The position numbers and the translations under genes are program-made. 64,000 nt of DNA. Source: a virus (lineage: Duplodnaviria > Caudoviricetes). How positions within the stretch are numbered: the first letter of the stretch is position 1; each line of letters starts with the position of its first letter. Below the pieces are notes generated by a model. That model had not been told where the DNA came from. It did not search any database and was given only the letters and a program-made list of their open reading frames with translations. This document shows, one piece after another, positions 1-64,000 of this stretch. The stretch is taken from positions 74,716 through 138,715 of the IMG/VR virus record IMGVR_UViG_3300026258_000271; one strand, given 5' to 3'.

Positions 1-3000
1 AACGATCTTGTGTCCAAACTCTTGATTTGACGTTGCCGAATCTGGTGTCAGTATACGTAACTGTGTATAGGGATCTTGTTTTTCGTATACACGCCATAAG
101 CCTGAACTGTCAGCATCGGTGTATGCCTTATCGCCCTGCACTGCTAGTGAATCATTTTTATCTCTGAATACACTGTAATTTAATCTATCATTTACATTAT
201 CCATCGAAGACATCCTTACAGAAATAAATTTGTAGATGTTTCCGTAACTGTCTGCTGTGGAACCGTCTACCAACGTTGGTATAAACGATATGTTATCATC
301 ATATTCTATCTCAACTGTCTTGTGGTCAGGTGTGCTTTGTACTTTGAAAACTCTATTCAAAGATGTTGCTTCACTGTTTGAGATTGCAAAATAATCTGCT
401 TCTTGGCTTGGTGTGCCTGCGGACAATCCATGAGAGTCTGTGAAGGCAATTCTCAACTGTGTGCCACCTTCTGACGTGCTTAGGTTAGCAATCTTAAAGT
501 TTGCATTCGTTAGTCTGAATACGTCCCAATCTTTGTTCTCTTTGTTTGCAACCCATATCAAATCATTGTTTGTGATTGCATTCACATCCAAATTCAATAG
601 GTCTTCGATGTTAAATGCTGTGTGCTGAACCTGTTGCAACTGCGGATAGCCTGCAGTCTTGAATATCTGTGCAGTATCTTTATCTACACTTTCTTTGGTA
701 TAATCCAATCTTGAAAACGTCGAACTGGCTGTGTATTCCACAGGTTTACTGTAAAGGTCATCTTTCGTTACTGCAAGTGACCTCCCGTACTGTTTGGTCT
801 CAGATCCATTGTCCAACAACTCTATGCTTTGTGGATTTCCGTTCACCGCTGAATCTTGTAATGTAATCTGTATGCTTTCCTTACTGTCAACATTTCCAAA
901 CTCTCCGGTACGAACCATCCATTCAGGATAAAGGTCTAATGTAATGTCGGAATCTTCATATTTTGCCTTTAATAATTTGTCAATTGCATTCAATGTACCT
1001 TTTTGTCTGATGTACCCTTGATAGAACTTGTACTGTGATACATCATTCACAAACAAGTTTTCTAGATAATCTCTAGATTGATATCCTGTAAGTCTCTGTG
1101 CCAATTGCTCTTGTGATTCATCAAAATTGTTAGATTCTAGATCATAAAAAGTATTGAACTGAGAAATCTTGTAGTCAAAGTTTGGAATCAATTGAGGCGC
1201 TGGTTTTTGACTCTTCAATGTCCAGTAGTCTGAAACAAATTCATTTCCTGAATTGTGATTGACATTAGCCACATAAAACTTGGCTTGATATTCTATCGAG
1301 TCCCCAATTCTGTAGTCCGTGCCTGTGGTCCAACGTGTTACCTGTGCCGCATCAAAAATAAATCCTGGTGCATAGTAATCACCATTCCAGTTGCCCGTTT
1401 TCCAACCCACTAATTTTAATCTGGCCTGTCTGAATCCTGTGTATGCCTCGTAGATTATGTCTGAAAACACAGTGCTGTTATCAAATAATAAAATATGTTC
1501 TTTCTGGACTGTGTTCAAAGCAACATTGTATAGTCCGACATCTTCGGATTTAATCGATAGATCAAAAGTTTTTCCAATACGCTTGGTACTGAACTCCCGT
1601 ATATCTATCTTTCTACCTCCGGCATCTAGCAATGAATAATCGCCTGCAAGGTTTCTTAATTTACCCACAACAGTGTTGCTGGTGTCTAATTCAAATCCGT
1701 CCGCGGCAGGTGATACTGTGATTGCAGATCCGGGTGCCCATGTTTGTGTGGTCCAAAATAAAAATTCACGTACAGCGTTGCCCCAATTCAACACCTCTTT
1801 TATCTCGTTTGAATACTTGTTGAATTTGAATCCTTGTGTTTCTAGATAGTTGCCATAACCGAAAAGGAAATCTGCAACATCTTGTATTGTGTCAAACACG
1901 TAGCCATATGGTATAGTCTGCACAGTTTCCTGGAAGTTCGAATATTTTTTGACAACAGTGGAACCTCCCGCCTGGACTTTTCCATGGTTTGTCCCTTTTA
2001 CGGGATAATTGAATCTAAAGTAAGGCTTTGTTGTTGAATAACCTAAAATTTTGTAACCACCAACGTCAGTCACTGTTGATCCGTCCGTTGATGTTGTTGT
2101 GTCTGTGTTCTTTTCTATCAAAACACCTGAATATTCAAAACTTTCGACTGGGTTTGAGGTTCTAAATAGAATTTTGTAGTTCTCGTCTGGTATAAATTTA
2201 GAGCCAGATGTTGAACCTGGTGATACAGAGTCTGTAAGAACTTTTAAATTTTCCTTGTCCGTGAATCCACCTAACTTGTACGCTAGTTGCACATTCAATT
2301 TTTTCATCTTATCATAGTAGAAAGTTTTAGGATCTAAATTTTTTCCTATCAAATGATTAACAACAAAAACCTGATACCCTGCTGTTTGGTATCTAGTTGT
2401 GATGCCGGTATTATTGTCAGTCGATGTTTCTAGGTAATACTTGGCAGTGTTCAAAACAGTCCTAATTCCAGTATCAGAATAAATCTCATTGCCTGACACG
2501 TTTGTTGAGATCCTTGATGTGTCAAAGAATTTAGAGAAAAATTTTGCTGGTTTTGTTATTGCCAAAGTCTTGACAACAGTGAAAGGATAAGAACTAGATC
2601 TTCTCCATGCTGTCTCCGCCGGCGCCTGATCACCAAACTTCCAGGTTCGTGCTCGTCCGGGAACATCAAGATTGCTGATCAAACCTATTGCTAATGGGTC
2701 TAACAAGTTTCCTGATGCATCTACAGGAATGTAAGTTCTAATGCTTGGTTTGCCATACCTGCCTGGTTCCGTCGCTATTGCATTCCATAGTATGTCATTA
2801 CCCGCTGTGTACGGAGCAACACCGTAAGTGTCGTCCCAAGTGCTTGGTTTTTCAGAGTGTCCCAACATCTCCCATGGTCTGGTGTGTGGTGAATCCGTGT
2901 CATAAAAATATTTGTAGATACCTCTCCAGTAGCCTGGCAGTTTATTTTGGTTGAGCCTGTCTGTGCTGTTTGCATAATTGTATGTAAACGGTGATCCTTC

Positions 3001-6000
3001 TGAAAATACTGTGTTGTTGATATATTGCACATTGTTACGTCCTGCCCAGTTGTAAAAATCTGGACCCATTATATCATCTATTTCACTGAAACTGTACTCA
3101 GTTGAGGTGAATGCACTAGGCATCACTTCCGACACATCCAATAATGTGTTATCATATTCTACTTTACAGTTGTTGTAAATTCTTTTCTCTAACTCTAAAA
3201 TCAAATCATCTCGTTCATCGCCGTAGGCTTTTATTATAGAACCGTCGTGTCTTCTGATAGCATTTGTAGTTGTGATGTATGTGTTATCGCTGAAAAGTTC
3301 TGGTTTGAACTTAGGATACATTCCAAGTTTAGTTGGACTAGATGGCAAATAACTTCCAGTGGTGTCACTGTAATCTTTGATTTTTAATATATCTCCAACG
3401 GCAACAGTTGTTGAAAGTGTGATACTGTCATCTTCAGTGCTGAATGTATATTCTGATCCATGAACCAGTTGCACATCATTTTTGTAAACGTAAACTGCTC
3501 TGTTGCTCAATGTTGTTAAGTTGTGTTGTGAATCTAGGGCAAATTCTTTTTGAGATGTTCCCTGCACTGTGATTGTTCTTGTTGAAACATTTTCACCCCA
3601 ACCAATCATATCGTCGTAATAGAAAGGAAAACTGCTGTTCTTGCCTAGGTTAATCGCTGATATTATTTCGTCAACTCTGTCAGCAGGCACGCCTTCGTAC
3701 GCTGAACCTGTTGCATGTGTCAAGAAAGAATTGTACCATTTTTCGTACTCTCGGTTAACATAATCAATGGCCGTAATTGCATTTGCCTCTTGGTCCGTCA
3801 AATTGAATATCGCAGGTACCAAGGACGCTTCGTGTTGTACGATGGTACCACCGTTGAGTCTGCTGTCAGGCTTGTCCCTGAGGTTTGTTACTCCGGGAAT
3901 TGCACCAGTGACATCTGTATTCTTTTCTAAAATATCCGTTGTGTGTTTCAAAATCTGACCATAAGTGAAAGTGCCAACTGTTGAATTCAGTGCATTGATA
4001 GATAAATTTTCAGGCACCTCGTAAATTCCTTTGCCGGCAACCTTGTTAGCACTGCTGTAACCAGCAATCCTAATTTGATCATTCACTTTCAATTCATCCA
4101 CAAATCTCACATATTTGTTCGTGGAACCATCTACTAGTGTGTAATCTGTTGTAAGTGATTTTTGAACACCGTTTACACTTACGGAAATTTCGAGATCGGT
4201 AAGTGATGCCGAATTTTCATAGAAGTCTATTGGAAAAAGTCTCTTCTCGGTAGCATCAACAATAGCCGTCCTTATGACACGCTGTTTAGATTCACTTGTA
4301 CGTTTTATCCATGCACTTTTATTATTGTGAGATTGCAAACTTGTTGTGTAGTGTAGATGACCTTCTGCTTGATCCTTGGTTTTTGTCGTACCATCTTGCT
4401 GATATGTAAATGTTCCTGCTGTGTGATCCGACTCGAATACAATATCTCCAACATTGTTAATTGTGTTGTATTTTACTTTGATGCCAAGCACAGTGTCCGT
4501 TGTCGCTGTATCTGAAGTCGCGTATGCAAAAATCTTTGCACCTGTGAACGTTGAGTTTGGATAGGTTGTTGCATCATCAAACAGCACGTGGTTGTTGTCG
4601 TAAAGATTGAACAAAGGCTGTTGGTTTAATTTTGTTTTCTGTTGTGTTGCCACCCATAGTGTACTTGCTTCATCGTAGTAATACGAATTTCCTTTATTTT
4701 CGGTGCCTTGTTTCACAAAAATGTTTTCTTTATCTTGCGCCGTACCATTTACCTCTTCTGTCAGTGTCAATGACAACACTGATGAATCACCAGCATCCAC
4801 AAAGTTTGCAACGTATATTTTATTTCTTACCAATGGATCTGTGTCAGCAGAGAAAACCACACGCATACCGTCCGTGATTGCCACGCCGTCGATTATGTAA
4901 CCAAATGTTCCAGAAACGTTACTCATCGCATCTTTCTGTGTTGTGTCAAACAAGTCCACAGGTGTCTTTGCAACTGTTCCTGAATTGTATAACGCAAGTC
5001 CTGAATCGAATTCTATAATCGGTCTTTTGGCACGAGCAGTTTCGTCTAATGCTGTTGTTGTTCCGTTGATAGCATTGGCTCTTTCTATCACAGACCTATG
5101 GAACCATCTGTTGTATCTAGTCCATGCATTCAAATCCCTAGAATCTCTCTTGATTGTGATGTAGTCCTTGTCCACCGGAACACCATCGTCTGCATAACTT
5201 TCGGGTGTTGCCAGGTTTGACACATCAGTAATTGTTATTGCATCTCCTACACCTTCAACATAATATTCTTTTCCTTGATAAGCACTGGCCACTTTGCTTG
5301 AAGTGAATTTGATCTTCATGCCGTTTGACAGTTGTAGGTTACGCAATTTGTAATTTTTCGTTCCTACTATATCATCCTCTACATCAATATTTGTAGTACT
5401 TGCAACAGTGTGAATGTTTATCAGTCCGTACATGTTCTCATGATTTCCACACTGATAATACAACTTGTTTGGTGCATTGTTTGGAATAACAAACGTGACT
5501 GTTCCTTCACTGGCTCCATTATTTGTAACACCTGATGTGTACAAAGTCGAAGACGAACCATCCGATGCCACTTGATCCTTTCTTGGTTCTGTCATTATGT
5601 AGAACGGATGTCCTTTTGCGTTCACTTTGAATTTGTATGTGTTGCCCCTGTAAAGTATAAGTTCTGAATTCCTCTCATTGCCTAGATGTGGGAAATGCCA
5701 GGCTTTGCCAGAACTTCCGTCGTCCGGCAATGCTTTCACATCGTATTCTGCTTCCGCACCTGTGCCGGCAGAGTCTATTTCTATGCAGTCAGGTCCGTTA
5801 CTCAACCAATAGTATTCCCTGTAATTGATCAATTTGTCTAAATCTACTGCTGGGTTCCAACTGTAAACATTGCCTTTGTTGAGCCTGTCGTGGTTGTTTA
5901 CCTTTCCTCCTAGGTACTTGATCTGATTAAGATAATCATCGTATGTGCCTGTGAACTTTACTTGGTCTTCTGGGTTGACTGAAGTTGTGTCTTTGTCTGT

Positions 6001-6285
6001 ATAAGTTACAGCAGGTTCTAGTTGATAGGTATATCTATCAGCACTTGTGGCAGTCAGATATCTGTCAGTCACTTTTCTTGTGTATGCGTCTTGTCTGCCT
6101 ACAAATCCGTCCAATCTCTCCAACGAACCTTTTTGCACCAACGGATCCAAAGTGCTTGACAGGAATCTTTGGTTTGAATCAGTTCTGTAGAATGAGGGTA
6201 GATGTTGAACAGTTCTTCTGTATTCGTTGTTGCCCTGTTTTACAACTTCTTCGTTTGTTGTTGAGTTAGTAGGTGTGTCAGCCAT
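1..6285 (-). CDS. Giant baseplate wedge protein (gp7-like), >2095 aa, 3' end outside the window
   Basis: Not in the ORF track because its stop is outside the window. The ATG at 6285 overlaps the gp6 stop (TAATG) and reads MADTPTNSTTNEEVVKQGNNEYRRTVQHLPSFYRTDSNQRFLSSTLDPLVQKG. The same frame is open at the left edge (...LWRVYEKQDPYTQLRILTPDSATSNQEFGHKIV). I checked both ends and internal spots, not every codon. The N-terminal LP-x-F-Y-R motif and the position right after gp6 fit gp7-like wedge proteins. Confidence 0.75.
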   Translation of the reverse strand, partial: MADTPTNSTTNEEVVKQGNNEYRRTVQHLPSFYRTDSNQRFLSSTLDPLVQKGSLERLDGFVGRQDAYTRKVTDRYLTATSADRYTYQLEPAVTYTDKDTTSVNPEDQVKFTGTYDDYLNQIKYLGGKVNNHDRLNKGNVYSWNPAVDLDKLINYREYYWLSNGPDCIEIDSAGTGAEAEYDVKALPDDGSSGKAWHFPHLGNERNSELILYRGNTYKFKVNAKGHPFYIMTEPRKDQVASDGSSSTLYTSGVTNNGASEGTVTFVIPNNAPNKLYYQCGNHENMYGLINIHTVASTTNIDVEDDIVGTKNYKLRNLQLSNGMKIKFTSSKVASAYQGKEYYVEGVGDAITITDVSNLATPESYADDGVPVDKDYITIKRDSRDLNAWTRYNRWFHRSVIERANAINGTTTALDETARAKRPIIEFDSGLALYNSGTVAKTPVDLFDTTQKDAMSNVSGTFGYIIDGVAITDGMRVVFSADTDPLVRNKIYVANFVDAGDSSVLSLTLTEEVNGTAQDKENIFVKQGTENKGNSYYYDEASTLWVATQQKTKLNQQPLFNLYDNNHVLFDDATTYPNSTFTGAKIFAYATSDTATTDTVLGIKVKYNTINNVGDIVFESDHTAGTFTYQQDGTTKTKDQAEGHLHYTTSLQSHNNKSAWIKRTSESKQRVIRTAIVDATEKRLFPIDFYENSASLTDLEISVSVNGVQKSLTTDYTLVDGSTNKYVRFVDELKVNDQIRIAGYSSANKVAGKGIYEVPENLSINALNSTVGTFTYGQILKHTTDILEKNTDVTGAIPGVTNLRDKPDSRLNGGTIVQHEASLVPAIFNLTDQEANAITAIDYVNREYEKWYNSFLTHATGSAYEGVPADRVDEIISAINLGKNSSFPFYYDDMIGWGENVSTRTITVQGTSQKEFALDSQHNLTTLSNRAVYVYKNDVQLVHGSEYTFSTEDDSITLSTTVAVGDILKIKDYSDTTGSYLPSSPTKLGMYPKFKPELFSDNTYITTTNAIRRHDGSIIKAYGDERDDLILELEKRIYNNCKVEYDNTLLDVSEVMPSAFTSTEYSFSEIDDIMGPDFYNWAGRNNVQYINNTVFSEGSPFTYNYANSTDRLNQNKLPGYWRGIYKYFYDTDSPHTRPWEMLGHSEKPSTWDDTYGVAPYTAGNDILWNAIATEPGRYGKPSIRTYIPVDASGNLLDPLAIGLISNLDVPGRARTWKFGDQAPAETAWRRSSSYPFTVVKTLAITKPAKFFSKFFDTSRISTNVSGNEIYSDTGIRTVLNTAKYYLETSTDNNTGITTRYQTAGYQVFVVNHLIGKNLDPKTFYYDKMKKLNVQLAYKLGGFTDKENLKVLTDSVSPGSTSGSKFIPDENYKILFRTSNPVESFEYSGVLIEKNTDTTTSTDGSTVTDVGGYKILGYSTTKPYFRFNYPVKGTNHGKVQAGGSTVVKKYSNFQETVQTIPYGYVFDTIQDVADFLFGYGNYLETQGFKFNKYSNEIKEVLNWGNAVREFLFWTTQTWAPGSAITVSPAADGFELDTSNTVVGKLRNLAGDYSLLDAGGRKIDIREFSTKRIGKTFDLSIKSEDVGLYNVALNTVQKEHILLFDNSTVFSDIIYEAYTGFRQARLKLVGWKTGNWNGDYYAPGFIFDAAQVTRWTTGTDYRIGDSIEYQAKFYVANVNHNSGNEFVSDYWTLKSQKPAPQLIPNFDYKISQFNTFYDLESNNFDESQEQLAQRLTGYQSRDYLENLFVNDVSQYKFYQGYIRQKGTLNAIDKLLKAKYEDSDITLDLYPEWMVRTGEFGNVDSKESIQITLQDSAVNGNPQSIELLDNGSETKQYGRSLAVTKDDLYSKPVEYTASSTFSRLDYTKESVDKDTAQIFKTAGYPQLQQVQHTAFNIEDLLNLDVNAITNNDLIWVANKENKDWDVFRLTNANFKIANLSTSEGGTQLRIAFTDSHGLSAGTPSQEADYFAISNSEATSLNRVFKVQSTPDHKTVEIEYDDNISFIPTLVDGSTADSYGNIYKFISVRMSSMDNVNDRLNYSVFRDKNDSLAVQGDKAYTDADSSGLWRVYEKQDPYTQLRILTPDSATSNQEFGHKIV

Positions 6286-9200
6286 TAATATCCTGCCCCA
6301 CTACTGCCAGTTGATGAACTGGAACCTGTTGTAGTAGAGCCTGATACTGCTGATCCTGTTGTGGTGTTCGACGTGGCAGTTGATGTTGATGTTACAACAG
6401 TGCCAGATGCCTCCAATTGGTTGGCTCCTAGTGCTGTTATAATCGACACATCATCAACGGTGGCCCCACTGATGAAAATTTCGTCTGCCGCCGAATTGAT
6501 CTGAAACAGAGAACCAAAAACTTGTCCTTGTTCATTAGGCACTATCACTACTGTAAGCAAGTCTGGTGCCAACTGATTGTGTATATACGCGGCTAATTCT
6601 GTAAAGTAAAATGCATCTCCAAAGTCCCAATTATCCAACGCAAAAAATTCATTGATTGCGGCTATAACCCTTGTCTTGATCACTGCGTCAGATACTTTAG
6701 TTTGTGAGTTCTTCACAACTTTGAAAGTTGCCTGCAGTTGTTCTTCTGCATTTTTGCCAAATAAAATTTTGTATTTTACCGGATGGTATATTATTTGGTC
6801 GGACAACGATTTCAAAGGATTCAAAATTCCTGAATAGTTTATTCTCAACTGATCTGATGTTGATGCAGAAGGTTTTGTTCCGCCGTCCTGTAACCAAATC
6901 CTAAATCTGTTATCATATGTTCGTTCTAGCAAGTATGTGTCAACAATGTTAGACACGCTAGGATCTATTCTTGTTTCTTGTCCTGCATGATGCTTGTATT
7001 GGAAGTCTATGGAACTTCTACCTTTCCTTGCATAATAATCTGTTGTTGTTGCCATAGTGTTTGTTGAAAGTGTGTATTTCTTAATAACATCCTCACTGGT
7101 ATCATAAAAATAAAATAATTGTCCATCAGTGTAAGTGGCAGTGTTTAGGTCTATATCTGTTTCGTTTTGTGTCACAACAAAATTTGTTGCGGCATACGGT
7201 CTGAATCTTTCGATACTGTCATAAGATAGATATTTTTCATAAAAAACAAATTTTGTCGATTCCGCTGTGCTAGGTTCTATGAATATGTCGAACAGTTCCG
7301 GATTGTCAACAACACCGTCATCATCATCATCGAGGAATCCAACCTTCACTTTTCTGTTATCTTGATATCCATCTGCCTCTTTTACAGTGTCAACAACTTG
7401 CCACAGCAACGGATATCCTATTGCGTTTCCTGTTGAAACAATGCTATTTGTTTTTAAAATTTTTACTGTGTCTTTGACTGTCTTACCAGTTTTATAATCG
7501 TAGATTTTTTCATCTAGATCGAAGTGAAACTTGTTCTGTGATTCTGATTCAAAAATGTATTCTAGTGATCTGTAATGCACAGTATAGGTGTTTCCGTCAT
7601 TTGTAAATTTAAACCAATGACTAGCATCTTTATTTGTGCCGGAAGTGTTTCCTTGATTGGTAAGGCTGAATGCTGTGCTAGAACTTAAATTTGTTGATGT
7701 GATAACTTTCCATGACTGAGACTCAATATCGTATCTTAGACCAAATTCTTCAAACGCTTCGATTCTGTCGATAATGTCTGCTTCAAGAGTTGCCGAAAAC
7801 GAGGTTGTAAAAGTTGGTATAACAACACTCACAACTGATCCATTTGGAATAATACCATTCAGTGTTATTGGACCTAAACCTGATGATAGATTTCCTGTTC
7901 CGGAGTTGCTTCCGTCTCCCACTACACCTGATATCTTTGCCCACTGTCTATCTTCTGCGTTTTCTGTGCCGGCCGTAACTAATTTGTTGTTTAAAAATTC
8001 TCTGGTGTCTGGAGATGTAAATTTAACTAATGCTCCTGTTTTTACATATTTCAAATTTGATGTTGCAGAATCACCCACTGCCAATGCACCACCTGACGTG
8101 AAATATCCAGTGTTTGTATTTGTTGTTGTGGTAGTCGAGTTCCATGTTGCTGTCAATGATGACAGGTCCTGCGTACTATATTTTTCATAATAGAAATGTC
8201 GAGAATATGCAGTTTTTAATTTTGCTTCTATACTTGTATTGAGCGTAGATTGAATATCGCTTCTGTTATTAAAACTGAAAGTGAATGAAGGATTGCTTTC
8301 TTCTCTATACAATATTCCGTCCTCTGCAAACACATTCACGTTTGAATACGCACCTGTTGGATCTAGTATTTCTTTTGCCCTGCTGATTCCTGATGCTGAT
8401 CTGTTCACTGATCTTGTTTTGACTATCTCTTGCGATGCACTCAAAGGTACCACTTGGTAGTCCTCTGCTGTGATCATTCTGTCCTGAGAGTAGTATACCT
8501 GTCCTGCTTTTTCCCTAATAGAAGCATTAGACTCTGTTGCTGAAGCATTGTATATTGAACCTTTAAGACTCATTGTGATTGTTAGACTTTGATTGGCCCC
8601 GTTTGCGTCAACATATGGAACATCTATTTGAATGTTCTGCATGTCAGCAGGTTGTAAGGCGTACTTGGCATTGTCACTGACTCTGTAGTATGCTCTGAAA
8701 GATCCTAGAGGTAAGTTTGAAAAGTTTCCGTCTCCAAAAACAAGATCTACTGTGTCATTGTTTTTAGTGACAACATTGTAAATGTCTCTAACACTTTTTG
8801 ATAATGAATTGTAGATTGCATTGTTTCCCGTAAGTGAAGGGACCTTTGTCCATTCCTGTTCAATCTGCCCAAATTGGTCTATTCCATACAGCCACACATC
8901 TGAATCATTGATGTTCTCAACTGAAATAGATTTCACATAATTTGTCACTGCATTGTTTACTGTGAAATCATCATTCCGTAAAGTGCCCTGTTTGAATAAG
9001 AAGAAAAATCCTGTGCTGTTTGAACTGTCACCAGAACCGTCGTTTCTGTAAACATACGTCAGGCCTGTGCCCTCTATTGGTGCAGTCTCATAGATTGATT
9101 CACTGTCACTAATTGCAGACGATACAATCTCAAAATCCCTGGCAATACCACCTACAGTTTTTGAAAAATTAAAAATAGGCAATCCATTTTGATTGGATGC

Positions 9201-9767
9201 AAATGTGTACAATTCTGTGTCAACTCCTCCAATGGTATCTTTGTCTCTGGGTTTGCCAAAAATTTGTCCAGTTTGATTCGCCGCATTCATTATCGCCGTG
9301 AACTGTTCTCTGTAATTAGAATTTGCTGAATCGTTCCATATTATAGTTGAGTTTGCAAGATTTGTGCCTGTTGAATCTCTCACATCTTGTGTTGTTGATA
9401 TTGCATCAATCTTCAGAAGTCCAGTTGCGGGTTTGTTTCTTTTGGCGTTGTAATTTATAAGTCTTGCTAATCTTAAAACAGAGTTTCTTCTCTCTGCTGT
9501 CTCTAGGAAATTTTCTCTTGCATTGAGGTCAACTCTGAAACTTAAAGCCTGTGCGATGTAGGCAATAAGATCTATAAGTGCAACATACTCAGAACTCTCT
9601 ACAAAATCATTGAAATCATCTGGATAGTTCTCCTGTAGATATGCTACCATTGTTCTTCTCAATGTTTCAAAATCGTATGATTTGAAATCTGCCTGTTGGA
9701 AAGCCTGGTAGATCTTTCTCCAATCTTCCGCTACAAGTAATCTGTTCTGTCTATCTGTTGTGGCCAT
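6285..9767 (-). CDS. gp6: Baseplate wedge subunit (gp6-like)
   Basis: 1160 aa with gp6 motifs DFETLR, ENFLETAERRNSVLRLARLINY, LVFGDG, ESNASIR and QDRMITAEDY; lies downstream of gp25. Confidence 0.9.
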   Translation of the reverse strand: MATTDRQNRLLVAEDWRKIYQAFQQADFKSYDFETLRRTMVAYLQENYPDDFNDFVESSEYVALIDLIAYIAQALSFRVDLNARENFLETAERRNSVLRLARLINYNAKRNKPATGLLKIDAISTTQDVRDSTGTNLANSTIIWNDSANSNYREQFTAIMNAANQTGQIFGKPRDKDTIGGVDTELYTFASNQNGLPIFNFSKTVGGIARDFEIVSSAISDSESIYETAPIEGTGLTYVYRNDGSGDSSNSTGFFFLFKQGTLRNDDFTVNNAVTNYVKSISVENINDSDVWLYGIDQFGQIEQEWTKVPSLTGNNAIYNSLSKSVRDIYNVVTKNNDTVDLVFGDGNFSNLPLGSFRAYYRVSDNAKYALQPADMQNIQIDVPYVDANGANQSLTITMSLKGSIYNASATESNASIREKAGQVYYSQDRMITAEDYQVVPLSASQEIVKTRSVNRSASGISRAKEILDPTGAYSNVNVFAEDGILYREESNPSFTFSFNNRSDIQSTLNTSIEAKLKTAYSRHFYYEKYSTQDLSSLTATWNSTTTTTNTNTGYFTSGGALAVGDSATSNLKYVKTGALVKFTSPDTREFLNNKLVTAGTENAEDRQWAKISGVVGDGSNSGTGNLSSGLGPITLNGIIPNGSVVSVVIPTFTTSFSATLEADIIDRIEAFEEFGLRYDIESQSWKVITSTNLSSSTAFSLTNQGNTSGTNKDASHWFKFTNDGNTYTVHYRSLEYIFESESQNKFHFDLDEKIYDYKTGKTVKDTVKILKTNSIVSTGNAIGYPLLWQVVDTVKEADGYQDNRKVKVGFLDDDDDGVVDNPELFDIFIEPSTAESTKFVFYEKYLSYDSIERFRPYAATNFVVTQNETDIDLNTATYTDGQLFYFYDTSEDVIKKYTLSTNTMATTTDYYARKGRSSIDFQYKHHAGQETRIDPSVSNIVDTYLLERTYDNRFRIWLQDGGTKPSASTSDQLRINYSGILNPLKSLSDQIIYHPVKYKILFGKNAEEQLQATFKVVKNSQTKVSDAVIKTRVIAAINEFFALDNWDFGDAFYFTELAAYIHNQLAPDLLTVVIVPNEQGQVFGSLFQINSAADEIFISGATVDDVSIITALGANQLEASGTVVTSTSTATSNTTTGSAVSGSTTTGSSSSTGSSGAGY

Positions 9768-9781
9768 TGTAATTACAATGG

Positions 9782-9789
9782 TATTTATA
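9782..9789 (-). promoter_or_regulatory. T4-type late promoter TATAAATA for gp6
   Basis: Forward-strand TATTTATA is the reverse complement of the gp55 consensus TATAAATA, 14 nt upstream of the gp6 ATG. Confidence 0.7.
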
Positions 9790-9809
9790 TGTTAGGAAAT
9801 GTGCGTATA

Positions 9810-10226
9810 TTAAGATAGACGCAATAGTGCGTTCTCATCGAAATTGAATCGTAGTTTCTCTGTGATGTTTAATGGCACATAAGTGATAGTGGCCTGTATT
9901 GCAATGCCTTTGTCCGCTTCTGAGACCAGTATATCCTCTGTGGATAGTCTTGGATCAGCGTTGAGATTCGCTGTGATGTCATCTATGATTGCTTCTTTCA
10001 ATTGCTCGGTAAATGGCTCAAATATGGCGTCATATATTATCGTGCCAAATTCAGGGTTTTCAACACGTTCGCCCTTTCTCACACTCAATCTGTTGATCAG
10101 GTCCTGTTTCGCCACTTCGAAGTCGTAAATTTTGAAGTTCTGCTTGTCAGCACGTGAACTGAAACCTTTGAACGTAACAGATTTGTTAGATGTGTTGTTT
10201 GCTGATCCTCCGTCTCCGTATGCCAT
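9810..10226 (-). CDS. gp25: Baseplate wedge subunit (gp25-like)
   Basis: 138 aa with the gp25 signature KQDLINRLSVRKGERVENPEFGTIIYDAIFEP. Confidence 0.9.
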   Translation of the reverse strand: MAYGDGGSANNTSNKSVTFKGFSSRADKQNFKIYDFEVAKQDLINRLSVRKGERVENPEFGTIIYDAIFEPFTEQLKEAIIDDITANLNADPRLSTEDILVSEADKGIAIQATITYVPLNITEKLRFNFDENALLRLS

Positions 10227-12661
10227 TAATTCAATCTCCTAAATGTCACATCAACCTTGCTGTAATCTACAGCGTAGTATCCTGTGTCTGTTAAGTGCCG
10301 TGCCCATGGCACTTCCTGTGCCATAACTCCCATGTACCTGCCCGGCAACTGCTTGTATTTAAACGAATAGACATTGACACCCGCGGGTGACTGTCCTATG
10401 AGTCTTATGTCTTCCTTTAGCCTCATGTCGCTGAACTTGAATCCACCACCTGAGAAGAATTTGCCAACCGAACTAGCAATACTGCCAATTTTTAGTCCAA
10501 CGTTTGTTCCCACGTTTTGCCAGAAAGATTGTCCTCCCAGTTGGGCATCTCTGGCATTGAACAGACCAGTTTTTGTGGCAAGGCTCTTGACTTGGCTCAT
10601 GCCAACAACCTGTCCTCCGATCACACTAGAATATGTCTGCGTGATGCTGTTTAGATTTGCTATCGTTCCTTCGATGTTGCCAGCAGATAAATCTTTAGTC
10701 AATCCTTTCACGTCATTCAAGGATTTATTGGCAAGATTTAATTGGTCCAATCCTGTCTTGCCTAGTGTGAATAATTCTCCCGTGGAGTTGACAAACACAT
10801 TGTCTTTGAACAGTTCTGTGCTGGATCCAGTGTATTTCTCTACCACCTGTGAGGCCAACGTTGATGTAAAATCTTTTGTTTTCTTATATAGATCTGTGGT
10901 CTTCACAAGTTTTACTTTTTCCGATATACTGTCTTTGAGTTCGAACGGTAGGTCTATTCTTTTTGTTATTCCATATATGTCATTGTATTTTGTTCCAAAC
11001 TCTGTGAGAAGTTTTTTTGCTTTTGCACCATCTTTGCTGTTTCCCATTTTCTGTTTCAGGTATTCTAGTGCGTCAGCCTGGTACTGTGCATCACGTATGG
11101 CACTGTTCTTGCTGATCCTGTTCTGCATGTTGACAAATTCTGCTGTGCCTGGAGTCCGTGACAGTTTGCTCCATTGCTTTTTATCGTCCGAATCGATTGG
11201 TATCAATCCATCACTGCCTATCACACTGGCCCTGAACATAGGTTCGTGCGTGACAAGTCTATGAACAGTCGTCTTGGTATCCCTGGTGAATTTTTCTAGC
11301 GGCTTGATTCCTTTCTGTGTGAGTTCAACATCTCCTTCATCTCGCAACTGCATTCCTACTTTGTCTTTGGTCAACCAACTTGGTCCCCATGCACTGCTTG
11401 GCGCTGTTGAATTGAAGTGGACCTGTGCACCTGCCAAATGTATCTGTCCTCCTGCACCGTGCAGTTGTGTTCCACTTGTGAATGATGTTATGCCATCCCT
11501 GGCGTAATCCCTTATGGATCCTTTCTGTGAACTGTTGAGTATTCCTTTGTCACCTATGTTGAGCATTGTGTCTGCGGAATGTATCATCTCGTTAGCCGAA
11601 CTGACTCTCAACTGACCATTGGCATGGATGTTCACGTTTGAATCGGAGTGCAAATTGAAGTCTCCCTCGGTCCTCATGTTGATTCCACCTATGCCCGAAT
11701 ACAGATCTATCCTTCCGTTCGACTGCATCTCTATCCAAGCGTTTCCAGACGCATTGGCTATGTATATGGAACCGTCTGTGTCATGCATCAATATCTGGTG
11801 CCCGGATGCGGTACGCAATCTCGTCAGTTGGTTGTTGCCTCTGATGTCACCGTCATCCATTACAAAACTGTGCCCTGGAACCCTGTCCGGACGTACGGAT
11901 GATCCTTCCAATCCATAGTTTATTGACCGGGAGTCCGGTCTCACTCTACCCGGTGTGCTGATACCAAAAACTTGGCTGGGGGTCTCCCTACGTGCCGAGG
12001 ATGTTGTGGTTCCCCTCACGTTGTCTGATATAAGTCCCTGCTCCAACAGTTGCTCGGCCAGTATGTCATTGACCGGGTACTTCCATTTATCCATTGTCTC
12101 AAGTGTTTCACCGTCTGCATACATCCTCATGTTTTTCTCTCCGGCCGGTACAAAATCCGTGCCGTATATTTCTTTTTTGGTTTGAGAGAAATCCACTCCG
12201 CCTGCACCTACCCTAGAATCTTGTGTGGCACCATGCCCTGGTATCTGTTGATTCACTAAAGGTTTCTGCACACAGCCTATCCAGAATGCCGAACTGGCAC
12301 CCCTCTCGCCTTTGGCAAATATAACCAATACCTCTGTGTCTATGTCGGGTGGCACCGCCCACATACCATAACTGTGCTGTGTCTCCTTGTAATCATAGGG
12401 ATCAGTTTTTGAAACTGCTTCTATGCTCTTGGCACCGTAGAACGGTGACAGGTACTGACACCAGATCACCTGATTGGCAGTTGGCTTGGTGGTGTTTGTG
12501 AGGGCGGGTATGTTCACTCCCAGTCTACCCATCTTCAATGGATCGATCGCGTATTTCACTGTGCCCACGTACGGACCACTGTCGGTGTCCTGAAATTTCT
12601 TGTTGAAGTCCTTCTGGTTGTCGTGTGTGTCTGTGAATCCTGATGAATAATTGTATGTCAT
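10226..12661 (-). CDS. gp5: Baseplate central spike (gp5-like) with a C-terminal peptidase S74 chaperone domain
   Basis: OB-fold motif DPLKMGRLGVNIP...PPDIDTEVLVIF, beta-helix start GHSFVMDD...RLRTASGHQILMHD, and C-terminal FSDMRLKEDI...GVMAQEV...VDYSKV. Confidence 0.8.
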   Translation of the reverse strand: MTYNYSSGFTDTHDNQKDFNKKFQDTDSGPYVGTVKYAIDPLKMGRLGVNIPALTNTTKPTANQVIWCQYLSPFYGAKSIEAVSKTDPYDYKETQHSYGMWAVPPDIDTEVLVIFAKGERGASSAFWIGCVQKPLVNQQIPGHGATQDSRVGAGGVDFSQTKKEIYGTDFVPAGEKNMRMYADGETLETMDKWKYPVNDILAEQLLEQGLISDNVRGTTTSSARRETPSQVFGISTPGRVRPDSRSINYGLEGSSVRPDRVPGHSFVMDDGDIRGNNQLTRLRTASGHQILMHDTDGSIYIANASGNAWIEMQSNGRIDLYSGIGGINMRTEGDFNLHSDSNVNIHANGQLRVSSANEMIHSADTMLNIGDKGILNSSQKGSIRDYARDGITSFTSGTQLHGAGGQIHLAGAQVHFNSTAPSSAWGPSWLTKDKVGMQLRDEGDVELTQKGIKPLEKFTRDTKTTVHRLVTHEPMFRASVIGSDGLIPIDSDDKKQWSKLSRTPGTAEFVNMQNRISKNSAIRDAQYQADALEYLKQKMGNSKDGAKAKKLLTEFGTKYNDIYGITKRIDLPFELKDSISEKVKLVKTTDLYKKTKDFTSTLASQVVEKYTGSSTELFKDNVFVNSTGELFTLGKTGLDQLNLANKSLNDVKGLTKDLSAGNIEGTIANLNSITQTYSSVIGGQVVGMSQVKSLATKTGLFNARDAQLGGQSFWQNVGTNVGLKIGSIASSVGKFFSGGGFKFSDMRLKEDIRLIGQSPAGVNVYSFKYKQLPGRYMGVMAQEVPWARHLTDTGYYAVDYSKVDVTFRRLN

Positions 12662-12673
12662 ATTTTATTAAAT

Positions 12674-15037
12674 TTATATAGTAGGTATTCCTAAGTCCTT
12701 GTAATCTTTTATGTTATTCCATCTTTCGTTTTTCCGTTTTTCCTTCTCGGCATCCTTTAAAATGTTGTCAATACTCTGGTTGGAGAACTGCACCATCTCT
12801 GGATCTATTCCTGCACCCTGTTGGTTGTTGAATCTACTACAGAACAGAGTCTGTTCGAATGTCCCCTGATTGAACGAGCTCTCTATCTTGTTGACCTGAT
12901 ACAGTCCATTGAAAAATATGTTCTCGTCACGATATTTTGCTTTGTTGGTAAATGTTGTGCCTTCCAGTTCGTCTATGTCATCGGGAATCCTGTAATTTAT
13001 GTTTATAATAGGCACGTACTGATCTGCGTTGAAGTTCTCGTTGTCGTAATCGTATGGTCCTTCACCACCAAACTTGGTGCTATTTCTCAAATTCTTTATA
13101 GGCATGTATGTGTCCTGGCACAGGTATGCGGGATCTCCCAGTATCTGCAATTCGATCTTGGCCATGTCAGCCACCGGATTGGTGAGATAGTCGTAGAACT
13201 CCTGTGGCTTCTTGGACTTTTCATCGCCCTTGAGTAGGCTCCTACCTCGCAGAGATGATGGGTAAGTCCGCAACGGCATCAGTTCCTCTGGGTAGTCTTC
13301 CCTTCCGATCGCTCCCTTACGCTTGGTGGCGTCGAATGTGATCTGTCCTGTGTTGGCTTCATCATCTCCCCTTACATTCCTCATGTAGTACGCTGTTTTG
13401 TAGTACATTCTCAAATTACGTACATCTATGTTGTCTCCTGTGTATATGTAATTGTATTCCTTATGAACCCTAGAACTCCAATCTATCTTGCCTATGGATA
13501 TTCCCGGTTTCAGGAATTTTGCCACGTGTAACTTGACCTGCACCGCTTGGTATATGATTTTCTTTGGATGCATTTTCGTGATCTTGTCAAAACGCTTGGT
13601 GTCTGTTCTCACACTGGTCTTGATTTTGAACCAATTCACGAATTGATTCTTGTCCACTATCGCTTGAATCTGCTTGCCATCCTTCTTTGTGAATAGTTCG
13701 GCCACTTTAACAGGATCTTTCAGCGTGGCATCATCCACTTGTCCTGTTCCCTTGAGATATGCCGTCCAGAAATTCTCCGCAAGGTCCTGGTATCCCGTGC
13801 CGGCCCTGATGGCGTCCTCGAAAAATTTCACCAGAGATATCTGCATGTCTGCACTGCCTTCGATCTTTTTGACTTTTGGATTGCCGGTCTCAACTGAATC
13901 GTTGGTTCCCACAGAATCCGTCCCTAATTTTATTTCTGTGTCAATTTCCTGGCCGTACCTGTTTGTGAATTTTAAGGTCTCACCCACACTGCCGGTCAGG
14001 TTGGTCTTTTGTTGGCCACGATAGGTGAGTCCTGCCTCCCTCACCTCGTCTGTGATGTCAAACACATATTCATCCGCATACTGCCTCTGTCCTTCTTTGA
14101 TCTCATCCGTCATCTGTTGTTTCAGCACACTTTGTACATTTGCTACCCATTCGTCGATGTCTTTTGCGAACACGGGCACCAGTGTTCTGGAAAACTTGAA
14201 TCTGTCATCGTAGGCCAATTCTGGATAAGGCGTGGCGACCATGGAATACTTTGTTCCGGATTGATCCACGTCAAATTCCACCCTGGATATAAGCACAGGT
14301 ATCTTCCGCACGTGTCCTGGCTGTGAGGCAACCGGTTTGCCATGCTCGTCGAACCCCTTGAAATCTATGGTCAACAGCAAAGGTGCGTCCTGGTAATCCT
14401 TGTACCCGTTCAGTGCCGTGGTCGCCCTGACCTTTTCTATGAAAGAACAACCATATGGTTCATGTATCTCAAACTCCATCTTTGTGAACTGTCCCAGGCC
14501 ACGTTCCGTGTTTGGTCCTGCCGTGGACACTATGTTCACGTTTTCTATGAATATGTCATGTCCCCTCAGCAAAATCCTGATGCTGTCGTTGTACTCTTCA
14601 TCAAATGCCTTTTGCCTCTGTATTGTAGTTGCATCATACTCTGGATCCTGACCGCCAGTGTCTTTCACTTCGGTGGTTCCACTAAAATTAGCATCTCCAA
14701 TTCCGCCAGTCCTCGCTATAATATCATGCGGAGGATTTTTTAGATATTTGTGTGTGTTGAGTTCCTCTTCATTTATTCCACTCAGCGTGAATATATAGTT
14801 GTAGGTTGCATACCTGTGCAACACGTTTGGTCTGATGTTGGAATCTTTTTCACCTGACTTGTTGGCGTTGTTATCTTCGTAATCATTAAGGTTGGTGGCC
14901 TTGATGAAACTAGTCTCGAGCCCTTTGTAGTCGTTGTTGTCGACACGTCCTATAGTATTTTTGTTGTTTTTGAATGCGGCATCAACCAATTGTTTAGGTG
15001 GCATTCTAGATGTTCTTCCTTTTACAACTTTAGCCAT
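12674..15037 (-). CDS. Baseplate hub protein (gp27-like)
   Basis: 787 aa between gp53-like and gp5-like genes; C-terminal LQILGDP and GLYQVNKIESSFNQGTFEQTL motifs typical of hub/late-control-D proteins. Confidence 0.6.
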   Translation of the reverse strand: MAKVVKGRTSRMPPKQLVDAAFKNNKNTIGRVDNNDYKGLETSFIKATNLNDYEDNNANKSGEKDSNIRPNVLHRYATYNYIFTLSGINEEELNTHKYLKNPPHDIIARTGGIGDANFSGTTEVKDTGGQDPEYDATTIQRQKAFDEEYNDSIRILLRGHDIFIENVNIVSTAGPNTERGLGQFTKMEFEIHEPYGCSFIEKVRATTALNGYKDYQDAPLLLTIDFKGFDEHGKPVASQPGHVRKIPVLISRVEFDVDQSGTKYSMVATPYPELAYDDRFKFSRTLVPVFAKDIDEWVANVQSVLKQQMTDEIKEGQRQYADEYVFDITDEVREAGLTYRGQQKTNLTGSVGETLKFTNRYGQEIDTEIKLGTDSVGTNDSVETGNPKVKKIEGSADMQISLVKFFEDAIRAGTGYQDLAENFWTAYLKGTGQVDDATLKDPVKVAELFTKKDGKQIQAIVDKNQFVNWFKIKTSVRTDTKRFDKITKMHPKKIIYQAVQVKLHVAKFLKPGISIGKIDWSSRVHKEYNYIYTGDNIDVRNLRMYYKTAYYMRNVRGDDEANTGQITFDATKRKGAIGREDYPEELMPLRTYPSSLRGRSLLKGDEKSKKPQEFYDYLTNPVADMAKIELQILGDPAYLCQDTYMPIKNLRNSTKFGGEGPYDYDNENFNADQYVPIININYRIPDDIDELEGTTFTNKAKYRDENIFFNGLYQVNKIESSFNQGTFEQTLFCSRFNNQQGAGIDPEMVQFSNQSIDNILKDAEKEKRKNERWNNIKDYKDLGIPTI

Positions 15038-15038
15038 A

Positions 15039-15338
15039 CTACACTCCTAAATCTTTAGAAACATTTGCTGGCTTTGGTAACTGTATGGTCACTCCTGGTT
15101 TGAAGTCATATATGGGGTCTTCGATCTGATCTGGGTTACGCTGTGCGAACACCCACCAAAGCCTCGGTGAGCCATAAAGGTCAAATGCCAACAGGTCGGG
15201 CCTGTACGCATATGTTCTTTCAATGGTGTAACTTTGATCGTCTTGTTCTGCTGTCAATGTCCTCGGTACCAGTGTGCCCAGGTTGATGGCGTTCTGGGGT
15301 GTGTTGAAATATGGTGATGTGGATGAATACTTGGCCAT
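15039..15338 (-). CDS. gp53: Baseplate wedge protein gp53-like (LysM-like)
   Basis: RPDLLAFDLYGSPRLWWVFAQRN motif. Confidence 0.8.
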   Translation of the reverse strand: MAKYSSTSPYFNTPQNAINLGTLVPRTLTAEQDDQSYTIERTYAYRPDLLAFDLYGSPRLWWVFAQRNPDQIEDPIYDFKPGVTIQLPKPANVSKDLGV

Positions 15339-16168
15339 TAGATGAATCCTACCTCGTTGGCTCCTTTGCCGTTCAACTCACCGTTGACGAATTTCTTCAT
15401 TGAGAACTCCTTGATTGATTCTCTCGAGTAGACAGGAGTTATCAGTACCGAAATGTTTGACAGGGTTGGTGCCCAAGATTGGTCTGTTTCCAATGCCGGG
15501 AGGCCCAGTAGTTTCTCTCTGGTTCTGGCAGAAGTATAGTCTGATTCATTCTGCCTAGTAGATATGTAGTCTATGCCTGGTCTCAGTTCAACGTTGAACG
15601 AATTTATCACAACAGGTATCTTGTGGAACATGTGATCACCGTAACCAAACAAGTGCATGATCGGTGGTGGATTCCCCTTGAGGTTGTCTGTGTCCTTTCC
15701 GAAAAACATTTTTGTTGCACTACGTAGGAAATTCACTGTGGCTACCCAGTGCTTGGCGTCATCGGAGTTCTGTACTGGAAATTCTCCAATGATGTTCATC
15801 TGGTCGACCTGTGAATTCTGATACGCCTGAGCAGGATAATTGTTATGGGTCACTGCCAGTGGATTGTAGTTTGCAGAATGCTGTATCACAACCGCTGGAG
15901 TCAATGGCCAAAATATTCCCCTAGATTCGGCCAGGGGTTTCAGTAATTCATTGTTATCGAAATCAAAGAATCCTTCCAGGGGTGATCCCTGTGGCACCTG
16001 TAATCTCACACGCCAGTCTGTTTTGTCCTGTCTGCCAGACCATTTTGCCTGAGCTCGCGTTAGTCTGAGATCCCTGTTAATACCAGAACCTGATAGCCTT
16101 GCGAGGGTTCGGTTAAAGAATCCTGTCGCTACGTTCTTTACTGCTGTTCCTATTGCTTTTAATGGCAT
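15338..16168 (-). CDS. Baseplate/tail-tube initiator (gp48/gp54-like)
   Basis: GNPPPIMHLFGYG...IPVVINSFNVEL resembles tube-fold initiator proteins; first gene of the baseplate operon. Confidence 0.55.
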   Translation of the reverse strand: MPLKAIGTAVKNVATGFFNRTLARLSGSGINRDLRLTRAQAKWSGRQDKTDWRVRLQVPQGSPLEGFFDFDNNELLKPLAESRGIFWPLTPAVVIQHSANYNPLAVTHNNYPAQAYQNSQVDQMNIIGEFPVQNSDDAKHWVATVNFLRSATKMFFGKDTDNLKGNPPPIMHLFGYGDHMFHKIPVVINSFNVELRPGIDYISTRQNESDYTSARTREKLLGLPALETDQSWAPTLSNISVLITPVYSRESIKEFSMKKFVNGELNGKGANEVGFI

Positions 16169-16177
16169 CTTTACTGG

Positions 16178-16206
16178 TTGATTTCCTTTTCAAAATTTTG
16201 TATACT
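16178..16206 (+). promoter_or_regulatory. sigma70-type promoter for the gp55-gp47-gp46 operon
   Basis: TTGATT (16178-16183), 17-nt spacer, TATACT (16201-16206). Confidence 0.6.
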
Positions 16207-16213
16207 TTAACTA

Positions 16214-16221
16214 TATTTATA
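16214..16221 (-). promoter_or_regulatory. Late promoter TATAAATA for the baseplate operon
   Basis: Exact gp55 consensus on the minus strand, upstream of the ATG at 16168. Confidence 0.7.
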
Positions 16222-16311
16222 GGCATTATTTTAGGCGCACTTAATTACCCACACGGCACGATTTAACAGACCTGTTTGTGGTCACTTTTACACTAACAAT
16301 ATTGGAGAAAC

Positions 16312-17292
16312 ATGAAGAGAGTAAAATACCTAAACAACCGAGATCTGCTCATACAGATACACGCCAGCAAGAACACATATTGCTCATATGTGAATACAGA
16401 GGATTCACAGTACGATATCATAGTGCCAAATCTCAAGAAAATAAATGTGAGGACCATAGCAGAAGCGAAAAAGAACAGGGCCAAGAGATTGACACAAGAA
16501 GCGTGGGAACAGGCCAAAGCGGCAGGAATAAAGAAAATAAAACTTGCAGACTACACAGTATCGCCAAGGAAAATTGATAAAACAGATCTGGTGTTCAGGG
16601 TAATGATGTTTGACCACATACCCATGGACAGCGAAAGAAAAAAGAATCCAAAACAGACAGCAGACCATCACAGCAAAGTGAACTTTCCGCCATTTCAACA
16701 CTTCAGGGTTGACAGCAAGAACAAACCCAAATGTGTAGGCAAAAGCCATTGGGTTGGTGGAATGGACAACGGACATTTCTCAGCGGATCACGGAAAAATG
16801 ACGAACCAACTGGCATTGATGTACATGAAGTTGTGTGAGAGGTATGGTACCAGAGCAAACTGGAGAGGCTACACGTACAATGACGAAATGCAATCACAGG
16901 CACTGATGCAGTTGAGTCAGATTGGTTTACAGTTTGACGAATCAAAATCGGACAACCCATTTGCATATTACACAGCGGCAATAACGAACAGTTTCACAAG
17001 AATACTGAACATTGAAAAGAAAAATCAAGCAATAAGGGATGACCTTTTAGAATTCAACAACATGATGCCAAGTTTCACAAGACAGAACGAGAATGAAACA
17101 GGTACAGCCAGTTACAAGAAAAGAATAAAATCTGCACATGGCGAAGGTAAAATTGTTAACAAGACAGGTATAAAAAAATTAAACAAGATATACAAGAAAA
17201 AAGGTACACTCGACTCAGAAGACTTTAAAGAGGTAAACTACAAGAAAGTAGACATGACCGATCACAAACCAATAATTAAAAAGAAATGGTAA
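16312..17292 (+). CDS. gp55: Late transcription sigma factor
   Basis: YLNNRDLL start and NWRGYTYNDEM...QFDESKSDNPFAYYT...ILNIEKK gp55 signature; SD GGAG upstream; precedes gp47 and gp46. Confidence 0.88.
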   Translation: MKRVKYLNNRDLLIQIHASKNTYCSYVNTEDSQYDIIVPNLKKINVRTIAEAKKNRAKRLTQEAWEQAKAAGIKKIKLADYTVSPRKIDKTDLVFRVMMFDHIPMDSERKKNPKQTADHHSKVNFPPFQHFRVDSKNKPKCVGKSHWVGGMDNGHFSADHGKMTNQLALMYMKLCERYGTRANWRGYTYNDEMQSQALMQLSQIGLQFDESKSDNPFAYYTAAITNSFTRILNIEKKNQAIRDDLLEFNNMMPSFTRQNENETGTASYKKRIKSAHGEGKIVNKTGIKKLNKIYKKKGTLDSEDFKEVNYKKVDMTDHKPIIKKKW

Positions 17293-17295
17293 CCT

Positions 17296-18315
17296 ATGTT
17301 TTTTAAAAAAGTTGCTTGTTTCACTGACATACACTTTGGAATGAAGGGCAACAGTCGTGTACACAACGACGACTGTGAAGCGTTCATTTATTGGTTCATA
17401 GAACAAGCCAAAGCACATGGTTGCGAAACCTGTATATTTCTAGGGGATTGGCACCACCACAGAGCAAGTACAAACGTGTCCACAATGAACTACACTGTAT
17501 CAAATATGGAAAGATTAGGTGCGGCATTTGAAAAAGTTTATGTGATAATGGGCAATCACGATTTGTTTTACAGAGAAAAAAGAGAAATCAACTCAATGGA
17601 ATTCATAAGAAATATCCCAAACATACATCTTGTCAACGAATGGATAGTGGAAGATGACGTTGCAATCATACCGTGGATAGTTGGAGATGAATGGAAAAAA
17701 ATCCAAAAAATGAAACAAAAATATGTGTTCGGACATTTTGAACTTCCATATTTCAAAATGAATGCAATGGTGGAAATGCCTGATGTAGGAGGAATACAGA
17801 CAGATCATTTTGCAAACTGCGGACAAGTTTTTTCAGGACACTTCCATAAAAGGCAAGTAATGAAGAATGTCACATACATGGGCAACGCATTTCCACACAA
17901 TTATGCAGATGCTTGGGATGATGATCGAGGCATGATGGTGATAGAAATGGGTGGCAAACCAAAATACATAAACTGGCCAGACATGCCGAGATATATTACA
18001 ATCAAAGTTTCCGAACTATTAGAAGATCCTGACAAATATCTCAAGCCAAAAATGTATGTGAGAGTAACCTTAGATATTAAGATTTCATATGAGGAGGCGA
18101 ATTTTGTCAGAGAAACATTTATAGAAAAATACCAATTGAGAGAACTACAACTTATACCGGAACAAGTAGACAATGCACAACAACCAACTGTTGAAGTGCA
18201 AAAGTTTGACAGTGTAGATCAAATTGTTATAAAACAATTACAAGGAGTAGATTCTGAAACATATGACAAAAATATATTAACAGCAATCTATAATGATTTG
18301 GATGTCCAGAATTAG
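17296..18315 (+). CDS. gp47: Recombination endonuclease subunit (Mre11/SbcD-like)
   Basis: Phosphoesterase motifs DIHFG, GDWHH, GNHD, GHFE and SGHFH. Confidence 0.92.
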   Translation: MFFKKVACFTDIHFGMKGNSRVHNDDCEAFIYWFIEQAKAHGCETCIFLGDWHHHRASTNVSTMNYTVSNMERLGAAFEKVYVIMGNHDLFYREKREINSMEFIRNIPNIHLVNEWIVEDDVAIIPWIVGDEWKKIQKMKQKYVFGHFELPYFKMNAMVEMPDVGGIQTDHFANCGQVFSGHFHKRQVMKNVTYMGNAFPHNYADAWDDDRGMMVIEMGGKPKYINWPDMPRYITIKVSELLEDPDKYLKPKMYVRVTLDIKISYEEANFVRETFIEKYQLRELQLIPEQVDNAQQPTVEVQKFDSVDQIVIKQLQGVDSETYDKNILTAIYNDLDVQN

Positions 18316-18466
18316 TAAAAAGAAATTGATAAAAGTTTTAAAAGGTGATCTTGAGCAACCTGTCACAAAACAGTCACTCTTGGATCAACTTGCAAAACCT
18401 GTAACACAGGAAGAATGGCTACGAGGCTACAACGAATGGAAGAAGAAACAACTTGCTAACGATTAA
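18302..18466 (+). CDS. Small basic hypothetical protein (54 aa)
   Basis: Below the track cut-off: MSRISKKKLIKVLKGDLEQPVTKQSLLDQLAKPVTQEEWLRGYNEWKKKQLAND. It fills the gp47-gp46 gap and overlaps both genes by 14 nt. Confidence 0.6.
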   Translation: MSRISKKKLIKVLKGDLEQPVTKQSLLDQLAKPVTQEEWLRGYNEWKKKQLAND

Positions 18467-20228
18467 AGAACTTACAGTCAAAAATTTCATGAGCGTGGGA
18501 AACCAGGCCCAAGCAATAAATTTTGCCAACAAAAATTTAGTATTGGTTATTGGTGAAAATTTAGATCTGGGCGGCGACGATGCAGGTGCTAGGAATGGTA
18601 CTGGTAAGACAACAATCATCAATGCACTGTCATATGTGTTCTTTGGCGAAGCACTAACAAATATTAGAAGAGACAATCTTGTCAATAAGACCAACGAAAA
18701 AGGAATGTTGGTCAGTGTTAAATTTGTAAAAAATAATGTTGAGTACACAATTGAACGTGGAAGGAAACCACAAATATTCAAATTCTATGCAAACAACATA
18801 GAACAAAATGTTGAAAGCAACGAAGCACAAGGTGAGAACAGAGAAACACAGATAGAGATAAACAAGTTGATGGGTATGACCCATGCAATGTTTAAAAACA
18901 TAATTGCATTGAACACATACACACAACCATTCTTATCAACTAAAGCAAATGAGCAAAGGGAAATTATTGAGCAGTTGCTTGGTATTACTTTGCTTTCACA
19001 AAAAGCAGATTTGCTAAAAGAAAAACAAAAAGCAACCAAACAGATGTTGACTGAAGAAAAATTAAAAATAGACGCCAGAGTTGCATCTAATGAAAAGATC
19101 ACAGAATCAATTGAGAGTTTGAAGATAAGATCAAGTGCTTGGCAAACACAGAAAGAAGAAGATTCAAAAAGTTTCGCAGAAGCGATAGCAGAATTAGAAA
19201 AAGTAGATATAAAAAAAGAACTGGATGCCCACAAACGTCTACAAAAACACAACGAGAATTACATAAAATTATTGAGTTTACAGAAAGAAAAAGCATATCA
19301 TGAAGATTCGTTTACCAAAGCAAAAAGCACTGTAGAAAAAACTGAAAGCGATCTGGAGTACGCGGCACAACAAAAATGTCCAACTTGTGAACAAGAATTA
19401 AAGGACGATAAGCACACCCATCTCGTGGACAAACTTAAAGCAACACTAACGGAAGCAAAAGAATACAGTTCAAAACTTGAATCTGATCTTGCAAAAATAC
19501 AACAGGACATAGATACAATAGGTGACCTAGGCCATATGCCAGATACGTATTATGATACCATGGACGAAGCATACAATCACAAAGGTTCTTTGAAAGACCT
19601 CAACAGACAACTAGAGCAAAACGAGAAGAAGCAAGATCCATATGCAGAACAGGTTGAGGAATTAACAAAAACAGCAATACAAAAGATTGATTTTGAGAAA
19701 GCAAACGAACTGGAGGACCTGCACAGACACCAAGACTTCTTGTACAAATTGTTGACCGCAAAAGACTCGTTCATAAGAACAAGGATAATAGAACAGAACT
19801 TAACATACCTGAACCAACGTCTAGCATACTTCCTGGGCAAGGTGAAATTGCCACACACTGTAACTTTCCAATCTGACCTGAGTGTGCGTATTGAAGAACT
19901 GGGCCGAGAATTAGACTTTGACAATTTAAGCAGAGGTGAAAGAAACAGATTGATATTGAGTCTGAGTTGGGCGTTCAGAGATGTATGGGAAAGCCTTTAT
20001 CAACAGATCAACTTGCTGTTCATAGACGAACTTGTGGACGCAGGTATGGACATATCAGGTGTTGAAAGTTCTATGGCTGTGCTGAAAGACATGAGCAGAA
20101 CGCAACAGAAAAACATATTCTTAATATCACACAAAGACGAACTTATCAGCAGAGTAAACTCAGTCTTAAAAGTTACTAAAGAAAACGGCTTTACGAACTA
20201 CGCAAATGATGTTGATATTGTAATCTAA
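18453..20228 (+). CDS. gp46: Recombination ATPase subunit (Rad50/SbcC-like)
   Basis: Walker A NGTGKTT, zinc hook CPTC, signature LSRGE, Walker B LLFIDE and H-loop ISHK; TTG start. Confidence 0.93.
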   Translation: MLTIKELTVKNFMSVGNQAQAINFANKNLVLVIGENLDLGGDDAGARNGTGKTTIINALSYVFFGEALTNIRRDNLVNKTNEKGMLVSVKFVKNNVEYTIERGRKPQIFKFYANNIEQNVESNEAQGENRETQIEINKLMGMTHAMFKNIIALNTYTQPFLSTKANEQREIIEQLLGITLLSQKADLLKEKQKATKQMLTEEKLKIDARVASNEKITESIESLKIRSSAWQTQKEEDSKSFAEAIAELEKVDIKKELDAHKRLQKHNENYIKLLSLQKEKAYHEDSFTKAKSTVEKTESDLEYAAQQKCPTCEQELKDDKHTHLVDKLKATLTEAKEYSSKLESDLAKIQQDIDTIGDLGHMPDTYYDTMDEAYNHKGSLKDLNRQLEQNEKKQDPYAEQVEELTKTAIQKIDFEKANELEDLHRHQDFLYKLLTAKDSFIRTRIIEQNLTYLNQRLAYFLGKVKLPHTVTFQSDLSVRIEELGRELDFDNLSRGERNRLILSLSWAFRDVWESLYQQINLLFIDELVDAGMDISGVESSMAVLKDMSRTQQKNIFLISHKDELISRVNSVLKVTKENGFTNYANDVDIVI

Positions 20229-21034
20229 TACTGTTCTAGTATTTTCGCCACACCAACATTTTTTCCATCCTGTTTTGCCACATGTATAAAATTGGTGCTG
20301 TCTAAATTCAATTTGTCACATATCTCGTTATAGTGGTTTATGTGTGTTGCCCATGGATAATCAACGTGAATGTTATCAAAAATGTAATCTGCACAATTTA
20401 TTACGTTTTGATTGATCCAGTTGGTGTTATGATTTCTCACAGTAATTGGGTCAATTGTCTTTTGTTTTGAAAGTCTTATGCCAAACTTGTTCCATTCAAA
20501 TCCTGATTTTGTTATACTGAATGCAATACTTTTAATGTTAGGATGAGATATATCTAAACCAAAATTTTTTGTTGCAGTGTACCAAGCGGCATCTATGTGT
20601 ATTTCAATATTTTTACTCTCACATGTCTTTGTAAAATCATCCCAATCTGGCCTAGTGTTTCCAAAATTGTAATTAGGCAAAGATACCAAAACAATGCTGT
20701 TAGGCTGTAACTGATCAATAGGGGTACCTTTCATTCCAAAAAGCGAATAATAGGAGTACTCGTTTTCAAGAACTTGGTATGTTTTTTCCCTGGAAATAAA
20801 ATTGTTTATAAAATCTGTGCAACCGTAAGTCAAATCTGTTTTGAGATCTTGGGTGTTTGTAACTGTGTTCAGTTTACTATCTAAAAACCATTCCTTTGCT
20901 TTGTTCTTGATCTCTCCTGCAGAAACTATTTTGCTGTTCACTGAGTTGAACCAATCACTTTTAATTTGTGTAATTTTTTTGTCATTGAAATGAAAAAGTT
21001 TTTCTGTAAGTGATTCTTTACGAATATCTGGCAT
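20225..21034 (-). CDS. PLP-dependent (fold type I)-like enzyme
   Basis: IHIDAAW and SIAFSITK motifs (PLP-binding Asp and Schiff-base Lys). The start is probably the ATG at 21034 (MPDIRK); the track uses 21052. Confidence 0.55.
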   Translation of the reverse strand: MPDIRKESLTEKLFHFNDKKITQIKSDWFNSVNSKIVSAGEIKNKAKEWFLDSKLNTVTNTQDLKTDLTYGCTDFINNFISREKTYQVLENEYSYYSLFGMKGTPIDQLQPNSIVLVSLPNYNFGNTRPDWDDFTKTCESKNIEIHIDAAWYTATKNFGLDISHPNIKSIAFSITKSGFEWNKFGIRLSKQKTIDPITVRNHNTNWINQNVINCADYIFDNIHVDYPWATHINHYNEICDKLNLDSTNFIHVAKQDGKNVGVAKILEQY

Positions 21035-21563
21035 AAAGACTGATCCTCCCATCCTGTGTTACTTCATCTACTCCATGAACACTGTGTTCGTTGTTTAACA
21101 ATGCATATCCTTTATTTTTTTCAAAATCAAATGTGTGCAACTTTTTTTTATTTTTTCCATAAAGGCTAGTGCCAACACTATTGTTAGATAGATAGATCTG
21201 CAGATGCAGTTTGATTGTTGGATCATCAACGTGAGGTGTCAAGGAATAACCTTTACCGTCAATCCACACATCAAGCGAACTGAATTTTAGATCTATGTTA
21301 AATTTTTTCTTTAGGGCCTGAGTTATCTTAGAATTCATAAAAAAAATTTTAAGTTTCTTCATGTCTATATCATCATCTCTCAACTTAACACGATTTGAAT
21401 CTTTTTGTTTTTCCAATTTTTCAAAACTTTTTTTATTATCCAACGTCAAGTTGAAACTATTACCAAAAAAATTATTATATTCTTGGTAAACTAAACCGTC
21501 TAAATTTACCAAAGGTGTATTTTCTATTGACAAAACCACTTCTTGTGTGCTTAAATTAAACAT
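21018..21563 (-). CDS. 2OG-Fe(II) oxygenase
   Basis: H-x-D (PHVDD), distal His (SVHGV) and R-x-S (RIS) motifs. Confidence 0.8.
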   Translation of the reverse strand: MFNLSTQEVVLSIENTPLVNLDGLVYQEYNNFFGNSFNLTLDNKKSFEKLEKQKDSNRVKLRDDDIDMKKLKIFFMNSKITQALKKKFNIDLKFSSLDVWIDGKGYSLTPHVDDPTIKLHLQIYLSNNSVGTSLYGKNKKKLHTFDFEKNKGYALLNNEHSVHGVDEVTQDGRISLYARYS

Positions 21564-21607
21564 ATGTTAATTAATTATATCGTACGAACATAGGAAGGAC
21601 AATTAAT

Positions 21608-21799
21608 ATGTCACAAACACATGAATCGATCATGACAGAGATTCAAACTTACTCTGAAGAGAACAGCAAGTTCACAGAGAAAGGCGTTAAGGCTTCGGCT
21701 ACTAGAGCCAGAAAAGCATTAGCAAATCTTTCTAAATTGATCAAAGCAAGAAGAAAAGAAATTCAGGAAGTTAAGAACGCGGCAAAAACTGCGGCGTAA
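21608..21799 (+). CDS. Small basic histone H1-like (Hc1-family) protein
   Basis: 63 aa with KGVKASATRARKALANLSKLIKARRKEI; SD AGGA upstream; followed by its own terminator. Confidence 0.6.
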   Translation: MSQTHESIMTEIQTYSEENSKFTEKGVKASATRARKALANLSKLIKARRKEIQEVKNAAKTAA

Positions 21800-21823
21800 T
21801 TAATATTGAATTGCAATTCTTAG

Positions 21824-21856
21824 AACCCTCGGCTTTTACTAGTCGGGGGTTTTTTA
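21824..21856 (+). terminator. Intrinsic terminator
   Basis: AACCCTCGGCT-tttact-AGTCGGGGGTT followed by a T-run, between convergent genes. Confidence 0.8.
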
Positions 21857-22726
21857 TTTGCACGTTCCACACATTGTAAGACAAGTGGGTATGTAATTTT
21901 TTTGTTTGATTGTGCTCAGTATATCTACTGAAGTGTGTTCTGTCTTTTCCAAATAACAACAAGGTGTAAGTCTACCCAAGGCACTTAGAAAAAGACTTTT
22001 CAATGCTAAATGCATACAGTCCTTTGTCTGCACTGTGTTGTTTTCAACACCGAGAGTGTTCTTGTGCAGTATACCATCTTTCCTTTCCCATTGTTTGCGA
22101 TGTCCTGACCATGGTTCTATTTTTACAGGCTCTCCTGTTCTATAGTCAAATGCCTTTTTATGATATCTTGCATTTTTAATAAATTCGAATCTTCGAAATC
22201 CAAGTTTGGCGGACATCCTCATACAGTCCTTAATTTGGTGTTCGTTGTGTTTGAACGGAATAAACTGCCAAACTGCTTTTCCGCCTGCTTGTATAAATGA
22301 GGTTGCGTTACCGATAACCTTTTTCCAATTGGTACCTTGTCTGTAAATGCTGTGAGTGTCTTCTAATCCATCCAAAGCAAACCAAACTTCCAAATCGGGT
22401 AGTCTATCCGGAAGTTCTTTCCACCATTTTTTTGTCCGTAAACTGCCGTTGGTCTGTAATTGGACCGATACTCCGGCCTTTGCCAATACATCTATATGCT
22501 TGTCAATTAGTTTACCTGCACAAGGATCACCATAAACTCCGCATAGTTGCACAGTCTCCAAAGACGGCAACTTTGCTATTGTGTCGGACAACTTATCAAC
22601 CGGCAGGTCCGTGACCTTCACACCGCTGAGTCCATAGCCGAAATTGTTACGTCCACATCCACTGCACCATGCGTTGCATCTAGTGGATGGTTCAACGTGT
22701 AACCATTTAATATCTTGTAGATGCAT
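21854..22726 (-). CDS. Radical SAM protein with a C-terminal Cys cluster (twitch/SPASM-like)
   Basis: CNAWCSGC (CxxxCxxC), GDP and TNG motifs; C-terminal C...PCC...CxxxC. Confidence 0.85.
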   Translation of the reverse strand: MHLQDIKWLHVEPSTRCNAWCSGCGRNNFGYGLSGVKVTDLPVDKLSDTIAKLPSLETVQLCGVYGDPCAGKLIDKHIDVLAKAGVSVQLQTNGSLRTKKWWKELPDRLPDLEVWFALDGLEDTHSIYRQGTNWKKVIGNATSFIQAGGKAVWQFIPFKHNEHQIKDCMRMSAKLGFRRFEFIKNARYHKKAFDYRTGEPVKIEPWSGHRKQWERKDGILHKNTLGVENNTVQTKDCMHLALKSLFLSALGRLTPCCYLEKTEHTSVDILSTIKQKNYIPTCLTMCGTCK

Positions 22727-23131
22727 TTATTTCAATATGCCTTTACCGTGTACCCTTACACGTATATGCCCATTGTAGTAATCGTTTGTTTCTAGCACCT
22801 TACGTGCAAACTGCTCACGTGCCTCAACGTAAGATAGTTCTGCTTTGGACTTGCAGAAAAAAAGTATTTCTCTCTTGAACTTGTCCTTGCCTAGTTTATT
22901 AACATCCATAGTGAGATCATCACTTGACCCGTAATAGTCTTGCCAATCAGAATTAACCTTGTATCTACGCTTGTTCTTTCTGCCTTTCAGTGGTGGTCTG
23001 GATCTTTTAAATCTAGCAAGTTTCTTACCTACGTACATCCTACCGTTGGTTGTATTTGTAATAAGGTACACAAATCCCACAACGTTTTCTGGCATATTGG
23101 TAATTTCATTTCCTTGATAAGTCCAATGCAT
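22727..23131 (-). CDS. Free-standing GIY-YIG endonuclease (T4 endonuclease II/Seg-like)
   Basis: GFVYLITN...MYVGKK, YYGSS, FKREIL, conserved Glu and YYN. The likely start is the ATG at 23131, 5 nt after a minus-strand TAAATA (23142-23137). Confidence 0.8.
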   Translation of the reverse strand: MHWTYQGNEITNMPENVVGFVYLITNTTNGRMYVGKKLARFKRSRPPLKGRKNKRRYKVNSDWQDYYGSSDDLTMDVNKLGKDKFKREILFFCKSKAELSYVEAREQFARKVLETNDYYNGHIRVRVHGKGILK

Positions 23132-23185
23132 AGCCATATTTAAAGCCAAAAAGATTGACCTACAAAGAAAACTCATATAAACATA

Positions 23186-23600
23186 TGCGATAGGCACATC
23201 TCAATTTCAATCAGGCAAACATAGCATCGCAACCAGTGAGCAAGGAAATGCGGCAGAAATGCGACAGGTGAATCCTTAGATGCAGACAGCAAAAAATGAT
23301 GAGGCTCCTAGAAAAAGATAGACCTCAGATTTACCAAGAACCATTATACAGGGGTTTGGTAGATTCGCGTTGTAATGAATGAGCAAACGGGTACAGCACA
23401 ACCGCCCGACGCAAGTAGCGATGTATAGTGACTGTGAACTCACCACAGAGTTTAGTCAGTTCGGCTAGAGATAGCCGAATTGTGACTGCTCATCTACCAC
23501 AGAGAACGCATACTGCGTTCAAGTTTTTTACAACTGCGTAAGTTAAAAAAAGAAACGAGCGTAAGCGAAGTTTCAGATGGCGTAAGCCGTCTCTGAATCA
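23186..23600 (+). ncRNA. Candidate large structured non-coding RNA and/or replication-origin element
   Basis: ORF-free gap of about 480 bp in an otherwise packed genome. It holds at least 9 local or nested helices, GNRA tetraloops (GAGA, GTAA) and G-U pairs consistent with the plus strand, with a promoter-like TTGACC...TATAAA/TAAACA at 23155-23183. Confidence 0.6.
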
Positions 23601-23615
23601 GCAGTAAGTATTAGC

Positions 23616-24389
23616 ATGGAACTACTATTCGATCACACTTTCGGCAAACAGGAACAGCAGGACCTAGTGATATGCAAACCCATGGCCATAGTGGACCATG
23701 ACGAGGAGGCGGAGGCATTGGACCGAGGCTGGCTGGCGCTGGACCACCCCATAGACAAGCACAAAGAAGTTTTCTACCAATCACGTAGCACACGCATAAA
23801 CATGGACCTGTACCGTCCCAGATACAAGTCACACACCTACAATGGTGAGCAGATAGGCGTAAAGGTTATCGACGCATCTGAGATGGTTAAACTGTTGTCG
23901 CTACCGCACATCTACAAGCAGTACATGAAGCGGAAAAATTTTGGCGCGGACTACGACCCGTTCGCACACTATCACAAGCGTGACCAGTTCATGGTGTTCT
24001 ACCTGGGCACCGCTGACAACATTGTGGGATTCACCAAACAGAAGAGATACAGGTTCCAGGAGGACAACTACTCGACCATAGACACCTTTGACTCACAGGA
24101 CCTGGCGGGACTGGAGAGCGTGATACACGCCAACACCATACCCATATCGGACATCACGCTGGACATGGAGATCGAGTGGGCCAGCAATCACTACGTGAGG
24201 TACTTCTACATGGGTTCGGGGTATGAGCAGAGCTCGGAATACAAGGCCAACTACAAGGGATTCGAATGGTGGACCGGCACCGAGTGGAGCACCAACAAGA
24301 AGCAGTATCGTAGATTGTGTCGCAGGGACAGTAAACTCACTGAGTTTTCCGCTCTCGGAAACCTTTCACTGATTCCAGATAAGTCTTAG
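23616..24389 (+). CDS. ATE/Bpt-like aminoacyl-tRNA--protein transferase
   Basis: ALDRGW, QSRSTRI and C-terminal YFYMGSGYEQSSEYKANYKGFEWW resemble the ATE_C motif Y-L-G-Y-x6-YK-x2-Y-x2-E. Confidence 0.65.
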   Translation: MELLFDHTFGKQEQQDLVICKPMAIVDHDEEAEALDRGWLALDHPIDKHKEVFYQSRSTRINMDLYRPRYKSHTYNGEQIGVKVIDASEMVKLLSLPHIYKQYMKRKNFGADYDPFAHYHKRDQFMVFYLGTADNIVGFTKQKRYRFQEDNYSTIDTFDSQDLAGLESVIHANTIPISDITLDMEIEWASNHYVRYFYMGSGYEQSSEYKANYKGFEWWTGTEWSTNKKQYRRLCRRDSKLTEFSALGNLSLIPDKS

Positions 24390-24855
24390 ACCAGTTCCGG
24401 TAATAGGGACCTGACTCCAGCATTTTAGAAAATCTGTTCAACTTGCTCAAACTTTGCACGAGGAACAGCGTGTACTCGCCGTTGTTGAGTTTCACGTGTC
24501 GCACACTCTCGTCGATCCCAGGATGGTCCTCCAGTATCACCACGTCACGGGGCATCTGTTTTTCGTTGAACCATTCCGCCATGCTCACAGTCTGTTCCGC
24601 GGTGAACGTGTCCGGATCACAAATGATGCAGAGCACGTCCTTGTCCCTGCTGTCATACTGACATATGTGCCTGTACACCTGGCGCCAGTCTGCGTCACGT
24701 GGTATCTCCACGAATGCTACCTTGTCCTCTATGATCGCCTTCTGTGCGAACGGACAGGGTGGCAGGTTGCCGAAGACGGGATTTGGTTTCGTGACGAAAT
24801 CCTTAATCCAGTTCTTTATCTTCTGTGTCGGGGTCTGTTTCTTCTGTTGAGTCAT
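24337..24855 (-). CDS. DUF1415-like hypothetical protein
   Basis: W-I-x-x-F-V...LPPCPFA and EDHP motifs resemble DUF1415; overlaps the ATE-like gene tail-to-tail by 53 bp. Confidence 0.5.
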   Translation of the reverse strand: MTQQKKQTPTQKIKNWIKDFVTKPNPVFGNLPPCPFAQKAIIEDKVAFVEIPRDADWRQVYRHICQYDSRDKDVLCIICDPDTFTAEQTVSMAEWFNEKQMPRDVVILEDHPGIDESVRHVKLNNGEYTLFLVQSLSKLNRFSKMLESGPYYRNWSKTYLESVKGFRERKTQ

Positions 24856-25120
24856 CCGTCAGTGATTTGATCCTTTCAAGTGCCTGTTCAAGCAGTCGTT
24901 CCTTGGTCTCCAGTCGGGCCTCCAGGTCTGCCATCTTCTTGTTCTGCTCACCTATCTTGTGGCCCATGCTCTGCACGTCGTCTGTTGCGTGTTCGAGTTT
25001 TATCATGACCTGCCTCATACGGCTCTCCTTGGTCTTGCACTTCGCCAGGGCATCATCTCGGTCCTGTGTGAGTTCCTTGATGTTTTCCTTAAGTTCTCGA
25101 ACTAGATCTCGTTCTGACAT
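24803..25120 (-). CDS. Coiled-coil hypothetical protein
   Basis: 105 aa of heptad-rich sequence with an acidic tail; minus-strand TAATTA 9 nt upstream. Confidence 0.65.
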   Translation of the reverse strand: MSERDLVRELKENIKELTQDRDDALAKCKTKESRMRQVMIKLEHATDDVQSMGHKIGEQNKKMADLEARLETKERLLEQALERIKSLTDDSTEETDPDTEDKELD

Positions 25121-25171
25121 AATGTTCTGTAATTATCTGCTTTTTCAAACACCATTATAGTATACTATATT

Positions 25172-25393
25172 CTAGAAGAAAGGCTGACCACTTTTTTTGG
25201 TAGTTTCCAAGTTATCTTTTACCAGTTGTGCAATGATTTCACGTTCTGTTGGGCTCAAAGCGGAGGCTTCTGAGTAGGTCATTCCGCCACGCATGTACCA
25301 ACATATCTTCATGAGTTCATGTTTGTACTCTTTTTGGGAGTTTTCCATGTCCTTCAAAGTTTTTATAATTTCAGAATTCGTTTGTGAAAGCAA
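25172..25393 (-). CDS. gp51: gp51-like baseplate hub/tail assembly chaperone (probably the -1 frameshift extension of gp26)
   Basis: CWYMRGGMTYSEASALSPTEREII resembles gp51-like motifs. It has a TTG start with no SD and is in the -1 frame relative to the upstream gene. Confidence 0.55.
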   Translation of the reverse strand: MLSQTNSEIIKTLKDMENSQKEYKHELMKICWYMRGGMTYSEASALSPTEREIIAQLVKDNLETTKKSGQPFF

Positions 25394-25395
25394 GG

Positions 25396-26250
25396 TTATA
25401 CGAAAAAATTTGCGTTGTCAAAACTCACTGGTATCTCGTAATTTGTAGGTGCACCTTTTTTGATCTGTTCTTCGGTGGCCTTCAACTTCAATGGTTTGAC
25501 AGCACCCTGCGATCTCAACTCAATCATCTTTGTTTCGATCTCTTTGATGATTTTTGCATTCGCTTTGTCGAAGAACTCTTTGATTTGTGCGGGATCAGTC
25601 ACCTCAGTGCCATCCGGCATCACGATGCTTTGCATATTTTTCAACAACACATTTGAATTCAGTTCTGTTAATTTTTTAAATGCCTCATTGAACCTAGTGG
25701 TCTTCTCTTCGTCTGCCATCTGTGAGTCCGACACTGCGGTATACATCTTCTGCTGTTGGAAAGTCTGCAAAGATGTCTGTGTCATGTCTTTGTATGTCAA
25801 TGGTCTTACTTTAACTCTCAGTCCGTCGTCCAGTGTGACCTCTGTCAAGATCTTCTCGGCTTTGATGTCTTCAAGCAGTGCTGGAAGATTTACCGAATGA
25901 TTCACTGTTTCATTTGCCCCAGGAACAACGAAACTCATGTCCATTGTCTCACCGTATGTGGCTATCCTGATTGCTATCAATATAGTGTCCAAATCATAAC
26001 TTTGGATCTGCCATGCGTCCTTGATATCTGGACAACAACTTTGTATAACGTCAACAACTCCCTGGCCGTTCATGAGTGCGTCTGGTGTTTTGAACCTGAT
26101 TTCATCCTTGGCCGTCATTGGCATCACTCCCAATTCGCCTGTCTGTGAGGGTGTTACCACGTGTGGTGGATAGTTGGTGCCCGAAGGCAGTGATACATAC
26201 AGGGCCGGTTGCCTGAAATACTTGTTAAGTGGATTGCTATTTTCTGTCAT
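25396..26250 (-). CDS. gp26: gp26-like baseplate hub/tail assembly chaperone
   Basis: YVSLPSG, PMTAKDE, DLDTILIAIRIATYG and a C-terminal NFF, typical of gp26-like proteins; divergent from the tape measure gene. Confidence 0.7.
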   Translation of the reverse strand: MTENSNPLNKYFRQPALYVSLPSGTNYPPHVVTPSQTGELGVMPMTAKDEIRFKTPDALMNGQGVVDVIQSCCPDIKDAWQIQSYDLDTILIAIRIATYGETMDMSFVVPGANETVNHSVNLPALLEDIKAEKILTEVTLDDGLRVKVRPLTYKDMTQTSLQTFQQQKMYTAVSDSQMADEEKTTRFNEAFKKLTELNSNVLLKNMQSIVMPDGTEVTDPAQIKEFFDKANAKIIKEIETKMIELRSQGAVKPLKLKATEEQIKKGAPTNYEIPVSFDNANFFV

Positions 26251-26260
26251 TTTTTTATTC

Positions 26261-26301
26261 TATAAATATACACTAACAGCGTATAAGTGTCAATATTTAT
26301 A
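26261..26301. promoter_or_regulatory. Crossed pair of late promoters
   Basis: TATAAATA (+, 26261-26268) and TATAAATA (-, 26301-26294) form the arms of an imperfect inverted repeat. Confidence 0.65.
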
Positions 26302-26331
26302 TGCGTATAAAAAGGTGCAAAATAAAGTCAT

Positions 26332-28437
26332 ATGGCAATAGATGATAAAGAAATAGAAAATCTGGAAAAACGGATTAGAGGCCTATCTTCGGAGATTACA
26401 AAAGAAGCAAGGGCCAAAAAAGCGTCCAGAGAACAAGAAGCGAGAATAGCCAGGGACAAAATAAGAGAAGCACGACAAGAGATTAATAATCTTAAAAAGA
26501 GCAACCCACTCAGAAAAAAATTAACAGACGAACTAGAAGATCAAATTGACAATTACGAGGACCTTAAGAAATCACAGGAAAAACTTGATGAGGTCACTAA
26601 AAAGGTAGGACAGTCATTTATTGGTTTAGGTAAGGCGGCATTCGAAGGATCAGGATCAATCAGTGCTTTCACAGACAATGTGAAAGGTCTAGGAATATTA
26701 GGCAATAGGCTAGATGTCAACATAGAAACATTCAGACAACTGTCACAGTCAGGTGCCAACTTTGGTAAGAGCATAGTGGATCTAAGAATGGCGGCCCACG
26801 ACGCCGCGTTGCCTTTGGATGATTTCGCAAAACTTGTTGCAGAAAATTCTCAGAATTTGGCGGCGATAGCAGGGTCATCTTCACAGGGTGCAAAATTCAT
26901 AGCACAGTTGGGTCAGCAGACCAGAGACTTGGGCGTCAAGCAATTGGCTCCACTGGGATTCACAGTTGATGAAATAAATGAAACACTATTGTTAAACCTA
27001 GACTCACAGAGAAGAACCGGAGTGCTAGATCGTTTGACCAGTGATCAACAAAGAGACAGTGCAATATCTTTCGCACTTGAACTTGATAGATTAGCAAAAC
27101 TGACAGGACAGCAAAGAGATGAATTGAGAGCCGCTATCGAAAATCAAAAGAGCAATGAAAGATTCCAAGCGGCATTGCAAGGACAAACAGAAGAGACTAG
27201 AAAAAGATTGCAAGGCTTTGCGGCGACAGTAGAGGGCATCTCTCCGGAATTAGCAACAGGCTTTCAGGACTTGATAGCCAATGCAGGTGTTCCGGTAACT
27301 GATGCCGCACTAGAAATTGCACAGAACGTGCCGCAGGCAGGTGCAGTAATCAAACAGTTGATTGCAGGCACTCTATCAAGTGAACAAGCACTTGTGAAAT
27401 TCAGAGATCTGTCAGCAAACAGTTTGGAAAGATTTAACAAAGTTGCTGTTACTGGACAGGTAGACTTCTTAAGACTTACAGGTGGTTTCATAGAACTAGG
27501 CAGACGAGTAAACGACCTTGGAGAGGTTGAGGCCGAACAAGAAAAACAAGCATCGAAACTAGTAGGAAGTCTAACAACATTCGAACAGGCAACTAAAGTG
27601 TTAGCAAGTCAATTCCAATCGATAGAGACAGGACTGTTACAGGCGTTTGGTCCGGCCTTGGGCACATTCTTTGATGGTGTGCAGGGAGCATTTGGCAAGG
27701 GCGGAAGCATCGCAACAGTGTTGGCAAAATCTCCAGGTGTGACGGCAGGTTTATTGTTGGCGGGTCTGGGTGGCAAATATCTACTGGACTTCGGACAACA
27801 GGTGGCGGCGATCACAGCAGGTACGTTTGCAGGATTCAAGATGGCTAACCCAACCGGTGGAGGTGCGGGCGGTTTCTTCGGCAAGGGTGGTGCAGGTAGA
27901 ACAGGATTAGGAATAGCAGGCAGAGGTGTTGGGATACTAGGAGGTGTGGGATTGGCCGCAGGCGGAGCCGCACAGGCAGGCACCGCAGAAACGGCCGGTG
28001 GCAAAGCAATGGGAGTGCTATCAAGCATGGCCGGTGGAGCAATGATCGGATCTATGATCCCAGGAGTTGGTACACTTATAGGTGGCGGACTAGGATTGGG
28101 TGCAGGTCTATTGGGACTTGCAATGAACAAGAACGGAAGACAATTTGGTGGAGGCATGGATGCTGGTAAAACTTACCTCACAGGTGAGGCAGGACCAGAA
28201 ATGATAACGGCAGGAACCAAATCAACTGTCACAGCCAACAACGATCTTAAAACCATATTTGATACACAGGCGCTGGAAAGTAAAATGAACACAATGGTAA
28301 CTGCCTTAAACAACACCAATCAAAGCCTGGCAAGTGTGGCAAACGGCGTAAATACGCTTGTTGCAGTGGAATCTAGGGCATTGAAAGCCGTTGAAACAAC
28401 AGCACGTAAAGACCGTAATCAAGTTGGCATAGTTTAG
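26332..28437 (+). CDS. Tail tape measure protein
   Basis: 701 aa, helical and Ala/Gln-rich, with a glycine-zipper hydrophobic region and C-terminal RQFGG...YLTGEAGPEMI motif. Confidence 0.75.
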   Translation: MAIDDKEIENLEKRIRGLSSEITKEARAKKASREQEARIARDKIREARQEINNLKKSNPLRKKLTDELEDQIDNYEDLKKSQEKLDEVTKKVGQSFIGLGKAAFEGSGSISAFTDNVKGLGILGNRLDVNIETFRQLSQSGANFGKSIVDLRMAAHDAALPLDDFAKLVAENSQNLAAIAGSSSQGAKFIAQLGQQTRDLGVKQLAPLGFTVDEINETLLLNLDSQRRTGVLDRLTSDQQRDSAISFALELDRLAKLTGQQRDELRAAIENQKSNERFQAALQGQTEETRKRLQGFAATVEGISPELATGFQDLIANAGVPVTDAALEIAQNVPQAGAVIKQLIAGTLSSEQALVKFRDLSANSLERFNKVAVTGQVDFLRLTGGFIELGRRVNDLGEVEAEQEKQASKLVGSLTTFEQATKVLASQFQSIETGLLQAFGPALGTFFDGVQGAFGKGGSIATVLAKSPGVTAGLLLAGLGGKYLLDFGQQVAAITAGTFAGFKMANPTGGGAGGFFGKGGAGRTGLGIAGRGVGILGGVGLAAGGAAQAGTAETAGGKAMGVLSSMAGGAMIGSMIPGVGTLIGGGLGLGAGLLGLAMNKNGRQFGGGMDAGKTYLTGEAGPEMITAGTKSTVTANNDLKTIFDTQALESKMNTMVTALNNTNQSLASVANGVNTLVAVESRALKAVETTARKDRNQVGIV

Positions 28438-28438
28438 G

Positions 28439-28467
28439 TTGCTGAAATGAGGAAAAGATTGTAAAAT
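28439..28467 (+). promoter_or_regulatory. sigma70-type promoter 5 nt upstream of the portal ATG
   Basis: TTGCTG, 17-nt spacer, TAAAAT, then AACAT-ATG. Confidence 0.45.
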
Positions 28468-28472
28468 AACAT

Positions 28473-30218
28473 ATGGCTTGGAAAAAATATTTTAAAGACG
28501 CTAACCTTTCTCCAATATCTGGAGAAAAAGTTCCTAACTTTGCGAAGAGAAATTACAGTTCTTATCTTCCAGATGTCTACACAGGACACCCAAACAGAAT
28601 ACAGAGATATTTCCAGTATGACCAAATGGATTCAGATTCAGAAATCAATGCGGCACTGGATATACTTGCAGAATTTTCAACACAGAAAAACACAGAGAAC
28701 GAAACTCCGTTTGATCTTGTGTTCAAAGATGAGACAACAGAACATGAAGTGAAACTTCTAAAGAAAGCACTTCAACAATGGACAGCATCAAACAAATTTA
28801 ACAAAAGAATTTTTAGAATATTCAGGAACGCACTGAAATATGGTGACTGTTTCTTTGTAAGAGATCCAGAAACACACAAATGGTTATACATAGACAATGC
28901 AAAAGTTGATAGAATTGTTGTCAACGAATCCGAAGGCAAGAAGCCTGAACAATATGTGATAAGAGATATCAACCCAAACCTACAAAGATTGAGTGCTACA
29001 CAGATTACACCGAACCAAACTTACGGTGGCGGCGGAACAACAGGTGGTGGCACAGCGGCATACGGTCAAAGTTATGCCAATGCAGGGGCAACTGCCAACA
29101 TGTCAGGATTTGCTGGTGCAAACGCAGGCGGCAGATTCTACAAAACAATGAATGCCTACAACATAAATGCAGAACACGTGATTCATATGTCAATGTCTGA
29201 TGGTTTAGACAACCTATTTCCATTTGGCCAGTCTGTTTTAGAACAAGTTTTCAAAGTTTACAAACAAAAAGAATTATTAGAAGATGCAATAATCATTTAC
29301 AGGGTCCAAAGAGCACCTGAAAGAAGAGTGTTCTATATTGATGTAGGTAACATGCCAACACACTTGGCTATGCAATTCGTTGAGAGAGTCAAAAACGAAA
29401 TAAATCAAAGAAGAATTCCAAGTGCATCAGGTGGTGCAAACTTCATAGACGCCACATACAACCCAATGTCAATTAACGAAGATTACTTCTTCCCACAGAC
29501 AGCAGAAGGAAGAGGATCTAAAGTTGATACACTACCGGGCGGTACTAACCTAGGCGAGATAGATGATTTAAGATTTTTCACTAATAAACTGTTCAGAGGT
29601 TTGAGAATTCCTAGTTCTTACTTGCCAACTGGTGCAGAAGACGGACAGCAACAGTACAATGATGGTAGAGTAGGCACTGCATACATCCAAGAATTGAGAT
29701 TCAACAAGTATTGTGCAAGATTACAAAGCATGTTGGCTTCAACTTTCGACGAAGAGTTCAAATTATGGATCAAAGGAAAAGGTTATAACATAGACAACAG
29801 CATGTTTGAAATAAAATTGAACCCACCACAAAACTTTGCACAGTACAGACAGACAGAAATGGACCAAGCAAGGGTAAACACGTTCACAGCAGTTGCAGAA
29901 CTGCCTTACATGAGTAAAAGATTTGCTCTAAAAAGATATCTAGGTTTAAGTGAAGAAGAAATGGCAAGAAACGCTGAATTATGGGCAGAAGAAAACAATG
30001 TGCCTCAGAAGAAACAAACAAAATCCAACCAGTTGCGTAGTGCAGGCGTTACACAATCAGGTATTTCGAGTGACTTAGATCAATTTGAAGAGCCAACAGC
30101 AGACGCAGAAGCACCAGAACCAGGACAACCACAACCAGGACAGCCAGGAACAACACCAGGTGGACAAGGTGGAGGCGGTGGAACACCCGGCGGTACAGGT
30201 GGCGGAGGCCAAGTTTAA
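28473..30218 (+). CDS. gp20: Portal vertex protein
   Basis: LLEDAIIIYRVQRAPERRVFYIDVGNMP, EDYFFP and TLPGGTNLGEIDD are gp20 signatures. Confidence 0.95.
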   Translation: MAWKKYFKDANLSPISGEKVPNFAKRNYSSYLPDVYTGHPNRIQRYFQYDQMDSDSEINAALDILAEFSTQKNTENETPFDLVFKDETTEHEVKLLKKALQQWTASNKFNKRIFRIFRNALKYGDCFFVRDPETHKWLYIDNAKVDRIVVNESEGKKPEQYVIRDINPNLQRLSATQITPNQTYGGGGTTGGGTAAYGQSYANAGATANMSGFAGANAGGRFYKTMNAYNINAEHVIHMSMSDGLDNLFPFGQSVLEQVFKVYKQKELLEDAIIIYRVQRAPERRVFYIDVGNMPTHLAMQFVERVKNEINQRRIPSASGGANFIDATYNPMSINEDYFFPQTAEGRGSKVDTLPGGTNLGEIDDLRFFTNKLFRGLRIPSSYLPTGAEDGQQQYNDGRVGTAYIQELRFNKYCARLQSMLASTFDEEFKLWIKGKGYNIDNSMFEIKLNPPQNFAQYRQTEMDQARVNTFTAVAELPYMSKRFALKRYLGLSEEEMARNAELWAEENNVPQKKQTKSNQLRSAGVTQSGISSDLDQFEEPTADAEAPEPGQPQPGQPGTTPGGQGGGGGTPGGTGGGGQV

Positions 30219-30232
30219 GGTTAAATACGATT

Positions 30233-30475
30233 ATGAAACTAATGGAATTCTTTACATACACAGCAGACGGGTTCGAGCAGGACAAAACCTATGAGCCTGA
30301 GCACGATATATCTGTTTTGGATTCCGAAGACACAAGAAAAACTAGACTATCTTTGAAAGATATCAACTCAATGAGACTTGCATCAGAGGCCCACGATGCT
30401 CAGCAAAAGGAAGAAGCAGTTTTTGTCCAAAAAATGTACGGACAACCTGCCACAGACGATAACTTAGAGTTATAA
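30233..30475 (+). CDS. Small head-associated hypothetical protein
   Basis: 80 aa directly after the portal, with DTRKTRLSL...QKMYG; TAAATA 5 nt upstream. Confidence 0.7.
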   Translation: MKLMEFFTYTADGFEQDKTYEPEHDISVLDSEDTRKTRLSLKDINSMRLASEAHDAQQKEEAVFVQKMYGQPATDDNLEL

Positions 30476-31092
30476 TGTCATCAATAGCGTTCGTATTAGG
30501 TAACGGTGAATCACGTAAGGGCATCGATATCGATGATCTTAAGAAGTTAGGCAAAGTTTATGCCTGTAACGGTGTCTACAGAACACATAGACCAGACTTT
30601 CTAATAGCGGTTGACCCAAAGATGTGTTTCGAAATAGCAGAAACTGACTACGCACAACATAATAAAGTGTGGTCAAACTTCAATGCCCAGTACAACAAAA
30701 ATCAAAAAATAATGGATCACTTCAACTGGTTCCGACCAAGCCTAGGGTGGTCAAGCGGCCCAACCGCACTTAGAATGGCCTGTGAACATGGTTTCAAGGA
30801 GATCTACATACTTGGATTCGACTATCGTGGGCACGGTGACAACAACAGGTTCAAGTTCAACAACATTTTCAAGGACACAAGGAACTACAAAAAGTCAAAG
30901 GACGAAGCAACGTTCTATGGCAACTGGATGAATCAGACAAAACGTTGCGTACAGGATTTTAAAGACGTCAAATTCCATAGAGTTATACCTGAAGGATGGT
31001 TCAAACCCAAAGACCTTGCGTGGGCAGGACAGATAGATCATCCAACTATCGAAGAATTCGTCACAAAATTTGGTTTGCAATTAAAAAAGTAA
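30475..31092 (+). CDS. DUF115/MptE- or glycosyltransferase-like Rossmann-fold protein
   Basis: VLGNGESR, YACN, DFLIAVD, SSGPTA and IYILGFD motifs resemble CstII/Maf/MptE-type folds. Confidence 0.5.
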   Translation: MSSIAFVLGNGESRKGIDIDDLKKLGKVYACNGVYRTHRPDFLIAVDPKMCFEIAETDYAQHNKVWSNFNAQYNKNQKIMDHFNWFRPSLGWSSGPTALRMACEHGFKEIYILGFDYRGHGDNNRFKFNNIFKDTRNYKKSKDEATFYGNWMNQTKRCVQDFKDVKFHRVIPEGWFKPKDLAWAGQIDHPTIEEFVTKFGLQLKK

Positions 31093-31199
31093 CAAAAATA
31101 CGTCTTTTTACGCCAATTATACCGCCGTTTTTAGGCCTTTACAGTAAATACAAACACTTATAAGTACAAATCGACAATAAAACAAGGAGCACGTGTAAA

Positions 31200-32174
31200 A
31201 TGTCAAACAATAAATTTGAGTCGTTATTAGAATTACTAATTAACGAAGAAAACGATAAAGCAGAGGCTTTATTTCACGAAATCGTAGTTGAAAAATCTAG
31301 AGACATCTACGAAAACCTAGCAGACGAAGAAGTAACTGCTGAGGCAAAAGAAGAATCAAAAGAAGACGCTAAAGAAGAAGTTAAAGAAACTGAAGCATCT
31401 GATGAGGCTAAAGTAGAAGAAACTGCTGAAGAAAAAGTAGAAGAAACTACAGAAGAAGCAAAAGATGAGAAAGTTGAAGAAACTTCTGAGGAGTCTAAAG
31501 ACGAGCAAGTCGACGAAGTTGTAGAAATCGAAGACGAAGCAAAAGAGTCTGAAACAACTGAAGAAGAATCAATCGAAGAAGTAGGCGGTGACGCAACTGA
31601 CGAATTGGTTAAAGACATCTCTTCTGAAGAAGAAGGCGAAATGGATGCAGACAAAGGCGAAGAAATGCCAGCAGACATGGACGCTGACAAAGGCGAAGAA
31701 GACATGGAAGACAGAGTTGTTGACTTAGAAGACGCTTTAGACGAATTAAAAGCAGAATTCGAAGCAATGATGGGCAAAAAAGACGGTGAAGAAGAGAAAG
31801 AAGAAGAATCTTTAGCACCTGAAGTTGCACCAGAGTTAACTCCAGAAGTTGAAATGGAAGGCAAAAAAGACATGGATAAGAAAGAGAAGATGAAAGAGTA
31901 CAAAAATCCTGTCAAAGCGGACACAGCCGACCATGCAGATAGCAAAAAATCACCAGTAAATGATGCAGGTACAAAAATGGGCCATGGCGGTGCTAACATT
32001 GCCAAAGGCGGAGCAGACGAAAAAGGAAGACCGGCTCCAACTGCACAGAAAATGAGTGATTTCGAGAACACAGGCGGAAAAGCAAAATCTACTTCATACA
32101 AGAAGCAAGAGAAGGCAAATACTGCTGACGGTTCAGACAAATCTGCTAAATCACCAGTTAATTCTCAGAAATAA
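31200..32174 (+). CDS. Acidic prohead core/scaffold protein
   Basis: Glu-rich low-complexity 324-aa protein between portal and protease; strong SD AAGGAG; TAAATA at 31145. Confidence 0.65.
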   Translation: MSNNKFESLLELLINEENDKAEALFHEIVVEKSRDIYENLADEEVTAEAKEESKEDAKEEVKETEASDEAKVEETAEEKVEETTEEAKDEKVEETSEESKDEQVDEVVEIEDEAKESETTEEESIEEVGGDATDELVKDISSEEEGEMDADKGEEMPADMDADKGEEDMEDRVVDLEDALDELKAEFEAMMGKKDGEEEKEEESLAPEVAPELTPEVEMEGKKDMDKKEKMKEYKNPVKADTADHADSKKSPVNDAGTKMGHGGANIAKGGADEKGRPAPTAQKMSDFENTGGKAKSTSYKKQEKANTADGSDKSAKSPVNSQK

Positions 32175-32197
32175 TTGTTGATTAAAGGAGGTCATCG

Positions 32198-32830
32198 ATG
32201 GCATCACTATACCTAAGAGAGAATCTAACATTCGATCAGGCCAGAGTGCAGATCTTACACGAGGGAAAAGACGGTAAGGATTTGTACATGAAGGGCATCT
32301 GCATTCAAGGTGGGATCAAGAATGCTAATCAGAGAGTTTACCCAGTGTCAGAAATCGCAAAAGCGACAAAAACACTAAACGATCAGATTAGTTCTGGATA
32401 CTCTGTGTTAGGTGAAGTAGATCACCCAGATGATTTAAAAATTAATTTGGACCGTGTGTCTCACATGATTACAGAAATGTGGATGGACGGACCAAATGGA
32501 TACGGTAAGATGAAAATCCTACCAACACCGATGGGCAAACTTGTCGAAACTATGTTGCAATCGGGTGTGAAACTAGGCGTTTCAAGTAGAGGTTCTGGAA
32601 ACATGAACGAATACGGAAGCGGTGAAGTTTCAGACTTCGAGATCATCACAGTCGATGTTGTTGCCCAACCTTCGGCACCGGGTGCTTATCCTACGCCAAT
32701 TTACGAACACCTAATGAATACAAAGGGTGGTAACATGGCAAAAGGACTGGCGGCTGAAGTTAGAAATGACCCAAAAGCACAAAAGTTCCTCAAAGAGGCA
32801 CTAACAAACATAATAAAGGACCTGAAATAA
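32198..32830 (+). CDS. gp21: Prohead protease
   Basis: NANQRVYP, LGEVDHP, LGVSSRGSG and DVVAQPSAP motifs. Confidence 0.93.
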   Translation: MASLYLRENLTFDQARVQILHEGKDGKDLYMKGICIQGGIKNANQRVYPVSEIAKATKTLNDQISSGYSVLGEVDHPDDLKINLDRVSHMITEMWMDGPNGYGKMKILPTPMGKLVETMLQSGVKLGVSSRGSGNMNEYGSGEVSDFEIITVDVVAQPSAPGAYPTPIYEHLMNTKGGNMAKGLAAEVRNDPKAQKFLKEALTNIIKDLK

Positions 32831-32831
32831 C

Positions 32832-33896
32832 ATGATAGACGCAATATCAAAATTAGTAGAGTCTGGAGCAATCTCGGAAGATGTGCAAAAAGGCATCCAA
32901 GAGGCTTGGGATTCGAAAATTAAAGAAAACAAAGAAATTGTAGGCGCTGAGTTAAGAGAAGAGTTTGCTAAAAGATACGAACACGACAAAGCAAACATGA
33001 TCGAGGCTATCGACAAAATGATGACTGAGAAATTATCTGAGGAAATCACTAAATTTGTCGAGGACAGAAAAGCACTTGCACAAGAAAAAATCGCTTACAA
33101 AGAAAACGTAGGCAAACACTCTGCAAAATTAGAAAGTTTTATCCTTTCTAAATTGAATGAGGAGTTAAAAGAGTTACACACTGACCGAAAAGGTGTTCAT
33201 GAAAACTTTAAGAAAATGGAAGAGTTCGTAGTTAACGCTCTTGCAAAAGAAATTAAAGAGTTCCATGAAGACAAAAAAGGTGTTGTGGAAACGAAAGTCA
33301 AACTAGTAGCCGAAGCCAAAAAACAAATGGCTAAGATGAAAGAGGCTTTCATAACAAGATCTGCTAAAGTTGTAGAATCTGCTGTTAACAAAAAACTTGC
33401 TGAAGAGTTAAAAGCTCTTAAGGAAGACATCACAGCGGCTAGAGAAGTCAACTTTGGCAAGAAAATATTCGAGGCGTTCGCTTCAGAGTATCAGAATTCT
33501 TACTTAAATGAGAAATCTGAGTCCGCGAAGTTAATGAAAGTTGTGGATGAAACTACAATGAAGTTAAAAAACGCTGAGAAGGCTATCGAAGAGAAACAAG
33601 CGGTGATTGAGTCGAAGGAAGCCGAGTCCAAAAGACAGGCAGACTTGATGGAACGTAAGGAAAAGATGGCCGAGATGCTCAAACCATTGGGCAAAGAAAA
33701 GAGTGAAGTAATGAGTCAGTTGTTAGAATCAGTTCAAACAGCGAAACTTCAAAGTTCATTCGACAAGTATCTACCACACGTGATGGCTGATAAACCAGTT
33801 GAGACAGGAAAACAAGTTATTTCTGAATCAAGTGGTGACAGAGCACAAAGGGAAGATGCTGACTTAACAAATATCCGTAAATTAGCGGGTATATAA
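32832..33896 (+). CDS. gp22: Major prohead scaffolding protein
   Basis: Coiled-coil protein between protease and major capsid protein, with KIFEAF motif. Confidence 0.8.
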   Translation: MIDAISKLVESGAISEDVQKGIQEAWDSKIKENKEIVGAELREEFAKRYEHDKANMIEAIDKMMTEKLSEEITKFVEDRKALAQEKIAYKENVGKHSAKLESFILSKLNEELKELHTDRKGVHENFKKMEEFVVNALAKEIKEFHEDKKGVVETKVKLVAEAKKQMAKMKEAFITRSAKVVESAVNKKLAEELKALKEDITAAREVNFGKKIFEAFASEYQNSYLNEKSESAKLMKVVDETTMKLKNAEKAIEEKQAVIESKEAESKRQADLMERKEKMAEMLKPLGKEKSEVMSQLLESVQTAKLQSSFDKYLPHVMADKPVETGKQVISESSGDRAQREDADLTNIRKLAGI

Positions 33897-33922
33897 CAAC
33901 TAAACAAGGGGAAAAGATACAA

Positions 33923-35095
33923 ATGTCAGATATATTTGAATCAAAATGGGGCGAAACTAAAGCGGCCCTAACCGAAGGTTTAGCGGGTAACAAGAAAAAA
34001 ACTATGGATGTCGTGTTAGAAAACACGAAAAGATACTTGGCAGAACAATCAACTGCTGGTGCCACATCTGCAGGTAACGTTGCTACGTTAAACAGGGTTA
34101 TCCTTCCAGTAATACGTAGGGTTATGCCTACTGTTATAGCGAACGAGATCGTTGGTGTACAACCAATGACTGGTCCGGTTGGACAGATCCACACTTTAAG
34201 AATAAGATATGCAGACACAGTTGCGTCAAACACGACAGCAGGTGAAGAAGCATTATCTCCATTCAAAATCGCGAAAGCATATTCTGGTAACCAGAACAAT
34301 TCTACTCCAAAAGCGGCATCAACTGCCTCTTTAGAGGGAACTGGTGGTAAGAGATTATCAATCCAGATCTTGAAACAACCGGTTGAAGCGAAGTCTAGAA
34401 AATTAAGTGCTAGATGGACGTTTGAAGCGGCTCAAGATGCTCAGGCACAACAAGGTATCGATGTAGAAGCAGAAATCATGGCGGCATTAGCTCAAGAGAT
34501 TACTGCTGAGATCGACCAAGAGATCATTGGATCATTAAGAACATTGGCGGGTTCCGCTTCTGAGACTTTTGACCAAGCGGCTGTGTCAGGTACTGCAACA
34601 TTCGTTGGTGATGAACACGCGGCATTGGCTGTGTTAATCAACAGAGTTGCTAACCAAATCGCAACAAGAACAAGAAGAGGCGCTGGAAACTACGCAGTAG
34701 TTTCTCCAACTGCTTTAACTGTTCTTCAATCAGCAACAACTTCAGCATTTGCTAGATCAACTGAAGGTACTTTTGAAGCACCAACAAATACTAAATTCGT
34801 TGGAACTTTAAACGGTGCTATGAGAGTATACGTTGACGCTTACGCGGCAGACGGTACATCAGTACTAGTTGGTTACAAAGGTGCAAGTGAGGCAGACGCT
34901 CCAGCGTTCTATTGTCCTTACATTCCTTTAATGTCTTCAGGTGTTGTATTAGATCCGGCTACATTCGAACCAGTAGTAGGCTTCTTAACAAGATACGGTT
35001 ATGTAGAGTTAACAAACACTGCATCATCACTTGGTAACGCGGCTGACTACGTTGGATTAGTAGCGGTAACATCTGGTAACTTAAAATTCAAATAA
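33923..35095 (+). CDS. gp23: Major capsid protein
   Basis: IVGVQPMTGPVGQI, SRKLSARWTFEAAQD, EITAEIDQEI, FYCPYIPL and FLTRYG motifs. Confidence 0.97.
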   Translation: MSDIFESKWGETKAALTEGLAGNKKKTMDVVLENTKRYLAEQSTAGATSAGNVATLNRVILPVIRRVMPTVIANEIVGVQPMTGPVGQIHTLRIRYADTVASNTTAGEEALSPFKIAKAYSGNQNNSTPKAASTASLEGTGGKRLSIQILKQPVEAKSRKLSARWTFEAAQDAQAQQGIDVEAEIMAALAQEITAEIDQEIIGSLRTLAGSASETFDQAAVSGTATFVGDEHAALAVLINRVANQIATRTRRGAGNYAVVSPTALTVLQSATTSAFARSTEGTFEAPTNTKFVGTLNGAMRVYVDAYAADGTSVLVGYKGASEADAPAFYCPYIPLMSSGVVLDPATFEPVVGFLTRYGYVELTNTASSLGNAADYVGLVAVTSGNLKFK

Positions 35096-35120
35096 GCCAA
35101 GGCTTATTTTATTTTCAAAG

Positions 35121-35147
35121 AAAGGCGGCTTTATGTCGCCTTTTTTT
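35121..35147 (+). terminator. Intrinsic terminator after the major capsid gene
   Basis: AAAGGCGGC-tttat-GTCGCCTTT plus T-run. A second inverted repeat, AAATAAGCC-aa-GGCTTATTT (35090-35109), spans the capsid stop codon. Confidence 0.85.
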
Positions 35148-35177
35148 GTGACGGTGGTGCAACAATTTAAATACTTT

Positions 35178-35753
35178 ATGCACTATTGCTTCCATCACAT
35201 ACCAAAGACAGGCGGTAGCACTCTGAAATTACGCCTAGAAGACAGAGCAAACAAAGGACAGATTAGCAAACTCGACTATGCTGTCGGACATAACACCACT
35301 TTTAGAACACCGGGCTCACATTTTGTTTGGTTGAGAGACCCGTTGGACAGAGACATATCACAGTTCAACTATGACATGGACAAAGGAGAAGCACAGGCCA
35401 GCACATTTGAAGAAAGTTGTAGACAACTTGCAGGAAATTTCATGACTCTTTGGCTCTACAAAAACTATTTGCTGTTAGATCCTGATGCAGAAATTGAAAC
35501 CAAGTACAACACTGTCAGAAATGCGTTGAGAAATAATTTTAGAAAAGTTTTTACAAGCAAAAATTTTGAAACTAGTTGGAATGAAGTGGCAGAAATTTTG
35601 AACTTGGACAAAGAACCAAGGATGAATACCAATCGAAGCAATCAAGATTATAAAAAATATGTGTCGAGAGAAAACATTAATGAAGAATTTATCTCGTGGC
35701 ATAAAACCTATAACCAATATGATTTTAAACTCTACAACGAGTTTTGTGCGTAG
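35178..35753 (+). CDS. Sulfotransferase-like protein
   Basis: 5'-PSB motif HHIPKTGGSTL and 3'-PB motif LRDPLDRDIS. The likely start is the ATG at 35178, 4 nt after TAAATA; the track start at 35133 lies inside the terminator. Confidence 0.7.
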   Translation: MHYCFHHIPKTGGSTLKLRLEDRANKGQISKLDYAVGHNTTFRTPGSHFVWLRDPLDRDISQFNYDMDKGEAQASTFEESCRQLAGNFMTLWLYKNYLLLDPDAEIETKYNTVRNALRNNFRKVFTSKNFETSWNEVAEILNLDKEPRMNTNRSNQDYKKYVSRENINEEFISWHKTYNQYDFKLYNEFCA

Positions 35754-35875
35754 ATAAAAAAAATATTTCACCTTCATACCTGACGCAGACCAAATAAGGT
35801 AGTTTTACTTTTAAGCAGTGCTTCTAAATAATTCTGAGTTTCATTAGAAACTTACAACATCAAGGGAGGTCCAAT

Positions 35876-36109
35876 ATGGATATCATGATGAAAGTAAAAG
35901 GATGGGCGAAAGCAATCGCTGATGTCGGTGTATCATTCATCGCGTTAGGAATTGTTTTAGAAATTCTTTTCAACGGTCAAGGTATTCCGTTCTGGCCAAA
36001 CGTTTCAGTAATCGGAAACGTCCAGGGCGTACTGCAAGGATTCTCAGATCAAGGTTTGATCGGATTAGTTGCAGTTTGGATTTTATATCATATCTACAAC
36101 AGAAAATAA
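35876..36109 (+). CDS. Small membrane protein (77 aa)
   Basis: Two hydrophobic segments; strong SD GGAGG; TAAATA at 35825; own terminator. Confidence 0.75.
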   Translation: MDIMMKVKGWAKAIADVGVSFIALGIVLEILFNGQGIPFWPNVSVIGNVQGVLQGFSDQGLIGLVAVWILYHIYNRK

Positions 36110-36138
36110 TATAAAAATCTAGAAATACGTTAACCTCG

Positions 36139-36176
36139 AGAGTGGTGTGAGCCATTTTGTTTACACCACTCTTTTT
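36139..36176 (+). terminator. Intrinsic terminator
   Basis: AGAGTGGTGTGAGC-catttt-GTTTACACCACTCT plus T-run. Confidence 0.85.
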
Positions 36177-36216
36177 CTACACATTTAATAACTCACAAAA
36201 TTTGGTAAATACTATC

Positions 36217-36306
36217 AGTTCAAACGTGCTTTCACATACAGTGAAAGACTTATGCGGATAACAACCGCGTAGCCAGGAGAACTGGCATTGGACTCCTATA
36301 AAGGAG
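36217..36306 (+). promoter_or_regulatory. Structured 5' leader (four-way junction plus anti-SD hairpin)
   Basis: A 7-bp closing stem encloses three hairpins and begins 6 nt after TAAATA (36206-36211); details are in the findings. Confidence 0.55.
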
Positions 36307-36313
36307 AAAACAA

Positions 36314-36751
36314 ATGGGAAGACCTATCAAAAAAAGTAAAATGGCTGGAAGTGCCTCAGGTGTAGCAGGTAACATTGCAGTTACGGCTTACAGAGCATCT
36401 GGTGGTTCAAAAGTTGACTCTACAACGGCTTATATCATAAGTCAAAGAGGATCTAAATTATTCAAGATTTCTTTGGAAGATTCAACTTCTGGCGTTTACT
36501 GTTTAAAAGCAGTAGCACCAGGTTCATTATCAGCGTCTCCACCAAACGGATCTGCAGGTGAATTCTGTGTACAGATGATTCTAAATGACTCAACTGTTGC
36601 ATACGTAGAGAAATTCTACAACAACACAGTACACTATGTTGATGCCGCAGGAAACACAGGTGTTACAAAATACACACTTGGAACTGAGACAACTGACGAA
36701 GGACAAGCAGGCGCAGGAATTGGTAACATCGACGTTATCACAGACCAGTAA
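36314..36751 (+). CDS. Putative virion structural protein
   Basis: 145 aa starting MGRPIKK, with YIISQRGSKLF; strong SD, own late promoter and terminator. Confidence 0.6.
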   Translation: MGRPIKKSKMAGSASGVAGNIAVTAYRASGGSKVDSTTAYIISQRGSKLFKISLEDSTSGVYCLKAVAPGSLSASPPNGSAGEFCVQMILNDSTVAYVEKFYNNTVHYVDAAGNTGVTKYTLGTETTDEGQAGAGIGNIDVITDQ

Positions 36752-36771
36752 TAGGGAACACGTGCTTATAA

Positions 36772-36800
36772 GAGGGGGGAGTTTCGGCTTCCCCCTTTTT
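36772..36800 (+). terminator. Intrinsic terminator
   Basis: GGGGGAGT-ttcg-GCTTCCCCC plus T-run. Confidence 0.8.
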
Positions 36801-36818
36801 CTATATAAATAACAACAA

Positions 36819-38045
36819 ATGGCTAAAACTCTACGTACATCAGGTGATTACACCATAAAAGCAGGCGACGGGTACAACTCGGGATCTGGAGCAAACACAA
36901 TCAATCTTGACAGTTTGAATGTAAGCGTAACTGGTAACCTCACAGTAGGCGGATCAACTTCGACCATAAGCACTACAAACACAACAGTAGAAGACAACAT
37001 ATTAGAATTAAACACAGGCGCAACAGCAAACAGTAACAATGCTGGAATAATAATAGAGCGAGGATCAACAGGCGACAACGCCGCAATCATCTGGAAAGAG
37101 GACACAGATACTTTTATATTAGGTACAACAACAGCAACGGCGGCAGACAAATCAAGTTCATTATCGGTTACCGCAGGGGCGTTACAGACTGGGGCCTTGA
37201 CAGCAACAACAGGAACGTTCAGTGGCGCTGTCACAAGTGCAGGTTCAACAGTAACAGGAAACTTCACTGCAGGCTCAGTAACAACAAACGAGATCGAAGG
37301 CAATGGTTCAAACGCGGCTATCACAGTAGCGTCATCAGGCACAGGAGATATAACTTTAGACGCTGGTGGAGATATAATACTAGACGCAGACAACGCCGAC
37401 ATAAAATTACAAGACGGTGGTGTAGAATTTGGTAGAATAAGCAGAGTAACTTCAGACCTAGTCATTAAAAGCATGGGCGACAACAATGATATATTGTTCA
37501 AAGGAGTAGATGACTCGGCCACAATCACAGCATTAACACTTGACATGAGTGCGGCAGGTGCCGCAACTTTCAATGACATGGTCACCATTGGTGGATCATT
37601 CAAAAAAGCAATACACACATTCACAGGCGATGACGCAATCACAGAAGTAGAACACGCAGGAAGAACACTATTACTAGGAGAAGTAGGTGGTAATGCCAAT
37701 GTTGTTCTAACACTTCCAGATGCGACAGGTTCAGGAAACATCTATCATTTCATAGTAAGCGTTGCAATGGGAGGATCAACAACGTACAAAATTCAAGTTC
37801 CAGATGCTGATAACACGATAACAGGACAGATCATGTACCTCGACGAAGACGGCACAGCAGTTACATCGTTTCCAACTGTGGCGGCATCGGACACAATTAC
37901 ATTGAACAGTGGCACACAAGGTGGACTAGTTGGTGACACACTAACACTTATCGACATTGCCGCAGACAAATACGCAGTGTCAGGTAATATGAGAGTGGCG
38001 GCGGGTGCCAATCCATCAACACCATTTACTGCCGCGGTAAGTTAA
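36819..38045 (+). CDS. Fibre/structural protein
   Basis: Gly/Thr/Ser-rich beta-repeat composition with a GNLTVGG...VEDNILELN...AGIIIERG fibre module. Confidence 0.7.
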   Translation: MAKTLRTSGDYTIKAGDGYNSGSGANTINLDSLNVSVTGNLTVGGSTSTISTTNTTVEDNILELNTGATANSNNAGIIIERGSTGDNAAIIWKEDTDTFILGTTTATAADKSSSLSVTAGALQTGALTATTGTFSGAVTSAGSTVTGNFTAGSVTTNEIEGNGSNAAITVASSGTGDITLDAGGDIILDADNADIKLQDGGVEFGRISRVTSDLVIKSMGDNNDILFKGVDDSATITALTLDMSAAGAATFNDMVTIGGSFKKAIHTFTGDDAITEVEHAGRTLLLGEVGGNANVVLTLPDATGSGNIYHFIVSVAMGGSTTYKIQVPDADNTITGQIMYLDEDGTAVTSFPTVAASDTITLNSGTQGGLVGDTLTLIDIAADKYAVSGNMRVAAGANPSTPFTAAVS

Positions 38046-38048
38046 TAG

Positions 38049-38492
38049 ATGAGATACAAGGAAATTGACATCAACATAAAAGCAATTCCTGATAAGGAAG
38101 ACGAAGCATTGTTAAATCAATTGATGGGTGCTAAAGGTGTATCAGTGTCAGACGCTGATGATAAAACAGAACCTTCAACAGACAATAGCGATAACCCAGG
38201 TAAGGTTGCGTCAGATGATCCGAACACAGTAGCAACAGTTTTCCCACCACAACAAGAATTAGAAATGAAGAAGAAAGAAGCGGGTAAAGACATTGCCCAA
38301 TTTGATAATATCGTACAAGATGCAGATGACAAAGCACCGGATCAAGAAGCGAGAGTTGACGAACCTTTGGTAAAGCAACCTGAACTTACTGGTGGAGATC
38401 AACCAGGTGTACCTGCTGAAATGAAGAAGAAACAACCAAAGACAGAAAGTGAATTCATTCAAAGACTAAAAACATTATCTGGCCAAAACTAA
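38049..38492 (+). CDS. Hypothetical acidic protein, possibly an internal head protein
   Basis: 147 aa with VFPPQQELEMKKK; ends QRLKTLSGQN. Confidence 0.6.
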   Translation: MRYKEIDINIKAIPDKEDEALLNQLMGAKGVSVSDADDKTEPSTDNSDNPGKVASDDPNTVATVFPPQQELEMKKKEAGKDIAQFDNIVQDADDKAPDQEARVDEPLVKQPELTGGDQPGVPAEMKKKQPKTESEFIQRLKTLSGQN

Positions 38493-38501
38493 GGAGCGTA
38501 C

Positions 38502-39443
38502 ATGGCATTCAGGAAACTAGTAGGGTCCTACAAAGATTACAACTTATCAACACACATCTTGGAAGACGGTTATCTAGCAGTAGATGTAGATACAGGTAGT
38601 TTAAGATTAGGTGATGGAACAACAGCCGGCGGTATTTCTGTTGGTGGAGGTGGTGGAGGTGGCTCCGCATCTGGATTAAAATTTGGAGACACTACATCAT
38701 CAACTATTTCAATTGCCGATGGTGCCACGTTAAATCTTGTTGGTACAGGCGGTGTTACTGCAACAGTCAGTGGCGACACTTTGACCATTGATGGTTCAGG
38801 TGTTTCGGGAGGTGGCGGAGGTGCCAGCAGTCTTGGAGATTTGACTGCTGTTGGATCAACTTTAACTGCACCGAGCAATGCTGACCTTACTCTCGTGTCC
38901 AGCAATGGAAATGTTGTAATTGAAGGAATCAGAATAGCAGGAACCACAATATCAACTGAAGATTCAAGTCCAGGTATCGAAATATCAGGTAATCTTATAC
39001 CTAGTCAGGACGGAGTATTCCAACTTGGATCCTCAACACGTAGATGGCAGACAGCATATCTATCAGCAGAAACAATTGATCTAGGTGGAGCAACCATATC
39101 ATCAGATGGAACAGGTACAATCGAAATTGCGGCAACAGGTGCTACACTGCCTGAAGGATCTAAAGTAAAATCAGGTGTTACAACGCAAAATATACAGTTG
39201 CAAGGAAAAACTTCTGCAACAGCAAACAGACCTATACAGTTAGTAAAAGTATTTGTAAGTGACGGCACTACCACATTCACAGACGCAGAACTTTTGGCCA
39301 AAGAAGGCGATCTGGAGTTGGAATTCAACGGCACAATCGAAGAAATTCCTGTTTATACAGAAGCACAACAAACATTTACATTATCAAACGGTACTTCTCT
39401 ACAATCACAATACAGCACTAGAAACACGCTGTTTCAATTTTAA
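38502..39443 (+). CDS. Fibre/structural protein
   Basis: LRLGDGTTAGG tropism-determinant-like N-terminus, Gly linkers and GNLIPS...LGSSTRRW fibre motif. Confidence 0.7.
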   Translation: MAFRKLVGSYKDYNLSTHILEDGYLAVDVDTGSLRLGDGTTAGGISVGGGGGGGSASGLKFGDTTSSTISIADGATLNLVGTGGVTATVSGDTLTIDGSGVSGGGGGASSLGDLTAVGSTLTAPSNADLTLVSSNGNVVIEGIRIAGTTISTEDSSPGIEISGNLIPSQDGVFQLGSSTRRWQTAYLSAETIDLGGATISSDGTGTIEIAATGATLPEGSKVKSGVTTQNIQLQGKTSATANRPIQLVKVFVSDGTTTFTDAELLAKEGDLELEFNGTIEEIPVYTEAQQTFTLSNGTSLQSQYSTRNTLFQF

Positions 39444-39521
39444 TCTTACGATAAATATCTACAATATAAAGGAAATGAATGCATTCCGTGAGTTCAAGAA
39501 GGCGGAGCACAGAATTGAGTT

Positions 39522-41459
39522 ATGGCTGATAAAACACCGGTACGAGTAGTCTTTAATGCATCTAATGTAGCCACGGGGATGGCAGAATTCCAATCGGGGG
39601 AAACGGTACCAGTAGCAAATGGTGGTACAGGCCTTTCATCAATTGGTTCAGCAGGACAGGTTTTAAAAGTAAATGCGGCAGGATCTGGTTTAGAATTTGG
39701 CGCTGAGGGTGACATCTCAATTACAAACTTGGTAGCACCAACTAACGCAGATTTAACATTCACAACATCAGGCACAGGAAACATTGTTCTTGATGCAGTC
39801 ACAGTAAGGGGCACAACTTTTAGTGCCGCTGACTCAACTAAAATTACAATAGCAGAAGCACTTGATGTAACAGGTGCTTTGACATTTTCAGGACTTACAC
39901 TTCCAACATCAGATGGAACAGTAGGGCAATTTTTAAAAACAGATGGATCAGGCACATTATCATTTGCAAGTGTTTCGGTAGGTGATTTAGATATAGTTGG
40001 ATCATCGATAGCCTCGCCAAGCAACGCAGATTTGACTTTGGACCCAAGCGGTTCAGGTAGCATTAAATTGAACGCCGCGACCGATGTAACAGGTACATTA
40101 ACAGCAACATCTTTAAACATTGCCAGCGATGGTGCGACAGTGACAGGCATCAAAGATGAAGATAACATGGCGTCCGATAGTGCAACAAAATTGGCAACAC
40201 AGCAATCTATAAAAGCATTTGTTGAAAGTGGCACACATACATTAACAAATAAAACTTTAACGAATCCAACAATCAATGCATTCACTGGCACAGGCAATGG
40301 CAGTATAACAGGAACTTTAAGTATTGCAAACACAACTACAGACGATTCGTTATTGCTTACAAGCACAGAAGATTCAAACAGTGGGGCACCAGTTTTAACT
40401 TTAAAGAGAAACAGTTCAAGTCCGGCGGATGCCGACTACCTGGGTAGGATCAAATTCAAAGGTGAGAATGATGCAGATCAGGAAGTTCAGTACGGATCTA
40501 TATCAGGAAAAATACTAGATGCTTCGGATGGTACAGAAGATGGTGCGATAGAATTCAATGTAAAGAAAGCAGGCTCAAATAATATCGCAGTAAGAATTAA
40601 TAGTGACACAGTAAAATTATTGAACAATACTGATTTAGAAGTGCATGGATTAACTTATCCAACTTCTGATGGTTCCGCAGGTCAATTCATGACCACAGAT
40701 GGATCGGGTAATTTATCCTTTGCAAGTGTATCGGTTGGTGACTTTACTTTCACAGGCTCAACAATGAGCTCACCATCAAATGCAGATATTACTTTAGACC
40801 CAAGTGGATCTGGTGACATTCAATTGAAAGCAAACACAGTCATAACAGGAAATTTGACGGTATCAGGTACGCAGACTACACTTGAAACAACAACATTAGT
40901 TGTTGAAGATCCGTTGTTAGAAATGGCGAAAAATAATTCAGGTGGTATAGCAAATACCATGGACCAAGGATTATTTTTCAACAGAGGATCATTGGCCAAT
41001 GTTTCATTCCTGTGGGATGAATCCGCTGATGAATTTGCTTTTGCCGTTACTTCAGGAGAGGACGGAACTACTACAGGAAATGTAACAATTGACTCTTATG
41101 CGAACTTAAGAGTAGGCACAGTTAGTACAACAGGAAACGTTGTGCTTGGCGAAGATGCCGTGGTTGTATTCGAAGGTGCAAGTGATAATACTAACGAGAC
41201 AACTTTAACAGTAGTTGATCCAACAGCAGATAGAACAATTAGTTTACCAAATAAATCAGGTACTCTTGCCATGGATACGGATTTAAATTTCCCTGCATCA
41301 ACACTAGCGGCACACCCAGCCGCATCTGGAGACGCTGATTTAGGCTCTAATTTAACTGCCGCAGTACTTGATGCTTTTGGCATACCAGTTGATAACATAT
41401 ACGACATGGTTGAGCCAAGGGGATCCACATCAACCGTCGATTTAGGGGCGTTTAGTTAA
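39522..41459 (+). CDS. Tail fibre-like protein
   Basis: VPVANGGTG, repeated PTSDG-x-GQF-x-TDGSG-x-LSF and SNADLTL modules. Confidence 0.75.
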   Translation: MADKTPVRVVFNASNVATGMAEFQSGETVPVANGGTGLSSIGSAGQVLKVNAAGSGLEFGAEGDISITNLVAPTNADLTFTTSGTGNIVLDAVTVRGTTFSAADSTKITIAEALDVTGALTFSGLTLPTSDGTVGQFLKTDGSGTLSFASVSVGDLDIVGSSIASPSNADLTLDPSGSGSIKLNAATDVTGTLTATSLNIASDGATVTGIKDEDNMASDSATKLATQQSIKAFVESGTHTLTNKTLTNPTINAFTGTGNGSITGTLSIANTTTDDSLLLTSTEDSNSGAPVLTLKRNSSSPADADYLGRIKFKGENDADQEVQYGSISGKILDASDGTEDGAIEFNVKKAGSNNIAVRINSDTVKLLNNTDLEVHGLTYPTSDGSAGQFMTTDGSGNLSFASVSVGDFTFTGSTMSSPSNADITLDPSGSGDIQLKANTVITGNLTVSGTQTTLETTTLVVEDPLLEMAKNNSGGIANTMDQGLFFNRGSLANVSFLWDESADEFAFAVTSGEDGTTTGNVTIDSYANLRVGTVSTTGNVVLGEDAVVVFEGASDNTNETTLTVVDPTADRTISLPNKSGTLAMDTDLNFPASTLAAHPAASGDADLGSNLTAAVLDAFGIPVDNIYDMVEPRGSTSTVDLGAFS

Positions 41460-41507
41460 TATGTTCATAACAATAAATATAAGCAATAAGGAAAATAGGA
41501 ATTAAAA

Positions 41508-43646
41508 ATGCCAACAGCACTGCAATTTAGACGGGGAACGACATCACAAAACAACTCATTTACAGGAGTTGTGGGTGAACTTACTGTCGACACAGATCTA
41601 GATACAATCGTAGTACATGATGGCTCAACAGCAGGTGGTTTTCAAATTACCCAAAATAATGCTGTACAAACTTTAACAAATAAAACACTTACAAATCCAA
41701 CAATTAATGGTGGTACATTCAGTGGTACATTCACTGGTACAATATCACCCGGACAGGTTACAACCAATTCAATTATATCTAATGGTTCGAATGCAGATAT
41801 CAGCATCCAACCTAGCGGCACAGGTGATATACTATTAAGTGCATTAAGAGTAAATGGAACAACATTAGACAGTTCAGACTCAACGAAAATCACAATAGCA
41901 GAAAATGTTGATGTTACAGGAACTTTAAGCGTAGAAGGAGCATTGAGTTCATCTACAAGTTTAGCATTAGCCTCAGGAGCAACAGTAACAGGTATTGCCG
42001 ACGAAGACAACATGTCAAGCAACAGTAACACATTGTTAGCAACACAGCAGTCAATCAAAGCGTATGTAGATGCACAACTAACAGCAGAAGATCTTGACTT
42101 CCAAGCAGACTCAGGTGGTGCATTAGCAATCGATCTAGACAGCGAAACAATGACATTTACTGGTGGCACAGGTATTGACACATCAGGATCAGGCAACACA
42201 ATTACATTCGCGATAGACTCTACCGTTGCCACACTCACAGGGTCACAAACACTTACGAACAAAGTGTTAACATCACCAACGATTGCTACACCTACAATAA
42301 CCGGCAATGCTACAATTGGAGAGATTACAACAAATAAAATTACATCAAATGGATCAAACGCAGAATTATCACTACAAGCAAGTGGTACAGGAGATGTCTT
42401 AATCAGTGCATTAAGAGTAAATGGAACAACATTAGATTCAGCGGATTCAACAAAGATTACAATAGCAGAGGCACTAGATGTAACAGGTGCTTTGGTTTAC
42501 AATGGCTTTACAATGCCGACTACAGACGGTTCAGATGGACAAGCAATCGTTACAGACGGTTCTAAAACTTTAAGTTTTGCAACAGTAAGCACAGAATCTA
42601 ACGCTTCAGATGACACAACTGCAACTGCTGTTACACAATTACAAATCAGCAACAGTGCAAAAACTATTGACTCATTTGTATCTAGTTTCCAAGACAGTGC
42701 ATTATACTATTGTGTATCAAAAGATTACAATACAGATACAGTAAACATTCAGAAAGTTTCATTATGCCACAACGACAGCGATGCATTTGTATCGGCAGTT
42801 GGTGCGAAATCAGGTACCAACACAGCAGGCACAGACATGACGGCATTCACAGCGGCACTAACAAATGGTATCGTACAATTGAAAGCACAGACTCCAAATG
42901 CGGCGGGAGGTGCAATATCTTTCCTACAGTTTGGGTTAGGAGATAACACATCTGCAGGCACATCAGGCAACGTGATTATCACACAGAATACAGATGTTGA
43001 TTCAGCATCAGAATCACTTGTTAGTTTTGCTCATTCAACTTTTAGAGGTGCAAAATTGTTTATATCAATTAACAACAATGCTAAAACTGAAGTTGGAAAC
43101 ATGGAAGCACTTGTTGTGCATGATGGCAGTGATGCATATATTTTACCATACAATGGAATGCAATCAGGAGACAATCCACTGCTAACATTAACAGCGGCAA
43201 TTGACGGAAGTAACGTTGTTGTCTCAGCGGCAGGTGGTGAACCAAACTTGAGGGTTACTGTTTCTGCAATTATGTTGAAAGACACAATGACAGCAACAGG
43301 TACACAATTTGATAACATCCTTGCTATTGCTCCGGTGACAGTTTCTTCAACTGCAACTGAAATAGACGCAATGCCGGCCGATGCTAACAACGGAGCAGTG
43401 TATTACTGTGTTAGTAAAAATACTGCTGAAGGTTCTTATGCCGTGCATGAAGTTTTCCTAGCACTTGGGCCAGGAGATGCAACTGTGGCAAGTGGACCGT
43501 ATGTTAGTACAAAAGGTACACACCAACTAGATTTTACTGCTGAATACAAAAGCACAGGAAAAAACACAGGTGCTTTGAAGGCATCTTCTACTTCTGGTGC
43601 ATCAACTACTGTAAGTTCGTATAGAATAAACGCATTAGCGAAATAG
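41508..43646 (+). CDS. Tail fibre-like protein with a major-tropism-determinant N-terminus
   Basis: LQFRRGT...GELTVDTD...HDGSTAGG N-terminus, internal duplicated modules and three related C-terminal domains. Confidence 0.75.
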   Translation: MPTALQFRRGTTSQNNSFTGVVGELTVDTDLDTIVVHDGSTAGGFQITQNNAVQTLTNKTLTNPTINGGTFSGTFTGTISPGQVTTNSIISNGSNADISIQPSGTGDILLSALRVNGTTLDSSDSTKITIAENVDVTGTLSVEGALSSSTSLALASGATVTGIADEDNMSSNSNTLLATQQSIKAYVDAQLTAEDLDFQADSGGALAIDLDSETMTFTGGTGIDTSGSGNTITFAIDSTVATLTGSQTLTNKVLTSPTIATPTITGNATIGEITTNKITSNGSNAELSLQASGTGDVLISALRVNGTTLDSADSTKITIAEALDVTGALVYNGFTMPTTDGSDGQAIVTDGSKTLSFATVSTESNASDDTTATAVTQLQISNSAKTIDSFVSSFQDSALYYCVSKDYNTDTVNIQKVSLCHNDSDAFVSAVGAKSGTNTAGTDMTAFTAALTNGIVQLKAQTPNAAGGAISFLQFGLGDNTSAGTSGNVIITQNTDVDSASESLVSFAHSTFRGAKLFISINNNAKTEVGNMEALVVHDGSDAYILPYNGMQSGDNPLLTLTAAIDGSNVVVSAAGGEPNLRVTVSAIMLKDTMTATGTQFDNILAIAPVTVSSTATEIDAMPADANNGAVYYCVSKNTAEGSYAVHEVFLALGPGDATVASGPYVSTKGTHQLDFTAEYKSTGKNTGALKASSTSGASTTVSSYRINALAK

Positions 43647-43703
43647 CATCAAATCATTATAAATACAGTACATTAACAACAATCATGCGGGAGATATGGA
43701 ACC

Positions 43704-44741
43704 ATGACAACACGTAACTTTAGAGTTAACAACGGTATTGAAGTAGGCGATATTACGATATCAGCATCTACTAATAAAATTACCGGCGGTAGCACAGCGG
43801 CACCATCAGGAGACGGTGATTTCGCTAACAAAAAATACGTCGACGATTCAATCGCGGCGGTATCAACAACTGCAATTTCGCAACTTAACACATCAGTAGC
43901 ATGTACAGACACAGGTACAGACGGAAAAGTCTTGATCACTTGTGACGGTAATGCTGAATTAACAATTACTGATTCAGGTGTAAGAGTACACGGCGACTTG
44001 ACAGTAGACGGAAGTGAAACTGTAATTAACACAGCGACACTATCAGTTGAGGACAACATCATCGAAGTAAACAGAAACATTTCATCTAATTCAGGAATGC
44101 CTGCTTACTCAGGATTAAAAATTAACAGAGGTCAAACATCAGCGGCGACAGAACAAGACTTGTTCTGGGTATGGGATGAAGGCTTTAACGATGGCGACAG
44201 TACTATATTTGGTAATGCAGGCGGTGCCTTTACGGCATTGAGAGCATCAACAGGTACAGACAACCAATCTGAAATTACATCAACAGAGACCAATTTGGTT
44301 GATATAAGATGTAATGTGGTACACGCCCTAGCAACTTCGGCCCAGTACGCGGACGTTGCCGAGCGTTTCGAAGCAGACGCTCCTATGTCAGCAGGCGCAG
44401 TAGTAATGGTAGGCGGTGAAGCAGAAATCACAGAAACAACATCAGAATTATCTGATCAAGTTTTTGGTGTTATATCTGATAATCCAGCATATGCCATGAA
44501 CGCGGCGGCAGGTAACAACGAATCACATCCTTTCGTTGCAATGACTGGAAGAACTCCAGTAAGAGTAACAGGAGAAGTAACTAAAGGACAAAGATTAGTT
44601 AGTTCAACAGTAAAAGGTTGTGCAAGAGCAGTAGCAACAGGTGAATCAATTTCACCATTCCAAGTTATTGGTAGAGCATTAGAAAGTTCAACAGACGCAG
44701 GTATCAAATTGGTAAACTGTGCAGTGAGAACAAACAACTAA
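43704..44741 (+). CDS. Fibre protein with a C-terminal peptidase G2-like intramolecular chaperone
   Basis: YADVAERF...VFGVIS-x2-PAY-x-MN...VAMTGRTPVRV-x-G-x-V-x-KG motif. Confidence 0.7.
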   Translation: MTTRNFRVNNGIEVGDITISASTNKITGGSTAAPSGDGDFANKKYVDDSIAAVSTTAISQLNTSVACTDTGTDGKVLITCDGNAELTITDSGVRVHGDLTVDGSETVINTATLSVEDNIIEVNRNISSNSGMPAYSGLKINRGQTSAATEQDLFWVWDEGFNDGDSTIFGNAGGAFTALRASTGTDNQSEITSTETNLVDIRCNVVHALATSAQYADVAERFEADAPMSAGAVVMVGGEAEITETTSELSDQVFGVISDNPAYAMNAAAGNNESHPFVAMTGRTPVRVTGEVTKGQRLVSSTVKGCARAVATGESISPFQVIGRALESSTDAGIKLVNCAVRTNN

Positions 44742-44769
44742 TAAATAATTTTACTTTTTAGTAGAACAT

Positions 44770-44799
44770 AAAGGGCGGTGGAAACATCGCCCTTTTTTT
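44770..44799 (+). terminator. Intrinsic terminator
   Basis: AAAGGGCGGTG-gaaa-CATCGCCCTTT plus T-run. Confidence 0.85.
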
Positions 44800-45372
44800 A
44801 TGACTTTACAAACAGACGGCACAGATAAAAATGGCAACTATGATATTCTTCATGAATATCTGCGTGGAAAACATTTACGCAGGTTAATAGACATTGGTGC
44901 ATGGTGGGGGCCATGGTCACTGTTTTGGCAACCACGTGCAGAGAAAATTGAAATTTTTGAACCAAACAAAAGGATCTTGCCAATGTTAGAAAATAACATT
45001 TCCGAATTTTCTAATTGCACACTACACAAAACAGCATTGGGTAACTACCAGGGAAAAGTGTCAATGGAGTATGAATCACACTCTGGAACAAATCATATCA
45101 CTAAATTAAGTGGTGATGTAAATTTGACAACGCTAGACAGTTTTAAATTTGAAAACGTAGATGTGATAAAAATTGATGTTGAAGGTTATGAAATTTCGGT
45201 ACTTGAAGGTGCAAAAGAAACAGTGATGAGGGAGAAACCAATAATTCAAATAGAAGCAAATAAGTCGGGAAAAAGATACGGAAAGACTAAAATTGACATA
45301 CTTGAAATGCTTTCAGGTTGGGGAATGAAAAGATTAATAAAAAAATGGCCCGACCAAGTGTGGGCGTTTTAA
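44800..45372 (+). CDS. FkbM-family methyltransferase
   Basis: IDIGAWWG, FEP and IKIDVEGYE-x2-VLEGA motifs. Confidence 0.85.
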   Translation: MTLQTDGTDKNGNYDILHEYLRGKHLRRLIDIGAWWGPWSLFWQPRAEKIEIFEPNKRILPMLENNISEFSNCTLHKTALGNYQGKVSMEYESHSGTNHITKLSGDVNLTTLDSFKFENVDVIKIDVEGYEISVLEGAKETVMREKPIIQIEANKSGKRYGKTKIDILEMLSGWGMKRLIKKWPDQVWAF

Positions 45373-45797
45373 ACAATCAAATCGAGAATAGTTTGAAGTT
45401 TACCTTTAATACTTTTATTATTAAGAGTGTTCCTTAAACCCATGTGTAGATTCTTAGGCCAACACTCAAAAGAAGTCCAACAGTATCCTGAATGTTCTCC
45501 ATTTAGTTTAGGTATAAATTCTGTTTCTAGTGCAATTAGATAAGTGTGAAAATAAAATTTTTGATCGTTTGATGTAAACATTTCTAAAGGAATTACTTTT
45601 TTGAACTTAGGTGTTGCACCAACTTCTTCCTCAATTTCTCTCTTTAGTCCTTCAAACGCACTCTCAGAATACTTCGCCTGTCCACCGACCAATCCCCACA
45701 TGCCTTGTGTTTTCTTTGCTGTCCTCTGCAGAAATAAAAAACGTTTGGTGCTAGTAGAATAGAACAACGCTCCAGAACAAATTATATTTTCTTTCAT
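45369..45797 (-). CDS. NUDIX hydrolase
   Basis: Nudix box GG-x4-ESAFEGLKREIEEEVG. Upstream sigma70-type promoter: TTGATA (45831-45826), 17 nt, TATAAT (45808-45803). Confidence 0.88.
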   Translation of the reverse strand: MKENIICSGALFYSTSTKRFLFLQRTAKKTQGMWGLVGGQAKYSESAFEGLKREIEEEVGATPKFKKVIPLEMFTSNDQKFYFHTYLIALETEFIPKLNGEHSGYCWTSFECWPKNLHMGLRNTLNNKSIKGKLQTILDLIV

Positions 45798-45827
45798 AAT
45801 ATATTATAACAATTTAACAAAAAATTA

Positions 45828-47273
45828 TCAAGGAGTAGTAGCATCTTGGCCAGATGCATCGTCATTTGCCACAAATCCACCATCAAGTACAATGCTCCAA
45901 TTACCAGCAGTATACACACCCTCGTATGACTTCACCCACTCTGTGCCATTGAATCTATACTGAATCCCTGTGTTCAAGTTTGTTACATAATGTTGCGTAC
46001 TGTCTGGGTTAGAGGCATCAAAAGCGATATTCCACTTGCTTGTTGTACCATTGTATTCTATGATATCACCAACACTAGCGACCAAACTGCCCCACGTTGC
46101 ACTCTGAAAGGATGCTGACGAATCTCCAACATCATTAATCACAAGATACCTATCACCGTCTGTAGGAGTGCCTGGATCAAATGTTGCAGGGTTAATTATT
46201 TTCTTGACTGCTGTCAGTGTGCTACTAGGTATTGTATCGTCATCTATGCTGTATAATAGTATTGTATCGTCTAATGTAGTTGTAGCAATAGTGCCTACAA
46301 TTTCGTTCCCATTTGGTTGTGTCAATCTTATTTGTGATGTGCCATTTGTAACTTTGCCGTATTGGTCAAGCAAAAGTTTCCAGTTTAATGGTGGACCAAA
46401 CGTTTCAAAAGGATCTGCTAATCCAGGATCATTTGCCCCTGAGTAATACCCATCACCACCAGATTTGGCACTTATTCCTGTTGTTCCTAAAAGTCTTAAT
46501 TGGTTTCCTGAAACTAACAGTCCATAGTTGTTTGGTGTGACATAACTTCTTGAAATGAGATCTCCATCTATCAATCCTTTGGCCATTCCGCCATCATCGT
46601 CGTAGATACTCATAATGATTTTCTGTACAACTCCTAATTTTTTAACTTTCACAGGAGGTGATAACCATATTGGCATACTGAATGTCAATGTTGCGACATC
46701 TATCTCTGTATCTGCTCCTACAGGTATAGTTCTGCTACTAAAAGTAATACCTGTAAGTTCAACGTAACTTAAAGATGTCCAGTCTATGTAGTTGTCTGTC
46801 TTCTGTATTTCGAAATCTGGATTGAAGAGATATAGTATCTGCTCCATGATTTGTAATTTTTGATCGGTATTTGTGGTCCATATATCTGCTGACACTTCCA
46901 ACCTAAAAGGTGACGGCATTACCTTCTCAACTGTGTACCCTGCACCTAATTGATTGGTGTAGTTGCCATCACTGTCTACGTCTCTTTCTTTAAGATGTTG
47001 CTTTTCGACGTGATAAGGATTCTGCATTCTGTCTCGATCATAGTTCAATTCTCGCACATATGCGGCAATTCTTGGAGCATACTGTAAAGCATTTTCTGAA
47101 TTGTTCCTTATTATATTAGCAACCTGTCTTGTTGGATCTCCGTACACCACTGGCACTGCTCTCAACGCCACTTGTCCGTCTTTGCCTCTACCTTGCTCAA
47201 CAGAAAAGTTGCTCAAAATCCTTATAAATTGAGTCAAAAACTTCCTAACCTGTCCGTCGTAAAAGTGTAACAT
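45828..47273 (-). CDS. gp15: Tail sheath stabiliser/terminator (gp15-like) with a C-terminal extension
   Basis: HFYDGQVRK, VPVVYG and QIMEQILYLFNP motifs; follows gp14. Confidence 0.8.
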   Translation of the reverse strand: MLHFYDGQVRKFLTQFIRILSNFSVEQGRGKDGQVALRAVPVVYGDPTRQVANIIRNNSENALQYAPRIAAYVRELNYDRDRMQNPYHVEKQHLKERDVDSDGNYTNQLGAGYTVEKVMPSPFRLEVSADIWTTNTDQKLQIMEQILYLFNPDFEIQKTDNYIDWTSLSYVELTGITFSSRTIPVGADTEIDVATLTFSMPIWLSPPVKVKKLGVVQKIIMSIYDDDGGMAKGLIDGDLISRSYVTPNNYGLLVSGNQLRLLGTTGISAKSGGDGYYSGANDPGLADPFETFGPPLNWKLLLDQYGKVTNGTSQIRLTQPNGNEIVGTIATTTLDDTILLYSIDDDTIPSSTLTAVKKIINPATFDPGTPTDGDRYLVINDVGDSSASFQSATWGSLVASVGDIIEYNGTTSKWNIAFDASNPDSTQHYVTNLNTGIQYRFNGTEWVKSYEGVYTAGNWSIVLDGGFVANDDASGQDATTP

Positions 47274-47275
47274 TC

Positions 47276-48445
47276 TTAATTGTCAGCCTTTGGTTTTAAT
47301 GCGTTAGATAACGATTGTCTTTGTTTAGTAGTTAATCCGTTTATGGTGTCTTCGGTTGTGTTATTGACAAATCCAGTTTTGTAATTCACCCTAGAGTCAT
47401 CATTTGTCATGCTTATTCTAACTGAATCCTCTATTTTTACCCATCTATTTCCGTCATAACGGAACAATCTATTAGGCAAGTAATCAGTACGTAAGAAATA
47501 ATCGCCTTTGTCGACATTGGCACTAGGAAAACTGATTCCAAAGCCTGCGGGATTTCCGTTTGGTGCAACTCCGTCGCCGTCTAGATAAAAACCATAGTGT
47601 GAACCTGCTGGCGTGTCTATCACAGCATTAACTTTTTTATCACCACTTACTCTTGTTTCTTCATTATTAACATTATCAGTCCTGATATTGCCTCTTTCAT
47701 CAATTGGTGCAACATAATATTGCTTGTAGTTGAAACCTGACTTCGGTGCATTAAGTTCTGCTTCAGCAACTACTTGGTCATTTATTGTTTTTTCTCTGTT
47801 GAAAGTTGACATATAACTTGCAAGTGAATTTTCTGTTGCGGCATCTCCTAGGATATCTCTGTATTCCTGTGAGTCTACTAGGGATTTAAGTTTAAGTCTA
47901 AGTAGATGTGGCCACCATGTTTGTGAAAATCCTTCAGCGGCTCTGTTTACATCTTCAACAACATAATATCTTTTAAGTGCAATTGGTATGCTTTCATCTA
48001 AAGAATAGTCTTCTTTCATGTGTGGGAATTCGATAACATCACCACTCATTGGTTTTCTACCTAATCTTTCAACAACGTCATTCATGTGTACAGTCAAAAA
48101 TAGTGTGTCATTTGATAGGAACATTCCAAACTGTGAAAGGTTGAAATCTTGATCTTGGACGTTGTAGATTCCTCTTATTACATAGATATCTGCGTCATAT
48201 TTTCTGTCTCTGTTTTCTAAAAACAGTAAATCTTGGATCGTTCTCTCGTTTAGGCCATCCCCAGAATACTGTGGTTGTGTCGGGGTGGCTTCACCGTCCT
48301 TGTTTGTTTCTCCCTGATCATAGGGACCAAGATATTTGTGAAAATGTAGGTCCGTCCCACCAACCGTAAACATCTCTTTTATGTTACGATCGAAGAACTT
48401 GTAGTCATTGCCCTTTTCAGGCTTAAAAATGGATAATCTTGGCAT
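47276..48445 (-). CDS. gp14: Neck protein gp14-like
   Basis: DLLFLENRDRKY, LSQFG and PMSGDVIEFP motifs; likely start is the ATG at 48445 (MPRLS). Confidence 0.7.
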   Translation of the reverse strand: MPRLSIFKPEKGNDYKFFDRNIKEMFTVGGTDLHFHKYLGPYDQGETNKDGEATPTQPQYSGDGLNERTIQDLLFLENRDRKYDADIYVIRGIYNVQDQDFNLSQFGMFLSNDTLFLTVHMNDVVERLGRKPMSGDVIEFPHMKEDYSLDESIPIALKRYYVVEDVNRAAEGFSQTWWPHLLRLKLKSLVDSQEYRDILGDAATENSLASYMSTFNREKTINDQVVAEAELNAPKSGFNYKQYYVAPIDERGNIRTDNVNNEETRVSGDKKVNAVIDTPAGSHYGFYLDGDGVAPNGNPAGFGISFPSANVDKGDYFLRTDYLPNRLFRYDGNRWVKIEDSVRISMTNDDSRVNYKTGFVNNTTEDTINGLTTKQRQSLSNALKPKADN

Positions 48446-48488
48446 ATCACACATATTTATTGCACAGGCAAAGGCAATAAATATGAGT

Positions 48489-49250
48489 ATGTCAGAACTA
48501 CAAACAGGTCAACAAGAGATATTCGATTACGTTAAAAACAACCTCGGTGAGGGCATGATTGATGTTGAATTAGACCCTAAACACTACCAAACGGCCCTGG
48601 AAAGAGCAGTAAACAAATTTAGACAGAGATCATCTAACGCTGTCGAAGAATCATACGCTTTCTTAGAACTTAAGAAAAATCAGAACACATATATTTTGCC
48701 AGATGAGATTATAAATGTAAGAAATTTGAATAGAAGAACAGTTGGATCACGTACAGAGGGTGGCGAAGGCGGAACATTGTTTGAACCATTCAACCTAGCA
48801 TACACAAACACTTACCTATTAAGAGCAGGAGCAACAGGTGGACTAGCAACTTACTATGCATTCGCTTCGTACCAAGAACTGATAGGAAAAATGTTTGGAA
48901 GTTTCATACAGTTCCATTTCGATGTTGCAACGAAAAAATTAACAATCACACAAAGACCTAGAGCAGACAACGAAACAGTTCTGATGCACACTGACAATTA
49001 TAGACCAGACATAACATTGTTCAAAGACATATATGCTAAACCATGGATCAGAGATTACACACTTGCTGTATCTAAAATAATGTTAGGCGAAGCGAGAGGC
49101 AAATTCAACACCATCGCAGGCCCACAGGGTGGCACAACACTTAATGGTGATGCATTAAAAAGTGAAGGCCAGGCAGAAATTGATAGGTTAGAACAAGACC
49201 TGGGCAATTTTGCCGAAGGTGGTACTCCACACAGTTTTGTTATTGGTTAA
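48489..49250 (+). CDS. gp13: Neck protein gp13-like
   Basis: LGEGMIDVEL, WIRDYTLA and KF...GG-x-TLNG motifs; likely start is the ATG at 48489, 5 nt after TAAATA. Confidence 0.85.
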   Translation: MSELQTGQQEIFDYVKNNLGEGMIDVELDPKHYQTALERAVNKFRQRSSNAVEESYAFLELKKNQNTYILPDEIINVRNLNRRTVGSRTEGGEGGTLFEPFNLAYTNTYLLRAGATGGLATYYAFASYQELIGKMFGSFIQFHFDVATKKLTITQRPRADNETVLMHTDNYRPDITLFKDIYAKPWIRDYTLAVSKIMLGEARGKFNTIAGPQGGTTLNGDALKSEGQAEIDRLEQDLGNFAEGGTPHSFVIG

Positions 49251-49282
49251 TTCATAATCATATATTTTTAAATAAACGTGTC

Positions 49283-49465
49283 ATGACAGATCATCGATAC
49301 AGAACATATTCAGACCTTACATTAGATGAACTTGAAGAAGTAGTGCAAGACCTAGAGAACATGAGTATTGTTGCACTAAAACAGAAAAAGAAAGACCTAA
49401 GAATTACCATTCTCAAATCTGTTCTCGAAGCAAAAAAAGAGATTGAAAGACGATTCAAAAGATAG
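49283..49465 (+). CDS. Small hypothetical protein
   Basis: 60-aa helical ORF filling the gap; TAAATA 8 nt upstream. Confidence 0.55.
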   Translation: MTDHRYRTYSDLTLDELEEVVQDLENMSIVALKQKKKDLRITILKSVLEAKKEIERRFKR

Positions 49466-49471
49466 TATAAT
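49443..49471 (+). promoter_or_regulatory. sigma70-type promoter for the dNMP kinase
   Basis: TTGAAA, 17-nt spacer, TATAAT, 6 nt before the ATG at 49478. Confidence 0.7.
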
Positions 49472-49477
49472 CAATAG

Positions 49478-50131
49478 ATGCTTATAGGAATTGTAGGACT
49501 AATAGGTTCTGGTAAAGACACTGTTGCCGAACACCTTGTGGAACAACACGGTTATAAAAGAGATAGTTTTGCTAAAAGTTTGAAAGACGCAGTTGCATCC
49601 ATGTTTAACTGGGATAGAAAGATGCTTGAGGGTAAAGGAGAATCAAGCAGACATTGGCGTGAACAACCTGACAAATTTTGGAGTGAAAAGTTTGGCAAAC
49701 CTGTAACTCCTAGGTGGGTATTACAATATTTTGGTACAGAAGTGATGCGTGGACAAATGTATGACGCAATATGGGTAGACAGTTGTATCGGTCGATACAA
49801 AGGACAGAATACAGTGATATCAGATACTAGATTCCCAAATGAAGTTAAAGCCATTAGAGCACACGGAGGCAAAATAATACGTGTAAAAAGAGGACAAGAT
49901 CCTGAATGGTTTACTAATTATGTTGAAGGAAATGTAGAACCAACAAACGTGCATTCTTCAGAATATGCTTGGGCAAAAGAGGAGTTTGATTTTGTCATAG
50001 AAAACAATGGTACAAAAGAAGAATTATGCGTAAAAACAAATAATCTATTCATCAGCAACAAGATCCCCCACACGCCATCCAAGCCTTCGAATACTGTCAA
50101 GTCTTTGGCAATTGGCGCAAACAGTTTTTAA
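49478..50131 (+). CDS. gp1: Deoxynucleoside monophosphate kinase
   Basis: P-loop GLIGSGKDT, FAKSLKD, LQYFGTEV, ISDTRFPNE and HSSE motifs. Confidence 0.9.
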   Translation: MLIGIVGLIGSGKDTVAEHLVEQHGYKRDSFAKSLKDAVASMFNWDRKMLEGKGESSRHWREQPDKFWSEKFGKPVTPRWVLQYFGTEVMRGQMYDAIWVDSCIGRYKGQNTVISDTRFPNEVKAIRAHGGKIIRVKRGQDPEWFTNYVEGNVEPTNVHSSEYAWAKEEFDFVIENNGTKEELCVKTNNLFISNKIPHTPSKPSNTVKSLAIGANSF

Positions 50132-50404
50132 ATTATTAGCAGTAGTGTTTCTCATGTTACCGTCAACAAACAGCACATCTAGTTGTTTTGTCTGTTGAGC
50201 TTTGAACCCACACAACTCACATTTTTTACGTTTCTTGTAGCCAGACCTTTGTAACGGAGTCACTCCACCAACACGTTTACCCGCTTTTTTTCTATTACAG
50301 GTATCACAAAGGCTACGCCAATATATTTTATTACCCTTCCTGTATGCATACGCCCTGGGTTTGCTTCCACACTTCTTACATAATGGCCTATCTTTATATC
50401 GCAT
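50045..50404 (-). CDS. Zinc-finger/HNH-like protein with a degenerate active site
   Basis: Four CxxC pairs and LDVLFVDGN-x2-N-x4-NL-x3-CANC; likely start is the ATG at 50404, 5 nt after TAAATA. Confidence 0.65.
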   Translation of the reverse strand: MRYKDRPLCKKCGSKPRAYAYRKGNKIYWRSLCDTCNRKKAGKRVGGVTPLQRSGYKKRKKCELCGFKAQQTKQLDVLFVDGNMRNTTANNLKTVCANCQRLDSIRRLGWRVGDLVADE

Positions 50405-50520
50405 ATGCTTATTTACGTCGCCTATATAGGCACCATGAAAACGGTAAATTTTGTCGTAAAAACCGTATGATTGAATAAATAACTCTAGTATATACGTAAC
50501 TTGCAAGGAGAATACGAAAA

Positions 50521-53500
50521 ATGGCTAGAACATCACCAGGAGTAGAGGTTTCAGTAATAAACGAAAGTTTTTACGTACCGTCAGATGCGGGAACAACACC
50601 TCTTTTTATAGTAACATCATCAACCGACAAGGCGAATGGTGCAGGATCAGGAACAGCGGCAGGAACACAAACTGCTAATGCCAACACTGCATATTTGATC
50701 TCGTCACAAAGAGAATTAACAGAAACTTTCGGAGATCCGAAATTTTATCAAGACACAGCAGGCAATCCATTACACGGTTATGAATTGAATGAATGGGGTC
50801 TACAAGCGGCTTACTCATTTTTAGGAGTTGCCAACAGAGCATACGTTTTAAGAGCAAACGTTGACACTAGCGAATTAATCGGCGGTGCATCGGCTCCTAC
50901 AGCGTCACCAACAGATGGAACATATTGGTTTGACCTTGCATCAAGCTCTTATGGTTTATTTGAATGGTCACAAACAGATCAAAAATTTACAGCGAAAACA
51001 CCAACGTTGATTACAGCAGTTACTGACCTGGTAGGTAACAGTTCAACAGGTGCACCAAAAACTAATGTAGGTAGCATTGGAGATTATGCTATCAACACAA
51101 CGCATGTATCAAACAAGATATACAAAAAAACATCAAGCAACACATGGGTGCAGTTAGGTTCACCTTCATGGCATAATTCACTACCAGTGATCACAGTTGC
51201 ATCAGGAACAACAGTAACAAGTTCTCACAAGATGTCAATCAACGGTGTTGAAATTACAACAGGCGGTACAGCATTATCAGATGTTGCAACAGCAATAAAC
51301 ACAGGTGACGGTACATCATCCGTGCCTGGCGTAACTGCAAGTGTGAACGCAACAACAGGAAACCTAGAGATATTCCACAATGGTCTATCATTTGGTGACT
51401 CAACAGCAGGCGATGGCACACTTAGATTTGAAGCAGTTTCAGGTACACTTCTAGCAGACTTAGGAATTACAGCAGGTACTTTCAACGCAAACAAATTTTT
51501 ACAAGCGGCACACACTTCAAGACCAACTTGGAAAACAGCAGATGAGAACAGACCTAACGGTTCAGTTTGGTTCAAGACAACTTCTGCAAATGCAGGTGCT
51601 AACATTGTTGCGAAACTTTACAGTTCAGCAAGTGGCAGTTTCACTTCAGTAAGTGCACCACTACACGCTACGCATCATCAAGCGATATTCAAACTTGATC
51701 CTGCTAATGGCGGAACTGGTTTAAGTGCTGGTACATTGTACACACAATTCAACATTACAGAACAATCAAGTGATGGACAACAAGATGACACTCCAAATGT
51801 TGGAGACTTCCAGTTGTTTAGATACGAGGGTGGAGAAACTATCATTTCAGGAAAAACTATAAACCCAACTTTCACACACAATGAAACGTTCACTGTAAGA
51901 GAAAGTTTAAAAAATCAAGAAGCATTAGATACTGCTAAAACTGTTACAATACAATCAGGTGACGGTTCAACGTTGGCTGATTCAGAAGACTTTATCACGG
52001 CGTTTGCGGCGGCTAACTTCACAAACCTTGAAGCATCAATTATATCAAGCGGTGAGTTCGAGGGTGCTATCCAGATCAAACACAAACTAGGTGGTGAGTT
52101 CAGAATGAATCAAACATCAGGCACACCATTAGATGATGCTGGACTAGGCGTTTCACAAGCACACAGTTATGGCGGATACACAGCGAACAGCACAACATTA
52201 ATAGATAACTTGTATGTTGCACCAGCAGGTGATTCAGAAGACTCAACTGTGGGTAACGAAACAATCGCTTCTAACTGGAAGAGATTGAGTTACACAGCAA
52301 GTTCAAGCACACCAACTAATGAACCAGCAGACGGAACATTATGGTATGACAGCAAGATTGATGAAGCAGATATCATGGTTCACAATGGTACAACTTGGGT
52401 TGGATACGTAAGCAATTATTCTTCAACAGATCCAAATGGTCCACAGTTTAGTGCAACAGCACCAACTACACAATCAGATGGCACTGTTTTAGTAAACAAT
52501 GACTTATGGATTGACACTTCAGACTTAGAAAACTATCCAAAACTTTACAAATACAACACATCAGCAACATTAAGTTCAACAAACACAGCGAACCAAGTTG
52601 CAGTAACAACAACAGGCGCGGCTTGGGAACTAGTTGACAAAGCAGATCAAACTACAGAAGACGGTATTGTTTTTGCCGATGCAAGATGGCACACTTCAGC
52701 AGACAAGAGTGCTAACAACAGCACACAGGCGGGAACTGCATCTTCAATCAAGAACTTATTAAGTGATAACTTCTTAGATCCAGATGCTCCAGATCCAGCA
52801 TTATATCCAAATGGTATATTGTTATGGAACACAAGACGTTCTGGTTACAATGTTAAAGAATACAAAAACAGTTACATCACTGAAACAAAATATCCAAGTT
52901 CAGGTGGATCTGGCTTAGGTAACATTAGATTCAACAACGAAAGCGTTGGCGGTTACTACCCAGACAGATGGATTACTAAATCAGGTAACAACGCAGACGG
53001 TTCTGGAACTTTTGGAAGAAAAGCACAGAGAAAAGTTATTGTTCAACAACTTAAATCAGAGATGGACACTAACCAAGCAATCAGAGAAGACCAAAGAGGC
53101 TTCAACGTTATTGCTTGTCCTGGCTATCCAGAATTGATACAGAACATGATTAACTTAAACACAGACCGAGGAAACAAGGCTTTTGTTGTAGGTGATACAC
53201 CTTTAAGATTATCAGGTACAGCAACTGACATTCAAAACTGGGCAAACAACTCATCTGGTGCATTAGACAACGGCGAAGACGGCCTAGTTAGTGCAAGTGA
53301 ATACCTAGGAGTATTCCACCCAGCAGGATTAACAACAGACAATGGCGGTAATAGTATTGTTGTTCCACCATCACACATGATGATGAGAGTACTAGCGAAC
53401 AACGACAATGTTGCTTTCCCATGGTTTGCACCAGCAGGTACAAGACGTGGTGTTGTAGACAATGCGACAGCAGTTGGATTTATTGATTCAACTTCTGGAG

Positions 53501-53961
53501 AATTCCAAACAACATCTGTTACGGAGTCAGTGAGAGATTCGATGCATGGGGCGAAGGTAAATCCAATTACTTTCTTCTCAGGATCAGGAATTGTAAACTT
53601 TGGAAACTTGACAAAAACATCAGGAAGTTCAGCACTAGACAGAATAAATGTTTCAAGATTGGCAGTATATCTAAGAGCACAACTAGATTCAATTGCGAAA
53701 CCGTTTATTTTTGAACCGAATGATGAATTAACTAGAAACGAGATCAAACAGGCGATCGAGTCATTCTTGTTAGAACTAGTTGGACAGAGAGCATTATTTG
53801 ACTTCTTAGTAGTATGTGATGACACAAACAACACACCTACTAGAATAGATAGAAATGAACTTTATGTGGATATAGCGATTGAGCCAGTTAAATCAGTTGA
53901 ATTTATTTACATACCGTTGAGAATCAAAAACACAGGAGAGATTGCAAATTTAGGGAACTAA
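50521..53961 (+). CDS. gp18: Tail sheath protein with large insertions
   Basis: SPGVEV, PWFAPAG-x-RRG, DRINVSRL, FEPND and VCDDTNNTP motifs; 1146 aa. Confidence 0.95.
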   Translation: MARTSPGVEVSVINESFYVPSDAGTTPLFIVTSSTDKANGAGSGTAAGTQTANANTAYLISSQRELTETFGDPKFYQDTAGNPLHGYELNEWGLQAAYSFLGVANRAYVLRANVDTSELIGGASAPTASPTDGTYWFDLASSSYGLFEWSQTDQKFTAKTPTLITAVTDLVGNSSTGAPKTNVGSIGDYAINTTHVSNKIYKKTSSNTWVQLGSPSWHNSLPVITVASGTTVTSSHKMSINGVEITTGGTALSDVATAINTGDGTSSVPGVTASVNATTGNLEIFHNGLSFGDSTAGDGTLRFEAVSGTLLADLGITAGTFNANKFLQAAHTSRPTWKTADENRPNGSVWFKTTSANAGANIVAKLYSSASGSFTSVSAPLHATHHQAIFKLDPANGGTGLSAGTLYTQFNITEQSSDGQQDDTPNVGDFQLFRYEGGETIISGKTINPTFTHNETFTVRESLKNQEALDTAKTVTIQSGDGSTLADSEDFITAFAAANFTNLEASIISSGEFEGAIQIKHKLGGEFRMNQTSGTPLDDAGLGVSQAHSYGGYTANSTTLIDNLYVAPAGDSEDSTVGNETIASNWKRLSYTASSSTPTNEPADGTLWYDSKIDEADIMVHNGTTWVGYVSNYSSTDPNGPQFSATAPTTQSDGTVLVNNDLWIDTSDLENYPKLYKYNTSATLSSTNTANQVAVTTTGAAWELVDKADQTTEDGIVFADARWHTSADKSANNSTQAGTASSIKNLLSDNFLDPDAPDPALYPNGILLWNTRRSGYNVKEYKNSYITETKYPSSGGSGLGNIRFNNESVGGYYPDRWITKSGNNADGSGTFGRKAQRKVIVQQLKSEMDTNQAIREDQRGFNVIACPGYPELIQNMINLNTDRGNKAFVVGDTPLRLSGTATDIQNWANNSSGALDNGEDGLVSASEYLGVFHPAGLTTDNGGNSIVVPPSHMMMRVLANNDNVAFPWFAPAGTRRGVVDNATAVGFIDSTSGEFQTTSVTESVRDSMHGAKVNPITFFSGSGIVNFGNLTKTSGSSALDRINVSRLAVYLRAQLDSIAKPFIFEPNDELTRNEIKQAIESFLLELVGQRALFDFLVVCDDTNNTPTRIDRNELYVDIAIEPVKSVEFIYIPLRIKNTGEIANLGN

Positions 53962-53989
53962 TTTTGGAATAAATAGATAGGAGAAACAA

Positions 53990-54610
53990 ATGGCAATATC
54001 AACATTATCAAAATTTACAGTACCTTTAGCAAACGATCAAAGTAGTGCATCACAAGGCTTGTTGATGCCTAAACTACAATATCGTTTTAGATGTATCCTG
54101 GAAAATTTTGGAGTATCAACACCGAGATCAGAACTAACAAAACAGGTTATGGATGTTACAAGACCAAACTTGACTTTTGACACAGTAACGTTAGATGTTT
54201 ACAACTCAAAAGTTTATGTGGCAGGAAAACATACTTGGGATCCAATAACAATCACTTTAAGAGATGACGTAAACAACTCAGTTACTAAACTGGTTGGTGA
54301 ACAGATTCAGAAACAGTTCGACTTCTTTGAACAGGCTTCGGCGGCATCTGGTATCGACTACAAATTCACAGGTAGAATTGAAATGTTAGATGGTGGAAAC
54401 GGTTCAAGTGCACCAAATGTTCTAGAAACATTTGAGTTATACGGTGCATATGTTGAAAACGTAAACTACAACACACTAGCATATCAAACTTCAGAACCGG
54501 CTACAATCACATTGTCAGTAAGATACGACAACGCAATACAGACTCCAACAGGAACTGGAATTGGAACAGCAGTATCTAGAACAATCGGTACATTAAGTAC
54601 TGGTGGTTAA
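53990..54610 (+). CDS. gp19: Tail tube protein
   Basis: Follows the sheath; AGKHTWDPITITLRDD tube motif. Confidence 0.88.
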   Translation: MAISTLSKFTVPLANDQSSASQGLLMPKLQYRFRCILENFGVSTPRSELTKQVMDVTRPNLTFDTVTLDVYNSKVYVAGKHTWDPITITLRDDVNNSVTKLVGEQIQKQFDFFEQASAASGIDYKFTGRIEMLDGGNGSSAPNVLETFELYGAYVENVNYNTLAYQTSEPATITLSVRYDNAIQTPTGTGIGTAVSRTIGTLSTGG

Positions 54611-54638
54611 TAAGAATTAAGTTAGCAATTATAACAGG

Positions 54639-54665
54639 AAAAGCGTCTTTATAGGCGCTTTTTTT
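54639..54665 (+). terminator. Intrinsic terminator
   Basis: AAAAGCGTCT-ttat-AGGCGCTTTT plus T-run. Confidence 0.8.
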
Positions 54666-54683
54666 GTGACTATAAATAACACT

Positions 54684-56096
54684 ATGCCAAGCATTAACAA
54701 TTTCTTAAAAGGTTTCCAGGACGGACTTCCTGGAATGAAAGATTACCGACACGCATCACGACTGTACATAGACGACACGTACAAGTTGATGCCAAAACAG
54801 AAATTCCTTTTCCATGTTGTTTTCGACACAGACGAATCAATTTTCTTTGATGGATTCCAAAACCATGAAAGAACTGAATTGAACATGCTGGTGAAGGCCT
54901 GTGACATGCCCAAGTATGACATGAGCCTAGAAGAAAAAATTCAGTACAATAAGAAACTGTATACAGCAACAAGGATTGCTTACGAGCCAATCAACATCAC
55001 GTTCCATGATGATCATGCAGATACAGTGAATGCATTCTGGAAGAAATACTACGAGTACAATATTGCGGACTCTGTCGGAATGCAAAGCGAGGCAACTGTC
55101 AGAACCACCAAGGATGACTACTATGACGGAATAGATGCAAAACGTGTTACAAAATTTGGATTGGACACACCTAAGAAAAGGAAAAAACCATATCTAAGAA
55201 ACATAGAAATATTTGTTTTACACAAACAAAGATTCACATCAATGACTCTAATTAATCCTGTGATAGGATCATTCTCACACGATAATCTTGATGCGGCAGA
55301 TGGGGCAGGCATCCTGCAAAATACAATGCAGATACTATATGAAACTGTTACATACAAATCAGGAATGATCAAAAACCCCGATGGAAGAGTCAACGCTAAC
55401 AATATCAGAGGTGGCTTCGCTACAATACATTATGACAAGGAACCAAGTCCATTGACTGTGTTGGGTGGTGGGACTAGCAGTATATTTGGTCCCGGTGGTG
55501 TTGTAGACGGTATTGGTTCTGTAATAAGAAATTATAAAAATAAGAACATACTGGGTGCAATATTGGCGGCGTCAAACACTTACAACAATGCGAAAAAAAT
55601 TAAAAAACAAGATGCAAAAGAAGAATTAAAAGGCATTGCAAAACGAGGAGTTTTAGAAGTAGGTAAACAGGCAGGCACAATCACAAATCCCGTTGGTGGA
55701 TTCAACGTTGGTGCCGCGGTCGCAGGTGCTGTTGTACTTGCAACTGCCAAAGGTACCGATGATAAAAAAAACAAAAGCAACGCAAGAGTAATCAAGAGTC
55801 CAGCACTTGATACCACACTATACCTAACAGCAGAAGAATCGTTTCAATTGATATCAAATAACGAAACATTGAAGGACGAGATCGCGGCAGGTATATATTA
55901 CAAAGATATCGGTTCAAGAAAGGATATTACAGTGGCGGCATCTGATATCGAGTATGCAGGATCGAGCGATACCACAAAAAGGGTGTACAGAAACAAGGCG
56001 ATAACAGATATAAGGAAATTGGTCACAGAAGGATACATTAAAATTTCAAGAGGAACGCAGGATGTATCAATAACAGTTGAGAAGGCGGCATTATAA
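54684..56096 (+). CDS. Baseplate-tail tube junction protein (gp54/gp48-like)
   Basis: Tube-like fold motif (YEPINITFHDD); likely start is the ATG at 54684, 5 nt after TAAATA. Confidence 0.6.
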   Translation: MPSINNFLKGFQDGLPGMKDYRHASRLYIDDTYKLMPKQKFLFHVVFDTDESIFFDGFQNHERTELNMLVKACDMPKYDMSLEEKIQYNKKLYTATRIAYEPINITFHDDHADTVNAFWKKYYEYNIADSVGMQSEATVRTTKDDYYDGIDAKRVTKFGLDTPKKRKKPYLRNIEIFVLHKQRFTSMTLINPVIGSFSHDNLDAADGAGILQNTMQILYETVTYKSGMIKNPDGRVNANNIRGGFATIHYDKEPSPLTVLGGGTSSIFGPGGVVDGIGSVIRNYKNKNILGAILAASNTYNNAKKIKKQDAKEELKGIAKRGVLEVGKQAGTITNPVGGFNVGAAVAGAVVLATAKGTDDKKNKSNARVIKSPALDTTLYLTAEESFQLISNNETLKDEIAAGIYYKDIGSRKDITVAASDIEYAGSSDTTKRVYRNKAITDIRKLVTEGYIKISRGTQDVSITVEKAAL

Positions 56097-56473
56097 TGAC
56101 AGAATTTTACACAAACCTACCACCGAAACAAGATGATGATCTTGAAAAGACTATAAAAAAGTTAACAACAGGAACTTATGAAACAGAATATCAATTCAAC
56201 GTTGGTGAGTACGACAGCACAGTTGCATTCTTTGTTAAACGTGGTTTCAATAGGACCTCAGCGGAATCAACTGCTTATGTGATTCTTTCACAAGCAAAAA
56301 TAGACGATGTAAGTCCACAAGTTCTATTAGATAAAATCTCGAATGCCAACCCGGCACAACTATCGGAGTTGATCACAATAGTGTTGAATGCCAATAGATA
56401 CAAGTCAAGCCAACTGGGTGTGAGACAGACATTGACAACCAAAGAGACTGTTTCTAGAAATATCATAGACTAA
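56096..56473 (+). CDS. Hypothetical protein
   Basis: 125-aa ORF translationally coupled on both sides (TAATG overlaps). Confidence 0.7.
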   Translation: MTEFYTNLPPKQDDDLEKTIKKLTTGTYETEYQFNVGEYDSTVAFFVKRGFNRTSAESTAYVILSQAKIDDVSPQVLLDKISNANPAQLSELITIVLNANRYKSSQLGVRQTLTTKETVSRNIID

Positions 56474-56913
56474 TGTTACCTAGATTTGCAAGAGGTAAGT
56501 TTACTCCAAAGAACGGAGAAAAATATGTAGGCACAAAAACACCAACTTACAGATCAAGTTGGGAACACTCGTTTATGAGATTGTGTGATGAACATCCTAG
56601 TGTGTATCAGTGGGCGTCTGAGTCAATTAAGATTCCATACAGACATCCTTTCACTGGAAAATACACAGTGTACGTGCCAGATTTTTTTATTGTGTACCAA
56701 GACAAAAATGGTCGTAAACATGCGGAAATGGTTGAAGTAAAACCAATGAGTCAGACTACCATGGAGGCGGCGGGCAAGAGCCAAGGAAAAAAGAAACAGG
56801 TTGTGATAAACATGGCAAAATGGGAGGCCGCAAGTAATTTTGCAAAACAAAGAAAAATAAAATTTAGAGTAATATCAGAAGAACAATTATTCCACAGCGG
56901 TAAACGTAAGTAA
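56473..56913 (+). CDS. gp4: Head completion nuclease (TnsA-like)
   Basis: YRSSWE, WASE, YVPDF, EVKP and N-x-AKWEAA motifs. Confidence 0.9.
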   Translation: MLPRFARGKFTPKNGEKYVGTKTPTYRSSWEHSFMRLCDEHPSVYQWASESIKIPYRHPFTGKYTVYVPDFFIVYQDKNGRKHAEMVEVKPMSQTTMEAAGKSQGKKKQVVINMAKWEAASNFAKQRKIKFRVISEEQLFHSGKRK

Positions 56914-56921
56914 ATAAAGCA

Positions 56922-57446
56922 ATGACAAAGAAACTAGAAGATATCCTTAATTTACCAAACGTCAAACAAGCGTTCAAAGAAGTCGACAAAAAAGAACAGG
57001 CAAAAGCCAACAGAGATCAAACAAAAGAAGTGATGAAAAATGTTGATCCGCAAACACGTAAAAATTTAGAAAAGAGTTATGCAGAATTTGACAAGGTTGC
57101 GGCCGCACTACCGCAGGTTAAAGGCCTGGGAGAACTATCAGATTTAGAATTAGATAAGTTGGCTGTAGAAGCAGAAGAAAGTTATAAAAATCTAATGGAT
57201 TTGGGGATGAACGTTGATTCTCGTTACTCAGGCAGAATATTCGAAGTTGCAGGAAACTTTTTACGTAATGCCATAGACGCAAAAGGTTCTAAAATTGATA
57301 AAAAATTAAAAATGGTCGAATTACAATTAAAGAAAATGAAGATCGACAAAGACGGAAACAAGGACGGGGGTCCAATAGAGGAGAGCGACGGTTTTGTAAT
57401 ATCTGACCGAAACGAATTGATGAAGAAATTACTGAAGAAAGACTAA
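56922..57446 (+). CDS. gp16: Terminase small subunit
   Basis: Helical protein with LMDLGMNV-x2-R-x3-IFEVA and C-terminal DRNELMKKL; near the large terminase. Confidence 0.6.
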   Translation: MTKKLEDILNLPNVKQAFKEVDKKEQAKANRDQTKEVMKNVDPQTRKNLEKSYAEFDKVAAALPQVKGLGELSDLELDKLAVEAEESYKNLMDLGMNVDSRYSGRIFEVAGNFLRNAIDAKGSKIDKKLKMVELQLKKMKIDKDGNKDGGPIEESDGFVISDRNELMKKLLKKD

Positions 57447-58585
57447 TGTCGCTTCCTAGTAACTTTTGTCCGGCCCCATTCATACAACTACAAACATCAA
57501 AAAACGGATCGTGTGGTCCATGTCCATACAGGCCAAATATGTGGAATGTAAAAGGACCAATATCGGAGCAGTGGCGATCTGATGCAATAAAAGGATTACG
57601 TCAGAACTTTCTTGATAATAAAAAAGATCCACGTTGTCAACGTTGCTGGAAAGAAGAAGAAGCAGGCCATGAGAGTTTGAGATTACGACTCCGAGAATTC
57701 AGAGGCAGTGCCAATACTGGAAAAGTTTTTGAAAAATATATTGAAACAAAAAAATATGAAAAGTTTCCATTAATTTTGACTGTTATCCCCGGAAACGAAT
57801 GTAATTTATCCTGTCCATCTTGCAACGGAAATTTTTCAAGTAAATGGAATAGTATGGCAAGTAACAGCGACTATGGAGGATTTCAAAAAGTGGTGGATAA
57901 TTGGAATTTAACAGAGGCACAATACCAGGACATAGTGGATAATTCTCCTAATTTACAGAAAATAGAAGTGTTTGGTGGAGAACCTTTTCTAAATAAAAAA
58001 AATAGAAAATGGCTTATTGAAAGATTAATCGAAAAAGGCACATCAAAAAATATAAAATTATACTTCAACACAAATGGCACACAATTCGATAGCAAGTACA
58101 TGGAGAAAATTACGAGTAATTTTAAGTTTGTTGAAATAAGACAATCGATAGACGGCTTATATGAACAGTTCGAATATATACGTTATGGGGCAAAGTTCGA
58201 TCAGATCATCTCCAATGCTGAAAAATTCAATGCACTTCCAAACACAGATTATGAAATAATATGTACAGTGTCTATTTTCAACGTTTTATCACTTGAAGAT
58301 ATTGATAGTTTTTTCAAAGCACGTAATTGGTCCGTATATTATAATGTAGTTGATTTTGAAAATCACTTACTCCTACACAACATACCTGATGTATTGAAAA
58401 AACACATCAAATTACCTAGAAAATTCCACGACATAGAACAGTATATAAACATGCAAAATTGCAACACTGATCATTGGGATAGTTTTGTAAGATATACTAA
58501 AATTTTAGACACAAACAGAGGCACATCCTTCAAAAACACCTTCCCTGCCCTGCATAATCTAGTCAAAAAACACGGCTATGAATGA
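57446..58585 (+). CDS. Twitch-domain radical SAM protein
   Basis: N-terminal C-x2-P...PC...CQRCW, plus CNLSCPSC, GGEPF, NTNG and SIDG motifs. Confidence 0.85.
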   Translation: MSLPSNFCPAPFIQLQTSKNGSCGPCPYRPNMWNVKGPISEQWRSDAIKGLRQNFLDNKKDPRCQRCWKEEEAGHESLRLRLREFRGSANTGKVFEKYIETKKYEKFPLILTVIPGNECNLSCPSCNGNFSSKWNSMASNSDYGGFQKVVDNWNLTEAQYQDIVDNSPNLQKIEVFGGEPFLNKKNRKWLIERLIEKGTSKNIKLYFNTNGTQFDSKYMEKITSNFKFVEIRQSIDGLYEQFEYIRYGAKFDQIISNAEKFNALPNTDYEIICTVSIFNVLSLEDIDSFFKARNWSVYYNVVDFENHLLLHNIPDVLKKHIKLPRKFHDIEQYINMQNCNTDHWDSFVRYTKILDTNRGTSFKNTFPALHNLVKKHGYE

Positions 58586-58608
58586 TACATAAAGGCTAAA
58601 TATTGCAT

Positions 58609-59214
58609 ATGAGCACGTTCAAAGACTATCTAACAGAATCAGCAAAGTCGTATGACTACAAAATAAAGGTAGCAGGCGATCTAGACAAAGATTTTGGCAG
58701 TAAGTTAGAATCAGCACTTGCAAAATTTGAAGTTGCAAATATGTCAGCAGGTAAGAAAACACCTATAATGACATTGCCACTTGATTTTCCTGCCTTAAGT
58801 AATGAGCAGGTAACAATTTTTGATGTGACAACAAATTATCCAGCATCATCAAATGTAATGAAAGAATACCTTTCAGACATTTTAAGAGTTCCGGCAACTC
58901 ACATTGTTGTGAGAAAACCAGGCGAACCTACAGAGCAATATCAAGACGACATGCAAGTTGCTCAAAATTCAGAATACAAAAACAAATTACTAGACATAGA
59001 ATACAAAGACGCACCAAAAGTCAAAGGTGAAGATTTCCATTCAACTCAAGCAAACATGAGTTTGTTAAAAGAACTATTAAAAGACAGAGAAGACAATAAA
59101 GACCAGCCAAAGGGTGGACAAGAAACTGGCGTACAGAGCCACATAGAAGAAAAAGGAACACCAAGTCCTTTAAGCAAATCAACAAACCCACACCCAGACC
59201 CAAAAAGGAAATAA
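58609..59214 (+). CDS. Putative internal head/virion protein
   Basis: Starts MSTFKDYLTES, similar to the T4 capsid-targeting sequence; TAAATA 6 nt upstream. Confidence 0.6.
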   Translation: MSTFKDYLTESAKSYDYKIKVAGDLDKDFGSKLESALAKFEVANMSAGKKTPIMTLPLDFPALSNEQVTIFDVTTNYPASSNVMKEYLSDILRVPATHIVVRKPGEPTEQYQDDMQVAQNSEYKNKLLDIEYKDAPKVKGEDFHSTQANMSLLKELLKDREDNKDQPKGGQETGVQSHIEEKGTPSPLSKSTNPHPDPKRK

Positions 59215-59217
59215 GTT

Positions 59218-60045
59218 ATGGAAATGATAGATGTATTAAAGAAACTACAAGAGATCGCAGAAACAAAACCTGAATTGGTAAAGGACGCAGTGGAAAATGT
59301 TGAGAGAACAAATCCAAAAGAAAAAGTTGCAGAAGGCGGAATGAAAGACTACTTGCACGGCGAAGCAGAAAAACTTTCAAGAGAAGAATTCCTTAAGAAA
59401 CATGGTGAAAGCCTAAGAGGTTTCTACAATGCAATCAACGGGTCAGAAGACGACGAAGATGATATGGAAGAAGGAAAAATGATGAAAAAAGAAACTGTAA
59501 AAGAAGATATCAAAATTTCAGCAGACACTCCTCAAGAAGCAGGAATGATGATGCAAATTTTAAAATTAGCAGGCATTCAACCAATGGGTGCTGATATGCC
59601 AAATATGGAACCAAAACCAGAACCAGAACAAGACGATGCAATGGGTTCCATGGACATGGCTAAAATGAGAGACATGGTTACTGCACCTGATGAAGAAAAA
59701 GCGGCAGAAACATTTGCAAATTCTCCAGGAGATAGAGAAAAAGATGAACCTACAACTATGGACACAGACACTCTAGTAAACACTATGTCAGGTGGCATGA
59801 ACAGACAAAAGAAAACTCATCAAAGAGTTTCTCCAGGTGATAATCCAATGGCGGCAGAAGACAAGATCACAGAACAGGACCTTGCTAATAGTTTAAGAAA
59901 CCAATATGATGCTTTCAAAGAAAGTTACAAGAAAGCGGCAAAAATGGCAGAAACAAAAGCAAAACCTGACTTCTTAGACATGGACAAAGATGGCAACAAA
60001 AAAGAACCAATGAAAAAAGCCATCAAAGATAAAGAAGCAAAGTAA
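59218..60045 (+). CDS. Putative internal head protein with an EF-hand-like C-terminal motif
   Basis: Acidic and Met-rich; contains QILKLAGI and DFLDMDKDGNKKEPMKKA. Confidence 0.6.
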   Translation: MEMIDVLKKLQEIAETKPELVKDAVENVERTNPKEKVAEGGMKDYLHGEAEKLSREEFLKKHGESLRGFYNAINGSEDDEDDMEEGKMMKKETVKEDIKISADTPQEAGMMMQILKLAGIQPMGADMPNMEPKPEPEQDDAMGSMDMAKMRDMVTAPDEEKAAETFANSPGDREKDEPTTMDTDTLVNTMSGGMNRQKKTHQRVSPGDNPMAAEDKITEQDLANSLRNQYDAFKESYKKAAKMAETKAKPDFLDMDKDGNKKEPMKKAIKDKEAK

Positions 60046-60084
60046 TACTTTTCTACCCAGGCCCACAGCGTTAAATACTACACT

Positions 60085-61677
60085 ATGGCGTATGTATCAT
60101 TAGACAGCGACCAAATTAAAAAGGCGCACAAGAAACACAAATACACTAAAGAACAAGTTGAACAACTTGAAAAGTGTATGGATGAAAAAACAGGTCCACT
60201 TTACTTCATGAAACAGTTCATGAAGATACAACATCCAACAAAAGGTGAGATGAAATTTCAACCTTTTCCTTACCAAGAAAGATTAGTAGAGGCATACAAC
60301 AATCATCGATTTAGTATATCTATGCTTCCAAGGCAAACAGGAAAAACTACATGTGCATCAGGATACCTTATATGGTATGCAATGTTTAAACCAGATTCTC
60401 AAATACTAATCGCCGCTCACAAATACGCGGGTGCATCAGATATCATGTCAAGGGTGCGTTATGCATATGAGATGTTACCTAGTTGGATAAAAGCAGGCGT
60501 AACACAGTACAACAGGAACTCAATAGAATTTGACAATGGGTCAAAAATTATGGCAACCACAACAACTGAGAACACAGGTAGGGGTATGTCACTTACATTA
60601 ATATATTGTGATGAGTTTGCGTTCGTTCAACCACCAGAAAAAGCCAAAGAATTTTGGACATCACTGTCTCCAACATTGAGTACAGGTGGTAAATGTTTGA
60701 TTACTTCAACTCCAAATAGTGACGAGGACCAATTCGCTATGATTTGGAAAGAAGCAAACAAGAGATTTGATGAATATGGAAATGATAAAATAGTTGGTAC
60801 CAACGGTTTCTATGCCATGAAAGCACACTGGAACGAACACCCAGACAGAGATGAAGCATGGGCAGAACAAGAACGTTCAAGAATTGGCGAAGAAAGATTT
60901 AGAAGGGAACACGAGTGTGAGTTCTTAATTTTTGATGAAACACTCATATCAAGTTTGGTGCTGGCAGACATGGAAGGTGTACCACCTGTAGAAACCACAG
61001 GACAAGTGCGTTGGTTCAAGAGACCCACACCCGGACACACCTACATGGTTTCATTAGATCCAAGCATGGGAACGGGAGGAGACTTTGCCGCAATACAGGT
61101 ATTTGAACTGCCAACCTTCGAACAAATAGGTGAATGGCATCATAACCAAACACCAATGAATCAGCAAGTTAGAATACTTCAAGGTATCAACAAGCATATA
61201 CATGACACAATTATGGAAAAAGATGCAACAGCATCTCCACAAATATTCTATAGTATGGAAAATAATTCAATAGGTGAGGCCGCACTCATGAGGGTAATGG
61301 ATATTGGCGAAGAGAACATACAAGGCATGTTTCTATCAGAACCTATTAGAAAAGGACATAGAAGAAAATTTAGAAGAGGATTTAACACAACAGCGAAACA
61401 CAAAATAGATGCCTGCACAAAATTTAAAGAACTTGTAGAAAACGATAAAATGAAAATTCATTCACAATTATTAATATCAGAACTAAAGGATTTTGTTGCA
61501 TCAGGATTATCATATAAAGCCAAGCCTGGACAACATGACGATCTAGTAAGTGCTTGTTTGCTTATGACTCGTATGATGAAAGTATTAGCAGATTTTGACC
61601 CAAAAATCTTCGAAAAATGGACTGACAGAACATCTGAGATAACCCCAATGCCTATATTTGGATCGTTCACAGGTTAA
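60085..61677 (+). CDS. gp17: Terminase large subunit
   Basis: PRQTGKTT (Walker A), IYCDEFAF (Walker B), ITSTPN, DPSMG and HDDLV motifs. Confidence 0.96.
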   Translation: MAYVSLDSDQIKKAHKKHKYTKEQVEQLEKCMDEKTGPLYFMKQFMKIQHPTKGEMKFQPFPYQERLVEAYNNHRFSISMLPRQTGKTTCASGYLIWYAMFKPDSQILIAAHKYAGASDIMSRVRYAYEMLPSWIKAGVTQYNRNSIEFDNGSKIMATTTTENTGRGMSLTLIYCDEFAFVQPPEKAKEFWTSLSPTLSTGGKCLITSTPNSDEDQFAMIWKEANKRFDEYGNDKIVGTNGFYAMKAHWNEHPDRDEAWAEQERSRIGEERFRREHECEFLIFDETLISSLVLADMEGVPPVETTGQVRWFKRPTPGHTYMVSLDPSMGTGGDFAAIQVFELPTFEQIGEWHHNQTPMNQQVRILQGINKHIHDTIMEKDATASPQIFYSMENNSIGEAALMRVMDIGEENIQGMFLSEPIRKGHRRKFRRGFNTTAKHKIDACTKFKELVENDKMKIHSQLLISELKDFVASGLSYKAKPGQHDDLVSACLLMTRMMKVLADFDPKIFEKWTDRTSEITPMPIFGSFTG

Positions 61678-61689
61678 TAAATACACTAT

Positions 61690-63804
61690 ATGAACCCAAA
61701 AAATTCGCAAGATTTATTCAATAAAATTAGATCACAGTTTTCTAACATACGTTTAGGCGATGAAAATGGAGCGGCAACGGCTGACCCATCAAATGCAGTG
61801 TTTTTTGAGTTTGAATTCCAGGAAGACGCAGACACATTTGGCTCTGTGAGCATCAGTTTAGCAGATGGTGAAAATATGAAAGTCTACTATAATAGAGATC
61901 TAGTGAGCAAAATAGACGAAGATAGCAGAGATGAATGGTATGCTTTCCTAAAAGAACTAAAAGACTTCGCTGTAGAACATCAGTTAACTTTTGACGTAAG
62001 AGATATTACTAAAAACAACCTAACGAAGCAAGATTATGAAAATCTTGCAGATACGAACAAAACGGTAAATACTGATGAAATGTCAGAAGAACTAAACAGA
62101 ATCACCAAATTAGCAGGTGTCGAAAAGGCACCGGTTGCAGAAGGTCTAACAGGCACTTCTAAAAGTTCATTTGAAAATTTAGATAAAACAAAATTAATAA
62201 TTAGGCACAAAGGAAAAGTTGATGAAACTGTTCCAGGTGCAAGATCAAGACAGATACAATCACTATACATTGAAAACGAAGACGGTGAAAGATTCAAATA
62301 TCCATTAACACACCTAGCAGGTGCAAGAGCGATGCAAAGACATGTTGCAAATGGCGGAAGACCACATGATGAATTTGGACAACATATTGTTTCAACTTCA
62401 GAAGACATAGCAAAATTAAATTCATTTTCGCGATATGCATCAAATAAAGATCAACTAAATGATAATGCAGGTGATATAATTGAACAAACTAAATTAAAAT
62501 TAGAAAATCTAAGAGGTTATATGAGAAACCTATCAAAGCAATCTCATTATGAAGCGGCATCAAAAGATTTCAAAACATCAGAAGAACAAATTTTAGACGA
62601 TGAAACAGTTAACAAATTAAGAGAAAAATTTACAATGAAGAATTTGGATAGCAGGGTTGAAGATGCTTTCCCAATTATAAACAGAATAATGAGTGAATTC
62701 GAAGCAACTAAAGAACAACCTGTTAACGAATTGGAACCAGATGCAGAACCAATTGACGCACCTGTACAAGCACCAGTAGATCATGGCGCAGTTGTTCAAA
62801 GTTTTTTAAACGATCCAGAAAGCAAATTAGTATTAAGAAAAGATGACTCTGCTGATAAAATGCTAAAAGTTACAAAATTTACAAATAAAAACACAATGTT
62901 AAGTTCAATACTATCAGATATAGCAAGTAGACTTTTAACAAAATCAGGTGAAGAAGATAGAGTGGCAAACTTTGCTTCGAGAGTTGCAGACGAGATGGAA
63001 CAGGAAAATTCAGCAACATTCAAACCTACACCAGACTACATCAAGAACAAAAAAATCGCAGTGCAGTTAGCAAAGAGATACATTGACGACTACAAGAAAA
63101 TGGAAAAAGATCCAGCATACGGAAAAGAAATAAGAATGGAACCAGGCGAATTTGCACCTAAGAAAGACCTAAAAGGCAAAGCAAAAGAAACAGAGGCATT
63201 CGAAGGTTGGGTTGATTCAATGATAGACGAAGGTGGAATCAAGCCTTACGTGTCAATGAGCAGGGGCGAAAAAGATGGCAAGATGATGTACAACGTTCTA
63301 GACAGAAATGAAAAAACAATCTTCGCATCGAGAGACGAGAAAGAAGCAACTGCATTCTTAAGAAAAAACTTTGACAAATTAAGAGCAGGCGAAATGGAAG
63401 TGGCCGAATATGCTAAAATGGGAGATTTTCCAAGAGATAAAGAAATCGAAAAGAAAGACAAAGAGAACGCAACTAAACTTGACGTTACAAAAGCAGACAA
63501 AATGATGAACACAACTGCTTACAAAAGAATGCAGGCAGGTGACCCCAAGTACGCAGATAAGACAGAGGGAAATCAGTTCGCACAGGCAGTACAGAAAGCC
63601 AAGGCGGCGGGTATGAAGGCTGGCGATAAATTTAAAGTTGGTGATCAAGAATACACACTGAAAGACGCTATCGAGATGGCAGGATTGCAACTTGAAGAAT
63701 TCTTCTCAGAAGAAGACCTTGCATCAATCGAAGATGCACAGCAAGAAGCAGAAGCGATCAACACAGAATTAGACAGAATTAAGACACTGGCTAACCTTTC
63801 TTAA
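61690..63804 (+). CDS. Large hypothetical protein, possibly a processed head protein
   Basis: 704 aa with ENEDGERFKYP...HLAGARAMQRHV core and several LAG-type motifs; TAAATA 6 nt upstream. Confidence 0.65.
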   Translation: MNPKNSQDLFNKIRSQFSNIRLGDENGAATADPSNAVFFEFEFQEDADTFGSVSISLADGENMKVYYNRDLVSKIDEDSRDEWYAFLKELKDFAVEHQLTFDVRDITKNNLTKQDYENLADTNKTVNTDEMSEELNRITKLAGVEKAPVAEGLTGTSKSSFENLDKTKLIIRHKGKVDETVPGARSRQIQSLYIENEDGERFKYPLTHLAGARAMQRHVANGGRPHDEFGQHIVSTSEDIAKLNSFSRYASNKDQLNDNAGDIIEQTKLKLENLRGYMRNLSKQSHYEAASKDFKTSEEQILDDETVNKLREKFTMKNLDSRVEDAFPIINRIMSEFEATKEQPVNELEPDAEPIDAPVQAPVDHGAVVQSFLNDPESKLVLRKDDSADKMLKVTKFTNKNTMLSSILSDIASRLLTKSGEEDRVANFASRVADEMEQENSATFKPTPDYIKNKKIAVQLAKRYIDDYKKMEKDPAYGKEIRMEPGEFAPKKDLKGKAKETEAFEGWVDSMIDEGGIKPYVSMSRGEKDGKMMYNVLDRNEKTIFASRDEKEATAFLRKNFDKLRAGEMEVAEYAKMGDFPRDKEIEKKDKENATKLDVTKADKMMNTTAYKRMQAGDPKYADKTEGNQFAQAVQKAKAAGMKAGDKFKVGDQEYTLKDAIEMAGLQLEEFFSEEDLASIEDAQQEAEAINTELDRIKTLANLS

Positions 63805-63833
63805 TAAAATATCCATATTACCAATAATAGTAG

Positions 63834-63862
63834 TAGACATTAGATAAATATAGTTGTATATT
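63834..63862 (+). promoter_or_regulatory. Overlapping sigma70-type and late promoters for the ssDNA-binding protein gene
   Basis: TAGACA, 17 nt, TATATT, with TAAATA (63845-63850) inside the spacer. Confidence 0.55.
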
Positions 63863-63929
63863 ATGTACTATATGTCTAATATACATTTAGGCACAAACAA
63901 CAACATAGGCACACAAGGAGGCTTACATT

Positions 63930-64000
63930 ATGGCTACATTGGCTGAAATAAGAGCGAAGTTAAAATCTCAAGAAGTGAATCGCTCCACTTCCAACACAGG
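63930..64000 (+). CDS. gp32: Single-stranded DNA-binding protein, 5' fragment
   Basis: SD AAGGAGG then MATLAEIRAKLKSQEVNRSTSNT, matching gp32 N-termini of this phage type; only 23 codons are visible. Confidence 0.6.
   Translation, partial: MATLAEIRAKLKSQEVNRSTSNT

Follow-up and report, generated by a model that had tools for sequence, protein, structure and literature searches.

GOLLD and ROOL are large, highly structured and GNRA-rich RNAs of unknown function that are often carried by phages. In T4-like phages, free-standing homing endonucleases such as Seg sit next to conserved genes. Structured RNAs are also found beside other small nucleases; for instance, RAGATH-18 RNAs occur with the IS607 TnpB (PMC11061315). 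The orphan motif Polynucleobacter-1 (RF01718), of aquatic origin, was catalogued in 2010 (Weinberg et al., 2010, PMC2864571, table entry). Our results show that this 141-nt motif is one third of a knotted RNA of ~400–480 nt, and that a wider, uncatalogued family of such RNAs is present in abundant uncultured aquatic phages. The RNA described here belongs to one such branch of the family.

The window is the whole stretch of 64,000 nt of phage DNA that was analysed. Its positions 23190–23592 on the plus strand are a stand-alone gene for a compact, pseudoknotted noncoding RNA. The gene lies in a gene-free gap (23138–23615) that encodes ~340–410 nt of structured plus-strand RNA. In this RNA, a 5' domain is followed by a knotted core, which has an invariant 19-nt hairpin at its centre, and then by a 3' domain with twin boxes. 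The gap had been described as the largest ORF-free gap in the window, which holds when ORFs of at least 60 aa are counted (23198–23610, 413 nt) but not with ORFs of at least 80 aa, where 35778–36313 exceeds it. It was matched in 42 of 43 loci collected via the downstream protein; at locus L035, the protein is 71% identical and the RNA 95.7%. A protein-coding gene is ruled out by shifting frames, by a lack of periodicity and by a variable spacing of the twin boxes (52–60 nt among relatives). Substitution variability in the gap was 0.191/0.163/0.175 by phase, without 3-base periodicity, and no conserved ORF was found, as open stretches of at least 45 aa occur in all three minus-strand frames (28, 44, 52) with shifting ends.

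We regard the gene as stand-alone because it has a conserved −35 element, a terminator-like hairpin and varied downstream genes. The promoter-like region (23155–23185, plus strand) contains the −35 element TTGACC (23155–23160) after an A-tract, and a weak −10 element that is either TATAAA (23176–23181) or TAAACA (23178–23183). The earlier proposal of a promoter at this site is borne out for the −35 TTGAC and the preceding A-tract, which are kept in 30 of 31 aligned copies, but a consensus promoter scan did not flag the region because the −10 is weak. Contigs from four marine RNA libraries (four runs, four studies) cover 23203–23489 and one of them also spans the promoter; these contigs are short and of low depth, the runs were chosen using the window sequence, and the contig ends coincide with variable stretches, so that neither these ends nor the uncovered parts are given any weight.

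The preliminary description had suggested a comparison of syntenic gaps in related phages. Such gaps were matched, covariation was found and covariance models were built. The covariation set contained 52 non-redundant homologues in a G-INS-i alignment, with 500 shuffles as control. The 90 proposed pairs were 92.2% paired, and 53 of them showed compensatory change in 577 cells, a result reached by 0 of 500 shuffles; slid controls were 31–37% paired. The 7-bp pseudoknot is among the pairs supported in this way. The orientation had also been read correctly from G-U pairs and GNRA loops that fit the plus strand: G.U cells outnumber A.C cells (497 vs 96), and the plus strand folds with a minimum free energy of −127.1 kcal/mol, while shuffles average −103.2 (z −4.37; 0 of 100 shuffles equal), compared to a z of −2.94 for the minus strand of the gap. 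The G.U excess, together with UACG and GNRA loops, favours RNA over single-stranded DNA of the kind targeted by Ssn-type GIY-YIG nucleases.

The local hairpins of the preliminary description are retained in the covariation-supported fold discussed below. In contrast, its 5' helix (TGCGAT/ATCGCA) and its two long-range helices (GTTGTAA/TTACAAC and ATGAGCA/TGCTCAT) are not supported. Jointly they are 73.8% paired compared to 72.3% after shuffling, with 7 compensatory pairs where 6.9 are expected.

All parts of the fold lie on the plus strand. Hairpin H2 (23301–23326; TGAGG/CCTCA) has a conserved GAAAAAG-type loop and is preceded by a conserved AAUGAUG; it is 100% paired and 3 of its 4 outer pairs covary. 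The long hairpin H3 (23328–23365; ATTTACCAA/TTGGTAGAT) is 97.6% paired, with covariation in 11 of 13 pairs. Its loop (23344–23350) pairs with 23422–23428 in the pseudoknot PK1, of which the 7 pairs are 99.2% paired and 6 covary. In divergent subfamilies this pairing is maintained by unrelated sequences. The stretch UCGCGUUG (23365–23372) is unchanged in 52 of 52 sequences; its GUUG(U) could pair with the (A)CAAC of the H4 loop as a second pseudoknot. Hairpin H4 (23388–23408; CGGG/CCCG, 100% paired) contains the 19-nt word GGGUACAGCACAACCGCCC (23389–23407). This word recurs unchanged in at least 119 viral contigs, which were found by searching with that same word. The H4 pair 23388/23408 covaries (CG 37, UA 14), and a pattern search for family members with a changed closing pair gave 16 matches, none of them RNA-like. 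The mini-hairpin H5 (23409–23416), which is enclosed by helix 23383–84/23418–19, swaps its tetraloops, with UACG in 23 and GNRA in 20 of 52 sequences, and both pairs covary. Across the 52 homologues, core helices 4–11 are 76.5–100% paired.

On the 5' side, a tail (23192–23217) carries two AGGCA(A/C)A words (23192–23196 and 23213–23217) in columns that are invariant or nearly so; relatives have 2–4 copies of this word. The 5' domain proper (23224–23283) is formed by helices 23224–28/23279–83, 23242–46/23273–77 and 23249–51/23268–70, with a variable apical hairpin. Its helix 1 is 96.5% paired (3/5 covary) and its helix 2 92.5% (3/8 covary), while pair 23250/23269 alternates between G.U and A.C.

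The 3' domain is organized around the twin boxes. Box A (23428–23450), located within a hairpin loop, reads GUGACUG-N-CUC followed by the word ACCACAGAG (23442–23450), and box B (23482–23504) reads GUGACUGC-N-CU followed by the same word (23496–23504). Between them stands hairpin H7 (23457–23482; 99.1% paired, 5/11 covary), with a GNRA loop in 47 of 52 sequences. Hairpin H8 (GAACGCA/TGCGTTC; 76.3% paired, 4/7 covary) and the following T-run, together at 23504–23529, were called by a terminator scan and look like an intrinsic terminator; H8 is absent from some relatives. The RNA ends with two GNRA-capped hairpins (23552–23591), GAAAC-GA-GC(GUAA)GC-GAA-GUUUC and then AGAUGG(C GUAA G)CCGUCU, which had been noted as GTAA-capped and are both backed by covariation (96.8% paired with 5/5 covarying, and 93.9% with 3/6 covarying, respectively). 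Both are conserved even where no gene follows, and also in distant phage and bacterial copies.

The repeated word of the twin boxes is 7–9 nt long and occurs twice per RNA, and in 84 sequences its two copies always change together. For instance, positions 23442, 23443 and 23448 vary in parallel with 23496, 23497 and 23502. This parallel change was also seen in distant phage and bacterial copies. A complement of the word was found neither within the RNA, nor within the window, nor within the 138.7-kb record. Several variants would match GUG or GUA anticodons. To our knowledge, tRNA position 37 is always a purine. Pairing with a tRNA anticodon loop was rejected, as the variants AGCACAU and AGUACA would demand a pyrimidine at that position. 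Mimicry of a CCA end was discarded since the word varies away from CCA, a coding repeat since the 52–60-nt spacing is not a multiple of 3, and a CRISPR-like mini-array since the 'spacer' is a conserved hairpin.

The RNA had been thought to be unassignable to a known family, and indeed a scan of 23050–23750 against Rfam with E up to 10 gave no hit for the window copy. A search of the whole window at gathering scores likewise gave no match to a noncoding RNA in the gap, and ARAGORN called 0 tRNA or tmRNA genes in the window. A group I intron was also dismissed, given the absence of an Rfam match and the intact flanking genes on opposite strands. The description as an undescribed large phage noncoding RNA is therefore correct in that the RNA is large, multi-domain, plus-strand and without an Rfam family for the window copy. 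However, the window RNA is a divergent branch of a superfamily that includes RNAs containing RF01718; in other branches, the 5' third is Polynucleobacter-1.

We define this twin-box knotted RNA superfamily by an H2-H3-H4-H5 core in which the H3 loop pairs with a strand 3' of H5 as a pseudoknot, by the twin boxes and by the 3' hairpins. The window RNA has the core and the pseudoknot, the latter being retained in divergent types, two GUGACUG-type boxes with the same word on either side of a GNRA hairpin, and a GAGCG-NN-AGCGAA hairpin followed by a second hairpin. Homology to the RF01718-containing RNAs, tested over the remainder of the molecule, is present. The covariance model R1, built only from window-type cores, recovers 9 of 9 divergent copies. 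On loci L250, L265 and L260 it gave 29.7–34.6 bits (E 3.5e-6 to 5.7e-5) directly 3' of RF01718 matches, and model R2 raised these to 65–69 bits. RF01718 lies directly 5' of R1/R2 cores in 9 loci. Its scores in relatives are 62–118 bits, well above the gathering score of 37 bits; the window RNA falls below this score and, with E allowed up to 10, still gives no match to the model. In 80 loci chosen only by the GIY-YIG protein, R1 finds cores in 22 and R2 in 32; iterated nhmmer, which is prone to drift, reported 71, but the covariance models confirm only 32.

The superfamily spans hundreds of contigs from uncultured aquatic T4-like or jumbo phages as well as Polynucleobacter-type chromosomes of some lake bacteria, where complete copies have the whole architecture. 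In 50,697 records of cultured phages, blastn with the gap, or with its core and an E limit of 10, gave nothing beyond chance matches of ~29 nt, and tblastn with the downstream protein gave nothing or chance matches only. The exact 19-mer had 7 matches in 185,579 species genomes, none establishing a bacterial origin: 4 are short phage-like contigs binned into metagenome-assembled genomes of four phyla, and 3 are chance matches in GC-rich coding DNA. As for earlier literature, the only account of this RNA that was found is one table row in PMC2864571, and the pelagimyophage paper has nothing on it.

Taken as a whole, the locus is probably best explained by an RNA gene whose product may work in trans as a scaffold, next to a nuclease that may be a swappable neighbour. 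For the first of these parts we tentatively suggest, from the behaviour of the repeated word, that the RNA may be a trans-acting scaffold that presents the twin word to a reader of two copies. The RNA would act in trans as a folded scaffold and would display one lineage-specific word of 7–9 nt twice, for recognition by a sequence-specific reader able to bind two copies. This reader would be separate from the RNA itself and encoded at another locus, as either a dimeric protein or a nucleic acid. For the second part, the chances seem about even that the nuclease, which is GIY-YIG here and PD-(D/E)XK in some relatives, is not an obligate partner but a swappable neighbour of the homing type. A homing-type nuclease would then sit beside an extremely conserved RNA gene.

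The nuclease in the window is a stand-alone GIY-YIG domain of 136 aa (22727–23137, minus strand), transcribed away from the RNA and assigned to SegE_GIY-YIG (PF19835, E 5.2e-36). Its AF2 model has a pLDDT of 90.9, with the I-TevI catalytic domain as the best PDB fold match (prob 0.98, TM 0.68). Pfam and the fold match agree with the earlier remark that a DNA-binding domain is lacking, as the protein is a catalytic domain only. Lack of a DNA-binding domain is odd for a homing enzyme. We do not identify the protein as T4 endonuclease II (DenA), given the best fold match to I-TevI and the absence of a PDB sequence match. Its homologue in phage Melnitz (58% identical) is located behind nrdB, the place of denA in T4.

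An alternative explanation, which we consider unlikely, is a particle in which the RNA gives the adjacent small nuclease its specificity or its scaffold, with the twin words as recognition or guide segments. Besides the reduction of the protein to its catalytic domain, the linkage fits this idea. Of 86 phage loci, 80 have a GIY-YIG gene no more than 3 kb from the RNA, and another small nuclease, of the PD-(D/E)XK type, substitutes in 4 of the 6 loci without it. Conversely, when loci were chosen by the GIY-YIG protein alone, 61 of the 62 that are well flanked had the RNA next to the gene. Two arrangements occur: same strand with the RNA downstream (60) and divergent (7). However, complete bacterial copies have DUF6641 at that place, with no GIY-YIG within ~1.5 kb. 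Furthermore, Melnitz has the homologue but no such RNA, and homologues of 42–47% identity occur in 538 cultured phage records, none of which matched the RNA. There is also no hypervariable terminal guide, and the short variable word has no complement in the phage record. Two unrelated nuclease folds at one site are, moreover, the classic pattern of homing-endonuclease turnover. Distances between relatives correlate with those of the RNA for the nuclease (Spearman 0.69, n=51) and for the ATE-like neighbour (0.91, n=23). The GIY-YIG partnership proposed earlier thus has strong linkage in phages in its favour, but because of the PD-(D/E)XK loci, the bacteria with DUF6641 and the Melnitz genome no specific partnership is established. 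The swaps among GIY-YIG, PD-(D/E)XK and DUF6641 make the nuclease look like a swappable neighbour, and yet the linkage is so constant that there may be a functional tie. The more ambitious version, in which the RNA would be the targeting or scaffold subunit of a ribonucleoprotein nuclease of a new kind, with interchangeable minimal GIY-YIG or PD-(D/E)XK domains and words that recognise the substrate, appears less plausible still.

An RNA enzyme is similarly doubtful. In that case, H3, H4, H5 and the pseudoknot, which make up the invariant knotted core, would be a catalytic centre, for instance for self-processing at the twin boxes. The invariant 19-nt hairpin in the core, at least one pseudoknot and the many GNRA loops are consistent with this, and two identical words could mark two processing sites. 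Yet, no Rfam ribozyme family matches at E up to 10.

Even more improbable, in our view, is a decoy of a host RNA, where the bacterial RNA and DUF6641 would form an RNA-antitoxin or defence module that the phage copy neutralises or exploits. The two direct repeats of the word are reminiscent of type III antitoxin RNAs, and Polynucleobacter-type chromosomes share the architecture with the phages. In addition, the neighbouring nuclease has its closest homologue among cultured phages in one of the marine OM43 clade (Methylophilales), a clade placed in the same GTDB order as Polynucleobacter. However, a fold search with DUF6641 gave no meaningful match (every probability <0.4), and no toxin gene was identified.

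We attach equally little probability to cis regulation, with the RNA as a leader or riboswitch of the gene that follows it. Polynucleobacter-1 carries a 'y' for cis-regulatory in the table of PMC2864571, and the ATE-like gene of the window lies 24 nt past the last hairpin with no strong terminator in between. Against this, the downstream gene varies (34 of 63 loci have the ATE-like gene next, and at least 14 of 60 a convergent one), a terminator-like hairpin lies inside the element, and the RNA directly follows a nuclease gene in most relatives. A tRNA mimic for the ATE-like enzyme, as once proposed, is likewise unsupported, given the figure of 34 in 63 loci and the lack of an anticodon-loop fit of the twin word.

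Least probable of all is the earlier idea of an RNA that marks or primes an origin of replication: transcription diverges at the locus, which is within ~10 kb of the broad cumulative GC-skew minimum of the 138.7-kb record, but the skew follows gene orientation, the minimum is at 88–90 kb and the RNA at 97.9 kb, covarying helices with RNA-type tetraloops exceed the needs of a primer, and the same RNA is a single copy in its bacterial chromosome context.

What sets this RNA apart is the extreme conservation of its core, the repeated word that co-mutates, and the constant presence of small-nuclease neighbours of different folds. Polynucleobacter strains have been isolated and grown, and hence the function of the RNA is open to genetics for the first time. 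A result obtained there would extend to the phage copies.

Compared to GOLLD and ROOL, the window RNA is likewise large, structured, GNRA-rich and phage-borne, but it is smaller (~400 nt). The models of GOLLD, ROOL, HEARO, OLE and raiA gave nothing in the gap at E up to 10, and Rfam searches in the loci of 13 relatives (E up to 0.1) gave only RF01718. Like the omega RNA and reRNA of IscB and TnpB, it is an orphan structured RNA that neighbours a small nuclease gene, in many cases immediately 3' of it. In contrast, the nucleases here are GIY-YIG or PD-(D/E)XK instead of RuvC or HNH, there are no transposon ends, the RNA ends without a hypervariable block of 15–20 nt, and it also occurs without any such nuclease. 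A guide RNA of an RNA-guided nuclease was rejected, given the absence of a terminal guide and the varying neighbour (GIY-YIG, PD-(D/E)XK, ATE-like, DUF6641). As with the free-standing homing endonucleases of T4-like phages, small nucleases of different families share a spot beside a conserved gene; however, the nuclease here is nearly always present instead of patchy, and has no DNA-binding domain. The closest relative is RF01718. Its 141-nt Rfam entry covers about one third of the RNA, without the knotted core, twin boxes and 3' hairpins, and the rating in its source table (probably cis-regulatory; PMC2864571, table entry) misfits the window RNA. The window has a different, shorter version of the 5' domain, which does not match the model. 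In 9 phage loci and in bacteria, however, RF01718 is the 5' domain of an RNA whose core and 3' twin-box domain are homologous to those of the window RNA.

The DNA between the GIY-YIG nuclease gene (22727-23137, minus strand; Pfam PF19835, E 5.2e-36) and a gene for a 257-aa protein (23616-24389, plus strand) contains a single-copy RNA gene (23190-23592) that is read from the plus strand, forms a pseudoknot and belongs to a superfamily of phages and bacteria. When ORFs of at least 60 aa are counted, no ORF-free stretch in the window is longer than 23198-23610, as the preliminary description held. At a threshold of 80 aa the longest one is 35778-36313 (536 nt), where a freshwater-2 RNA (36230-36316, plus strand; Rfam RF02980, 81.6 bits, E 6e-11) has the start codon of a 145-aa ORF (36314-36751) as its 3' end; the initial 450 nt of that gap are not accounted for by this RNA.

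The plus strand of the gap folds to -127.1 kcal/mol, versus -103.2 ± 5.5 kcal/mol for shuffled sequences (z -4.37; none of 100 shuffles as good), and z is -2.94 for the minus strand. The gap matches no Rfam family at gathering scores, and relaxed thresholds gave only chance matches, all with E >1. ARAGORN found no tRNA or tmRNA. The A-richness of the plus strand leaves long stop-free stretches, chiefly on the opposite strand; they are spread over all three frames with shifting ends, and substitutions show no 3-base periodicity. Hence, a protein-coding gene was rejected.

Conservation of the RNA is high. Among 43 viral-contig loci gathered via the 257-aa protein, 42 carry the gap sequence at 78–96% nucleotide identity, while the 43rd has no upstream DNA. 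The RNA is often more conserved than the downstream protein; for instance, in locus L035 it is 95.7% identical over 415 nt, versus 71% for the protein. A 19-nt word in hairpin H4 (23389-23407) has exact matches in at least 119 viral contigs, which yielded 109 unique copies of the RNA. The window's own 138.7-kb record holds one copy, and cultured phage records hold none. Four RNA-bearing phage-like contigs of 2–10 kb (L165, L169, L170, L171) lie inside MAGs of the genome_contigs set labelled Neomarinimicrobiota, Pacearchaeota, Pseudobdellovibrionaceae and Betaproteobacteria, and are probably mis-binned phage DNA. The record is 39% complete by CheckV, and the nearest cultured relatives of its large terminase (60085-61677, plus strand) belong to the PA5oct group of jumbo Pseudomonas phages (55.6% identity). 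The source is probably a jumbo T4-like myovirus without a cultured relative.

The fold is supported by covariation. RNAalifold predicted 83 pairs from 31 copies, with compensatory changes in 21, and a mutual-information scan, run on 84 unique copies with an effective number of 39, further revealed that the loop of H3 (23344-23350) forms a pseudoknot with 23422-23428. A hand-built model of 19 helices and 90 pairs was tested on 52 representatives with mutual identity below 92%. In this alignment, 92.2% of cells were paired versus 79.8% after shuffling, two-sided changes occurred in 53 pairs (577 cells), and the covariation score was 0.407 versus 0.178; none of these values was matched in any of 500 shuffles. 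Sliding the partners by 1–3 columns lowered pairing to 31–37% and the score to at most 0.086. The pseudoknot is 99.2% paired with covariation in six of its seven pairs, and divergent subfamilies retain it with unrelated sequences (CUUGAA/UUCAAG, UUUGAA/UUCAAA, CUACAUA/UAUGUAG). The 5' helix and two long-range helices proposed in the preliminary description did not rise above chance (73.8% versus 72.3% paired; 7 compensatory pairs versus 6.9 expected), and C23384 pairs better with G23418 (100%; CG in 43, UA in 9) than with the partner originally assigned. The proposed plus-strand orientation was borne out: G.U cells outnumber A.C cells (497 versus 96), and H5 is capped by UACG in 23 of the 52 sequences and by GNRA in 20, and H7 by GNRA in 47, all of which point to an RNA read from the plus strand.

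Two plus-strand boxes of the form GUGACUG-N-CU(C) (23428-23450 and 23482-23504) flank hairpin H7. Both end in ACCACAGAG in the window RNA. This terminal word varies across the family (ACCACAG, GCCACAG, AGCACAU, AGUACA, ACUACAA, AACGUGAUG and others), yet any one RNA has the identical word in both boxes. Columns 23442/23496, 23443/23497 and 23448/23502 change in parallel and not in a complementary manner. In distant phage types, too, the two boxes share one word (for example AGAUGAG/AGAUGAU/AGAUAAU; ACAUGAAG/ACGUGAAG/ACAUAAU), and bacterial copies are likewise twinned (AGCGAAA, GGCGAAAG). No column complementary to the word was found elsewhere in the RNA, and neither the window nor the 138.7-kb record showed a complementary site. 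Readings of the word as a counterpart to a tRNA anticodon loop, a CCA-end mimic, coding sequence or a CRISPR-like element were rejected. Most simply, an outside reader with sequence specificity would recognise the two boxes and co-evolve with them. Tentatively, with somewhat less than even confidence, we propose that the RNA might act in trans as a scaffold, with its twin word read by a partner that would bind two copies.

A leader, a ribozyme, a decoy of a host RNA or an origin RNA are possible as well, but less probable. The GC skew of the 138.7-kb record, analysed with an origin in mind, follows the orientation of the genes. The RNA is not simply a leader, since the downstream gene varies: the ATE-like (257-aa) gene comes next in 34 of 63 sufficiently flanked loci, and at least 14 of 60 loci have a convergent gene after the RNA. 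The 257-aa protein itself has no Pfam match; its protein-atlas neighbours carry ATE_C and Acetyltransf_6, families of the aminoacyl-tRNA transferase-like kind. Its gene travels with a convergent 172-aa gene (24337-24855, minus strand; weak DUF6875 match), and in L047, L050, L109 and L136 a distant paralogous pair (27–38% identity) flanks the RNA on the opposite side. Of the promoter suggested earlier, 30 of 31 copies keep the -35 TTGAC and the A-tract preceding it, but the -10 is weak and a promoter scan made no call. H8 (23504-23520, plus strand) with its T-run received an intrinsic-terminator score in a terminator scan, and U-rich sequence follows the last hairpin in many relatives. RNA-library contigs from four marine libraries of four studies, shallow and from runs picked using the gap sequence, span 23203-23489, one of them also the promoter, and hint at transcription.

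The nuclease is a near-constant neighbour. The 5' flank reached at least 1.6 kb in 86 unique copies. In 61 of these the GIY-YIG gene is the immediate, divergent neighbour and in 3 the immediate neighbour on the same strand; it is 0.6–3 kb off in 16 and absent in 6. A PDDEXK_15 putative phage endonuclease occupies its place in four of these six, and an ATE_C paralogue in one. All three bacterial loci with enough flank have DUF6641 as divergent neighbour (L271 1796-2263, plus; L272 1466-1966, plus; L274 1785-2237) and no GIY-YIG homologue; the DUF6641 fold has no match among solved structures. As noted earlier, the GIY-YIG protein lacks a DNA-binding domain: it is a catalytic domain alone, and its AF2 model (pLDDT 90.9) best matches the catalytic domain of I-TevI. 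Different nuclease folds taking the same site next to an extremely conserved gene are typical of homing-type endonucleases, and the two unrelated folds here fit that pattern. However, given how steadily the nuclease is present and that it lacks a DNA-binding domain, it may have a functional tie to the RNA. We consider a true nuclease–RNA particle improbable, and give about an even chance to the small nuclease being a swappable neighbour of the RNA. The nearest cultured GIY-YIG homologue (58% identity) is in Methylophilales phage Melnitz, where no RNA of this type was found near that gene or anywhere in the genome. Just past the gene (L164, ~3440-3470) lies CAUAGCAAC, the word with which relatives start the 5' domain of their RNA; similarity ends there, and the word could be a remnant or chance. 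Directly behind the window's GIY-YIG gene is a 290-aa radical SAM gene (21854-22726, minus strand; Pfam E 7.2e-07, phrog_21308 E 2.1e-27), and several loci have homologues (23–32% identity) close to the RNA.

A core covariance model (143 positions, 28 pairs), trained on window-type copies only, recovered all nine divergent copies at 38.6–54.4 bits, and chance 19-mer matches gave only a 19-nt partial match. Among 80 loci picked by GIY-YIG protein similarity alone (59–94% identity), this model found the full core in 22 and a second-round model in 32. An iterated nhmmer profile found it in 71, and in 61 of the 62 loci flanked by 600 nt or more on either side. Because such a profile can drift, we rely on the count of 32 of 80. 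The type seen by nhmmer only was confirmed by eye in 10 loci.

Rfam RF01718 (Polynucleobacter-1) matches 9 of 28 scanned loci of this set at 62–118 bits, after the stop codon of the GIY-YIG gene and before the core. Its position directly before the core shows that this 141-nt orphan motif is the 5' domain of an RNA of ~450 nt, which has the core and the twin-box domain in common with the window RNA. Of 151 genomes sampled from one bacterial order, 3 have RF01718 as well, and there is one sub-threshold match besides. The genomes with the RNA are Polynucleobacter according to the source names of the neighbouring protein, and their copies have the entire architecture, twin boxes and 3' hairpins included. 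Polynucleobacter-1 was classed as 'Burkholderiales, fresh water/estuary' and probably cis-regulatory (PMC2864571). The preliminary description's undescribed large phage ncRNA thus stands in that the window copy is outside Rfam and no published description was found in the literature searched, yet it represents a remote branch of a family, part of which was catalogued in 2010.
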